Assembly: GCF_964194155.1 (NCBI RefSeq)
Contig: NW_027596273.1
Location: 186,001-250,000, forward strand
From: Cetorhinus maximus
Lineage: Eukaryota
DNA: 64,000 bases
Direction of reading: 5' to 3'
A model generated the notes under the pieces. It saw only the letters and a list, made by a program, of their open reading frames with translations, was not told where the DNA came from and did no database searches. A program made the translations under genes and the position numbers. This document shows positions 1-64,000 of this stretch, in pieces. The number at the start of each line of letters is the position of its first letter. Position 1 is the stretch's first letter.

Positions 1-100
1 ATCATTACTGTGAAACGAACTATGGTTCTGACGAAATCCTTTCTCCAAGGCCCATTGACACCACTCCACCTTCCCTATTACACGGTTTCCCCCTCTCCCC

Positions 101-140
101 CACCCCACCCCACCACCACCACCACCACCACCACCACCGC
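101..140 (+). repeat. (CAC)n / C-rich microsatellite
   Basis: caccaccacc run visible in sequence. Confidence 0.9.
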
Positions 141-454
141 CCCCATTTCCAGACAGGTATTTTTCACCAGTCCTGTCTGGGATGTGGGGGTGTGTTTGAA
201 TTGAAGACCCGTCCGTGAAAGAGTCACTCCGCCACCCAGCGACTCATTCGTGTTAGTACATCTTTCCCTAAGAGCGAGGGGAGCCTCAGTCATATTCTGG
301 TCTGTCAGCTAATTGTAAACAGCAGGACTCTGCTTCATCAGAGGCCGATGCAGGGCAGTACGTGGAGAAAGAAAGCTTCCTTTACACTGTCCCATCAAGC
401 ACTCCCAGGGTCTGTGCAGTAGGGGTTAGATAGAGAATAAAAGTTTTTTTCTCT

Positions 455-690
455 TTATCCTTTAATGAAATGTGGGTGTCACTGCCCACCGCCCTGAACA
501 GCCCGGCTTCCGAGGCCATTTCAGAGGGCAGTGAAGTCACATTGCTGTGGACCTGGAATCACATGTCGGCCAGGCTGGGTGAAGGTGGCAGATTTCCTTC
601 ACTAAAGGACAGTAGTGAAGCAGTTGGGTTTTTACGACAATTGGTGATTATTGCCATGGCCACCATTACTGAGTCCAGTTTTCAATGTGG
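455..690 (-). mobile_element. tRNA-derived SINE body fragment (same family as 23893-24205)
   Basis: ggtggcagatttccttcactaaaggacagtagtgaagcagttgggtttttacgacaa is the reverse complement of the core of the 23.9 kb SINE. Confidence 0.7.
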
Positions 691-1302
691 AGAAATGTCG
701 ATGACAACTGGGAGCCCAGCGGAAGTGATGCCGTCACAGAATGCTAGCCGCTACTTCAGTTACACATTAGAAAACCACACTGTGGTTAATTTTGGACACT
801 GTAGATTTTCATCAGCTCTTTATTGAAATCTCTGTATTCCGAATTTAAAATGTGTCCTCTTGGTGACTCTAAAAATGAAATACCTTCAGTTTGTTTCCGA
901 GTTTGTAACTGAGACAATCATGGATGGTATTTATTAATTGAATTCACATGCCAGCAGCTGCTATGTTGGGATTTGAACCCAAGCCCCCAGAGCATTCGCC
1001 TGGACTCTCTGTACCTTGTCCAATTAAACACTCACAAGGCAGAGACGTCACAGTCCATCTTCTCAAGACAATTAGGGATGGGCAATATATGCTGACCCAG
1101 GCAGCCACTTCCACATCGTATAAATGAATAACAAGAAATACACACATACCGCACAGAGAGCATTTAGTACAAACCCAGGGATGATTCCGAGAGGCTGGAG
1201 CCGATCTGACACAGACACATTTTCAAGCAGTAATCCTGAAGTTATTACCACAGTTTGGGGTTTAATAGGAACACCCTGCGGCCTGCCTGATGCAACAAAC
1301 AA

Positions 1303-1860
1303 CTGAACTCACAGACCATCACCCCAGGGATCCTCTCTCATTGCTCCATTCCCTCTGTGACCATCCTCCTGAACTCACTGACCATCACCCCAGGGATCCT
1401 CTCTCCCTGCTCCATTCCCTCTGATACCATCTTCCTGAACTCACTGACCATCACCCCATGGATCCTCTCTCCCTGCTGCACTCCCTCTAATACCATCCCC
1501 CTGAGCTCACTGACCATCACCCCAGGGATCCTCTCTCCCTGCTCCATTCACTCTGATATCATCCTCCTGAACTCACTGACCAGCACCCCAGGATTCCTCT
1601 CTCCCTGCTCCATTCCCTCTGATACCATCCTCCTGAACTCACTGAACATCACCTCAGGGATTCTCTCTCCCTGCTCCATTCCCCCTGATACCATCCTCCT
1701 GAACTCACTGAACATCACCCCAGGGATCCTCGCTCCCTGCTCAATTTCCTCTGATACCATCTCCCTGAACTCTCACTGAACATCACCCCAGGTACCCTCT
1801 TTCCCTGCTCCATTCCCTCTGATGCCATCCTCCTGATCACTGAACATCACCCCGGGATTT
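1303..1860. repeat. 66-bp minisatellite, about 8 copies
   Basis: accatcacccc recurs at 1381, 1447, 1513; translated period is 22 aa (LNSLTITPGILSPCSIPSDTIL). Confidence 0.95.
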
Positions 1861-2389
1861 CGCTGCATCTCCTCAGAGACCCGTTCATTAGCACCCACCA
1901 CCACCCCCCCCCCCCACCCCCCACCCCCCACCCCCACCCCTGACGGGAATATCAACAGAGATTTCTGGTCAGCCCCCATATCTTCCAACATTTTCCTTCT
2001 GATGCAGAGCCGTTTTTCCTTTAAAATCCTGGAGTTCAGGCGCTTGTTGATGAACATTGTAAGATTAAGGGAGGGAAAAATTGCTGGCTCACCTGAAGGG
2101 CTCGGAATGATATTTAAGAAAGGGTAGTGTTAGTGTTTAATCTGTTTCTCTCTCCCACTCTCTCCCACTCGACTGTTCAGGACATCTCTCCACTCTATGC
2201 TGCATTTATAATTAACCTCCACCGCTGCACTTCCCAGTTTCTCGGTCCTTTCCCCAGTCTCGGACATTCTCAGTGGGCGCACGGCACCATTAAGGTGCCA
2301 AGGGGTCACAGTGCTGAGTCAGGATCACAGGCGGCTCAAACTTCACTGCTCAGCAGAGACTGGAGATAGCCCATGATCTCCCGCACCTG

Positions 2390-2585
2390 AATCAATGCGG
2401 GTAATAACCAATCACCGTCCAATGGCGTGCGGAAAGCATTGTGGCGTCATCCACTGCCGGGCCAATTGGCGTCAGCCATGTTTGTGTTTCGTCGCACCTT
2501 GCTCATATCTGCGGTTAATTGATAAGAAAAATGACGTCAGTTCTTTTCAGAACAATCAGCCAACCTGATCGCTCATTGGACCATG
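2390..2585. promoter_or_regulatory. CpG-rich promoter-like segment
   Basis: Several CCAAT/ATTGG boxes, CRE half sites (gcgtca), a full TGACGTCA near 2532 and a YY1-like gccatgtt. Confidence 0.5.
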
Positions 2586-2718
2586 AAATGCAATGATTCC
2601 GAGAGTCCACTATTTAATCTTCTGTTCCATAACAGCGTCAGTTTATGGTTATAAATGTAGCATCATGTGCGATGCAGTGTCATGACACAGTAAAGTTTCC
2701 TTCAATCCCCAGCTGAGC

Positions 2719-3587
2719 TGTCCTAGCCGATGATGTAGGCCAGGCGGACCAAATCCACCAAGGAAACGTGGCCACGCTATCACAACGGTTTTACAATTTG
2801 TATTAATTACGAGAAGATTTGTGCACTGAATTCAGAAGTAATGAGTCCACTAACACCTTTAGAGATTTTAAAACAAAGTTAAAACATTTATTGACAAAAG
2901 GAATGATTTCAAACACATGCATAAGATTACAGTTACTTAATACTATAACAAATCCCAAAATCCCTAATTAACCTCACTCCCAACTATTCACCCTCTTTAG
3001 GGCAGCAGTCCAAAATAGCTTTAAAATTTAAATAGCAAGCAAGCATATTTACCACAGCGCCTACTCGACAGTGGAATTCCAAAGGCTATCCTCCACCTTT
3101 GGTTACTGGACACAGCAGGCGTCTGCTAAATTGGCTGGAGGCTTCCCCAAGGTTGTTTTGCACAGTCCTATTAGATCTTACATGGCCCCCCAACATCGCC
3201 TTCCATTCCTCTTCATATATGTTTCTCTCTCTTTAATCCGTAAATGTGGAAATTTACTTTTCCCATGGATACAAAAAATTTTCATGTTGCTAACATGCTC
3301 AGTACCTTTGGGAAAATAAATACACTACTTGGCCTTTCTTACCTTGCTTCACTTATCTAAAAATGCGAATTTCCTTCACACTATACGTGCTAAGACCTCA
3401 TCCATGTTCACTCAATAGCATTTAAAATACCCTTTGCCCCTAATTTTATTTATATAATTTGAAGCTTGCAGTCTATCTGGCCCTAATTCAATTAAATCAC
3501 ACAGACAGAACCATACACTCACCACCATAAACCTACTTTACAATAGACCACAATAACATAATGAAAAGATCTGTTAGTTTCCCGACA
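2719..3587 (-). mobile_element. probable solo LTR
   Basis: TGTC...GACA termini, flanks gagc/cagc (near-TSD), minus-strand AATAAA near 2890 and TATA-like tract near 3215. Confidence 0.45.
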
Positions 3588-4437
3588 CAGCTCTGACCTG
3601 TGACACCGCTGAACTGTCTGCTCTGTAAGTTTGGTCAAAGGTGGAGCCCTTGAGCGACTCCAGGTGGAATTCTGTCTGTGAAATATCGACTCTAAATGAA
3701 AATATTCGCGAATATCTCTGGATTGTCATTATGGCAGATTAATATGTTTTTATTGTATTGATTGCATTATTATTGTAACTGTTTCCCTTTTTGTACCGTT
3801 TCTTTATATTGATTCTAAGATTATTTTAATACCGGTTATCTTGATACCAGTTGTGTCACTTCCACAAATTAAATGGAACTTCACACGGTGCAATGGTGTG
3901 CTCCAGTTCTCTTAATATATTCAGAGAATTAATTTCTATTCGCAGCTTTGAATCCTATATTTTCTCATGAATTGGATGTGTGCACGCAGTTGAACAATTT
4001 TTATTCTCATTGTGTTTGACATTAATATTTAAACGTCTGTTTGTGTGAGAACATACTGGACAACAGATGGCTGACAAAGTTTGGGGAATATTTTCATCAG
4101 ATCAAAGCGCACAATCCGGAATTGTGACGACAATGGAAGTAGGAAGGGAAGAGGGTGAGGAAGAGACTTTTGTCGTTGCCGGATGATGTCAAACCACCAA
4201 GTTTTCAGTTAATATCGGAACACACTCACCACTTATGCCACAAAGACGAGGTACAGCAGAGGAATCAAGGGCTAAAGGGATCGGCTGGGAAATTGGTGTT
4301 GAGGCCCAGGATCCTCCGTGATCTTATGAAGTAGCTGAGCAAGCTCCAGGGGCCTTTTGGCAGACTCCTGGTCTGATTTCTTATGTTCTCATTCAGTGCC
4401 GATACCAGTCATGACGATGATTGGCTGTAAGCACCGT

Positions 4438-4519
4438 GGTAGTGTGGCCGAGCGGTCTAAGGCGCTGGACTTAAGTTCCAGTCTCTAACGAGACGTGGTT
4501 TCGAATCCCACCACTACCA
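4438..4519 (+). tRNA. tRNA-Leu, anticodon TAA (Leu-AAG/TAG-type body; T-stem G53T defect, possibly pseudo)
   Basis: GGTAGTGTGGCCGAGCGGTCTAAGGCGCTGGACTTAAGTTCCAG...TTCGAATCCCACCACTACCA; 82 nt with long variable arm. Confidence 0.85.
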
Positions 4520-4786
4520 GACGATAATTCTGGGGACTTTGTGCAAATCGCTTTCCTGCTAAAATTAATAGCAGGAAAGTGAGCGGTGTTTCCGATGGGT
4601 CGGAATTCCGAGGAGAGAAAATGTGAATGTGAATATAAATTACAGGGCGGCTGGGAAAAGGCCGGCATTGTGAGACTAGTTGAGTTGCTCCTCCAAAGAG
4701 CCAACATGACGGGCCGAATGACCTCCTTCTCTTCTGTAATCATTCTGTGATTTTATATGACCCCGACTGGTGAGCGCATAGGGTCT

Positions 4787-4852
4787 GTAGGCGAAAGCGG
4801 AGTGGTTAAGGTGATGGATTGTCCCCACCCAGGGTACCATCCAGCCGACTAT
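4787..4852 (+). pseudogene. tRNA-Ser pseudogene with anticodon arm partly deleted
   Basis: gagtggttaaggtgatggatt...atccagccgacta aligns to the Ser gene at 6747; 3' flank also homologous. Confidence 0.65.
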
Positions 4853-5724
4853 ACTTCTCATTCCTGATTTTAACCAGGCGCCTGCAGATACAGAACTAAT
4901 TATCTGTTCAATGGAATAAAAAACACAGCCAAACACTTTGGTTTTTTCCTATTGCCGTTCATCTACAAGCACTTACGGAATTTGCTGTCGGATTTGTGAA
5001 AACAAAACTTAACCAATTTGTGATATCTTTGTGGTCTCTGTCACTCTCGGTCTTATATGTATGTATGTGTTCCTGTGTGTGTGTCAATGCGCTTCAGTTC
5101 CCCACTTTTACCAATCAAAACTTTATTTATATTAGTTGAGTAGCTTCATATTAAAATCGGACAAACAAAAAAGAGCAGCTTTAAAACATGAAAGAGGGGA
5201 ATTCCGGCTCTATTTGTTTTTGAATGGAGACTGCTCAGCGCCTAAGTGCCCGTATGTTACAAAGTGGGGGATGATTGACATTTACACTGAGCAACATTAA
5301 ATCAGACAGAAACCGAGTCCTTGTGGTGGAGGAGTTAAGGCAATGGACACACCGAGAGAATGAATTTGTAAATATAAATAGTCCAAACTGAAATCCCTCA
5401 GACCTTAGGAACTGTTTCTACTGCGGCCATATCTCTGAAGGAATAGGAAAATTAAAGTTCAATTCCAAATGTTATAATCACCTGGAAAGGCTGAACAGTC
5501 TGAAGCTCTTTACTCTAGAAAAGGGAAGGCTGAACGCGGGCCTTATAGAAATGGAATGCTTTGTCCCTGTTTTGTCAAGGATTCTACCTGCTGAATCTGA
5601 TCAAACAAATAATGAAAAGTTTAGAAACATAGAATGAAATGTTTACATTGAGGTGTAGTTCTTAAGATCACATTTTGTCATTTGCTCGATCAGCATTTTT
5701 GTCGAACTGTCTCTCTGTGTCATT

Positions 5725-5825
5725 AAATTACAACACTGACTACACTTCAAAAGCATTCCATCGGCTGTACAGCACTTTCTGTTGCCCTGAGTTCGTGAAA
5801 GGCTCTGTTTAAATGTAAGTCTTTT
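5725..5825 (+). mobile_element. SacSINE1-like SINE 3' tail
   Basis: attacaacactgactacacttcaaaag...gtgaaaggctctgtttaaatgtaagt matches the tail at 9.5 kb. Confidence 0.65.
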
Positions 5826-6109
5826 ATTCTCTTCTTCTTTTCCGTCTTTCAATCTAAGTTATCAATGGTGACGTGTATCTGTTCCTTTCAGTGTCGAGCC
5901 AACTCTGTTTCTATCTGTCTCTCTTTGTCTCCGTATATCTGTTTTCGCCCCCACAGTCTCCCTGTCTCTGTCTCGGTCTCCTTTACCTCTTTGCAAAGTG
6001 TGAAATTCTGAGACAGTTTGTGAGTGTTCATGGTGAGAGGCTGTTTTCCCCCCGGCTGGAGCGCCTAGAACTGGGCTCACATTCTGCGGATAATGTGTCA
6101 GCCATTTAG

Positions 6110-6370
6110 GACTGAGTTGAGGAGACATTTCTTCACTCAAAGGGTTGTGAATCTTTGGAGTACTGTAGCCCAGACATCTGCAGATCCTCAGTCGGCGAGT
6201 ACATTGAAGGTTAAGATGGATTGATTTTTTGATTCTAAGGAAATAAAGGGATAGATCGATGGGGTAGAAATTAGTGTTGAGGTTGGCAATCCGCCATGAT
6301 CTAAATAAGTGGCGGAGCAGGTTCGAGGCACCTGAAAGCTGCTTCCTGCTCTTTTCCTTACTATCTATAT
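6110..6370 (+). mobile_element. CR1 LINE 3' end
   Basis: ccatttaggactgag...ttcttcactcaaagggttgtgaatctttgg followed by CR1 3'UTR. Confidence 0.75.
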
Positions 6371-6410
6371 TTCAATGGAAATACCAGGTAAGGTAAAAGG
6401 CGTCCATTAT

Positions 6411-6491
6411 GTTATTGTGGCCGAGCGGTCTTAAATGCTGTGTTTAAAAACCACCCTTTTGTTGGGGGTGGGCACGAATCCCACTGTTTCA
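6411..6491 (+). pseudogene. tRNA-Leu pseudogene
   Basis: gtggccgagcggtct...gtgggcacgaatcccac, paralog of 4438-4519 with many substitutions. Confidence 0.7.
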
Positions 6492-6746
6492 ATGAGCTGG
6501 TATTCGCGCCGTGTTACGAAATCTTTAGACGGGGAAGCTTCAGTTGAAGTGGAGTGTGCGGTGTTTTATTTTGATGGGAAGAACAAGGAGAGACAATACA
6601 AATATGAATTTCTGTGGGGGAAAAGGAGCCTGTGTGGAACCAGCTGATTGGATCTTCCAAAGATCTGGCACGAATATGACCTGGCGAATGTCTTCCTGCT
6701 CTGCTGTAGCCACCTATTATTTTATATGAATGATCTAAGCACACTC

Positions 6747-6828
6747 GTAGTCGTGGCCGAGTGGTTAAGGCGATGGATTCGAAATCCATTAGGGTCTTCC
6801 TACATAGGTTCGAATCCTGCCGACTACG
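6747..6828 (+). tRNA. tRNA-Ser, anticodon CGA (Ser-AGA/TGA-type body)
   Basis: GTAGTCGTGGCCGAGTGGTTAAGGCGATGGATTCGAAATCCAT...GGTTCGAATCCTGCCGACTACG; intact A/B boxes, two T-stem changes. Confidence 0.88.
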
Positions 6829-7542
6829 TTTCCTCATTATTCCCGATTTCAACCAAATAAAACTATTGGTCAATTGTAGAAAATAAACTCTCCAGCGTTT
6901 TCCTATTTCCGTTCATCTGCCACATCTCAAGGTGTGTGGACATCTCAGAAGGTTTTGGGGTTCTGGGAGACTAAAGAGAAAGAGAGGGTCAAGGACATGG
7001 AGGGATTTGAAAACAAACAGGAGAATTTTAAACTAAAGATAGCACTTGTCCAGGAGCCAATGTAGGTCAGAAAGCACAGGGGTGATAGGGGAATGGGACT
7101 TGCTGCGAGTTTAGACACGGGCAGCAGAGTTTTGAATGACCTCAAGTTTACAGCGGGTAGAATGTCCACTCACATTCCAGAACTCACATCCTGGTGGATC
7201 CGCGCTGCCGTGTTTCCAAAATCAATGCTGACCCTTATCAGGTGCCATTCTCAGAACTATACACAGTGCTCCAGTAAAAGCAGCCCCATTCTCACCCATA
7301 TTCTGCCTTGTACCAATATCGTTGTAGCCAGTGCTTTGCAACCGATCTCAGCCTTTCTCTTTTATTCTTTTACTTTCCAGCCCGATATCTACATTTGTTC
7401 TCGACCTGTTGCACATGTGACATTTTCATTTCTGATACGGAGCTTCAGTTCCAACTCCACTGACTCGGGCAAGCTGTAACACATTTTCTGTTTTCAATCA
7501 GTAACTTAATAAAGTCGTTTTAACAAGAGAATTAAGCGGCTA

Positions 7543-7614
7543 GCTTCTGGCCGGGATGCAAACCCAGGCCGCAGCGGTGAGATCGCCGAATCCTAACCAC
7601 TGGACTACCAAGGA
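7543..7614 (-). pseudogene. tRNA-Glu(CTC) pseudogene
   Basis: Reverse complement TCCTTGGTAGTCCAGTGGTTAGGATTCGGCGATCTCACCGCTGCGGCCTGGGTTTGCATCCCGG; B box and acceptor stem damaged. Confidence 0.8.
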
Positions 7615-8399
7615 AGCTGCTTGCTGCGCTTGCATCTCGGGATATCCACGCGGCTTTTGCCATTTTCTTCATTCTGGACCATTTTCACGTGGGCGAAGTT
7701 TCTCCGACAAAATGTCATGTTGAGATAGGACACAAATTATTTCTTCAGCCAATGAAAATCAACGTAGCCTTGGCTGGAACATGAAATCGACAGCGTGGTG
7801 AAATAGTCCCTAAGCTGTGAATTACAAAATTCCATTTCCAAAACCCACCAATCTAATCACTGCGGCTCCTGTGAAACTGACAAGGCAGCGCACGGCAGAT
7901 ATTCATCACTAAAAGCAACTGATAGACATCAAATTCTTCACTTTCACGTCACATTTTTTAACTCGTATTCTCCATCTCAGACATTTCCAGTTCAAAAAGA
8001 TACAAAAGGAATCTTTCCAATCTGCTTTTTCTCTCTGAACCATTTTAATATGAAGCTACAAAACTAAAGTGAATGTAGTTGTAAAGCGTGAAGTGAATGC
8101 GATGGTAAAAATTCGTTCACCTGCGTGTGGAACTGAGCCGCATTGATACATTCCGGATCCTAACCACTCGCTGTGCAACATAAATCTGTACGCTTTATTT
8201 CCTGTTGCCTCTCCTCTCCGACCAAAATGAATCACTTCACACTTCCTTACGTTAAATTTCAGCTGCCACTTGTCCGTCCAAATGGATTTGTTTAAGAGCC
8301 CGAAAGGGAAACCAACTCAAACTAGAAATGGAAGCGTGAGAATGAAAGAAGAGAAGTGACGGGTTTTGTAGATCCCGGAGTAAAGAGACTCCAGGATCA

Positions 8400-8520
8400 A
8401 AATAAATCAAAATACTGCGGATGCTGCAAATCTGAAACAAAAACAGAAAATGCTGGAAAAACTCAGCCGATCTGTCAGCAGCTGTGGAGAAAGAAACAGA
8501 GTTAACGTTTCGAGTCTGTA
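8400..8520 (-). mobile_element. Penelope pseudo-LTR fragment
   Basis: aaaacagaaaatgctggaaaaactcagc...gagttaacgtttcgagtc, same as the terminus of the 36.7 kb Penelope. Confidence 0.7.
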
Positions 8521-8762
8521 TTTTTGGGTCATTGGGACTGATTGGAATGCTCTTTGCAAAAAGCTGCCATAGACACGATGGGCCGAATTGTCTCCTCATG
8601 TGCTGTACCATTTTATGGCAACATTATTAAATCAGTCTGTCTCCAGCATTCCTAATGATAGCAGCTGAATTCCATTTCTTCAAAACAAAAACCCAAAGTG
8701 CTGCTGCATGGCCGCACAGGTTACCGTTTCAGCTAAGACCATTGAGAATTCGGCAGTGCAGG

Positions 8763-8824
8763 GTTTCTCTAGCGTCGTGGCCCTAACACGCAAATAGTCT
8801 CCCGGTTCGAAACCCGGGAAAATG
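8763..8824 (+). pseudogene. tRNA-Val(AAC) pseudogene with internal deletion
   Basis: gtttctctagcgtcgtgg...cctaacacgc...cccggttcgaaacc. Confidence 0.7.
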
Positions 8825-9317
8825 TTACCGAAATCCGCACGTTTGAGTGCACTTGCGTAATACGGTCACGTGACAATTGGTCTTCTCGAAATACTAAAGA
8901 ACATCCCACAAATAAAACAAAAGTGACATTTTATCGCACCCGATGTAGTAAAGGTTGTAAAACACTTTCTACTGTCACTCGACAGACATATTAACAGTTC
9001 GTTCAGTTAGCAAAATAAATGAATCTGTTTATTGCTGTAGGTTAACATACTTACTCGTCGTCTCAAAGATGAAGAACAGTAGTAATGTGTGCTCCAAAAG
9101 ACAGACGAAAGCGATATTGTAATTGAAACAGAAGAAATAGCAGACACGCTACATCATCACTTTGTATCGATCTTCAGCAGAGGAAGAGGAAAAACTGCCA
9201 GGGTGCGATAAAATGTCCGAGGAAACCGAGGCTCAGTGCAGGCATGGTGAAATCCCTCCTTTCTTATTCAGCCTGGAAAGAAGAGACATGAACGGGATTT
9301 AGGCGCCAGAATGTAAA

Positions 9318-9575
9318 AGATGCCATGAGCCTATTTGAAAGAAGAGCAGGGGAGTTCTCCCCGCTTCCTGGTCAAATTTATCCCTCAATCAACGTCACAA
9401 AGACACATTCTCCGCTCATTATGACATTATTGTTTGTGGGAGTTTGCTGAGCGGTGATTGGCTACCGGGTTTCCTACATCACAATGACGACACTTCACAA
9501 TGTCCTTCATTGACTGGAAAGCGATTTGAGACGTCCGCTGGTCGGGAAAGGTGCTATATAAATGCAAGCCTGTCT
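9318..9575 (+). mobile_element. Deu-domain SINE (SacSINE1-like)
   Basis: gaagagcaggggagttctcccc...tttatccctcaa...tgtttgtgggagtttgctg...aaaggtgctatataaatgcaag. Confidence 0.75.
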
Positions 9576-11010
9576 TTATTTAAATATCAAAAACGCCAGT
9601 GCTCTGGTGACTGACCCTTGAGAGTGGAAACAGTTTCTCCCTAACTGCTCTATCAAACCGCCCGCCGCCGATCCCTTCCTTAGCACAGTAATTTTAAACA
9701 ACACCATGAAAACTCAGTTTAACCTGCTTTGCTCTAAAGAAAACGATCCCGGCCTTTATAGTCTCTACAAAACTGAATGTGTTCACCCCTGAACATGGTG
9801 CAAGGCGGAACATTGTGACGAGATTTTGGAAAATGTTGTTCATTGGCAGGTGGAAAAATGGAGGAGGAACCAAAACAGGAAACCCAGTCTCCAGTTCTGT
9901 GAATATTTACAAACTCTTTAGGAAACGGAATCAGGGGAGAATGAAGGGTGAGCTGTCCGACTGACCAAGGCCTATCTGGAATGTTAAGCCATTCTGTCAT
10001 GCAGCAGCACTCTGGGTCTCTGTTTCGGAGAAATAGAATTCAGCTGGTATTGTCAGGAATGCTGCAGACAGACTCATATAACAATGTAATCATAAAACGG
10101 CAAAGCACCATGTATCTATTCAATGGCATAAGGGGCCCTTCCATAATCTTGTCCCGTTCAGCTTTTTATAAGAGCAAACGAATTAATCTCAGTTTCCATC
10201 CCTCTTTTAGTAAACCTGTTATTATTCTGAATATCAATTAATTGCACAATTCCCTTTTGAAAAAGGAGATTCTGCATATTCCATGCCTAGTTTACCTTAA
10301 GTAACACTGTTTCTCTCACCCAATGCCATGAAGATTTAGACTAGTGCTTCTTACATAGTTATGCATATGAACATTATTTACTTTTTCTATTGATTTCATA
10401 TCGAATTGACAAAAGTGCTCATTTTTCTGATCAAACACCTCATTATTTCTGAGTTGATTTACAGAATCTAATTACATTTGCTCCACAAGGGTGGAGCTAA
10501 TCAAGGGTGTTATATCACAGTGGGAAATCAATGTTACAGTTCAACAGAGCCCTGCCAAGATCAAAAGCTGGCATAGTTTGTTTCTTTCATTTGGTTTAAA
10601 ATGCATTTGTTCTGGGAAGGCAATCTTACAGAATACATATTTGTTTAGGAAAAAGTGTTGATCTGCCAGAATGTTTGGAGGATTCCAATGGTTAGACTGA
10701 GAGGTCATGTCACTTGTTACAGGAAGACAACTCTTGGTTTCCGCCTGGTGCCTCAGTTTGTTTGAATTTCAAACTACAGAATGTCTTAGGCAGCAATGCT
10801 TTCTGCTCAATCATTATGAACACACTTCTCCTCAGCAGAAGAAATTAAACAAACTTTTCTCAGCAATTCTTTACCTTATTTAACATTCAGTATTAATGTA
10901 TTTGATATTGATGCCCTTGGTTAACTTGAGGCTCTCTGAAATAGACAACATCGAATTGCAAACTTGACTGGCAAGCAAAAGAATGCCAGGCACCAGGTAA
11001 TGCATTTGAT

Positions 11011-12233
11011 ATGGGTCTGTTAGACAAAGGAAAGCCAATGGATGTTATCTACTTGGACTTCCAGAAGGCCTTTGACAAGGTGCCGCACAGGAGGCTGCTT
11101 AGTAAGATAAGAGCCCATGGTGTTAGTGGCAAGGTACTAGCATGGATAGAAGATTGGCTGTCTGGCAGGAGGCAGAGAGTGGGGATAAGGGGGTCCTTCT
11201 CAGGATGGTGGCCGGTGACTAGTGGAGTTCCGCAGGGGTCAGTGTTGGGACCACAACTTTTCACTTTATACATTAATGATCTAGATGAAGGAACTGAGGG
11301 CATCCTGGCTAAGTTTGCAGATGATACAAAGATAGGTGGAGGGACACGTAGTATTGAGGAGGCGGGGAGGCGGCAGAATGATTTGGACAGGTTAGGAGAA
11401 TGGGCAAAGAAGTGGCAGATGGAATACAACGTGGGGAAGTGTGAGGTCATGCACTTTGGTAGGAAGAATAGAGACATAGACTCTTCTGTAAATGGGGAGA
11501 GGATTCAGAAATCTGGAGTGCAAATGGACTTGGGAGTCCTAGTCCAGGATTCTCTTAAGGTTAACTTGCAGGTTGAGTCGGTAGTTAGGAAGGCAAATGC
11601 AATGTTGGCATTTATTTTTAGAGGACTTGAATATAAAAGCAGGGATGTGCTGCTGAGGCTTTCTAAGGCTCTGGTCAGACCACATTTAGAATATTGTGAG
11701 CAATTTTGAGCCCCGTATCTCAGGAAGGATGTGCTGTCCCTGGAGAGGGTTTAGAGGAGGTTCACGAGAATGAACCCAGGAATGAAAGGCTTAACATATG
11801 AGGAACGTTTGAGGACTCTGGGTCTATACTCGATGGAGTTTAGAAGGATGAGGGGGGATCTGATTGAAACTTACAGAATACTGAAAGGCCTGGATAGAGT
11901 GGGCGTGGGGAAGATGTTTCCATTAGTAGGAGAGACTAGGACCCGAGGGCACAGCCTCAGAGTAAAGGGAAGACCTTTTAGAACAGAGATGAGGAGAAAC
12001 GTCTTTAACCAGAGAGTGGTGAATCTATGGAATTCATTGCCACAGAAGGCTGTGGTGGCCAGGTCATTGAGTGTATTTAAGACCGAGATAAATAGGTTCT
12101 TGATTGGTAAGGGGATCAAAGGTTACGGGGAGAAGGCGGGAGAATAGGGTTGAGAAACTTATCAGCCATGATTGAATGGCGGAGCAGACTCGATGGGCCG
12201 AATGGCCTAATTTCTGCTTCTATGTCTTCTGGT
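11011..12233 (+). mobile_element. CR1 LINE, 5'-truncated (RT C-terminal half plus 3'UTR)
   Basis: YLDFQKAFDKVPH, GVPQGSVLGP, KFADDTK, LVRPHLEYC; stop at 11707 replaces the Trp codon. Confidence 0.95.
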
Positions 12234-12299
12234 TTAAACCGGCTCTTCATTGATCTGGGAGCTGCAGCCCCGCTCGATGCAAACTGGGGAGGGGGACCG

Positions 12300-12575
12300 G
12301 TCAGTTTATTTCCGGGGTTTGCGGTTTACACATGTTTCCGGAGCCTCTCGGTCCACGCGCCGGATCCATCGCTCCCTCCGCCCCGCTATCTCCACCTTTA
12401 CCCATTGTGGACCCGTCTCCCCATCGCCATTACCCGCACTGCGCATGCTTCAGTCACAGCCTGGCCCCGCCCCTCCATTCACTCCGATTGGATGGAGGAC
12501 CAGTCCCGCCCTCTCTTCCTATTGGTCCTGAGCTGCCGTCAATCACCCGGGCATTGTGACGGTTTCAAACGCTGA
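12300..12575. promoter_or_regulatory. ZNF-type promoter cassette (orphan copy)
   Basis: NRF1 site tgcgcatgc, GC boxes, two ATTGG boxes; homologous to 20510-20650 and 61565-61690. Confidence 0.65.
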
Positions 12576-12686
12576 GAGCGGCCACAGACTCAGCCTGACT
12601 TGCTGATTCTTGGCAGCATTTTCTGTTTGGGAATTAGAGCTAGAGATGGATGGTCTGTTCCCCTCTGTCCGGGGGGATTCACACTC

Positions 12687-12757
12687 ATTTCCCCAGTGCA
12701 GTGATTCTCACGTTTACTTTATATGAGAAAGTCCCCGGTTCAATCCCGGCTGGAAAC
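12687..12757 (+). pseudogene. tRNA-Val pseudogene
   Basis: tttccccagtgcagtgattctcacg...aaagtccccggttcaatcccggctggaaac. Confidence 0.6.
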
Positions 12758-12899
12758 TTTGTGTTTAACATTGTTACTGATGAGGAATTAACAGTGAGTT
12801 TAGTTTCATGTCGAACAGGGTGACAGTTACTGTTGTCTCATTCCAGAGAAAACTGATCCACTCTGACCCAAAATCAAAATACTGTAACACCCTAGGTGG

Positions 12900-13205
12900 A
12901 AATCCAACCTAGAACTAGGGGGTCACTGTTTAAAAATAAGGGGTGGCCCATTTAAGACAGAATTGAAGAGAATATTTTTCACTCAGAGGGTCATGAGTCT
13001 TTGGAATTGTCTTCCTCAAAAGGCGGTGGAGGCACAGTCTTTCAATATTTTTAAGGCAGAGCTCGGTAGATTCTTGATAAGCAAGGAGGTGAAAGGTTAT
13101 CAGGGATAGGCAGGAATGTGGAGTTAAGGTTACAATTAAATCAGTTCAATTAGATCAGACTCGAGGGGCCGAGTGGCCTCGTCCTGCCCCTAATTCGTAT
13201 ATTTG
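12900..13205 (+). mobile_element. CR1 3' end
   Basis: agaactagggggtcactgtttaaaaataaggggt... followed by 3'UTR. Confidence 0.8.
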
Positions 13206-13419
13206 TTTGACCTCAAAACAAAAAATATTGGAAACTCTGAGCAGGTCAAACAGCATCTACAGAGAGGGAAACAGAGTGAATGCTTCAGGTCAGGAACCTT
13301 TGATCCAAACTGGAAAAGAATTAGAGATTGAACAGTTTACCGGCAAGTACAAAGTTAGAGAAAAGAGTGGAGGAGGATGGTGGGGTCGAAGGATTTTCTT
13401 ATGATGAGAGACAATAGTG

Positions 13420-13790
13420 GATTTAAAGGTGAGAGGGACAGTACGAAAAGAGAGAGAACCGTTAAGTATATTGTCTAAAATGTGGAAGTTGGATGGTCAG
13501 CAGTTTAGTGAGAATAGTGTCAAGGAAGCCGAAGGCACGTCTCAGAGACAAGATGAGCTGAAGGAGATAGAAGATAGGAGAGAAACTGGAGAAAGATGCA
13601 AGTGCAGAGCTTGGACAAGAAGGTGCTTCAGATACAGTTTGGCCAGGTGGGCTAGTGGAAGGGAGGGAAGAAGCAGAGGCAGCTGATCGGATTGTCTCAA
13701 TTTTAGTGACAAAGAACCTTCATGAGCTTCTCATACTTGTTGTTTGAGGTGAGGAGGAGGATACGGGGAAAGGGAGAGCACTTCAAAAGA
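13420..13790 (-). mobile_element. L2 fragment shared downstream of the subfamily-A ZNF paralogs
   Basis: Homologous to 23680-23890, 32150-32540 and 48210-48600. Confidence 0.7.
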
Positions 13791-13981
13791 AACTAACTTC
13801 TGTTAGAGATATTAGAAGATTCACCACACTGTGCGTTCAGAACAAAGCTGATTTATTTGATTTTTATCCAAAATATTAACCATTATAACTGGGCTGGAGT
13901 TCATTAATATCAGCAGAAACAGACCCCAATGAACATGGTTCAGTCCTGGGCATGATTAACAGCAAAATAAAATCACTGTAA

Positions 13982-15046
13982 TTATTTGTGAACTCGCTGG
14001 TGACTCATCAGGGTGGATGACCAAGTGAATCTCTTCCCACCCACGAAACAAGTGAATGGTCTCTCCACACTGTGAGCTCGTTGGTGTGTCTGCAGATGGG
14101 ATGACCGAGTAAATCCCTTCCCACACTTGGAGCAGGTGAATGGCCTCTCTCCAGTGTGAATTCGCTGGTGTTCAGTGAGCTGAGCCGATTGCCTGAACCC
14201 AATCTCACAGTGAGAGCATCTGAATGGTCTCTCATCAGTGTGAATACATTGATGGGACATCAGATCCCCAGATCTTTTATAGCACTTCCCACAGTCTGGG
14301 CATTTAAAAGGTCTCTCATCAGTGTGGACTCGTTGATGGCGCATCAGTTCTCCAGAACTTTTAAAACATTTCCTGCAGTCTATGCATTTAAAAGGTCTCT
14401 TGTCAGTGTGAACTCGCTGGTGTGACAGCAGATTGGCTGATTGAGTGAATCCCATCCCACACTCGGAGCAGAGGAATGGTCTCTCCCCAGTGTGAATTCG
14501 CTGGTGTACAGTGAGTTCAGATGATCGCCTGAAACCACTTCCGCAGTGAGAGCAGCTGAACGGTCTCTCGTCAGTGTGAATATGTTGATGGGACATAAGT
14601 TTGGGACATAAGTTTATCTAAAGTTTGATAGCACTTCCCACAGTCCGGGCATTTAAAAGGTCTCTTGTCAGTGTGAACTCGCTGGTGTCTCATCAAGTTG
14701 GATGAACAAGTGAATCCCTTCCCACACTCGAAGCAGGTGAATGGTTTCTCCCCAGTGTGACCTCGCTCGTGTATCAGCAGGGTGGATGACTGAGCAAATC
14801 CCTTCCACACTTGGGGCAGATGAACGGCCTCTCCCCAGTGTGAACTCTTCGGTGTGTCAGCAGGTCAGATGAATTAATGAATCCCTTCCCACACTCGGAG
14901 CAGGTGAATGGTCTCTCTCCTGAGTGAACTCGCTGATGTTTCAGCAGGTGGTTTGACTTTGTGAATCCCTTCCCACACTTGGAGCAGATGAACGGCCTCT
15001 CCTCAGTGTGAACTCGCTGGTGTGTCAGCAGGTTGGTTGAATCAAT
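13982..15046 (-). pseudogene. C2H2 zinc-finger pseudogene (about 12 fingers), frameshifted and 5'-truncated
   Basis: TGERPF linkers; 13-bp tandem duplication at 14590-14615, 1-bp deletion near 14805, interrupted at 15046. Confidence 0.9.
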
Positions 15047-15555
15047 GGTGAAGGCATTGCCCTGAGAAACGAGTCAGCAAATGGCTGTCAGTTATATTGT
15101 TTAGCTGAGAAAGGCACAATGTATGCTCAGCTAAACAAAATAAATGACAGCCATTGGCTGATTCATTCCTCAGATAATGCCTTGACCAATCAGGGACAAG
15201 CTGCCTGGTTTAAATTTCAAACAATGCTTGGCAGTTAACTGCCAGTCACCATCAATGGTGCATTCTCCATGGCAATGCCACTTGCCAACCAATCCGCACT
15301 CTCTTCACACACAGTAAAACTTGTTGTTATTGGTATTCTTTGGACAGATTTTTAATCAGTAAGGGGTATGGGGACAAGGCAAGAAAGTGGAGTTGAGGAT
15401 TATCAAATGAGCCAAGATCTCATCATGGTGGAGCAGATTCGATGGGCCGAATGGCCTACTTCTGCTCCTATGTCTTATGGTCGTATTCTTGCGAAGTGTC
15501 CTGATGAGTGTAAGATGAAAAGCATAGACCAGTCTCTTTTTTCAGCAATACTTAT
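15047..15555 (+). mobile_element. Penelope-like terminal fragment with fold-back and hammerhead remnant
   Basis: About 62-bp inverted arms at 15047-15187; gtgtcCTGATGAgtgtaagatGAAAagcatagac at about 15496-15529. Confidence 0.55.
15341..15482 (+). mobile_element. short CR1 3' tail insertion with 8-bp TSD
   Basis: gtattctt at 15333-15340 and 15483-15490. Confidence 0.8.
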
Positions 15556-15669
15556 GTCCTGTTCTATCAAATGACTATTACAGGTGTTATTAACATCAGC
15601 AAAAACCAGAATTAATATGGTTCAATGTTGAATGAGACTAACAGCAGGCATAACAGCAGAATACAGCTC

Positions 15670-15895
15670 CTTTAGTGACTTGTGGACCCACTGGCATCTC
15701 AGCAGGGTGGATAACTGAGTAAATCCCATCCCACACTCAGAGCAGGTGAATGGCCTCCCCTAGTGTGAATTCACTGGTGTCTCAGCAGGGTCGATAACTG
15801 AGTGAATCCCCTCTTGCACTCAGAGCAGGTGAATAGCCTCTCCCCAGTGTGAACTGGCTGGTGTCTCAGGAGGTGGGATGATTCAGTGAATCCAT
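15670..15895 (-). pseudogene. 3' end of another C2H2 ZNF (about 2.5 decayed fingers)
   Basis: [16 protein letters not shown] repeats, with the ZNF-type 3'UTR at 15585-15670. Confidence 0.75.
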
Positions 15896-16830
15896 CCCAT
15901 TCCTAGTCATTTGCTAATTAGTTTAAATCTAAGCCCTCTGGTCATTGACATCTCTGTTAATGGAAGTAGGTCCTTCCTATCAACTCCATCTGGCCCCTCA
16001 TAATTTTATACATCTCAGCTAAATCTCCGCTCAGCCTCTTCTGTTCCAAAGAAAACAACCCCAGCCAATGCAATCTTTCCTCACAGTTAAAATTCTCCAG
16101 CCCTGTCAACATCCTTGTAAATCTCCTCTGTACCCTCCCTGTTGTGAACACATCCTTCCTGTAATGCAGTGACCAGAACTTTAGTCAGTAATCTAGCTGT
16201 GGTCTAACTAGTGATTTATACAGCTTTGGTATAAACCCCCCTGAGTTTGGAATAAAAACAGAAAATGCTAGAAATACTCAGCAGCTCTGGCAACATCTGA
16301 GGAGAGAAAGGGGTTTCAGGTATGTGATCTTTCATCAACAGAAAATGCTGGAAATATTTCCTGCTCTTGTATTCTATGTCTCAGTTAATAACAAAAAGTA
16401 TCCTGTCTGCCTTTTTAAACACCTTATCTACCTCTCCTGGCACCTTCAGGGATCTGTAGACATGCACTCCAATGTCCCTCTGTTCCTCTACACTTCTCAC
16501 CATCATACCAGTAATATTCTTTCCCTTTGCCTTGGTTTTCCTCCCCAAATGTATTTATTACCTCACACTTCTCCAGGCTGATCTCCATTTGCTACTTTTT
16601 TTGCCCACCTGATCAGCCTATTGATATCTTTCTGCAGCCTATAGCTTTATTCCTCACTGTTAACCACAAAGCTGCCAATATCTTAATCATGGCCCCTATG
16701 TTAAAGTCTAATTCAGTGATTTATATCATAAAAGCATGGGATCCTGCAGTAAGCCATCCAGGGCTCCACTGGAAACAGCCTTCTTGTCCCAAAAACACCT
16801 CTCAACCATTCCCCTTTGTGATCGTCCAGC
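15895..16830 (-). mobile_element. CR1 RT fragments
   Basis: RVQRRFTRMLTGLE...LFSLEQKRLSGDL. Confidence 0.8.
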
Positions 16831-17304
16831 ACATTGTTTAATACGTACAAACATACGAATGTATGATCTAGGAGCAAGAGTAGGCCACTTGGCCCTTCAA
16901 GCCTGCTCCGCCATTCAATAAGATCTTGGCTGATCTGATTTTAACCTTTCACCTACCCCCAATAACCTTACACCTCTTTGTTAATCAAGAATCTATCTAG
17001 CTCTGCTATAAGTGTCTTCAAACCCTATTTGAACTAGAGTTTGGCCCCAGGAGCATGATATATAGAATGCATAGGATGCATCCTGGTTTTCCGACATGGA
17101 ACCGGATGCGCAACTCACAGGACTTGGATGCCCTGCCATCCCTTTGTTTATCCAATTATTAATTCACTTAAACAAAATAAACTAATGATTAAAATAATTA
17201 AGGATTCATCAGCTAATCTCCAATCAGCTTCTTCCATTGTGTTGAAGTCAGCTTACTTTTATAGGAACTTAACAGAAATGTTTGAGTTGATTGGGATTAT
17301 ATTC

Positions 17305-17712
17305 GCTGGAGTTCAGAAGAATGAGGGGGGATCTCATAGAAACCTATAAAATTTTAACAGGACTAGATAGGGTCGATGCAGGATAAATGTTCCCAATGGT
17401 TGGTCAGTCCAGAACCAGGGGTCACAGTCTGAGCATACGGGGTAGACCATTTAGGACTGAGATGAGGAGAAATTTCTTCACCCAGAGAATGGTGAGCCTG
17501 TGGAATACGTTACCACAGAAAGTAGTTGAGACCAAACCATTGTATGTTTTCAAGAAGGAGTTAGATATACTCTTGGGGTGAAAGGGATCAAAGGGTATGG
17601 GGAGAAAGCAGGAGCAGGCTATTGAGTTGGATGATCAGTCATGATCATAATGAATGGCAGAGCAGGCTCGAAGGGCCGAATGGCCTACTCCTGCTCCTAG
17701 TTTCTATGTTTT
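17305..17712 (+). mobile_element. CR1 3' end
   Basis: SRTRGHSL...RRNFFTQR followed by 3'UTR. Confidence 0.9.
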
Positions 17713-17899
17713 TCTTAACTCCGAATACCTAAACACCTCAGAGTTTAATTTCCTGAAAAATTCAGACTTCTTCACGATTTCAATCCCTGGTTAGTTAGCT
17801 TTATCATTATCCCCTAGATTTGATTAATTACTGACTCTAATTATATGTTAAATTATCAATTTGTCTTTAGTTTTAGGCTGTGATTACTTTATAGTTGAT

Positions 17900-18385
17900 C
17901 AATGCAGTGACCAGAGCTGTACTCAGTACTCTAGCTGCGCTCTAACTAGTGTTTCACACAATTCTAACACAATCTCCCTGCTCTTACATTCTAGTCCTCA
18001 GACAAGAATGTGTCCCAAATGCCTTTTTGACCACCTGATCTACCTGTCCAGCCACATTCAGGGATCTGTGGATCTGCACTCCAAGGTCTCTTTGTTCCAC
18101 AAAACGGGATGATGCTGAGAAGTATATTGTTCATTCCCTTGTCTTGTTTACCCTCCCAAATTCATTATCTCACACTGCTCCAGATTGAATTCCATTTGCC
18201 ATTTTTCTGCCCATCTGACCAGTCCTTTGATATCTTCCTGCAGTCCACAGCTTTCTTCCTCATTCTCAGCCACACCAGCAACTATTGTAACATCCGTAAA
18301 CTTCTTAAATGTAGGGGCAATGAGTAAGTCCAAATCATTGTTATAAACCACAAACTGTGGAACCCCACTGGAAACAGGCGCCCAG
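17900..18385 (-). mobile_element. CR1 RT fragment
   Basis: LQEDIKGLVRWAEKWQMEFN. Confidence 0.8.
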
Positions 18386-18392
18386 ACATGAT

Positions 18393-19535
18393 TCAGTCCT
18401 GGATGTGATTAACAGCAGCAATAACAACAGAACCCAACCCCCGCTGTCGCATGTGAACTTGCTGGTGTCTCAGCAGGTTGTTTGACTGAGCGAACCCCTT
18501 CCCACACATTGAGCAGGTGAACGGCCTCTCCCCAGTGTGAACTCGCTGGTGTGTCAGCAGATTCCTTTTACTTTTAAATCTCTTCTCACAGTCAGAACAC
18601 TTAAAAGGTCTCTGATCAGTGTGAACAAGTTGGTGTGTAGTGAGATGAGATGACTGAGTGAATCTCTTGCCGCACACAAGGCAGGTGTATGGTTTCTCCC
18701 CAGAATGAACTCGCTGGTGTATCAGAAGGTCAGATGAATCAATGAATTCCTGCCCACATTGACTGCAGGTGAATGGCCTCTCCCCAGTGTGAACTCGATT
18801 GTGTCTCACCAGGTGGGCTAACCGAGTGAATCCCTTCCCACAGATAGAGCAGGTGAATAACCTCTCCCCAGTGTGAGTGTGTTGGTGTTTCAGAAGATCC
18901 TTTTTGCTTTTAAATGTCTTCTCACAGTCAGAACAATGGAAAGGTCTCTGATCAGTGTGAACAAATTGGTGTGTCAGAAGGTGGGATGAACAAGTGAATC
19001 TCTTACTACACACGGAGCAGGTAAATGGCCTCTCCCCAGTGTGAGTGCGTTCGTGGTTCAGTAAATCCTTTTTGCTTTTAAAGCTCTTCTCACAGTCACA
19101 ACATTCAAAAGGTCTCTTGTCAGTGTGAACAAGTTTGTGTGTCAGGAGGTGGGATGACTGAGTGAATCCCTTCCCACACACTGAGCAGGTGAATGGCCTC
19201 TCCCCAGTGTGAGTGCGTTGGTGTGTCAGTAGATCCTTTCTGCTTTTAAAGCTCTTCTCACAGTCAGAACATTTAAATGGTCTCTCATCAGAATGAGCAC
19301 GATGGTGAGTCCGGAGGTTTGATAAAGCATTAAATCCCTTCCCACATTCAAGGCAGGTGAATGGCCTCTCACCAGTATGAACATGCTGGTGTGTGTAGAG
19401 GCTGGATGACTGAGTGAATCCCTTCCCACACACAAAGCAGGTGAACGGTCTCTCCCCAGTGTGACTGCGTCGATGAGTTTCCACTTCAGATGGGGAATTG
19501 AATCCCTTCCCACAGTCCCCACATTTCCACGGTTT
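18393..19535 (-). CDS. KRAB-less C2H2 zinc-finger protein, 13 fingers; family start ATG mutated to ACG, coding status uncertain
   Basis: 363-aa ORF with 12 canonical fingers plus an upstream KPWKCGDC finger; splice acceptor tttttacag near 19893. Confidence 0.75.
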
Positions 19536-20439
19536 CCCCGTGGAGCGGGTGTCCTTGTGCCTCTCCAGGTTGCGTGGTCAGTTGAACCCAGGCCACACAC
19601 ATACAATATGTGTACAGTCTCTCCCTCACTGTGATGTTTTTTCAGGCTGTGTAACTGGTTAACTCTTTCCACAGTCAATTCACTGCAACACTGTCACTTG
19701 GGCGTGTGTCTGTCTTCGTGCTTTTCCAGTCACATTGATGTTTGAAATCTTTTCTCACAGACAAACATTCCTCCTTCCACATTCAAAGGCCGATGATATT
19801 CAGGTCCTGGTGAAGCAATTGTCTCTGTCAGATCTTGATGTGATGTTTGGTTTGAATCTCCCATCTGCAAATCAAACCCTCTGAATGCCCTGTAAAAAGA
19901 GTTTAATTTGAAATACTCAAAATATGCAATAAACAAATAGGCCATTCTGTCCAACTATTCTGCTAGTTTTATGCTTCTCCTCCCATTCCATGCAAATTAT
20001 CTCAGCCTTTCAGTTTATCTTTCTAATCCCTTTTCTCTCACATACTCATCTAGTTTCCTGTTGAAATTATCAGTTTTCTTCCCTCAATGGTTTCTGTGAG
20101 TTCCACATCCTCTCACCACTCTCTGAGTAAAGAAATTTCAAGTGGAAACATTGTCTCCATATCTACCCCGTCCAACCCGTTGATCATTGTGAAGACATCT
20201 ATCAGCTCACTGCTCACGCTTCCTTTTTCTAAAGAAAAAAATCCCCAATCCAAACTTTCCCAACACCTGTAATTTTTCTGTTTGTTTACAAAGCCCATCC
20301 CTGTCAGTCGAGGATAGAAATTGAAAAGAGACAGATATTTCTCTTGGTTTGAGTTTGCTGTGTGTAAATCCCCCCCTTCTAACCCCCTGTCAGTCCAGGA
20401 TAGAAATTCACAACATTCTCTCCTCCTGCTCCGGGTTTG

Positions 20440-20760
20440 TCACCGGGACATTTCTTCTCGGGTCCACTCGGTGCAAACAGAGAGTCGGTTGCTTCTCATT
20501 CGGGCTTCACGGTTTACACAACATGTTTCCGGAGCCTCTCCGCCCACCCGCCGGATCCCTCGCTCCCTCCACCCCGCCATCCCCCCCTTTACCCATTGTG
20601 GATGCGGGAAACAAACATCCGTCCTGGTCATGACTGACACTGCGCATGCTCCCAACACTGGGCGGCACAGCGCCTGCGCACTGCTCTCCTGTAGCGTTGA
20701 TAGGGGACATTCTTCACCGCCGTGCATGCTGGGTAAAATCGCCGCCATAGCGAATCCCAA
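20440..20760 (-). promoter_or_regulatory. promoter/first exon of the 18.4-19.9 kb ZNF
   Basis: CpG-rich; NRF1 sites tgcgcatgc and gcgcctgcgca; YY1-like cgccgccat. Confidence 0.65.
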
Positions 20761-20819
20761 TTGTAAACAGATTTATTTTTGTTTTCTCACTGGGGTCGGA
20801 CGGCCAATAAATAAGATTA

Positions 20820-21230
20820 AATTCCTGCTGTGTTTTCTTTAATTAACCCATATTTGTCGATGTGAATATTAATTTTATCCCGAATCATTGTTTCTAGGAG
20901 TTTCCCCACCACTGAAGTTAAGCTGACTGGCCTGTAGTTACTGGGCTTATCTTTACCCCTTTTCAACAAAGTTGTAATGTTTGCATTTCTCCAGTCCTCT
21001 GGAACCACCTCTGAGTCTAAGTATGATTGGAAAATTATGGCCAGCGCCCACATTTTCCACTCTTACTTCCCTCATTATCCTTGGATGCAACTCATCCAGT
21101 CCTGGTGCTTTATCAACTTTAAGCATAGACAGCCTACCTAATGTCTCCTTCTTACCAATTTTAAATACTTCTATTGTTTTAATTACCTCCTATTTCACCG
21201 TAGCCTGGTAGTATCTTCCTTGGTAAAGAC
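20820..21230 (-). mobile_element. CR1 RT N-terminal fragment
   Basis: VPEDWRNANIT...NYRPVSLTSVVGKLLE. Confidence 0.85.
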
Positions 21231-21349
21231 AGATGCAAAGTATTCTTTCTCTCTGCAATATTATTCTCTCATTCATTCTCTCTCCAGTCAGAATGTGCCC
21301 ATTGCCCTTTGTTGTTGCATTGGCCTTTATTGCCTTTCATCATCCTTAT

Positions 21350-21985
21350 TTGGCCTTTAATGCAAGAGGATTGAAGTACAAGAAGGAAGTTGTCTTGCTA
21401 CAATTATACAGGGCTTTGCTGAGGCCACAACTGCAACCCTGTGTGCAGTTCTGACTTCCACATTTAAGAAAGGTTATACTTACATTGGAGGTAGTGGAGT
21501 GAAGATTCACGACATTGGCCCCTGGGGTGAAATGGTTGTCCTATGGTGAGTGACTGAGTAAATTGGGTCTACAATCTTAGGAGTTTAAAAGGTGAGAGGT
21601 GATCTCATTGAAACATTTAAGATTCTAAGGAGCTTGACAAGGCAGACATGGAGAGGTTGTCTCACCGGCTGAAGAATCAAAAACATGGGGCACAGTCTCA
21701 GAACAAGGATCTGATTATTTAGGACTGAGGTGAGGAGAAATTTCTTCACTCATGCTGTTGTGAGGCTTTGGAATTCTGTACTCCAGAGGATTGTGGATGG
21801 TCCATTGTTGAATACATTAAAGGCTGAGATAGACAAATCTTTGGTCTCTTGGTGAATCAACATAAATGGGGAACAGGTGGAAAAGTGGAGTTGAAGCCAA
21901 AGATCAGCCATGATCATATTCAATGATGGAGCAGGCTCGAGGGGCTCTATGGACTATTCTGCTGCTATTTCTCATGAACTTATGT
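21350..21985 (+). mobile_element. CR1 3' region
   Basis: RGLKYKKEVVLLQLYRALLRPQL followed by 3'UTR. Confidence 0.85.
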
Positions 21986-22694
21986 CCAGAAAATCCTTTT
22001 AACTTCTGAAACTGATTCGATTTCTGATTCCCAGCTGTTTGTGTTTTAATCCTGTCCCACTGAGTGATTTCACTGTGACTGAATATGGTTTTACTGATCA
22101 ATGGACATTTAGCTGTCAGTGACTGCACTGCAGAAACAATTCGTTTAACTGTTCTGCGTGGAAATGAGAAACTGAGCAGAAAATGTTTAACAGGTACACT
22201 TGTCTCAAATACTGAGACTAGAGAAGGGAAATGTGTTGTTGACAGCAAGCAGTCTCAGGCATTCCATTTCTGATTGGTTGTTTTTATTTAATTGTAAGAA
22301 AATAGGGAAGTGTAACACAGAAATAAGAAGAGTTCATACACCACCGCCCCACACAGCTTACATCATTATTTTGATAAACGCTCCAAGATTTAGTCTTTTA
22401 AATTCTATTTGTCTTCAATACTCGGCTTTCCAAGAGCTTCTTTTAAACTCTTCAACTCATCTGTGATGGTCACTTTCTGTGCCAAACCTGCCTTTTTAGG
22501 AAATAAATTGATCATTACTTCTCTCTGCCAGCCTAACTTTCTCTCTTTTTATGTATGTCTTTCTCACTCTGCATCATTCTCCATCAATCCCACTCCCACA
22601 GTATTTGGAATATATATTGTTCTTCAATAGAAACAGGAGGAGGCCATTCAGCCATTGACGCTGCTCATAATTCACTAAGAGAATTGTTAGAATT

Positions 22695-23483
22695 GGAAAA
22701 AGCACGGTTCACAGTGGGGAGAAACTGTACACGTGTTCTGTGTGTGGACGAGGCTTCAACCAATCATCTGGCCTGTCAAAACATAAATGCCATCACAACA
22801 GGGAGAAACCGTGGAAATGTGGTGACTGTGGGAAGGGATTTGATTACCCATCAGAGCTGGAAATTCATCGACGCAGTCACACTGGGGAGATGCCATTCAC
22901 CTGCTCCCACTGTGGGAAGGGATTTAGTAAGTCATCCACCCTGCTGACACACCAGCGCACTCACACTGGTGAGAGGCCCTTCACCTGCTCCGATTGTGGG
23001 AAGGAATTCACGCAGTCATCCAACCTACTGACACATCAGCGGGTTCACACTCGGGAGAGGCCATTCATCTGTTCTGAGTGTGGGAAGGGGTTCATTTTTT
23101 CAGCCAACCTGCTGACACACCAGCGAGTTCACACTGACGAGAGACCTTTCACATGTCCAGACTGTGGGAAGTGCTATAAAACTCCCCAGGAACTGATGTA
23201 CCATCAACGTGTTCACACTGATGAGAGACCATTCAGGTGCTCTCACTGCGGAACTGGGTTCAGGCGATCATCTCATCTCACTGCACACCAGCGCACTCAC
23301 AGCGGAGAGAAACTGTTCACCTGCTCTGAATGTGGGGTGGGATTCACTCAATCATCCACCCTGCTAAGACACCAGCGAGTTCACACTGGGGAGAGGCCAT
23401 TCACCTGCTCTGAGTGTGGGAAGAGATTCACTCAGTCATCCACCCTGCTTAGACACCGGCAAGTTCACAAGAAATGGCAATGA
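22695..23483 (+). CDS. KRAB-less C2H2 ZNF, 9 intact fingers, but family ATG and acceptor missing (likely 5'-truncated)
   Basis: [17 protein letters not shown]...VHKKWQ; in-frame TAA at 22668 and no ATG at the family start position. Confidence 0.7.
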
Positions 23484-23892
23484 TTGAATTCTGCTGTGAA
23501 TCACATCCAGGACTGAACCATGTTCATTGGGGTCAGTTGTTGCTGATGTTCATAAACTCCAGCCCAGTTATAAGGGAGAATATTTTGGATATAAATCAAA
23601 TAAATCAGCTTTGTGTTAAACATACATTGTGTCGAGTCTTTTTAATGTCTGTAACACAAGTTCATTCCTTTTGAAGTGCTCTCCCTCTCCCCTCCAACAA
23701 GTGTGAGGCGCTCATGGAGCTTCTTTGTCACTAAGATTGAGAGAATCCGATCAGCTGCCTCTGCTGCTTCCCTCCCTTCCACTTGTCCATTGGGCCAAAC
23801 TGCCTCTAAAGACCCTTTTTTTCCAAGTTCTGTACTCTCATATTTCTCCAGTTTCTCTCCTATCTCCCTATCAGAGCTCATTTTGTCCATTT

Positions 23893-24205
23893 AGGGAAGG
23901 CAATAGCGTAGTGGTGTTGTCGCTGGACGAGTAATGCAGGGACCTGGGTTCAAATCCCACCACGGCAGAGGGTGAAATTTGAATTCAATAAAAATCTGGA
24001 ATTAAAAGTTGAATGATGACCGTGAAACCATTGTCGATTGTTGGAAAAACCCATCTGGTTCAGTAATGCCCTTTAGGGAAGGAAATCTGTTATCCTTACT
24101 TGGTCTCTCCTCCAGACTCGCAGCAATGTGGTTGGCTTTTAAGTGGCCTCGCAAGCCACTCAGTTATCACCACCTCAAGGGCAACTAGGGATGGGCAATA
24201 AATGC
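23893..24205 (+). mobile_element. full-length tRNA-derived SINE sharing its 3' tail with the LINE at 27350-28797
   Basis: A/B boxes tagcgtagtgg / gggttcaaatccc; tail gcaactagggatgggcaataaatgc. Confidence 0.8.
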
Positions 24206-25040
24206 GAGGACAGAATATATCTGCACTTGGAGCGACACAGATTAATCAGGGATATTCGGATTTGTTAAGGGAAGGTCGTGTTTGACAAATTTGATCGAAT
24301 TTTTTGAGGAGGTAACCAGGAATGTTGATGAGGTTAATGCATTTGATGTGGTCTACATGGACTTTAACAAGGCTTTTGATAAAGTCCCTCATGGCAGACT
24401 GATCAAGAAAGTAAGAGACCATGGGATCCAATGCAAATTGGCACGTTAGATCCAAAATTGGCTGAGAGGCAGGACGCAGAGAGTGATGATAGAGGGATGT
24501 TTCTGTGACTGGAAGTCTGTTTCCAGTAGGTTTCTGCAGGACTCGGTGCTGGGGCCCTTGCTGTTTGTGGTGTACATAAATGATTTGGACTTAAATGTAG
24601 GGAGTATGATCAAGAAGTTTGCGGATGATATGAAAATTGGTAGGGCGGTAAATAGTGAGAAGGATAGCCGTAAACTGCAGGAGGACATCATTAGACTCGT
24701 CAGGTGGGCAGAGCAGTGGCAAATGGAATTCAATAACCAGGGAAGTGCTATAAAACTCCCCAGGAACTGATGTACCATGATGTACGGTAAGAGGTAGAAG
24801 GCTAAGAGGGGAATGAAGGAGAAATTTTTTCACCCAGATGGTGTTGGGAGTCTGGAACTCACTGCCTGAAAGGGTGGTTGAGTCAGAAACTCTCATAACA
24901 TTTAAGTATTTAGATATTCACTTGCGTTGCCAGAGCTATGGACCAAGCGCTGGAAAATGTGATTCGTGTAGTCAGATCTTTGTTGACCAGCGAGGACACG
25001 ATGGGCCAAATGGCGGCCTCCTGTGCTGTAAACGTCTATG
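24206..25040 (+). mobile_element. CR1 fragment with internal deletion
   Basis: KFADDMKIG...WAEQWQMEFN then a jump to the 3' end. Confidence 0.85.
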
Positions 25041-25129
25041 AGTAAAAAATATTCCATAGAAACTAGAACTATCTGTTCTGAATTTCTATCTTATCTTATA
25101 GTGATGACGTTTGTAAACTCCCTTTACAG

Positions 25130-25998
25130 GATGTTAGAAGGAGCGGATTTACAGATGGGAAGCTCAAATCGAACATCATGGCCTGATCTGACAGTCACTC
25201 AATTCATCAAGACCTGAATATAATCAGTCTTTGAATGTGGAAGGAGAAAAGTCTGTCTGTTCTATCTGTGGGAAACAGCTTCAAGCATCAGTGTAGTTGG
25301 AAAATCACCGAAACACGCACACAGCTGAGTGAGGGTGTTCCAGCGCACTGACTGTGCAAAGAGTTTGAGCCAGTTACACAGCCTGAAAAGAAAATCACAT
25401 CGTTCACAGAAGAGAGATACCGTGCACGTGTTCTGTGTGGATCAGGTTTCAACAGATCGTCCAAGCTGGAGCGACACAAAGACACTTACACCATGGAGAA
25501 ACCCTGGAAACGCGGGGACTGCGGGAAGGATTCAGAACCCCGTCTGAGCTGGAAATTCATCAACGCAGTCACACCGGGGAGAGGCCATTGACCTGCTCCG
25601 AGTGTGGCAAAGGATTCACTGACTCATGGCACTTGCAGAGACATCGACGCACCCACACAAGGGAGACACCATTTACCTGCTCAGATTGTGGGAAGGGATT
25701 CACTCGGTCACAACACCTGCAGACACATGAACGCATTCACACTGGGGAGAGGCATTTTACCTGCTGTGTGTGTGGGAAGGGATTCACTCAGTCAGTTAAC
25801 CTGCTGACACACCAGCGAACTCACACTGGGGAGAGGCCATTCACCTGCTCTGTGTGTGGGAAGGGATTCAGTAGGTTCGGTAATCTGTTGACACACCAGC
25901 GAGTTCACACTGAGGAGATGCTGTTCACCTGCTCTGACTGTGGGAAGGGATTCACTCAACCATCTAACCTGCTGAAACACCAGCAAGTTCATGAATGA
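25130..25998 (+). pseudogene. C2H2 ZNF (subfamily B) with a frameshift in the first finger; 5 intact fingers
   Basis: Acceptor cctttacag at 25129; accATGGAGAAACCCTGG near 25493 is out of frame with the downstream fingers (gggaaggattc lacks one G). Confidence 0.85.
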
Positions 25999-27317
25999 CT
26001 GTAGGAGTTGGATTCAGCTGTTTTCACTGCTGTTAATCACATCCAGGACTGAGGTGTGTAAGAAATGTGCCCCAGCTGCGCTCTCCCATGGTTCAGAGCT
26101 CCTGGACAGGAACAGAAGGCTCCTTTACAACTGGGTTTAGAGTCAGGAAGAGCAATGGTGAATGCTGGAAATGTGCTGTCAAATCAGAGATTGGTGTAAA
26201 ACTGTGACCTGCTCCTGACTGAAAGTGAAACGGCAGGTTTAAGCTTCCAGACTAAGAAATGACTGTGGTAGTTATGGTACAAGGATTTAAAATGTTTGTG
26301 TGACTTTCCTGAGGCTACAAATATAAGGCAATGGCAACAACAACTAGCATTTATCTAGAACCTTTAACATAGTAAAACATCCCAAAGTACTTCACAGATG
26401 ATCAAAAGCTTGGTCAAAGAGATGGATTTTAATAAGTGTATTAAAGGAGAAGAGGCAGTTTAGGGAGGGAATTCCAGAGCGTGGGACCGCAGGATCTGAA
26501 AGCATGGCCTCCAATGGTGGAGTGATGTAGGTGGGTGTGTGAGGAAGGGGTCAGAATGGGAAGAGCGCAGGGAGCTCAGAGGGTCATTTGGCTGGAGAAG
26601 GTTCCAGAGACTATCTGTCATGGAGAGAGTGGCTGCCTCCATGGAGCTTCAAGCACGGCTCTGAAATGGGTCCATGTAGGTCATGACCATGGCCGTGCAT
26701 GAGATGTCTGCTGCCTTAAACAGGATGACAGACACTGTATCCGTGACCTGACAACACGTCACTGATTTCCACCAAGCTGGTCTGCAGCAGATTGGAAGGA
26801 ATGATATGACTCTGGTCCATGAGAGGGATGATGGAGAAAGGAGACATGGAAGTGGGAACTCCAATCAAAGTCTTCCAGCCTCTCACCCATTAAGCACCCC
26901 CCAATCTCAAGCAGCACCTGACATGGCCCCAGCTCTTGACATGCAGACCCATCTCCTGCCCCGTCTCCCACCAGCTGAATCTGCCCCTGTACAGATACAG
27001 GTGGATCAGTCTTTGCCGGGATCCTGAGGGGCTCAGAAACCCGGAGGGTCGAGACCACAAGCCTCTCAGCAGTGAGAGCAGGGATGAAAGGAGCCTGTCT
27101 CTCCCTCTGCTGAAACCACACAGATGCACTGGGTAGAAGCAATAGGAAGGATCTGGGTGAGAAGTTGTAATTCACCAAGGGTATGCACATGGGGATTTGA
27201 CAAAATATTAATTTCCATTTAAATAACAACACAGAAAATGTATTGATGGGAACCACTTCCAGCTCTTGTCTGTTTTTACATCCTGAGGACTAGCTCACCC
27301 TCTCACTGGATTCATGC

Positions 27318-29603
27318 TGTAAGATTATTAGGTTATTAACAAGATAATTCCAAGCTGTTCCAGTACAGCTTCAACATGGCATCTACCCAGCTCTGTGGAA
27401 AATTGCCCAGGTATGTCCTGTACACAAAAAGCAGGACAAATCCAACCCAGCCAATTACTGGCCCATCAGTCGACTCTCAATCATCAGTAAAGTGATGGAA
27501 GGGGTCATTGACAGTGCTATCAAGCGGCACTTGCTTAGTAATAACCTGCTCATTGACGTCCAGTTTAGGTTCCACCAGGGCCACTCAGCTCCTGACCTCA
27601 CTACAGCCTTGGTTCAAACATGGACAAAAGAGCTGAAATCTAGAGGTGAAGTGAGAGTGACTGCCCTCGATATCAAGGCAGCATTTGACCGAGTGTGGTA
27701 TCAAGGAGCCCGAGAAAAACTGGAGTTAATGGGAATCAGGGGAAAGCCCTCCACTGGTTGGAGTCATACCTAGCACAAAGGAAGATGGTTGTGGTTGTTG
27801 GAGGTCAATCATTGAGTTCCAGGACATCACTACAGGAGTTCCTCAGGGTAGTGTCCTAGGCCCAACCATCTTTAGCTGCTTCATCAGTGGTCTTCCTTCC
27901 ATCATAAGATCAGAAGTAGGGATGTTCACAGTTGATTGCACAGTGGTTAGCAACATTCGCGACTCCTCAGATACTGAAGCAGTCCCTGTCCAAATGCAGC
28001 AAGACCTGGACAACATCCAGGCTTGGGGTGGCAAGTAACATTTGTGCCACACAAGTGCCAGGCAATGACCACCTCCAACATGAGAAAATCTAACTATCGC
28101 CCCCTTGACATTCAATGGCATCACAGTCACTGAATTCCCCCATTATCAACATTCGGGGAGTTATGATTGACCAGGAACTGAGCTGGACTAGCCAGTAAAT
28201 ACTGTGGCTACAAGAGCAGGTCAGAGGCTAGGAATCCTGTGGTAAGTAACTCGCCTCCTGACTCCCCAAAACCTGTGCACCATTTACAAGGCACAGGTCA
28301 GGAATGTGATGGAATACTCTCCACTTGCCTGGATGAGTGCAGCTCCCGCAACACTCAAGAAGCTCGACACCATCCAAATTGACACCCCATTGATTGGCAC
28401 CCCGTCCACAAACATTCACTCCCTCCACCACCAACACACAGTGGCAGCAGTGTGTACCATTTACAAGATGCACTGCAGGAACTCACCAATATTCCTTAGA
28501 CAGCACATTCCAAGCCCATGACCACTACCATCGAGGAGGACAAGGGCTGTGGACAACCTGGAAGTTCCCCTCGAAACCACTCATCATCCTGACTTGGAAA
28601 TATATCGCTGTTCCTTCACTGTCACTAGGTGAAGGTCGTGGAACTCCCTCCCTAACAGCACTGTGTGTGTACCACACCACAGGGACTGCAGTAGTTAAAG
28701 AAGGCAACTCAGCACCACCTCCTCTATGGCAATTAGGAATGGGCAATAAATATCAGCCTATCCAGCAAGGCCCACCTCCCATGAATGAATTAAAAAATGT
28801 TAACATTTAACTTTTGATAATTAGAATCTAACATCTAACTTCATCTGAAACTCTCCTTTATAGAATAGTGCAGTGGGCAAAGGTAGGAAATAGGACATGG
28901 TATAGAAAAGATGCCAAGTTCGAGGGATCCTAGGAAGTTATGTCAAATTTTAAAAAGCTCAGTGCAAGTAAAGTTAAAAAATGCCTTGAAGCTGTTTATG
29001 TAAGTTAATACATGACATCAGTGAAATAAATGACAACAGGATTTAGCAGCTTTGAGATAAGTGGAAAACAGAACAATGAGGAATAAGCAGAACATTTTTA
29101 CATGATTTAAGTGGTTAGTATTGTTTATGTGAACTTTGAAAACGATAAACTAATGTGACTCAGTGAAACTCGCATTGCGCACATGAACTGTGAATACGAT
29201 AAACTAACATGACTCAGTGAAGCTAGTTTTGCTCACATGGATATGACCAGAAGCAGGGAGGGGTTGGTCAGATGGGATAAAAGAGACCCTCCGAGACAAG
29301 GCTGTTTGGGGGAGAGGAACCAGAATCAGAGGATAAAAACCCTGAGAGAGAGAGAGAGACAGAGGAAAAGCTCAAAGATCAGCACTGCGAGAAGTCCTTG
29401 ATGCGCTCAACTGTCTGGTTCTCGACACGGGTGGTATAACCTGCATTAAACTGTAAAGCACTGCCTGGGTTTGTCACTGGAGTTTGCTTGAAATTCAATA
29501 AACTTGTCCTGACTTTTTTCTCAATGAAGTTGATTCCCAACTAAGCTCTGCTGCCAAGTCTGTTCCTGACTGAAAAGAGGAGGAAAACTTTCAAAATCAT
29601 ACC
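27318..29603 (+). mobile_element. solo LTR interrupted by a LINE
   Basis: TGTAAGATT...AATCATACC imperfect terminal inverted repeat, ATGC TSD (27314-27317, 29604-29607), TATA-like gataaaa near 29276, AATAAA near 29497. Confidence 0.65.
27350..28797 (+). mobile_element. CR1/L2-superfamily LINE, RT plus 3' tail, nested in the LTR
   Basis: ALDIKAAFDRVW, GVPQGSVLGP, MEYSPLAWMSAAP; tail ...atgaatgaattaaaaaa. Confidence 0.9.
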
Positions 29604-30719
29604 ATGCTGAATGTCAGTCCGGGCTGGGAGCCATTGGTTGGATGTGCAATGGGTGGATGAGTGTGTGAAGGAATGTTCAGTGAACAGGGAGGGAGAGGGG
29701 GTGTTGGTGCTGCTGGTGGGAAGTGTTCATTCTGAAGGAGTCCCACCTGAAACAGTGACCATTCATTTATCACTTTGAAATGATTGAGCCGCTGTGTATT
29801 TCCTCATTTTGTTCTTTCAGTTTTCCAGGATTTATATATTTTTTATTTCTACTGAAACATATTCTTGTAACACTGAAATCCAGAGAGTTTGAAGTCTGTT
29901 AAAGTCAATCCCCACTGAGTACGCAGGAGGACTCAACTGGTCCGAACTTTTTATGGTATCAATAAACAAAGATCTTACAAGGTGTCCATATGGGGAATTG
30001 ATTTTCTCTGAGACCAGGGGTGGCCAAACTATGTCCCAAAGTTCAGATTTGGGCCATGAGCCTGGGCTATCGGGCCCACATACATGGAGCACCATTACCA
30101 GATGTCCTTCATCCCCGGTTTTAATGTCCCCACCATTAGTGGCCATGCCTTCAGCTGCCTTGACCCTAAGCTCTGGAATTTCCTCCCTAAACCTCTCCAC
30201 CTTTCTACTTCACTTTCCTCCTTTAAGACACTCTTTATAACTGACCTCTTTGACCAAGCTTTGGTCATCTGACCTAATATGTCCTTATGCTCCTGTGAAA
30301 CTCTATGGGACATTTTATCATGTTAAAACCTCGATATAAATATAAGTTGTTGCATTTGTTGTTATAGTTCAGTCAGACCTGATCATTTTCTGAGTGAGTG
30401 AGTCTGTATCAATGTAACTCAGACAGACACAGCTTGTCGGAACAGATCTCGGGAGAAGGAAGCTCTGAACTGACCACTGGACTTCCTGTTCTGCACAATT
30501 GGGAAAATGTGAATGTTTCCAAATATTGAAAATTACTAATAAAGTCATTAAAGATGGTTTGTTGTTGTGAGCTGCATTATCTGGTAAAATTAGAGTGAAG
30601 GAGTGGGATTGATCCACAGCCTGAGTCACCAGCTTAAGGACAGGAGGAGAGGGAATCTGGAGAGGAGAAAAGAATAAGTAGGAGAATGGACACTGAATCT
30701 GGAACAATGAGAGGAGAGG

Positions 30720-31155
30720 AAGAGGAGTTTGTGGGACAGGGATTTATAGATTTGTGGGAATGAAAGGGAAAAATCTTTCATAGAAACTAGAATTATCTGC
30801 TGTGGATTTCTATCCTGTTTGGACAGTGATGGCTTTTGATGAGTATTTGCAGATGGGAAACGCAATCCAGAAATCTCGACAAGATCTTGAGGAATCACTG
30901 AATTCATGTATGATTAAAGCAAAATACTGTGAATACCGGAAATCTGAAATAAAAACAGAAAATGCTGGAAAAGCTCAGTAGGCCTGGCAGTATCTGTGGA
31001 CAGAGAAACAGAGATAACGTTTTGAGTCGGTATGACACTTCTCCAGAGAATTCATGCATAATTGGCCTCTGGTTATGGAGGGATAAATGTTTGTCCTGTT
31101 TATGGGAAAGATTTAAATCATCACTGTGACTGGAAAATTGTTGAGACACACAAAA
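30720..31155 (+). pseudogene. relic of the 5' part of a ZNF exon (subfamily B)
   Basis: catagaaactagaattatctg...tttgcagatgggaaac...tgtgactggaaaa matches 25055-25310; interrupted by a Penelope terminus at 30917-31045. Confidence 0.6.
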
Positions 31156-31429
31156 TGTTTTCAGTTAATGTCGTTGTGTGGAGTATGTTAATGAGAAATA
31201 AGAGGATCTTTTGGGGACACCAGAAGTATCTGTGGGAGTGGGAAGGGAAGAGATTACCAGTGATTCTCTGACTCTGATCACATAGAGAAGAACAGAACCA
31301 GGAGAGAGCAGCCCCACCCAGCTGGATGACAGTGGAGAGGTGATGGAACAGAATGATGTGGTCAACCTTGTCAAAGGCTGCAGACAGGTCGAGAGGGAGA
31401 GTTTATCCTTGTCACAGCCACATCGGATG

Positions 31430-31975
31430 TTTTTTTTATTCATTCATGGGATGTGGGCTTCGCTGGCTGGGCCAGAATTTATTGCCCATCCCTAGTTGCC
31501 CTGGAGAAGGTGGTGGTGAGCTGCCTTCTTGAACCACTGCAGTCCATGTGGTGTAGGTACACCTGCAGTGCTGTTAGTGAGGGAATTCCAGGATTTTGAC
31601 CCAGTGACAGTGAAGGAACGGTGATATATTTCCAAGTCAGGATGGTGAGTGACTTGGAGAAGTTTCAGGTGGTGGTGTTCCCATGTGTCTGCTGCCCTTG
31701 TCCTTCTCGGTGGTAGTAGTCGTGGGTTGGAAGGTGCTGTCTAAGGAGCCTTGGTGAATTCCTGCAGTGCATCTTGCCAATGGTACACACAGCTGCTATC
31801 GTACATCAGTGGGGGAGGGAGTGAATGTCTGTGGATGTGGTGCCAATCAAGTGGGCCGCTTTGTCCTGGATGGTGTCCAGCTTCTTGAGTGTTGTGGGAG
31901 CTGCACTCATCCAGGCAAGTGGGGAGTATTCCAACACACTCCTGACTTGTACTTGTAGATGGTGGACAGGCTTTG
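31430..31975 (-). mobile_element. 3' end of the same LINE family as 27350-28797
   Basis: VRSVLEYSPLAWMSAAPTTLKKLDTIQDKAA followed by the tail. Confidence 0.9.
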
Positions 31976-32711
31976 TGGAGTCAGGAGGTGAGTTCTTCAT
32001 CATTTGTAAATTTGGTAAGAGCTGTTTCAGTACTGTGGCAGGGCAGAAATCTGATTGGAGGAGGAATCATGGATACAGATATGGGAGGCGAAAAAATGTT
32101 CTCGGACTTTGGAGAGGAAAGGGAGGTTGGAGATTGGGAAGTAATTTGCAAGGATGATGGGGTCGTGTGTTTGTTTTTTGAAGGAGTGAGAGACAGTGCC
32201 TGAAGAGAGAGAACTGTTAACAAACTCAGTTAATATGGGGAAGTTGATTGATCAACAGTTCAGTGGGAACAGGATCGATAGACCAGGTGGATCTCATGGA
32301 CAGGATGAGACCTCAGAGGACATGAGAGGAGATTGTAGAGAAAGTAGAGAAAGATGAGAGTGCACGGCTGGGACAAGGGGGAACTTTAGAGGCAGTTTGG
32401 CCTTGTAGACTAGTGGAAGGGAGAGAATCAGCAGAGGCAGCTAATTGGATTGTCTCAATCTTGGTGATAGAGAAGATCCATGAGCTCCTCACACTTGTTG
32501 TTGGAGGTGAGGATGGAGGAGACAGGGGAGAGGCAGAGCCCTTCAAAAGGAACTAACTTATGTTAGAGATATTAAAAAGATTCAAAATACTGTGTTTAAC
32601 ACAAAACTGATTTATTTGACTTTTAGCCAGAATATTAGCCCCTATAACTGGACTGGAGAATATTAACATCAGTAAAAACAGACCCCAATGAACATCCTTC
32701 AATCCTGGTAA

Positions 32712-33329
32712 TTATTTGTGAACTCGCTGGTGTCTTAGGAGACTGGATGAGGTGGTGAATCCCTTCCCACACTTGGGGCAGGTGAACGGCCTCTCCCCAG
32801 TGTGAACCCGCTGGTGTGTCAGCAGGTTGGATGATTGAGTGAATCCCTTCCCACACTCAGAGCAAGTGAATGGTCTCTCCCCAGTGTGAATTCGCTGGTG
32901 TACAATGAGTTGAGATGATCGCCTGAACCCAGTCCCACAGTGGGAGCATCTGTACGGTCTCTCGTCAGTGTGAACACGTTGATGGGACATCAGTTCCCCA
33001 AAACTTTTATAGCACTTCCCACAGTCTAGGCATCCAAAAGGTCTCTCTTCACTGTGAACTCTCTGGTGTGCCAGCAGGTGGGTTAAAATAGTGAATCCCT
33101 TCCCACACGTGGAGCAGGTGAATGGTCTTTCCCCAGTGTGAATGCGCCGATGCTTTTCCAGGTCAGACGGGCATCTGAATCCCTTCCCACAGTCCCCACA
33201 TTTCCACGGCTTCTCCCTGTTGTGAATGCATTTATGTTCTGACAGACAAGACGATTGGCTGAAACCTCGTCCACACACAGAGCACATGTACAGTTTCTCT
33301 CCACTGCGGACGGTGCTTTCTCCTTCCAT
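32712..33329 (-). CDS. intact KRAB-less C2H2 zinc-finger protein, 7 fingers, 205 aa
   Basis: aacATGgaa start in good context; all Cys/His present; acceptor tttcacag at 33439; ends VHK-stop. Confidence 0.85.
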
Positions 33330-34299
33330 GTTCAAAATCCGATGATATCCAGGTTACGATAAATTGCGTGACTGCGTCAGATTCTGATGTGATGTTTGGT
33401 TTCCAGTTTCCCAACTGCAAATCCTCCCCTTCTAAACCCTGTGAAACTGATGTAGATCATAAAAAAGGGAGTGAGAGAGAACCCACAAAAACACAAAGGC
33501 AGGTTGTGAAATTGAGCTGAATCAATCTGGTAATTTGTGGGGCTGACAATAGGAAAGAGTGACCATGAAAAGCTGTTTCATGAAAGGTGAAGGAGCATTT
33601 AATGCATCTTCAAGTCAACCAGAACTTTGACAGAATCTGCCAAACCTTCAGCCTCCCCTACCGAGAAGGAGCAGGGTAGAGGGTGTATGTGAACACCATC
33701 ACTTCCAAGTTCCCCTCCAACTTGCACACTCTCCTGACTTGTTGGACATCCAGTACTGGATGAGCAGAAATTTCCTCCATTGAAATATTGGAAAGAGGGA
33801 AGCCATTATCTTCAGTTCCTACTACAAAATCCACTCCCCAGACACCAGCTCCATCCCTCTTGCAGTTCTCTAAGGCTGAACTAGGCTGTTCACAATCTTG
33901 TTGTCATATTTCAGCCCAAGCTGAGTTTCTGACTACAAATCACTAAAACCACCCATTTCCACCTCAGTAACATCGCCCAGCTGTGCCCCTGCATCAGTTC
34001 ATCTGCTGCTGAAACTCATCCATTCCTTTGTTCCCTCTAAACTGGACTATTCGAATGTGCAACTTTTTGGCCTCCCAGATGCAACTCCAGGGAAACTGGA
34101 GGTCACCCAAAACTCAGCTGCTCGTGTTCTTACTCGCAGCAAGTCTTGTTCACCATCACCCCTGTGCTCGCTGACCGACATTGTGGGGATCTCCAGCCCT
34201 ACAACCCTCCAGAATTATCTGCGATCATCTAATCGTGACCCACCCCCGGCTCCAATTCCTCCCTTGCGTCCACAATCTCCTCCAGCCTCCTGAGCTGCC

Positions 34300-34460
34300 T
34301 GTTCCACCCTAGTCCGTCTCCACCAGCCGCACTGAGCATGCTCCTAGCACAGCCCGGCCCCCACGCTGGCACTCTGGGTGCCTGTTCTCATTGGTGGGGG
34401 ATTTTCTGACACATGGAGCACTCTGGGTAAACCAGCTGCCATCAAGACCAATTAGTGGAC
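34300..34460 (-). promoter_or_regulatory. candidate promoter of the 32.7 kb ZNF
   Basis: cgcactgagcatgct (NRF1-like), GC-rich, ATTGG/CCAAT boxes. Confidence 0.45.
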
Positions 34461-34699
34461 AGGCAATTATTTTCCCAGTTGGTAAAATGGAAGATCCATG
34501 GATGAGGGGGATATTGGACAGGAAGCACAATGAGAGGTTCAGACACTTTATTAAATACTCACAGCAGAAGCACATTAATCTGATCGGAGATCACTTCCTC
34601 ACGAGCAGCCAGCGGTGTGAAGCCTCCTGATATTCCGGTCCCTTTCCAGTCAGTATTTCCAGGAGCTGGGACACAGAAAAGAGGCTCAGTAAAATCCAG

Positions 34700-35520
34700 G
34701 ATTTATTTGTTCAGTGCTTTACAATGGGTCTGGGCTCACATTTGAAGTTTGTGCAGCCTGTGATTCCCTGAGTTTATTAACACACCCCTTCCCGACCCTT
34801 TGGGCTCTCGATTGTTTTCCTAAGTCCTCCTGGTCCTGTGACTCCCTGGGTTTATTAACCCTCCCCCTCCAGACCCTTTGGGCTCTCTATTGTTGGGCTC
34901 TCTATTGTTTTTCAATGTCCTCCTGGCCTTGTTGTACCTGATCCAATAAAAACCCTCCTCACATCACACAGGGAACAGCTTTCGACATGTTCTGACCTTT
35001 CACCTCAATCTTATTCTGCTGAATGATCTCACTGACCGTTCCCTTTCTCTCGGTGAGTCCGTTCACCATCTCTTTTCTGGATTTCACTCCTTCTTGTTGT
35101 TCCAGGATTTCATCTCTCTGCCTTTTATTTCTTTTACTGAAGATTCCTGTCCATTGCTGCCTCACAGCCTCGTCCTGTTCCCACATATTCTCCATGTCTA
35201 AGTGCTTCCCAGCGGCCGTGCCAGCCGTGGCCCCTATTCCAGCCCAGTCACTGATCCCTCTCTTCCCTCCACCCTTTTTACTGGTGTCACTATCACAGGG
35301 ACGATCGTGGTGTTTTCCCAAAACTGCCTTAACACCGGGGTCTTGGCTACTGGGTGGTCATAGTCCACCCATCTCTCTTCCTGCATTCTGACTTATGAAA
35401 TCCCTGGATAATTCCCTTATCATCTGAACATCAAGGTCCTTGTAGATGGGATGACATAACCTTGGGGATGGGTGTGTGGTGTTCAGGAACTATTTTACAT
35501 CTTGTATCATCATATAGGCT
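34700..35520 (-). mobile_element. retroviral env-like remnant
   Basis: Basic site KR followed by Gly/Ala-rich GISDWAGIGATAGTAAG, then a coiled-coil-like stretch and a Cys; stops present. Confidence 0.4.
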
Positions 35521-35599
35521 TTGTGAGTACGGGTGATGATTAAACCATTTGTGGGATCGATTTCTTATGGCAGGGCAGATTGAGGGGTAGTCAGTGAAG

Positions 35600-36560
35600 C
35601 ATATGGGGTCTTGGGCATCAGATATAGAGGCACTGAGTACAAAAACAGGGAAGTGCACCAACAGAGAGTTGTCAGGATCTGGAACTCTCTCCCTGAAACG
35701 ATGCTGGAACCTGATTCTGTGTGTAGACTCCGCCCACTCATCCTATCTACCCTGTCAGTTCCAATTAATATCCCGAAAACTTTGATCAAATCAGGTCTTA
35801 ATCTTCTAAATTCCAGGGATTACAGCCCTCACAGTGAGGTGATGTATTTTAGCAGGAGGGATAGGGAGAGGGAAGATATAATTCATGGCGCAGCTCTAAA
35901 GAGTGTGCAGGGACAGAGGGACCTGGGTGTTCATGGCTTTGATCTCTGAAGGTGACAGAATGTATTACGAGAGTGGTTAGCACAGCAGATTGGATCTTGA
36001 GCTTCATAAGTGGTGGTTTTGAGAGCAAAAACAGGGAAGTTATGCTGAATTTTTATAAAGCTCTGGTTAGGCCACAATTTGAGAATTGCATCCAGTTCTG
36101 GTCACCTCACTTCAGGAAGGATGTGAAGGTCCTTGAGAAGGTGCAGAGGAGATTTACCAGAATGGTTCCTGCAAAGGAGGCTGAGGGGAGATTGATAGAG
36201 GTGTACAAGGTTGTGGCAGGTTTAGATAAGGTGGACAAAGAAAAGCTGTTCTCATCAGCTGATCATACAAGGACTCAAGGACAGAGATTTAAGGTTTTGG
36301 TTAAAAGGTATGGGATATGTGAGGAAGAATATTTTTACACAGTGAGTGGGAATGACCTGGAGCTTACTGCCTACGAAGGGGTGGAAATGGACATGATGAA
36401 TGATTTCAAAAGGAAATTGGACAGAAGCATGAGGGAAATAAACTTGCAAGGATACAGGGATAGAGCAGGGGAAAGGGACTGATTGGATTGCTCTACATAG
36501 CTGGCATGGACTCAATGGGTCTAATGGCCTCCTCTGTGTCATAATGACTCTGTGACTCTT
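35600..36560 (+). mobile_element. CR1 fragments
   Basis: KALVRPQFENCIQFWSPHFRKDV. Confidence 0.85.
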
Positions 36561-36689
36561 TTATGTAATCTCATTCTGTAACTTAACCCTTGGTGCTCAG
36601 ATCACTCAGATAAATCTGTGCTACACTCCCTCTAAGGCCATTCTATCCTTCCTGGTGTTTGTTGCCCAGAACTGAACGCAGTTCTCCAG

Positions 36690-39076
36690 GACAAAAACAA
36701 AAATAAAAATACCTGGAAAAACTCAGCAGGACTGGCAGCATCTGCGGAGAGGAACACAGTTAACGTTTTGAGTCCGTATGACTCTTCAACAGAACTAAGG
36801 AAAAATAGAAGAGAGGTGAAATATAAGTTGGTTTAAGGGGTGGGAATGGGACAGGTAGAGCTGAATAGAGGGCCACTGATAGGTGGAGATTGCCAAAAGA
36901 TGTCATAGACAAAAGGACAAAGAGGTGTTGACGGTGGTGATATTAGCTAAGAAATGTGCTAATAGGTGACATTAAGGGTAGAAAGCAGGACAAGCAAGGT
37001 ACAGATAGCCCTAGTGGGGGTGGGGTGGGGGGAAGGGATCGAAATAGGCTAAAAAGTAGAGATAAAACAATGGATGGAAATACATTTAAAAATAATGGAA
37101 ATAGGTGGGAAAAGGAAAATCTATATAAATTATTGGAAAAAAGGGGGATTGGAAAGGGGGTGGGGATGGAGGAGAGTGTTCATAATCTTAAGTTGTTGAA
37201 CTCAATATTCAGTCTGGAAGGCTGTAAAGTGCCTAGTCGGAAGAAGAGGTGCTGTTCCTCCAGTTTGCGTTGAGCTTAACTGGAACAATGCAGCAGGCCA
37301 AGGACGGACATGTGGGCATGAGAGCAGGGTGGAGTGTTGAAATGGCAAGCGACAGGGAGGTCTGGGTCATGCTTACAGACAGACCGAAGGTGTTCCGCAA
37401 AGAGGTCACCCAGTCTGTGTTTGGTCTCTCCAATGTAGAGGAAACCGCATTGGGAGCAGCGAATGCACTAGACTAAATTGAGGTAAGTGCAAGTGAAATG
37501 CTGCTTCACTTGAAAGGAGTGCTTGGGCCCTTGGACGGTGAGGAGAGGGGAAGTAAAGGGGCAGGTGTTGCACCTTCTGCGGTTGCATGGGAAGGTGCCG
37601 TGGGAGGGGGTTGAGGTGTAGGGGGTGATGGAGGAGTGGACCAGGGTGTCACAGAGGGAACGATCCCTGCAGAATGCCGCCGGGGGGGTGAAGGGAAGAT
37701 GTGTTTGGTGGTGGCATCATGCTGGAGTTGGCGGAAATGGCGGAGGATGATCCTTTGAATGAGGAGGCTGGTGGGGTGATAAGTGAGGACAAAGGGGACA
37801 CTATCATGGTTCTGGGAGGGAGGAGAAGGCGTGAGGGTGGATGCGCGGGAGATGGGCCGGACACGGTTGAGGGCCCTTTCAACCACCATGGGTGGAAAAC
37901 CTCGGTTAAGGAAGAAGGAAGACATGTCAGAGGAACTGTTTTTGAAAGTGGCATCATCAGAACAGATGCGACGGAGGCAAAGGAACTGAGAGAATAGGAT
38001 GGAGTCCTTATAGGAAGCAGGGTGTCAGGAGCTGTAGTCAAGGTAGCTGTGGGAGTCGGTAGGCTTGTAATGGATATTGGTGGACAGTCTATCACCAGAA
38101 ATTGAGACAGAGAGGTCAAGGAAGGGAAGGGAAGTGTCAGAGATCAACCATGTGAAAATGATAGAGGGGTGGAAATTGGAAGCAAAATTAATAAATTTTT
38201 CCAGGTCCAGACGAGAGCATGAAGCAGCAGCAAAGCAGTCATCGATGTACCAGAGAAAGAGTTGTGGGAGGGGGCCGGAGTAGGACTGGAACAAGGAATG
38301 TTCCACATACCCCATAAAGAGACAGGCATAACTGGGGCCCATGTGGGTACCCATAGCCACACCTTTTATTTGGAGGAAGAGAGAAGAGTTTAAGGAGAAA
38401 TTGTTCAGTGAGGGAACAAGTTCAGCCAGATGGAGGAGAGTAGTGGTGGATGGGGATTGTTCGGGCCTCTGTTCGAGGGAGAAGTGGAGAGCCCTCAGAC
38501 CATCCTGGTGGGGGATGGAGGTGTAGAGGGATTGGACGTCCATGGTGAAGAGGAGGCGGTTGGAGCCAGGGAACTGGAAATTGTTGATATGATGTAGGGT
38601 GTCAGAGGAATCGCGGATGTAGGTGGGAATGGACTGGACAAGGGGAGAGAGAATGCAGTCAAGATAGCAAGAAATGAGTTCCATGGGGCAGGAACAGGCT
38701 GACACGATCGGTCTGCTGGGACAGTCCTGTTTGTGGATTTTGGATAGGAGGTAGAAGCGGGCTGTCCGAGGTTGGGAAACTATGAGGTTGGAAGCTGTGG
38801 AAGGAAGATCTCCAGAGGAGATGAGGTCAGTAACAGTCCTGGAAACAATGGCTTGATGTTCAGTGGTGGGGTCATGGTCCAGGGGGAGGTAGGAGGAAGT
38901 GTCTGCGAGTTGACGCTGAGCCTCTGCGAGGTAGAGTTCAGTGCACCAGACAACAACAGCACCACCCTTGTCAGCAGGTTTGCTGACAACATCAGGGTTG
39001 GACATGAGAGAAGGAGTGCGGCAAGTTCAGAGAAAGACAGGTTAGAGTGGGTGAGAGGAGCAGAGAAATTGAGACG
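36690..39076 (-). mobile_element. Penelope-like element (RT, GIY-YIG endonuclease, 3' pseudo-LTR), frameshifted
   Basis: KPADKGGAVVV, FYLLSKIHK, MDVQSLYTSIP, GVAMG, YIDD; GIY-YIG-type CIRCSQCGFLYIGET near 37420-37470. Confidence 0.92.
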
Positions 39077-39470
39077 ACTGATGTGTGCTCTGACCAGGGT
39101 TTGTGTGTCTCGGTGCTTTTCCAGTCACACTGATACCTGAAATCTTCTCCCACAGACAGTTGAGACAATCATTTTCCTTTCCACATTCAAAGGGCGATGA
39201 TATTCAGGTCCTGATGAATCGGGTGAGTCTGTCAGATCTTGATGTGATGCTTGATTTGAGTTTCCCGTCTGTCAATCTTCCACTTCCAGTAACCTGTATG
39301 TTTATGGAAACCATCACTGTAATTCCAGGATAGAAATTGAAGAGAGAAACATTTCTCTTGGTTGGAATTTGCTGTGTGTAAATCCTCCCCTTCTAACCCC
39401 CTGTAAAAGGACTTTCCAAAGCCCACCCCTGTCAGTCCAGGATAGAAAATCACAACATTCTCTCCTCCTG
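39077..39470 (-). pseudogene. 5' part of a ZNF exon truncated by the Penelope insertion
   Basis: Homologous to 19700-19890 and 20300-20430. Confidence 0.75.
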
Positions 39471-39479
39471 CTGACAGGG

Positions 39480-39910
39480 ACAGGGATGTCCGCGCATGCG
39501 CCCTGCTGCACATTGACCCCGCTCAAGATGGCGGCCGTTCAGCCGGACCTCTAACCCAAAGGAGTTCACGAGCTCTCGCGCCCCGTCCCGTGTAAATAGG
39601 ATCGGTAGGTTTTTAGTCGGGATTTGAGGCCTCCACCGGGTGTTTATGAAGCCTCCCCGTCCACTCCGCTGGCTCTAATCCTCTCCACCCACCCACTGGC
39701 TCCATAACTCACCCTCACGCGATTGTTTCTCCCTTCTCCGCCTAACTCCAGGCACAACCCGCACTGCGCATGCCCCAGTCAGTGACCGCACTGCGCAGGC
39801 TCCGGTTACAGCCCAGCAATACACCTGCGCAGAAAGCGGCTGTGGTCTGGATAGGTCACATTCTTCTCCGCGGAGAATGCTGGGTAAACGCCCCGCCATT
39901 GAAAGACATC
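39480..39910 (-). promoter_or_regulatory. ZNF promoter cassette
   Basis: gcgcatgcgc, tgcgcatgc and tgcgcag sites; YY1 aagatggcggc near 39526; homologous to 20630-20750. Confidence 0.65.
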
Positions 39911-40059
39911 GCTGTTGAAAATCATGCTTTATTTCGTCTTCCGATTTAAATTGGAGCCATTAGGGCCAAGAGATAACTTATTAAAATCAAATCACACAAC
40001 AACCAAACTGCACGGGCCCTCCACCATATTTCTGTCTTAATCCCTTTTCATACCCAGAG

Positions 40060-40920
40060 CAGATGAATGGCCTCTCCCTCGTGTGAACTCACTGGTGTGT
40101 CAGCAGGCTGGAGGACAGAGTGAATCCCCCCCACACTTGGAGCATTGTGAATGCGCTGGTGAGTCAGCAGATCTATTTTGCTTTTAAAGCTCTTCTCACA
40201 GTTGGAACATCTAAAAAGCCTTGTGTCAGAGTGAACATGTTGGTGTGAGGTGAGGTGGGTTAGTTGAGTGAATCCCTTCCCACACTAAGGGCAGATGAAT
40301 GGCCCCTCCCCAGTATGAACTCGCTGGTGAGTCAGCAGATTAATTTTGCTTTTAAAGCTCCTCTCACAATTGGAACAGTTAAAAACTCTCTTATCTGAGT
40401 GAACACGTTGGTATGCAGTGAGGTGGGATAGTGGAGTGAATCCCTTCCCATATTCGGATGACCTCTCCCCAGTGTGACTGTGTCGATGAATTTCCATCAC
40501 AGACGGAGTTCTGAATCCCCTCCCACAGTCCCAACATTTCCATGGTTTCTCTGTGGTGTGGTTTCCTTGTGTCTCCCCAGGTTGGATGACAAGATGAAGC
40601 CTTGTTCACACACAACAAACACGTGTACAGTTTACCCCTGCACCCCGACACTGTGAATTGGATGGTGTTTTTTCAGGCTGTGTAGCTGGTTCTCTTTCCA
40701 CAGTCAGTTCACTGGAACACTCTCACTCGGGTGTGTGTGCCTCAGGATTTTTCAATCACACTTATTTTTAAGATCTTTTTCCACTGGCAGAACGTTGCTC
40801 CTTCCACATTTAAAGGCTGATGATATTCAGGTCCTGATGAACTGAGTGACCCTGTCAGATTTTGATGTGATGTTTGGTTTGAGGTTTCTGTCTGTAAATC
40901 ATCCCTCACTGCTAGCCTGT
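40060..40920 (-). pseudogene. C2H2 ZNF pseudogene (subfamily B), multiple deletions
   Basis: EIHRHSHTGER...[29 protein letters not shown]; acceptor near 40918. Confidence 0.85.
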
Positions 40921-40964
40921 AAAAGGAGCTTACAGTGTCAGTGTCACAATCAGTGCGGGATAAA

Positions 40965-41200
40965 ATTCACCTGCTGTGGGTGTGGGAAGGGATTCACTCA
41001 GACATCCAACTGGATGAGACACCAACGCATTCACAAGTGACTGCAAGGACTGGCTTCTGCTATCATTGTTTCTGTTCATCACACCCAGGGCAGAACCATG
41101 TTCATCCTGAGAGTCAGTGCTTGTTTCTGATAGTAATAGCCTCTCTAACTTGGCTGGAGTTTAATATTCTGGGTAAATATGAAATCAATCAGCTTTGTTT
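40965..41200 (+). pseudogene. last finger and 3'UTR of an oppositely oriented ZNF
   Basis: FTCCGCGKGFTQTSNWMRHQRIHK-stop followed by the family 3'UTR. Confidence 0.75.
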
Positions 41201-41559
41201 TGAAACTATTGTTCTGGATTTTTGTCTTTCCCACCTGAGTGTTTAACATCACCTGGCTGGAGCTCCATACGGCAGGAACAGAACTTCAGCCTGGACACAG
41301 TCCAGGAGCACGATCACCATTCACATCTTGTCCCTGTTGGATAAAATCAAACACAGTATTTATTCTCCATCTGGTTATCTGACTTTTTCATTTTGTACAG
41401 TTTGCACTGATCTTCATGGTAACTCAGATATTGTGTTCCCTTCTCTCGTTTCCAATTCGCTAATATAAGATTTGCTTTTCCCAATCTATCCAGAACATCA
41501 AATGGACTTTCCCAATTAGCTTTCTAATCCCACCCCTTTTCACAATGCTTTTAACATAA

Positions 41560-42350
41560 CTTCATCTCACATTGAATAATTAAAGTAATGGGTGGGGTGG
41601 TTCTCCCTGGAGGTGTTGAGACGGGCAGCACCATCTTCTCCACTGCCTTTAGCAGGGAGAATGCTGAGGTTTGTTGGAGGTTCTGGAGAAACTGGTCCAG
41701 AGCCTGTCGAGTAGCAATGAGGAGTGGGACCCCGGGAGGATTCACAATCTGGATTGGCCGACCTATCATGGGCCGTGACCAGGACTGAACAAGAGGGGAG
41801 TGAATGGTTAAGACACCAGGCAAGGCAGTGACCCAGTTATTGACCTTGACTAGATCATCAGCTCCATTCATGACAGATTTTTCAGTGTCATTTCTATAAT
41901 TCTCGACGATCCCACTGGACTCTGGGTGGTAGGGGATGTGGAAATGTTATTGCACACCCATAAGATCACAGAGCTTCTGCATTACTTCTGCTGTGAAATG
42001 CAAACCATTATCATTCTTTATCCTTTTCAGAAAGTCCTATCTGGTAAAGATCTGTTTCCAGAAGATTTTAGCTGTAGTGACTGCATCATTTTTACAGAAA
42101 GGGAATCCTTCAATCCACTAGGTAAACATTCCATTAGCTACGAGGATATACTGGTCTCATCCTTTTACTGTGGGTAGTGGGCCTGTATCATAAATCTGCA
42201 ATGTTCCTCAGGGCCATCATTCAGATAGGATATGGCCATTGGGACCTTTCATTTTGCAGGGCCGGATTAATTTGGACAGAGTTGAGAAACACAGGTCTGG
42301 GTGCATGCTCAGCCACCAATCGTAAATAGCTCTGAAAGGACAACCTTGGG
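41560..42350 (-). mobile_element. retroviral/LTR integrase core pseudogene
   Basis: Manual translation LQIYDTGPLP..YILV..MFT*WIEGFP...TTAKIF...NDNGLHFT...LCDLMG..FHIPYHPESSGIVE...NWVTALPGVL, with stops. Confidence 0.85.
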
Positions 42351-43059
42351 GGAGGATCATATGGCAGGAACAGAACTTCACCCTGGACACAGTCCAGGAG
42401 CACGAGCACCATTCACATCGTGTTCCAGTTGGATAAAATCAAACACAGTATTTATTCTCCAAGGGCTCTAAAGGGAAACATGCTCCCTATCTGATCCCTG
42501 AACAAAACTAATTATTTTCTGAGACCCTATTCAAATTGAGGCCACCCTTGTGATAGAAAACCTAATCATGTAGGATGGGTGAGTCCTTATTAGCTGCGAG
42601 GGATGAAGGAAAGTCTTTCCTATGGTGTACAGCCTCTTCTCCTGCTCCTACTTTCTATGTTTCTATCGTTCAAAGAGCCAGCACAGGCATGGTGGACAGA
42701 ATGGTTTCCATCTGTGCTGTATCATTCTATAAAACGGCGAATATTCAGTATCAGGAGATAGCGAGGGAAAGCTAGAGCAACCAGTGACTGTAGGATTGAA
42801 GCCAGGCAAAGTGAGAACCTTCAGAGGTGATAGAGAGAGCGAAACCAATGGGAAACGTTCTAAAATCTCAGGGCGTTTCCACAGGAGAGCAGATGTTTAA
42901 ATCACTTTTAGAAATGGAACATAGCAGCGCACAGATTCAAGGGATTTTTTAAATTAATTTATCTCAATTGCGCAACAAAATGATTTTCTTTTCTGTGTTT
43001 GGATATTACAAAGGCTATTACCCAGGATTCCCTGCGGGTGTGAATGTGCTCTATTCTCT

Positions 43060-43390
43060 CTGCAGGAGGCTAATACGCAGGCGCAGCGCTGACTCATCTG
43101 GAGCATGCGCAGTCTCACTTTGCTCGGAGCCGTGCGAATGCGGGAGGATTTTGGCGATGGGCGAGTGCGGGTGGAAGGAACACAGCCTGGAAGTGAGGGT
43201 GGGGAGGGAGATGTAAGGAAGTGCAAAACCCGATGTAGGTATCAAGCCCCAAATAAAATCTTGCTGGTCCCGAGTCTACAGCTCCGAGGCGTTTCTCCGC
43301 GAACATCTTGCTTCAGCGGCAGCAGTGCGCATGCGGGATCATATTAGTGACGTAACGGGGCGGGATCATATTAGTGACGTAACGGGGCTT
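43060..43390. promoter_or_regulatory. CpG-rich promoter cassette
   Basis: NRF1 sites gcatgcgca and tgcgcatgcg; 27-bp tandem duplication containing TGACGTAA. Confidence 0.6.
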
Positions 43391-45539
43391 CAGGGTCCCA
43401 GTGCCCAGGAGAGAAAATCATTCCCTCGTTGATTTTACGCCCACTTTGTGCACAAGAGCTAATGACAGGCCCAGATTAGAGGATGGGCAATATGCTGCAG
43501 GATGCATGGGTGGATGTCTGAAGAAAAATGAGAGCATCAGAATTAGGAGCACCCATTCGGCCCATCAAGGTTGCTTCCCCTCTTAGTAATGTCATGGCTG
43601 TTTAGCCTTGAATATGTTCAATGACCAGCCTCCACTGCTCACTGGGGAAGAGAATTCAAAAGACTGACAATCCTCAGAGGGAAGGAATTTCTCCTCCTCA
43701 GTGTTAAATGGGAGATCCTTTGTTTTTAAACTGTGGCCCCTGATTCTAGATCCTTCTGTGAGGGAAAACATCTTCTCAGTGTCTATCCTGTCAAGCTACC
43801 TCGGAATCTTGCATGCTTCAATAAGATCACCTCTCATTCTTTTAAACTCCAATGAGTATAGGCACAACCTGCTCAACTTTCCCTCAGAAGATAAATATCC
43901 TCATTCCAAACCTTCTCAGAATTGCTTCCAATGCACCTATGCCCTTGTTTAAGTAATCCTGGGCAAGAGAGGGGTCCCTTGAATTGTTGTGAATTTCTAT
44001 CCTAGACTGACAGTGATGGATTTTGGACACTCCTTTTCCAGCGGGTTAGAAGGGGAGGATTTACACACAGCAAACTCAAACCAAGAGAAATGTTTGTCTC
44101 TTCTGATTTTCTAACCTCGACTGTTGCTTATATCTTTTGTAATCTCCCTTTACAGGGAGTTAGAAGATTTCAAAACTGCCAGATTTTTCTCTGACTCCGG
44201 TGCTTCTGATATCTTTCCAGCTGCAGACTCCAGCAGGATATTTTAATATTGAAAACTGAAATTGTTTCAGAGGTGTGTATTATTGAACATTCATTGACAA
44301 TTTAGAACTTTTAGTGCTGTGCTGTGGTTACATTGCTCTGGAGCTGGTGTGGCTCCTTTTCTGTGGATCTGAATCCATGCCCATCTATCCTTCTGTTTCA
44401 CCTCTACTGTCCTCAATCCCTGCCATTGTGTAATTTCCTCTGCCTTGAGCAATGGATATCTTTTAACCATGTTTGGTGCTTTACTGCTATTCCTACCAGC
44501 TGTGTCTAAATGAGGTTTCCACTGCTGCTCATCCCCTGTCTATTCACTGCTGATTTACCAGTTTTATCTTCCCATGGTCAGGAATTGTTTTTCCTGCATT
44601 AGAGATCATTTATCTTCTTCTGAGCTTAAATTGACCATCAAATTCTGCTCCAGTTTTATTCCCCTTAATTCATTCTGCACATCCTGAAACATTAACTCTC
44701 TTTGCCTTCCTTTAGTTACTGCCTACTCTTATGAGTATTTCCAGCACTTGCTCATCATTTTTGAGATTTCCAGCAACTGCATTATTTTGTTTTTGTTTGA
44801 TTGTAGGTGTTGCTCACAGAATCGAGTCTAGAAACAGAGATGAACTAATTAGGAACTGAATTGTATTGGGGTGAGTGTTTGTTCCAGAGCTTGGCCTCTG
44901 GCCTCCAGTGTTGATCTTTTTTCATGCAGTCCAAGAATGATTACAAAACAGAAGGAGGCCATTTCACCCATTGTGCTGGCTCTTTGCAAGAGCAAATCAA
45001 CCAGTCCCACTCCCCTGCCCTTTCTTCGCAGCCCAACTTTTTCTCTCCAGGTGCTTATCCAATTTTCTTTTCAAAGCCTTTGTTGCATCAGTTTGAGCTG
45101 TTGCAGAGATAGAGGAGAAGAGATACCTGGGTTTGACCCTGAGGACAATGGAACCCAGTCAGGCCCAGAAAATTCCAATGTGAAATTGTCAAAGGAGGTA
45201 GTTTCTAGGGAAATCGGGTTATTGAACAGACACTGTACAACATAAAAACGTATTGTTTTAGAAACAAATATTTCCATGGATGTTTTTAACCTGCTTTGCA
45301 AATATATATATTTTAAAAGTTTAAATGGGATTTTGGTGTCATTTGGTGTCATTAACAAGACCAGCAGCAGATATTACCCATCCCCAGTTACCTGTGGAGG
45401 AGATGATGTTTGACCTTCTTGAACCGCTGCAGTCTGTGTGGTGAAGGTGCTGCCATAATGCTGTTAGGTCAGGAGTTACAGGTGATTCACCCAGTAATGA
45501 TGAAGGAACAGTGATAAATGTCCAAATCAGCAACAACAA

Positions 45540-46290
45540 ACTGTATTTCTATCGCATCTTTAACAAAATAAAATTTCCAAGGCATTTCACAGAAATGTTA
45601 GAAAGCAACATTTGACATCGAACCACATAAGTGGATATTAGGGCAGGTGGCGAAAGGTTGGGTTAAATAGGTTTTAAGGAGTGTCTTAAAGTAGAAAATT
45701 GAGATGGAGAGGCAGGGAGGTTTTTGGAGGAAATTCCAGAGCTCATGGCCTTGGAATCTGAAGGTGCAACCACCAAAGTGGCACAGTTAAAATCAAGAAT
45801 GCTCAGGGGGTGGGAATTAGATGAATGCAGATATTGTGGAGGGTTGTGAGACTGGAGCAGATTACAGAGATAGGGAGGGGCCATGAAGGAAATTGAAAAT
45901 AAGGATGAGAATTTGAGCATTTAGGTTCTTCTTAACCGGAAACCTTTGTAGGTCATCAAGCACAATGGCGATGGGTGAACAAGACTTGGTGCGAGTATGG
46001 AAGTGGAAAGCAGAGTTTTGGATGGTGGAGTTGAATCTGGGAGCCCAGCTGGGAGTCCATTAGAATAGTTAAGTCTAGAGGTGACAGAGGAATGGTTGAG
46101 AGTTTCAGCAGCAGGTGAGCTGAGACTAGGATGGAGCCGGGTGATGTTACTGAGGTGGAAATAGGCAGTCTGTCTGATGATGTGGATGCGTGTTGCAAGC
46201 TCATCTTGGGGTGAAATATTACACTGAAGTTTTGAACAGTCTGGTTCAGCTTCAGACAGTTGCCAGTGAGAAGGATGGAGTCAGTGGCTG
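45540..46290 (-). mobile_element. L2 3' region
   Basis: gggagggaattccagag-type L2 tail motifs. Confidence 0.7.
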
Positions 46291-47009
46291 GGAAATGGAG
46301 TTTGTAGCTCAGTCCATAGCACCCTCGCCTTTGAATCAGAGGGTTGTGGGTTCATGTCCCACTCCTGGAAAACCAAGAATTGTGATTGTACTCGAAAGAA
46401 GTTGCAATCTGTGACTGTTGGTAACTCGAAAGAGTTTCCCAGTATTTATATGCAAGAAATTTCTGTTCATCCAATACTGGATATCAGACAAGTCAGGATA
46501 GTGTGTGACTTGGAGGTGATGGTATGCACATACATATGCTTCCCTGGTCCTTCTAGGTGGTGGGAAGTTAGTGGTTTGGGAGATTTTGTTAGAGTTATGG
46601 TCAAACTGTAGGTATATAAAATCCCTCTCCTTCACCCACTGTCTTTATCACCTCTCTCTGTCTCTCCTACCATGGAGGCCAGAGTCTTGCATAGGCCCAG
46701 TCTAGTTGGAAAGTTCACTTCCCTGAAGGACATCAGTGAACCAGTTAGGTTTTTATGACAATCCAGCAGTTTTCATGGTCACTTTTTCCTAGTGCCGGCC
46801 CCACAAATTACTAGATTCATTCCGCTCAATTTCACAATCTGCCTTTGTGTTTTAGTGGGTTCTCTCTCACTCTCTTTTCTCTGTTTTAAATTAAATTTAC
46901 AGGGTATTAGAAGGAGAGGATTCAGTCAGGAAACTGAAACCAAATATCACTTCAGAATCTGATGGAGTCGCCCAATTTATTGTAACCTGAATATCGTTGG
47001 ATTTTGAAC

Positions 47010-48047
47010 ATGGAAGGAAAAAGCTCAGTTTGCAGCAGAGAGAAACAGTACACGTGCTCTGTGTGTGGACGAGGCTTCAGCAGATCATCTGACCTGTTGA
47101 GACATAAATGCAGCCAGAATGGGGAGAAAGAGTGGAAATGTGGGGACTGTGGGAAGGGATTCAATCACCCATCTGAACTGAAAACTCGTCTGCACAGTCA
47201 CACCGGGGAGAGGCCATTCATCTGCTCCGAATGCGGGAAAGGAGACACTCATTCATGTAACCTGTTGACATACCAAAGAGTTCTCACTGATGGGAGACTA
47301 TTCAGGTGCTCTCACTGTGGGACTGGTTTCAGGCATTTATTTGACCTCAGTGCACACCAGCGAACTCACACTGGGGAGAAGCCATTTATCTGCTCCGAGC
47401 GTGGAAAGGGATTCACTTGTTCATCCCACCTGCTGACACACCAGCGAGTTCACACTGGGGAGAGGCCGTTCACCTGCCTTGAGTGTGGAAAGGGATTCAT
47501 TAATTCATCCAGCCTGATGGCACATTAAAGAGTTCACACCGACAAGAGACCTTTTAAATGCTTAGACTGTGGGAAGTGCTATAAAAGCTCTCAGGAGCTG
47601 ATGTTCCATCAACGTGTTCATACTGATGAGAGACCGTTCAGGTGCTTTCATTGTGGAACTAGGTTCAGGCAATCATCTCAACTCAGTGTACACCAGCGCA
47701 CTCATACAGGGGAAAGACCGTTCACCTGCTCTGAATGTGGGAAGGGATTCAGTCAGTCATCCACACTGCTGAGACACCAGCGAGTTCACACTAGGGAGAG
47801 TCCGTTCACCTGCTTCGAGTGTGGGAAGGGATTCACTCAGTCATCCAACCTGCTGACGCACCAGCGAGTTCACACTGGGGAGAGGCCATTCACTTGCTTT
47901 GAGTGTGGGAAGGAATTCACTCAGTCATCCCACTTGTTGACGCACCAGCGACTTCACACTGGGGAGAAACCATTCATTTGCTCCAAGTGTGGGAAGGGAT
48001 TCACTCAGATGTCCCACCTTCTGAAACACCAGCGAGTTCACAAGTGA
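47010..48047 (+). pseudogene. C2H2 ZNF (about 12 fingers) with in-frame nonsense TAA at 47526 and broken N-terminal fingers
   Basis: ORFs 47004-47528 and 47601-48047 share a frame; acceptor tttacag at 46902. Confidence 0.88.
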
Positions 48048-48209
48048 TTGGATTTTGCTGCTAATCACATTCAGGACTGAACCATGTTCATTGTGGTCTG
48101 TGTCTGCTGATATTGAAGATAAAAGTAAAATAAATCATCTTTGTGTTAAATACAGTGTGCTAAGTCTTCTTAATATCTCAAACGTAAGTTAGTTACTTTT
48201 GAAGGGCTC

Positions 48210-49125
48210 TCCCTCTCCCCATCTCCTCTATCTTCATCTTCAACAACAAACGTGAGGAGCTCATGGAGCTTCTTTGTCACTAAGATTGAGACAATCCAAT
48301 CAGCTGCCTCTGCTGCTTCCCTCCCATCCACTAGCCCACCGGGACAAACTGTCTCTAAAGTTCCCTCATATCTGAGCCCTGAACTCACATCTTTTTCCAG
48401 TTTTGCTCCTGTCTCCTGTTATGGCCTCTCAGAGCTCATCTTGTCCCTGACCTTTTACTTCTTTGGCCCTATTCTCACTAAGCTGCTGATTATTCATCTT
48501 CCCCACATTAGCTGATACTGTTAGCAGTTCTCTCTCTCTTTTGGTACTGTTTCTCTCACCTTTAAATCCACTGACATCGCCCATCCTAAAAATCAACCTT
48601 TGACCCCCATCATCTTTGCAAACTACCACTCCATCTCAACCGTCCTTTCCTCTCCAAAGTTCCTGCTCTTGGTGTCCCTCAAGGATCTATCCTTGGTCCC
48701 TCCTATTTCTTATCTACAAGCTGCCACTAGGTGACACCATCCAAAAGCACCGTGTTAGTTTTCACATGTACACTGACAATGCCCAGCTCTACCTCAGCAC
48801 CATCCCTCTCCATTCCGCTACTGTAGCTAAATTATCAATCTGCTTATCCGACACCCAGTACTGGATGAGCAGAAATTTCCTTCGGTTAAAAATTGGGAAG
48901 ACCAAAACCATTCGGTCACCACTATAAATACTGTTCCTTAATTACTGAGTCCATCCCGCTCCCTGGGAACTGTCTGAGGTTGAACCACACTGTTCACAAT
49001 CTTGGTTCAGATTTGACCCCAAGATGAGCTTCTGACCACATATCCACACCATCACTAATACCAGATAGTTCAATCTCCATAATGCTACCTGTCTTCACCC
49101 CACCTCATTTACTTGCTGCTGCAAC
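48210..49125 (+). mobile_element. L2 RT fragment
   Basis: FHMYTDNAQLYLS...WMSRNFLRLKIGKTK. Confidence 0.8.
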
Positions 49126-52100
49126 TGTTAGGAAGTAGAGGTAGTTTAAGTAAGATATATTTGTATTTGTGGATGTTAGGAATGAGTTTTAGCTTTATGT
49201 TTAAATTTGTTTTGTATTTCTGTATTTGTGTGTTAAGAAAGGGGGAGCTAGAGTTTCAGTTTCACTTTAAAAGATGCCTGCATTTCAATTAGGTTTCATA
49301 GCTCTTGAAGGGGAGCCAAACACAAGGTAGAAAAAATCTGCTGTTGTCTGCCAAAAGGAGGCCCACATAGAGAGACACAGAGAGACCGAAAGCAGTTTGA
49401 ATTCAGTTGAAGCCAGGTGCCAGGAGCAGCTGGACACAGGAGTGGGAACTGCAGGAGCAAGTTCCAAAAACTGAAGAAGAAAATCAGCAAAACCAAGCAG
49501 TGGAACTGGAAAGGTACCAGAGGGCAGTTAAGTCAAGAACAAGGATAGGAACCTGGAAGTGGAAGCAAGGGGCAGAGAGGAGGGCTCCGAGCTTAAAAGG
49601 GAGAAAGCTGAAGGAAGCAGGCTTAAAGCAAAATAGGCTTGCGAGAAGTAAGAAGATCCAAGGAGACAGCTGGCCTGTAACTCTTTACTCTGGGCACATG
49701 AGCAGCGGTGTTGTGTTGGCACAGCTGAGTTAGAGAGAGAATGCGTGGAAGGAAGCTTGAATGCACGTGGTGATCTGGGGAGAGGAACATCAGATGGAGA
49801 GTTTGAAACCCTGGAGGTGGACCTTTGTGGAAGGTGTCTGAGCGAAAGCATCATTTGGGACAAGATACAAAGAAAGGTCCAAGGAATCCTCAGGAAAGGT
49901 TGCATCAGAAAAGGAAATGGTTGTTAAAACTGTAGCAGTAGTCCAGGTGAAACGTGTGCCCTTAGAACCCACAGGAAAGGGGGGTATGGTTCAGGGTAGT
50001 CCAGAGAATTCTTCTTTGATTACTGCTGAAGGAAGGCAGGCTATTAGAGGTTCTGGATGTTTAGTCTGGAAGAGAGAAGTGTTCCATTACTCCTCCAGCA
50101 AAATAAGTAAATAGTCAAAATTTTTAGAGACACTGGAGCAGATCAGCCATTGATGGTGGCTGATGATACAATTTGTGTTCCAGGAAGTTTTATGAAGGAA
50201 GAAGTATCAATACGAGGTATTAATGGAATTTATTAACCTGTTTCTTTGTGTAAAGTCAACTTGTAAAGTCACTTTGTAAATGGAATTGTTACGGTGGGAA
50301 TTATTCCTAAATCATCTATTGAGGGGGTAGGTTTTGTTCTGGGTAATGATTTGGCTAGTGGAGACAGTGATGTGGTGATAACTGTACTGCAGCAGGCAGC
50401 AGGTAGTTGATCATGCTGATCTTAACAAATTTCAGAAAATTACTATGGCCAGAAATGAAGCAAACATTGAAGGAAAACCTTATTAATGCAGGAAACCAAC
50501 TTTCACGTACAAGAGAAGAGTTGGCTAATGAAAAATGAGAATTAGTGAGAACAATTGAGAATCAGCCATGGAGAGTAGGGCATTTGACGGAGGACTTGAA
50601 ATACCTAAATGATTTATTTGTAGAAGCAAATTTAACAAAGTTCAATCTTCAGTTAAAACTTGATGAGCTTCACGCATCAGAAGTTGTTATGAAGTATCGT
50701 GGAAAATGCCTTCAACAAGAAAAGGAATTGTTGGTAAAACAGAATAATTGGTTGAATGCAGAACTTAAAGCCAAAACTAACGAACGGTTAGAGCTTCATC
50801 AGGAAAAGAATAATGAGGTTCTCGAACTTCAATGCAAACTGGAGGAAATGAAGGAGAAAGTGTGTGGTATGGAGTGTCACCGTTCTGAAGTTGTTCTGTG
50901 AGTAAACATTTATTGCTGAATTGTGGTCCAATTGAGCAAAAAAACTGATCCAAGTAACATTACTGGTGTATCAACTTCAGTAATGGGCTGTGCAGAAAAA
51001 ACTGAAGTGCCTACAGAATTGGAAACTAAGAAGCATCAACAAAAAGGCCTGAAAATGCAAAATTACCCTTTCAGTTCATTCACTAGAGACACTGATTTAC
51101 AGGTGCTTGTCAGTGCTAATATACAAGATACAGAAGTTGGAATTCAGGCAATTCAACAGTTTGCAAATGACCATTCAAAGCCTGCTGAGTGAGCACTGGC
51201 ATGATATGGTTCATGGATTGTGCAAAAGAGTTGAAGAGTTAGAACAAACAATGAAATTCCAAAGGGAGAAAACAATTGATGCTGCTGAAAGAGAAGTGGA
51301 GAAGACCTGTTTAAAATGGGATTGGGAGAAACAAGATCATTAAAAAATTAAAGATTAAACCAAGCAGGAGTAGGAAACCCGTTTGTGTAAACATAAAAGG
51401 CATCTCAACACCATCCATGAAATGATGAAAAGAGGTTTTGATCAAAGAAGAAATGAGATGTTAATGTGCAAAACTGGCATTTTGACTTTGCTAAATCGAA
51501 ATGAGAATTTATCACATGTGAGTTCGGAAAATGAGCTTGAGGATGGAATTGCACCTACAGCTGAGGAAAAGGACGATTTGGCTGTGGCCTTAAATTAAAC
51601 ATTCTTTGCTGAGTTAAAGACTGGGAATAAGAGAAAAAAGAACCACAGGGGTTGAGTTATGATAATGTTATGGTGGACAAATTCTGCCAGTTTTGTTACA
51701 TTTATAGACTTTGTTTTGCTTAAATTTTTGTAATTGTACAACATAACACGTGTAGTTGTGCAAATAGATGGTAGATTTATTAATATAGTATGTAATAAGC
51801 TATTGTTAGAGGTTTATGATGTTAAGTTTGTGTTTGGCGGATGTAAGGCCATTGTAAAAACACATTCACTGTTGTGAAACTTTCTTTCTTTCAAAGGATA
51901 AAGTGTTATGAACTGTAGATAGTTTAAGTAAGTTGTATTTGTATTTGCAGGTGTTTTATTAGTTTTATCTTTAAGTTTAAGTTTGATTTCTATTTCTGTA
52001 TTTGTGTGTTAAGAAAGGGTGGAGCTTGAGTTTCAGTTTCACTTTAAAAGATGCCTGCATTTTAATTAGGTTTTACGACTCTTGAAGGGGAGTTAAACAA

Positions 52101-53180
52101 ACACAAGGTAGAAAAAACTGTGCTGTTGTCTAGCAACAGGGGGCTCAGACAGAGAGACACGGAGAAATTGAAAGCAGTTTGAGTTCAGTTTGAGTCAGGT
52201 GACGGGAGAAGCTGGACACAGGAGGTGGAAAACTCAAGAGCAGGTTCCAAAAACTAAAGAAGAAAGCCCCAAAAACCAGGGAGTGGAACAGGAAAGGTCC
52301 CAAGAGGATAGTTAAGTCTAAGGACAAGGACATGAATCTGGAAAAGATCCTGTTCAGTGCAAGTGAAAGCAAGGAGCAGGAAGGAAGACTCCAAGCTAAA
52401 AGGGGAGAAAGCTGCAGGAAGCAGACTTAAAGCAAAATAGGCTTGCAAGAAGACAGACGATCCAAGTAGACAGTTGAATGTCTGTAACTCTTCACCATGG
52501 CATGTGAAGCAGTGGTGTTCTGTTGGCATTGCTGAACCAGAGAGAGAGTGTGTGGAAGAAGGCTTGAATGCACGTGGTGATCCAGGGGATAGGGACATCA
52601 GATGGAGAGTTTGAAACCCTGGAGGTGGACCCTTGTGGATGGCATCTGAGAAAACGTGTCATTTGGGAGAAGATTCCATGCAGGTTTCTTGAGAGTGGAG
52701 ATTGTAAACCCTCATGTCAAAGATTGGGTTCATTGAGACCGGTTGGCTCATGGTGTGATAAGTGTCTGGGGAAGGGGGATTTGATGAAAGATCCATTGCA
52801 TCTGTTTGGGGTGGCATCTGTCACTTGGTTTCAGAGTGTGGTGTGTCTGACCACAAGTTGCCTATTGGTTTACATGGAATGTGTACTAACTGTGAACATT
52901 ACAGTATAAGATAGCTTTTGTTACTTGTGTCATCCTTACAAATCTGTATATATCTGTAAATATATAGTTGTGGGTGAAGGAGTATTTTAATATTGTTAAT
53001 CTTTTCTTGTTTAATAAATGCTTTATTCTTTTATTCAAAGTTCATCAGCTGACTCCTGTGACTCAGTTCAATCGCTGCCCTCCTCGTTTCTAAACAAAAA
53101 ATAAAAGTTAGGATCTATCAAGACGTGTTCCACCCTAATATATGACTTGTCCAGTAGTAACATCAGCTGGGACCATAATA
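49126..53180 (+). mobile_element. non-autonomous Gypsy-type LTR element carrying a captured TPR fragment
   Basis: LTRs 49126-about 49866 (3'-deleted) and 51904-53180; purine tract aaaggataaag before the 3' LTR; protease RDTG...LGND at 50126-50350. Confidence 0.85.
50375..50862 (+). pseudogene. TPR: processed fragment of nucleoprotein TPR N-terminal coiled coil
   Basis: LTEDLKYLN...[44 protein letters not shown]...[14 protein letters not shown] matches recalled vertebrate TPR without gaps. Confidence 0.88.
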
Positions 53181-53279
53181 TAACTCAATTTCTCTCTCCA
53201 TATAAGCTGGGCCTGCTGAGTATTTGCAGAATTTTCTGTTTTAATTCAGATTCCCAGCATTAACTGAATTTTGCTGTAA

Positions 53280-54390
53280 GCTTCATTCCCTGACTGAGAG
53301 TCTTGTCTCATAATCCCTCTTCGCTTCTCTTATTTGCTTCTTCACCTCCTCTGAACCTTATGTATTCTGTTTGGTTCTCAGTTGTATTTTCCACCTGACA
53401 CCTGTGATAATCACACTTTTTCCTTTTTAATCTTAATTTCGATCTCATTTTTCGTCCAGGGAGCTCTGTATTTGTTTGCCCTACCTTTCCCTTTTGAGGG
53501 GATATAGCTTGACTGCCCGAACCAATTCTTCTTTGAAGGTAGCCCATTGCTCTGTTGCAGTTTTTCCTGCCAACCTTTGGTCCCTGTATATCCGGTCCAG
53601 CTCCCTTCTTGTCCCATTGAAGTCGGCTCTCCCCAGTTAATTATCCTTACTCTGGATTGACTATTGTCCATTATATCTTTGTCAATCTCTCCTTAGCCCC
53701 CACCTATCGCTGACCTTCTATCCAGCTTCACGTTCTCCACCCCCTTGAACAGTATAAATTTCATCAAATTTCTACTTCTCCTTAGCTCTGAAAAAGAACC
53801 ATATGGACTCGAAATGTTAACTCTGTTTCCCTCTCCACAGTTGCTGTCAGACCTGCTGAGGTTTTCCAGCATTTCATGTTTTTATTTCGGATTTCCAGCA
53901 CCCACAGTATTTTGCTTTGGTGCCCATTGTCCTTTTCTACAGTCATCCTGAACCTTATGATACAATGATCCCTGTCTCCTAAATGTTCCCCCACTGACAC
54001 CTGATCTACTTCGCCCACCTCATTTCCAAGAACGAGGTCTGGAAGTGCCTCCTTTCTTGTTGGATTGGACACATACTGCTGTAGAAAGTTCTCCTGAAAA
54101 CACACTAGGAACTCTTTCCCCTCTCCGCTGTTTACACTACCACTATCCCAGTCAATATTGAGGTAATTAAAGTCCTCATTATAATTACTCTATGATTTTT
54201 GCACCTATCTGTAATTTTCCTGCAGATCTGTTCCTCTACATTCATCCCACTAGTTGGTGGTCTATAGACTACACCGAGCAATGTAATTGCACCCTTTTTG
54301 TTCCTTAGCTCTAGCCAAATTGATTCTGCCCTTGAACCCTCTGGGGCATCCTCTTTCTCCAGCACTGCAATGCTCTCCTTAACCAATACA
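53280..54390 (-). mobile_element. CR1 endonuclease-region fragment with nested Penelope terminus (53675-53920)
   Basis: ESIWLELRNKKGAITLLGVVYRPP; FLQQYVSNPTRKEALPDLVLGNE. Confidence 0.88.
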
Positions 54391-55287
54391 GCTGCAACAA
54401 CTTTTATTTATATAGCACCTTTAACACAGCGAAACGTCCCACAGGAGCATTATATAGCAAAGCATGACACTGGCCCACATTAGAAGATATTGGATCAGAT
54501 GACCAAAAGCTTGACCAAAGAGGTAAGTTTCTCAGGAGTGTCTAAAAGGAGAAGAATGAGGTAGAGAGTGAGGTAGAGAGGCGGAGAGATGATTGGAGGG
54601 AATTCCAGAGCTTGGAGCTTGCGCAACTGAAACCACAGTCACTAATAGTGGTGCAATTGTGATGAGGAATGAGGCCAGAATTAGTGCAGCGCAGATATCC
54701 CAGAGGGTTTTGAGATTCTGGGCGATTAGAGATAGGGATGAGCAAGTTTATGGATGCATTTGAAAACAAGGAGGAGAATTTTAACTAAAGATAGTGCTTG
54801 ACCAGGAGCCAATGTATGTTAGCAAGCACAGAGATGATAGGGAAATGGGACTTGCTGCGAATTTAGATACGGGCAGCAGTTTTGAATGACCTCAATCTTA
54901 TGGAGGGTAAAATGTCCACTTACATCCCAGAACTGATGTCCTGGTGGATCGGCACAGCGCTGTTTCCATGATCAATATTGATCCTTTTTAAGGTGCCATT
55001 CTCAGAACTACACATAACGCTTCAGTAAAATCTGCCCCATTCCCACTCATATTCTGCCTTGCACCAACATCTCCACAGCCAATGCTTTGCAACCTATCGC
55101 AGCCCTCCTTTTTATTTCTTTCACTTCCCAGCTCAGCATCTGTATTTGTTCTTGACCTGAAGCAGGTGTGACATTTCCATTTCTGATGCGAAACTTCAAC
55201 TCACTCCACTGATTCTGAAAAAGCTGTTGTGTTTTTTGTTTTCAATCAGGAATTAAAGCATATCTTTTTAGGAGCAATAAATCTTTA

Positions 55288-55359
55288 TTCCCTGACTGGC
55301 AATCGAGCCTAGGTTATGGTGCTGAGAGTGGAGAACCCTATCCACTAGACCATCATGGA
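55288..55359 (-). pseudogene. tRNA-Glu(CTC) pseudogene, paralog of 7543-7614
   Basis: Reverse complement TCCATGATGGTCTAGTGGATAGGG...CTCGATTGCCAGTCAGGGAA; flanks match 6945-7995. Confidence 0.7.
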
Positions 55360-55944
55360 AAATGCCCTGAAATAGAATTTATCGAGGTTACTTCTGCCAT
55401 TGTTTTTTCATTCCAGACCACTTTCAACAGAGACCTCCTACAAAATGACATGTTCAAATAGAACACAAATTACTTCTTCAGACAATTAAAATAACCTTTG
55501 CTATTGGCTGGAATATGAAATCGACAGTGTGGCGAAATAGTACCAGAAGCTGTAGAAATGCAAATTTCCACATCCAAAACCCACCAACCTAATCATTGCA
55601 GCTCCTGTGAAACTTACAAGGTAATGCATGGCAGACTTTCACCATGAAAAGTATTTGACTGACATCAAATTCTTCCACTTTCATGTTACACCTTTTAACT
55701 CCCACTCTCCATCTCAGACATTTCCAGTTCTATCTAATATCATCCAGGTGGAATTTTAACTCTGCCCATCATTTCACTGATTTCGCCAACTTGCTATGTA
55801 TTTTATGTTATGATAAAGCCAGTAATTCGTGCTCTAATAAAAACAGAGGGCACTAACGTTATCGACAGGTCTGTTCGCATCTGTGGAGACAGAAACAGAG
55901 TTAATGTTTGTGTCGAAAATGATTCTTTTTTAAATCTGTAATAG

Positions 55945-56930
55945 AAGCAAAATGCTGCAGATGCTGGAAATCTGACAAAAGAAACAGAAAATGCTGGAAA
56001 AACTCAGAAGGTTTGGCAGCACCTGTGGAGACAGGGACGTGGTTAAAGTTTCGAGTCCATGTGACTCTTCTTAGAACTAGGAATGTGATGGTTTTAATGC
56101 TGTTGCAGGGGTGAGGGAGGGAGCAGGTGGAGCAAAATGAAAGGTCAGGCATATGTTGGAGGCCAGGAGAGAATAAATGACAAAGATGTCATGGAACACA
56201 AGACAAAGGGAATGATAATGATAGTATTCATGACTAAAGCAGGTGTTGATCGCAGAATAAATGTCAGCACTGTCTGAAAGCAAAGTAGCTGAATGTGCTA
56301 ATTGCACTAAAAGCTCGGGAATTTGCGGCCCCGTCATGGCGGGACCTGATGATCCTGGCGGCGAGCGGGGCCGGAAAATCCCGCCCAAAGGGACAGCTCT
56401 GTCTGAGAACAAGATACAGACTGACTCTTGGGCGGGGGGATGGTGGTGGGTGGAAAAATACAACATGGAGGACAGAGTTCATGGTGTGAATTTGTTGAAC
56501 TTAATGCTGAGCCCACAAGGCTGTAAAATGCCTAATCAGATGATCAGGTGCTGTTACTCCAGCTTGCACTGGGCTTCACTGGAACATTGTAGAGGGCAGA
56601 AGACAGAAATGTGAACATGAAAGCGAGATGGTGAATTGAAATGTCAAATGACAGGCCGGTCTGGGTCATGCTTGTGGACTGTGTGAAGGTGTTCCCCAAA
56701 GCAGGCAGCCAGTCTGCGTTTAGTCTCCTCAACGTAGAGGAGACCACATTGGGAGCAGCGAATACAGTACACAGAATTGAAAGAAATGCAAATAAATCTC
56801 TGCTTCACCTGGAAGGAGTGTTTGGGCCCTTGAACAGTGAGGAAGGAGGAGGTAAAGGAGCAGGTGTTACATCTCCTGCGATTGTATGGGAAGGTGCCGT
56901 GGGAAGGGGATGAGGTGTTGGGGATGATAG
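55945..56930 (-). mobile_element. Penelope 3' fragment with nested MITE-like inverted repeat (about 56314-56386)
   Basis: Homologous to 36690-37620. Confidence 0.8.
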
Positions 56931-56980
56931 ATTTTTTTTGAATCAGTAATTAGTTTCTGGTTGTGATATTTTGCACAACA

Positions 56981-57043
56981 GCAAGACCGGGAATCAGATC
57001 TGGGTGATGAGAGCACCGAATCCTAACCATCAGGTCACAGGGT
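56981..57043 (-). pseudogene. tRNA-Glu pseudogene
   Basis: gaccgggaatc...tgagagcaccgaatcctaacca. Confidence 0.6.
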
Positions 57044-57509
57044 GTTTGTGTAACATCTTGTTTAGCGAATTCAGCTGTTAACCCAAACATTGGTGGTTTG
57101 ACACTATCTAGGGCCAAGTAGGTTCTCTCTATTCCTGCTTCTACTTATATTACCGACACAGTTCTGCTTTGAGTCCTTTGGCTACGAGGAAATGTCCAGA
57201 CTTTGCCAGCCCTGCTGTTATCCAGCAAGTTCCCAGGCAAATAGTTTTACGAATATTTATTTCAAAGAAAATGAGATAAGTTAGATCAAACATGTGCCTC
57301 ACATCCAAACCTTTAGAAATATTGGGTTGAAAGCAACAAATAGAAATTTATTCTGTGATTGCACATATAGAACTGGTACGCACCATCGCACTGAGTGAAT
57401 CCACTGTTTGTTGACATGTTGCTCAGTGAAAATTTCAAACATTCTCGACTTTGTGACATACGAGCACTGAGTTAGTAAACAGCCTGGACTCAAAGAACAT
57501 GTAAAAATA

Positions 57510-58140
57510 CGAACTAGGAACAGAAGTAGGCCACTCGACCCATCAAGCCTGTTCCACCATTCAATAAGACCATGGCTGATCTGATGGTAACCTCCTTCCT
57601 ACACCCAATAACCTTTCACCCCCTTGTTAACCAAAAATCTAGCTCTGCCTTTAAAATATTCAAGGACTCTGCTTCCAATGCCTTTGGAGGAAAGAAGTTA
57701 CAAACACTCCTGGCTCTCTGAGAGAGAAAAAATCCTCCTCATTCTTGTCTTAAATGAGCGACCCCTTATTTTTAAACAGTGACCCCCCAGTTCTAGATTA
57801 TCCCACAAGAGGAAACTTCCTCTCCACACCCACCTTTTCAAGACCCCTCAGGATCTTAAAGGTTTTGATCAAGTCACCTCTTACTGTTCGAAACTCCAGT
57901 GGATACAAGCCTAATCTGTCCCATTTACAATGCATAACTATGTCGGTAATATATGTAGGAATAGAGAGAATCTGCTTGGGCAACCCACCCATTCCTGATA
58001 TTAGTCTCGTAAACCTTCTCTGAACTACTAACTTTACTACTCTAACTTTGCATCTTTCCTTAAAGAAGGAGACCACTACTGCACATGTGGTCTCACCAGT
58101 GTGCAGTACAACTGAAGCATAACCTCCCTGCTTTTTTCAG
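57510..58140 (-). mobile_element. CR1 3' region
   Basis: VQRRFTRLISGM...RGDLIKTFKILRG. Confidence 0.85.
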
Positions 58141-58297
58141 TTCGTCACATAACTAATAATTTTACCAATTTTTTAATCAAACACCTTCACCTATTATGAA
58201 ATTATGCTTTATCTGCTATCTTTGTTGCCCAAATCTCTTTAAAGCCAATTTGTTTTCTTCCCCACAGCTAACATCAGCAGAAGCTAAATTCAACTGG

Positions 58298-58369
58298 AGG
58301 TCCAGCAAGGATTAAACTCATGATCCCCGGTTTACAAGGCCAGTGCGCTAATCACTCTGCTACAGAGCC
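58298..58369 (-). pseudogene. tRNA-Thr(TGT) pseudogene
   Basis: Reverse complement GGCTCTGTAGCAGAGTGATTAGCGCACTGGCCTTGTAAACCGGGGATCATGAGTTTAATCCT. Confidence 0.75.
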
Positions 58370-58772
58370 AACTGCTGAAAGAATACAGAAAGATCAATCT
58401 CCTCTTGCAACTTTTAAACTGACTGTTATTCTCTGTGCCATTTCCATGAAGATACATAACGAAAGTGAGTCAAAGTTGCGATGGCAAAAATGCGTTTCCC
58501 CGCTCAGGGAACTGAACCACATTGACACAAGGTGAGAAACACACACAGACATAGACACCAAGAGTGACAGAGGTGCCAGGGAAGACAAACATCCAGAAAG
58601 TATGGATGTCACCAAATTGGCTCCATTTTTGTTCCATTTCCACCTGCAACTTTGGTGAATGCTTGCAGATGAAGGGAAATGAAAAATACACAGGAGCATT
58701 TGGAAAACCTTTTCGTCCATTTAATAGATAATTAATTCGATAAATCATTCTTAAATCAGGAGCAGTGAGAAA

Positions 58773-58856
58773 TGTAGTCTGGCAGGATGTGAACTTGTAT
58801 CAGAAAACTCTAAAGAATTTCAAACCCAATTACCTTAACCGCTCAGCTCTGTACAC
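58773..58856 (-). pseudogene. tRNA-Ser(TGA-like) pseudogene
   Basis: Reverse complement gagcggttaagg...ttgaaat...gttcacatcctgccagactac; flank homologous to 4855-5100. Confidence 0.55.
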
Positions 58857-59067
58857 ACGCGTCATGTACCTTTTAATGTTCTGTACCTAAGAGCATACAA
58901 TGGTTACAGCAGCGAATGAAGAAATGCAGCCCCACCTATTTCTGGCTGTCCTGCAATTTCTGCTGCCTCTCCTCGATCTTTCCACCAGAATGGAGCACTG
59001 CACACGCCCTGGACACACATGGAAGAATTTGGCTAAACTGACTGAAAAGATGAACCGTCCGAAACTC

Positions 59068-59136
59068 CTGCAGCGGTGGGATTCAAACCCATGTCTCCAT
59101 AGAGACTGGAGCCTTAGACCGCTCGGCCACACTACC
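59068..59136 (-). pseudogene. tRNA-Leu pseudogene lacking 13 nt of the anticodon arm
   Basis: Reverse complement GGTAGTGTGGCCGAGCGGTCTAAGGCTCCAGTCTCTATGGAGACATGGGTTTGAATCCCACCGCTGC. Confidence 0.85.
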
Positions 59137-59720
59137 CCTTTCCTATAATGGCATCTGTTCAAGGTTATACAAAAAGGGGAATTGGATTGTATATAGTGAC
59201 TGAGAAAAATGAGGACATGCTTGGTCTGATTAAACTTCTTTGGAAAGTTCGGTATGAAATCAGCTGCATAAATACTTTTTTTTTGTTCAAAAACTATAGA
59301 AGAATCTCGAGTCCAACTCTTCATGTCATTGAGTCAGGGAGACTTTGTTAATGATCACACAGTGCGCATGGACACTGCAGAAACTCCTGCACCTCTTTCA
59401 ATATTGCTTCCCTTCACACCGAGTTTTCAAAAGGGAATTGGACAATGACTTGAAAGGGAGAAAAATCAGGGTAATTGAAAAAGAGAAGGAAATTGGGACT
59501 GATCAGAAAGCTCATTGCAAAAACTGACATAAACACGATGGGCCAAATTGTCTCCTAATGTGCTATGTAATTTTATGATGACATTGCTAAATCAGTCTGA
59601 TTCCAGCATTACTGATTATAGCAGCTGAATTTCTTTCTTCAAATCAAAGACCCAAAGTGCTGCTTCATGACCACACAGGTCAACACTGTGGACAGGTCCA
59701 TTGGGTTTCGGCAGCGCAGT

Positions 59721-59792
59721 GTTTCTGTGCTGTAGTGGTTATCATGTTCACCAACATGCAAAAGGGCCCCGGTTTGAAATTGAGCAGAAATA
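59721..59792 (+). pseudogene. tRNA-Val pseudogene, paralog of 8763-8824
   Basis: gtttctgtgctgtagtggttatcatgttcacc...ggccccggtttgaaa; 5' flank matches 8530-8760. Confidence 0.75.
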
Positions 59793-61544
59793 TTATCAAA
59801 ACATTTACATTTAAATGTGAAGAGAAGTTCGATAATTCACTTGTGTTGTTAAATATTATGTCTTACAGCCATGTGACAACCACAACTCCCTTTTCCCATC
59901 TTTGATCAAATTACTTTGCTATCTTTAATTAACAAAATTCGACCGATTCATGTCTTGAAAAATTCATTTGACCCCCCAGCATCCACAGCTTTTTGGGGAG
60001 GTTGGTCCTGATTTCCATCACCTCTGTCTGAACACGTTGTTCCTGATTTCACTCCAGGTTTTATTATTTTGATTCTGCCTCCTTGTTCTCAATTCCCCAG
60101 CAGAGCAAATAGTTTCCCTGTATCTACTCTCACAAGCACATTGATCATTTTAAAAATTGGCATCATATCAACCCTGAAACTTCAATATTTAATTAAATGC
60201 AAACTAATTTTCTGCAGCCTGCTCACCTTGTAGTGCAGCAGCATTGACCTTAATGACCTGGAGGAGCTTTCTCCCAATTGTTCAGAATGGCGACAACTTT
60301 TCCATCAAGCTGCATCACACTTTGAGTCACAACATGTTAATGATGAGGCAGAGCAGCAGCAGAGAAGGAAAGAAATGGAAGCAAGTGCTGCGCTCCAGAT
60401 CCCAATACTTCATGGATGTCCTGCCCCATGAGCCAAAAGATCTGCAGGCCAAGAATCAGTCTGTTCAGTCAAAAGAAGACCAATGGCAGAAATTCACCAC
60501 GCTGAATAGATGTCATCCTTGAATTGAGAGGCTGCTGACGAAGTATTAAACAATGACTGAATAACTAACACAGGCACCAGGGCACTGAGAGAATACATGC
60601 AGATGAACAGGTTGTTTAACTGAATTCTGACCATAGAAAGCTCATTCCAGTGAACCCAGACTGAACATGAAGATGAGGCAGAAACAGAAGCAGACATGAT
60701 AGCCCAAGATTAAACATAATACAAACTGAATTAGAATGACCATTGGAGCAGCTTTATTAGATTCACAATAACTAAGCATAATAAACAGAGACCTTTCATT
60801 TTAGGATAATGAAAATACTGGACAAAGTTAGGAATAGTTTGATTCTAAGGGAATGAGGAGAGGCTTGGTAGAGGATACACAAGGGTGTGGCTTCTGCAGC
60901 TTACTGTAGTTGTGCACTCTCACAAGGAAGTAGGTGGTTAGATGATGTAAGTGTCACCATTAAGCTGCAAACATAAAATCAAGACTTTATTTAAACAATG
61001 AAGTGTATTTAGAAATGAAGAGGCCCTGTCAGTTCAATGGAACTTGAGGGGTTTAGGGTTGTTGATAAAAATGAAACATTCCCGCCTCTGAGCCAGAAAC
61101 CCCTCTGCAGACAGTCCTAGCGAGTGGAGACGGCTCTCCAGCTCATTCTGGGTTGACATCAGGATAGGTGTGTCCGGCGGGTCTGGCTGAACACTCCCAT
61201 TATGAGTTGTGGGAGCTCATTAAACTCTCTGCTGAAGCCGGATCAACAAATCGGCTGGAATTAAATGGTTCCAGACACGGAAGGAGGGTGAAGCAGCCTG
61301 TGAATTCTTCCACTAATTCACACTGTTCTCCAAGGGATGAGTTCAAAGAGAAACAATCGCTACACTGTGTAGTTTCCAGAAATAATCCCTGCTCTCTGTC
61401 CTGAATGAATCCATTTCACTAACAAATGTTGAAATGTTTGCTCCACATCCACAGGGTTTCATCTGTTTAAAGCCACAAACAGAAAGACCCAGTTTTCTCC
61501 TGGAGTTTGAGACAAATCAGCTTTCAAAATGATGCCGAGTTTCA

Positions 61545-61930
61545 GCCAATGAGGGAGATCCGGGCTCAGCCCCGCCCCTCATTCACTCCGATTGGTTGGA
61601 GGGCCAGCCACTTCTGATGGATCCTCCAGTCCCGCCCCGTCTTCCTATTGGTCCCAAATTGCCGTCAATCACACCCCGGGCAATGTGATCTAAGCATGCG
61701 CGGGCGATGGCGACGGACGGGAAGAGAGCTCGAGCGAGCGGGTTTAAAATGGAGGTTTTTACAATGACCGAGTGTGGATCCAGATCCCAAAATAAAACCG
61801 GCAACATTTTCCATGTAAGACGCGACTAGAAAGCGTGAAAATTCTCCCCGACTCCCTGGTTTTTGGTTTCTCCCGCTCGGGTCTGACTTTGGGGTGAGTT
61901 CGGCGAGGCCTCAGCGCATGCGCAATGTCA
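61545..61930 (+). promoter_or_regulatory. promoter cassette and possible first exon
   Basis: CCAAT, GC boxes and two ATTGG homologous to 12460-12560; NRF1 gcgcatgcgca near 61914; donor ggg|gtgagt near 61894. Confidence 0.6.
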
Positions 61931-62429
61931 GCTCGTTCAGGAAGAGTCTCTAAATGGAGAGAAAGTGATAAATGTTAGGGAGCGTCTCTAAAAATGGTGA
62001 TTGTCAGGAAATGTCTGCAAATGAAGGAAATGATGACTGAGCATGGAGTGCTTAAAAAGGAAGGGGACATGCTGATGAACAGGGAATGCCTGTAAAGAAT
62101 CGTTGAGTCCTAGAATTGTACAGCACAGTTACCTGTGGAGATGATGATGTTTAATCTTGAATTTTTGCAGTCCGAGTGGTGAAGGTGCTCCCATAATGTT
62201 GTGAGATAAGGAGTTGCAGGATTTTCACTCAGTGATGATGAAGGAACAGTGACATGTGTCTAAGTCAACAACAACAATGTGTATTTATATTGTTCCAGCC
62301 AGGATTTTGTTAGGATAGTTAAATCTAAAGGTAACAAAGGAATAGATGAGGGTTTCAACAGCAGAAGATCTGAGACAAGGATGGAGTTGGACGATGTCAC
62401 TGAGGTGGAAATGGGTGGTCATGGTGATG

Positions 62430-63530
62430 ATAAAGGGGAGCCTGTAGACATACTATACTTGGATTTCCAGAAGGCATTTGATAAGGTGCCACATCAAAGG
62501 TTATTGCGGAAAATAAAAGCTCCTGGTGTAGTGGGCAACATATTAGCATGGAAAGAAGATTGGCTGGATGGCAGAAAACAGAGAGTGTGCAGAAATGGGT
62601 GTTTTTCTGATTCAAAAACAGAATTACCTGGAAAAACTCAGCAGGTCTGGCAGCCATATGAACACGCTCGACCTCATCCTTGTTTTTCTGATTGTCACAA
62701 TGTGATGAACATTTTACAATTTATATCAATAACTTAGATGAGGGCAGCGAAGTCATGGGAGCTAAATTTGCTGATGACACAAAGATAGGTAGGAAAGCAT
62801 GTTGTGAAAATGACATGAGAAGATTGCAGACGCATATAGATAGGTTGAGTGGGCGGGCAAAGATCTGGCAAATGGAGTATAATGTGGGAAAATGTGAAGT
62901 TCACTTTGGAAGGAAGAATAAAAAAGCAGAGTATTACTTAAATGGAGAATGACTGCAGAATTCTGAGGTGCTGAGGGATCTAGGTGTTCTAGTGCATAAG
63001 TCACAAAAAGTTATTATACAAGTACAGCAAGTAATTTAGAAGGCTAATGGAATGTTTTTCTTTATTACAAGAGGAATTGAACATAAGAGTAAGGATGTTA
63101 TGCAAGGCATTGGTGTGACCACATCTCAAATACTGTGCGCAGTTTTTGGTCTCCTTATTTAAGGAAGGATATAAATGCATTGGAGGCGGTTCAAAGGAGG
63201 TTTACTAGATTGATACCTGGAATGAGTGCGTTGTCTTATGAGGAAAGGTTGGTCAGGCTGGGCTTGATTCCACTGGAGATTAGAAGAATGAGGGGTGACT
63301 TGATTGAAGTATATATGATCCTGAATGGTCTTGACAAGGTGGACGTGCAAAGGATATTTCCTCTTGTTGGTGAATCCAGAACTTGGGACATTGTTTGAAA
63401 ATTAGGAGTCGACCTTTTCGTCAAAGATGAAGAGAATTTTTTTCTCTGAGGGTTGTGCGACTCTGGAACTCTCTGCCTTAGAAGTCGGTGGTAGCAGCTT
63501 CATTAAATACTTCTAAGGCAGAGGTAGATA
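62430..63530 (+). mobile_element. CR1 RT fragments
   Basis: YLDFQKAFDKVPH, KFADDTK, WSPYLRKDINALEAVQRRF. Confidence 0.9.
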
Positions 63531-63534
63531 GACC

Positions 63535-64000
63535 TTTGGCCTGTCCGCAAGCATGACGCAGACCTCCCTGTCGCTTGCCATTTCAACACACCACCCTGCT
63601 CTCATACCCACATGTCCGTCCTTGGCCTGCTGCAATGTTCCAGTGAAGCTCAACGCAAACTGGAGGAACAGCACCTCATCTTCCAACTAGGCACTTTACA
63701 GTCTTCCGGACTTAATATTGAGTTCAACAACTTCAGATCATGAACTTTCTCCTCCATCCCCACCCCCTTTCCGATCCCCACTTTTCCAATACTTTATAAT
63801 TATTTTACAGCTATATTTTTTTCTTTTCCCTCCTATTTTTAGATTTATTTCAATCTATTGTTTCATCTCCACCTTTTAGCCCATTTCAATTCCTTCCCCC
63901 CACCCCACCCGCACTAGGGCCATCTGCCACTAGCTTGTCCTGCTTGCTTCTCTTAATGTCCCCATTAGCACATTCTTTAGATAATATCACCACCGTCAAC
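63535..64000 (+). mobile_element. Penelope 3' fragment
   Basis: Reverse complement of about 36930-37390 (QRKLEEQHLIF motif). Confidence 0.85.

Follow-up and report, generated by a model that had tools for sequence, protein, structure and literature searches.

A spliced TPR fragment fused in frame behind Gag and protease in a pol-less family of Gypsy LTR elements in Cetorhinus maximus

Gag-onc retroviruses, the maize element Bs1 and TPR-MET are the familiar cases in which a host sequence has been fused in frame and replication genes have been given up for it, with helper dependence and the N-terminal coiled coil of TPR as a fusion partner among their features. Compared with these, the host part of the shark family described here is a structural rod, and neither env nor a kinase or signalling domain was seen. 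In the chimeras that arise by LTR-mediated retroposition, as described in a paper that also mentions Bs1 (Tan et al. 2016, PMC5131818), sequence from a host mRNA takes the place of some of the internal ORF, and the switch points show microhomology; such products may be non-autonomous elements and may combine 2 parental genes. The shark family resembles them in carrying mRNA between LTRs with switch-point microhomology, but unlike those chimeras, the shark capture founded several subfamilies and hundreds of copies, kept the polyprotein frame and moved between unrelated backbones.

Among crocodilian ERVs, CrocERV29 has captured KIT-ligand and CrocERV31 nectin3, with 6 to 9 copies described (PMC4299795). 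Both these and the shark family are LTR lineages of long standing in vertebrate germ lines, carry a captured host mRNA and show signs of purifying selection, but the crocodilian elements retain pol and near-complete host ORFs, whereas the shark family is of Gypsy type, has lost pol, and carries a weakly constrained fragment fused in the Gag-protease frame. With Gmr1-like Gypsy elements (PMC8220671 and PMC3424704), the shark family shares a SCAN-type Gag, and its pol-bearing relatives share an integrase directly behind the protease; unlike them, the family itself is a non-autonomous derivative without integrase (IN), reverse transcriptase (RT) and RNase H (RH). No description of this element was found in the literature searched, which excluded Repbase/Dfam and most subscription journals. 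Within that literature the mechanism class, LTR-mediated retroposition, is known, and no case of this scale or of such serial reuse of coiled coils was found.

The window, a stretch of 64,000 nucleotides, contains at positions 49126 to 53180 a decayed element of the Gmr1-like Gypsy LTR type, all features of which lie on the forward strand. A reading made from the letters alone, hereafter the sequence-only reading, had proposed 2 related LTRs, and these are indeed present. Only the first ~740 bp of the 5′ LTR remain (49126 to 49866, beginning with TG), whereas the 3′ LTR is complete (51904 to 53180, ~1277 bp) and preceded by a short purine run. The pair differs by 113 substitutions over 738 aligned columns, or 15.3%, and is flanked by a 4-bp target-site duplication (49122 to 49125 and 53181 to 53184) with one mismatch between its copies; the flanks are identical in the paralogue L120. 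Judged against loci L109, L116 and L117, a deletion of ~1.9 to 2.2 kb at 49866 to 49881 has left almost nothing of gag, with SCAN and CCHC both gone, and has also removed the primer-binding site and what followed of the 5′ LTR; this deletion is common to the window copy and its paralogues in the surrounding zinc-finger gene (ZNF) cluster.

The gag-protease spacer and aspartic protease follow at 49881 to 50356. A single frame, broken by stops at 50234 and 50264 and by the loss of 1 nt near 50115, holds both RDTG (50126) and GND (50342). The motifs, the single frame and the stops agree with the protease called from the letters. The degraded protease of the window copy had no match in a Pfam search, and the RVP match in the protease of a sister copy (E = 0.0013) fell short of the Pfam cut-off. 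Next come the end of the TPR 5′ UTR and the first ~25 codons (50357 to 50451, with the host start-codon position near 50372), the site of a 201-nt in-frame TPR deletion typical of the family together with a private deletion of ~17 nt (50452 to 50469), and TPR CDS 310 to 713, that is, codons 104 to 238 from host exons 3 to 7 (50470 to 50873). The last of these stretches contains a single stop, at the CpG-prone position 50536. A tail of ~260 codons in the family frame, here called X, extends from 50874 to 51655, contains several private frameshifts and ends in a basic cluster.

Breaks in the reading frame of this copy are mostly private, and it is dead, as had been supposed. The 7-bp tandem duplication at 50389 to 50402, removed by the sequence-only reading in aligning TPR, is real but confined to the window copy and 5 near-identical segmental duplicates; it is absent from the other 52 type-A copies (the type of the window) and from the older paralogues L007 to L009, and is not a feature of the family. 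Likewise, the internal deletion and the frameshift beside it both exist, but the former belongs to the family and is in frame, whereas the latter is a separate private lesion.

The surroundings of the element, in a genome of 4.0 Gb, are a cluster of C2H2 zinc-finger genes, and many 84-bp zinc-finger arrays were noted on both strands between 13985 and 48044. It has been duplicated together with this cluster to at least 9 further places (L001 to L010), several of them 99% to 100% identical, which reflects either recent duplication or redundancy in the assembly. The ~2-kb deletion also recurs in the near-identical neighbours C24, C215, C1272 and C1433, and the window copy and these neighbours have probably multiplied through segmental duplication of the ZNF cluster. 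Elsewhere in the window, a 66-bp tandem repeat spans 1303 to 1858 (8.4 copies), and long stop-free frames occur at 10945 to 11706, at 35943 to 36479 on the forward strand and at 37509 to 39026 on the reverse strand. These frames resemble remnants of CR1-type LINE and Penelope-type reverse transcriptases.

The identification of the captured segment as TPR, also first made from the letters, was upheld. Pfam PF25481 matched the TPR-like stretch of the window with an E-value of 2e-20, the top protein match was the whale-shark TPR (64%; 62 matches), and a sister copy gave weak PDB matches to N-terminal structures of human TPR, including 5TO6. The host TPR gene was located at G000:C18, and 13 exons with GT-AG ends were mapped. 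Compared with the host gene, the window is 79% identical at the nucleotide level over CDS 18 to 73 and 75% identical, without gaps, over CDS 310 to 713. The latter segment crosses 4 host exon junctions, at CDS 333, 430, 534 and 699 (positions 50493, 50590, 50694 and 50859), and is therefore derived from a spliced mRNA, in line with the capture that the sequence-only reading had postulated. Longer copies of the family cross further junctions of the host gene.

The fragment is present in many copies and has neither poly-A nor a target-site duplication of its own, which speaks against a later insertion of a single copy; no poly-A was found at the 3′ junctions of 9 copies. The captured sequence starts within the TPR 5′ UTR, at a microhomology of ~5 to 7 nt with the protease end of pol-bearing relatives, as judged by eye. 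Intron-free, placed between 2 LTRs, substituted for part of the internal ORF and joined at a switch-point microhomology, with no poly-A or own target-site duplication, the segment has the properties of an LTR-mediated retrocopy.

The family is large. All 40 scored loci from a DNA search matched, among 1,169 candidates, and a 22-mer from the window, searched with up to 2 mismatches, was found at 481 genomic places (control, 0), a count that mixes subfamilies since the 22-mer matches 25 of 25 type-A loci and 13 of 54 other loci. In loci selected by gag-protease DNA alone, TPR was located directly behind the protease in 30 of 30, and an integrase in none. Complete type-A copies measure 5.9 to 6.3 kb from LTR to LTR, encode a SCAN and CCHC Gag and contain a primer-site-like sequence behind the 5′ LTR, presumably corresponding to tRNA-Pro. 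In 8 dispersed copies, the two LTRs of a pair have diverged by 9% to 13%, which indicates that the burst is old. Contigs from 3 other organisms contain sequence that matches the family's protease, TPR and X at 85% identity or more, a filter that the host TPR, at 75%, would be expected to fail. Annotated proteins with a protease-TPR fusion were not found at E 1e-5 among 598 candidates of 164 to 524 amino acids, a search that carries little weight. Excluded from the comparisons were L120 as a paralogue of the window copy, L163, L189 and L192 as duplicates, and, for the gag/protease test, L112. It was also noted that TPR-bearing elements of differing subfamilies adjoin or nest within a few kb of each other at L053, L070, L079, L086 and L112.

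An alignment of 19 type-A copies spans gag, protease, TPR and the whole of X in 2,721 columns, or ~906 codons. In the frame set by the host TPR, no stop in this alignment is shared by half or more of the copies, while the other 2 frames contain dozens. Of the individual copies, 35 of 50 keep the frame between protease and TPR and 32 of 47 keep it between TPR and X. In one natural copy the frame stays open for 299 codons, starting at the zinc knuckle and reaching into TPR, and in another an open stretch of 240 codons leads from TPR to X. The in-frame Gag-protease-TPR fusion that had been proposed thus holds at the level of the family, in which the frame is continuous across 3 unrelated junctions and continues for ~260 codons beyond TPR into an unrelated tail, while the broken frame of the window copy results mostly from private lesions.

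Tail X itself has few relatives. Its DNA gave 150 matches among 150 scored genomic loci, and phmmer returned 3 protein matches, namely 2 hypothetical proteins of Scyliorhinus torazame (P0063 and P0064) and a third that is probably due to chance. Pfam gave a single weak match below the cut-off, the ESM Atlas gave no usable match, and no counterpart was seen in the pol-bearing relatives apart from the end that precedes the LTR. A single-sequence structure model of X had a pLDDT below 50.

Consistent with the loss of RT, RNase H and integrase that the sequence-only reading had noted, the TPR family encodes none of these, and TPR stands where relatives have an integrase. In sister copies, Pfam identified SCAN (4e-10 and 4e-12) and zf-CCHC (4e-5). 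The spacer and protease of the window are ~71% identical at the nucleotide level to 2 pol-bearing relatives, L193 and L194. Furthermore, 13 of 30 loci selected with the protease-linker of subfamily B2 lacked TPR, and 11 of these show, by eye, integrase motifs straight behind the protease. In L193, the protease is followed by Pfam H2C2 and rve, and the 3′ region is 65% to 80% identical to the type-B tail; RT-like motifs downstream of the integrase in L193 and L194 were seen by eye and gave no match in Pfam. An integrase placed straight after the protease fits Gmr1-like elements (PMC8220671). The search for a pol-bearing partner that shares the LTR and gag of type A was negative, and the family is probably mobilized in trans by its pol-bearing relatives.

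The history of the capture was traced by comparing 74 fetched loci with the window, and a search with TPR residues 251 to 450 exposed longer versions. The least-deleted copies span TPR CDS -17 to ~1390, and the piece originally captured comprised TPR codons 1 to ~463. Subfamilies B1 and B2 contain nested deletions within this piece, and in B2 the native pol linker is followed by TPR from codon ~56. In type A, CDS 98 to 310 and everything beyond 713 have been lost. Type C is a separate Gypsy element with short LTRs (~290 to 400 bp), its own gag, a long coiled coil upstream of TPR and an integrase-like C-terminal tail. In a protein tree of 23 copies, the TPR segments formed a single clade (UFboot 98) that joined the host after the split from the whale shark (94). 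The single clade and the nested, shared deletions indicate that TPR was captured once and then moved, and the piece was kept through transfers between at least 4 backbones. At TPR codon 148, 38 of 62 copies share the residue of the whale shark, and the host, bird and eel agree on another; this pattern is probably parallel CpG decay.

The upstream coiled coil of type C is derived from a second host gene, UACA, with 74% identity to a named shark UACA. In the genome, 150 of 150 scored loci matched, among 10,558 loose candidates, and the host exon is located at G000:C27:11441250 (L122); the host UACA has 94.7% identity to its counterpart in Carcharodon and 76% to 83% identity to those of 5 other sharks. 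TPR was also present in 8 of 10 loci selected by UACA, and in 17 of 23 copies the join between UACA and TPR keeps the frame. Loci in which a short-LTR Gypsy element carries both are L082, L084, L093 and L123 to L132. The UACA-bearing family may outnumber that of the window.

We judge the chance to be slightly better than even that the TPR piece, where Pol would otherwise stand, is translated as a coiled-coil rod of a generic kind, rather than as a tool directed at the nuclear basket, and that the family is copied by pol-bearing relatives. The capture of a UACA coiled coil in the same way makes a generic rod the simplest reading. Spliced host TPR mRNA has supplanted IN, RT and RNase H, its frame continuing that of Gag and protease, and the single capture was followed by nested in-frame trimming and by transfer of the piece to other backbones, one of which also bears the host UACA coiled coil. 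According to this proposal, the capture and the transfers would have occurred by template switching of reverse transcriptase inside particles. With the long frame, translation of the RNA would extend nearly as far as the 3′ LTR and may thereby avoid the decay triggered by an early stop. A rod on the Gag polyprotein would aid oligomerization and co-assembly with helper Gag-Pol, and such co-assembly, we propose, would favor the packaging of the element's own RNA.

All 5 shared TPR deletions are multiples of 3: that of 201 nt (16 of 37 copies, with 7 more at 204, 207 or 210), 33 nt (12 of 74, with 43 undeleted), 96 nt (40 of 52), 186 nt (38 of 46) and 51 nt (8 of 9). The same holds for the 4 shared UACA deletions, of 102, 753, 453 and 126 nt. 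Among private indels, 26 of 141 are in frame, and three 1-nt deletions are each common to 3 copies. Microhomologies in these coiled-coil genes are in frame in 45% to 81% of cases by themselves, and this bias weakens the count of 9 in-frame deletions out of 9, with P ~0.01 at a rate of 0.6 and ~0.04 at 0.7; nor is the heptad phase of the deletions independent of microhomology.

It is possible that only the open frame matters, such that any long stop-free stretch would serve and the TPR segment has no role as a protein; we consider this unlikely, although it is the most serious of the alternatives. Large parts of TPR have been deleted repeatedly, and the in-frame junctions, along with the depletion of stops, are the strongest signals in the data. 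That depletion was measured in 80 copies from changes shared within one subfamily and absent from the host and the other subfamilies, taken as fixed during the mobile life of the elements, with CpG-prone sites removed, a set of 99 non-synonymous changes, 41 synonymous changes and 1 stop. By several tests that are not independent of each other, stops were rarer among shared than among rare changes (1 of 141 vs. 122 of 2353, p = 0.014), radical changes were depleted among the shared ones, which had higher BLOSUM scores (p = 0.017), and the odds ratio of non-synonymous to synonymous changes was borderline at 0.70 (p = 0.077). Against a role of the frame alone, changes to proline were avoided (0 of 99 vs. 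82 of 1730, p = 0.02) and hydrophobic residues were kept (6 of 99 vs. 225 of 1730, p = 0.04), and both identified captures are coiled coils.

Estimates of omega are divided in the same manner. The net values between subfamilies over CDS 310 to 711 ranged from 0.58 to 0.68 with intervals that include 1, as a mere filler would predict, but TPR, at 0.66, did not differ from the protease, at 0.67, in the same comparison. Copies of types B and C were chosen by protein similarity, which introduces a bias in CDS 750 to 945; the main comparison avoids this stretch and the pooled one includes it. The net omega between C1 and C2 was 1.02. Relative to a mutation-type null, the ratio of non-synonymous to synonymous changes was 0.92 overall and 1.25 to 1.41 for type A alone, which thus shows no synonymous excess, under a biased null for which rare changes score 1.2 to 1.4. 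A test within type A gave 0.26 for CCHC-protease, 0.43 for TPR and 0.51 for X, values that are biased low by recurrent synonymous transitions and informative in their rank order only. The dN/dS of the Gag N-terminus is unreliable owing to the alignment, and a first selection test, with an omega of 0.48, was discarded because singletons over-represent rare mutation types. Overall, frame and helix compatibility have been kept and the exact TPR sequence has not, with weak constraint at the amino acid level.

The sequence-only reading had suggested that the element exploits or decoys the nuclear basket. The captured coiled coil would then pair with the host TPR and steer unspliced RNA or the particle to the pore, or act as a dominant-negative decoy that interferes with the roles of TPR in export and transposon silencing. 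All subfamilies keep approximately codons 104 to 238, part of the N-terminal coiled coil of TPR, which homodimerizes, and this coiled coil persisted through the transfers between backbones. The basic cluster at the end of type A is, we presume, NLS-like. In mouse, TPR acts with SPOCD1 in piRNA-directed silencing (PMC7618654).

For human TPR, a recent preprint (bioRxiv 10.64898/2026.10.08.757499) places the ZC3HC1 sites ZBD1 and ZBD2 at residues 29 to 88 and 386 to 481, the NPC-binding domain (NBD) at 450 to 622 and the SPOCD1 site at 775 to 877, and we carried this numbering over to the shark gene by near-colinearity. In the copies examined, the NBD and the SPOCD1 site were never captured, and ZBD1 and ZBD2 are cut by shared deletions; the window family retains only TPR codons 1 to ~32 and 104 to 238, a plain stretch of the first coiled coil, which a single-sequence model of a sister copy renders as one helix of 114 residues. 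With these mapped sites absent or cut, docking at the basket is unlikely. Furthermore, the copies have drifted to 62% to 70% amino acid identity under weak constraint, and UACA, by its database name no basket protein, was captured and amplified likewise. A basket tool, for which support is weak, is in our view quite improbable. Neutral passage or later insertion, with TPR present by chance and no selection on frame or protein, would agree with the within-family omega of 0.8 to 1.0, as in decaying copies, and with the preference of microhomology alone for in-frame deletions, but is very improbable and already largely refuted by the ~906-codon frame over 3 unrelated junctions, the in-frame joining of UACA to TPR, the lack of poly-A and the depletion of stops.

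A wider generalization of the generic rod, namely that Gypsy elements of sharks and rays repeatedly swap Pol for host coiled coils and thereby gain an edge in assembly or in access to the nuclear pore, is doubtful, if conceivable. If true, it would amount to a distinct modular strategy of a parasite of parasites, and pairing with the host TPR could be a further property of the TPR rod. In shark annotations, the copies will resemble pseudogenes of TPR and UACA. In this germ-line case, a captured fragment of a host coding sequence has escaped the usual death of a retrocopy: it has lasted within the translated polyprotein of a retroelement, reached hundreds of sites and been recombined into other families. 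Its many copies preserve this history, and through them one can ask directly whether non-autonomous LTR elements benefit from the proteins that they capture.
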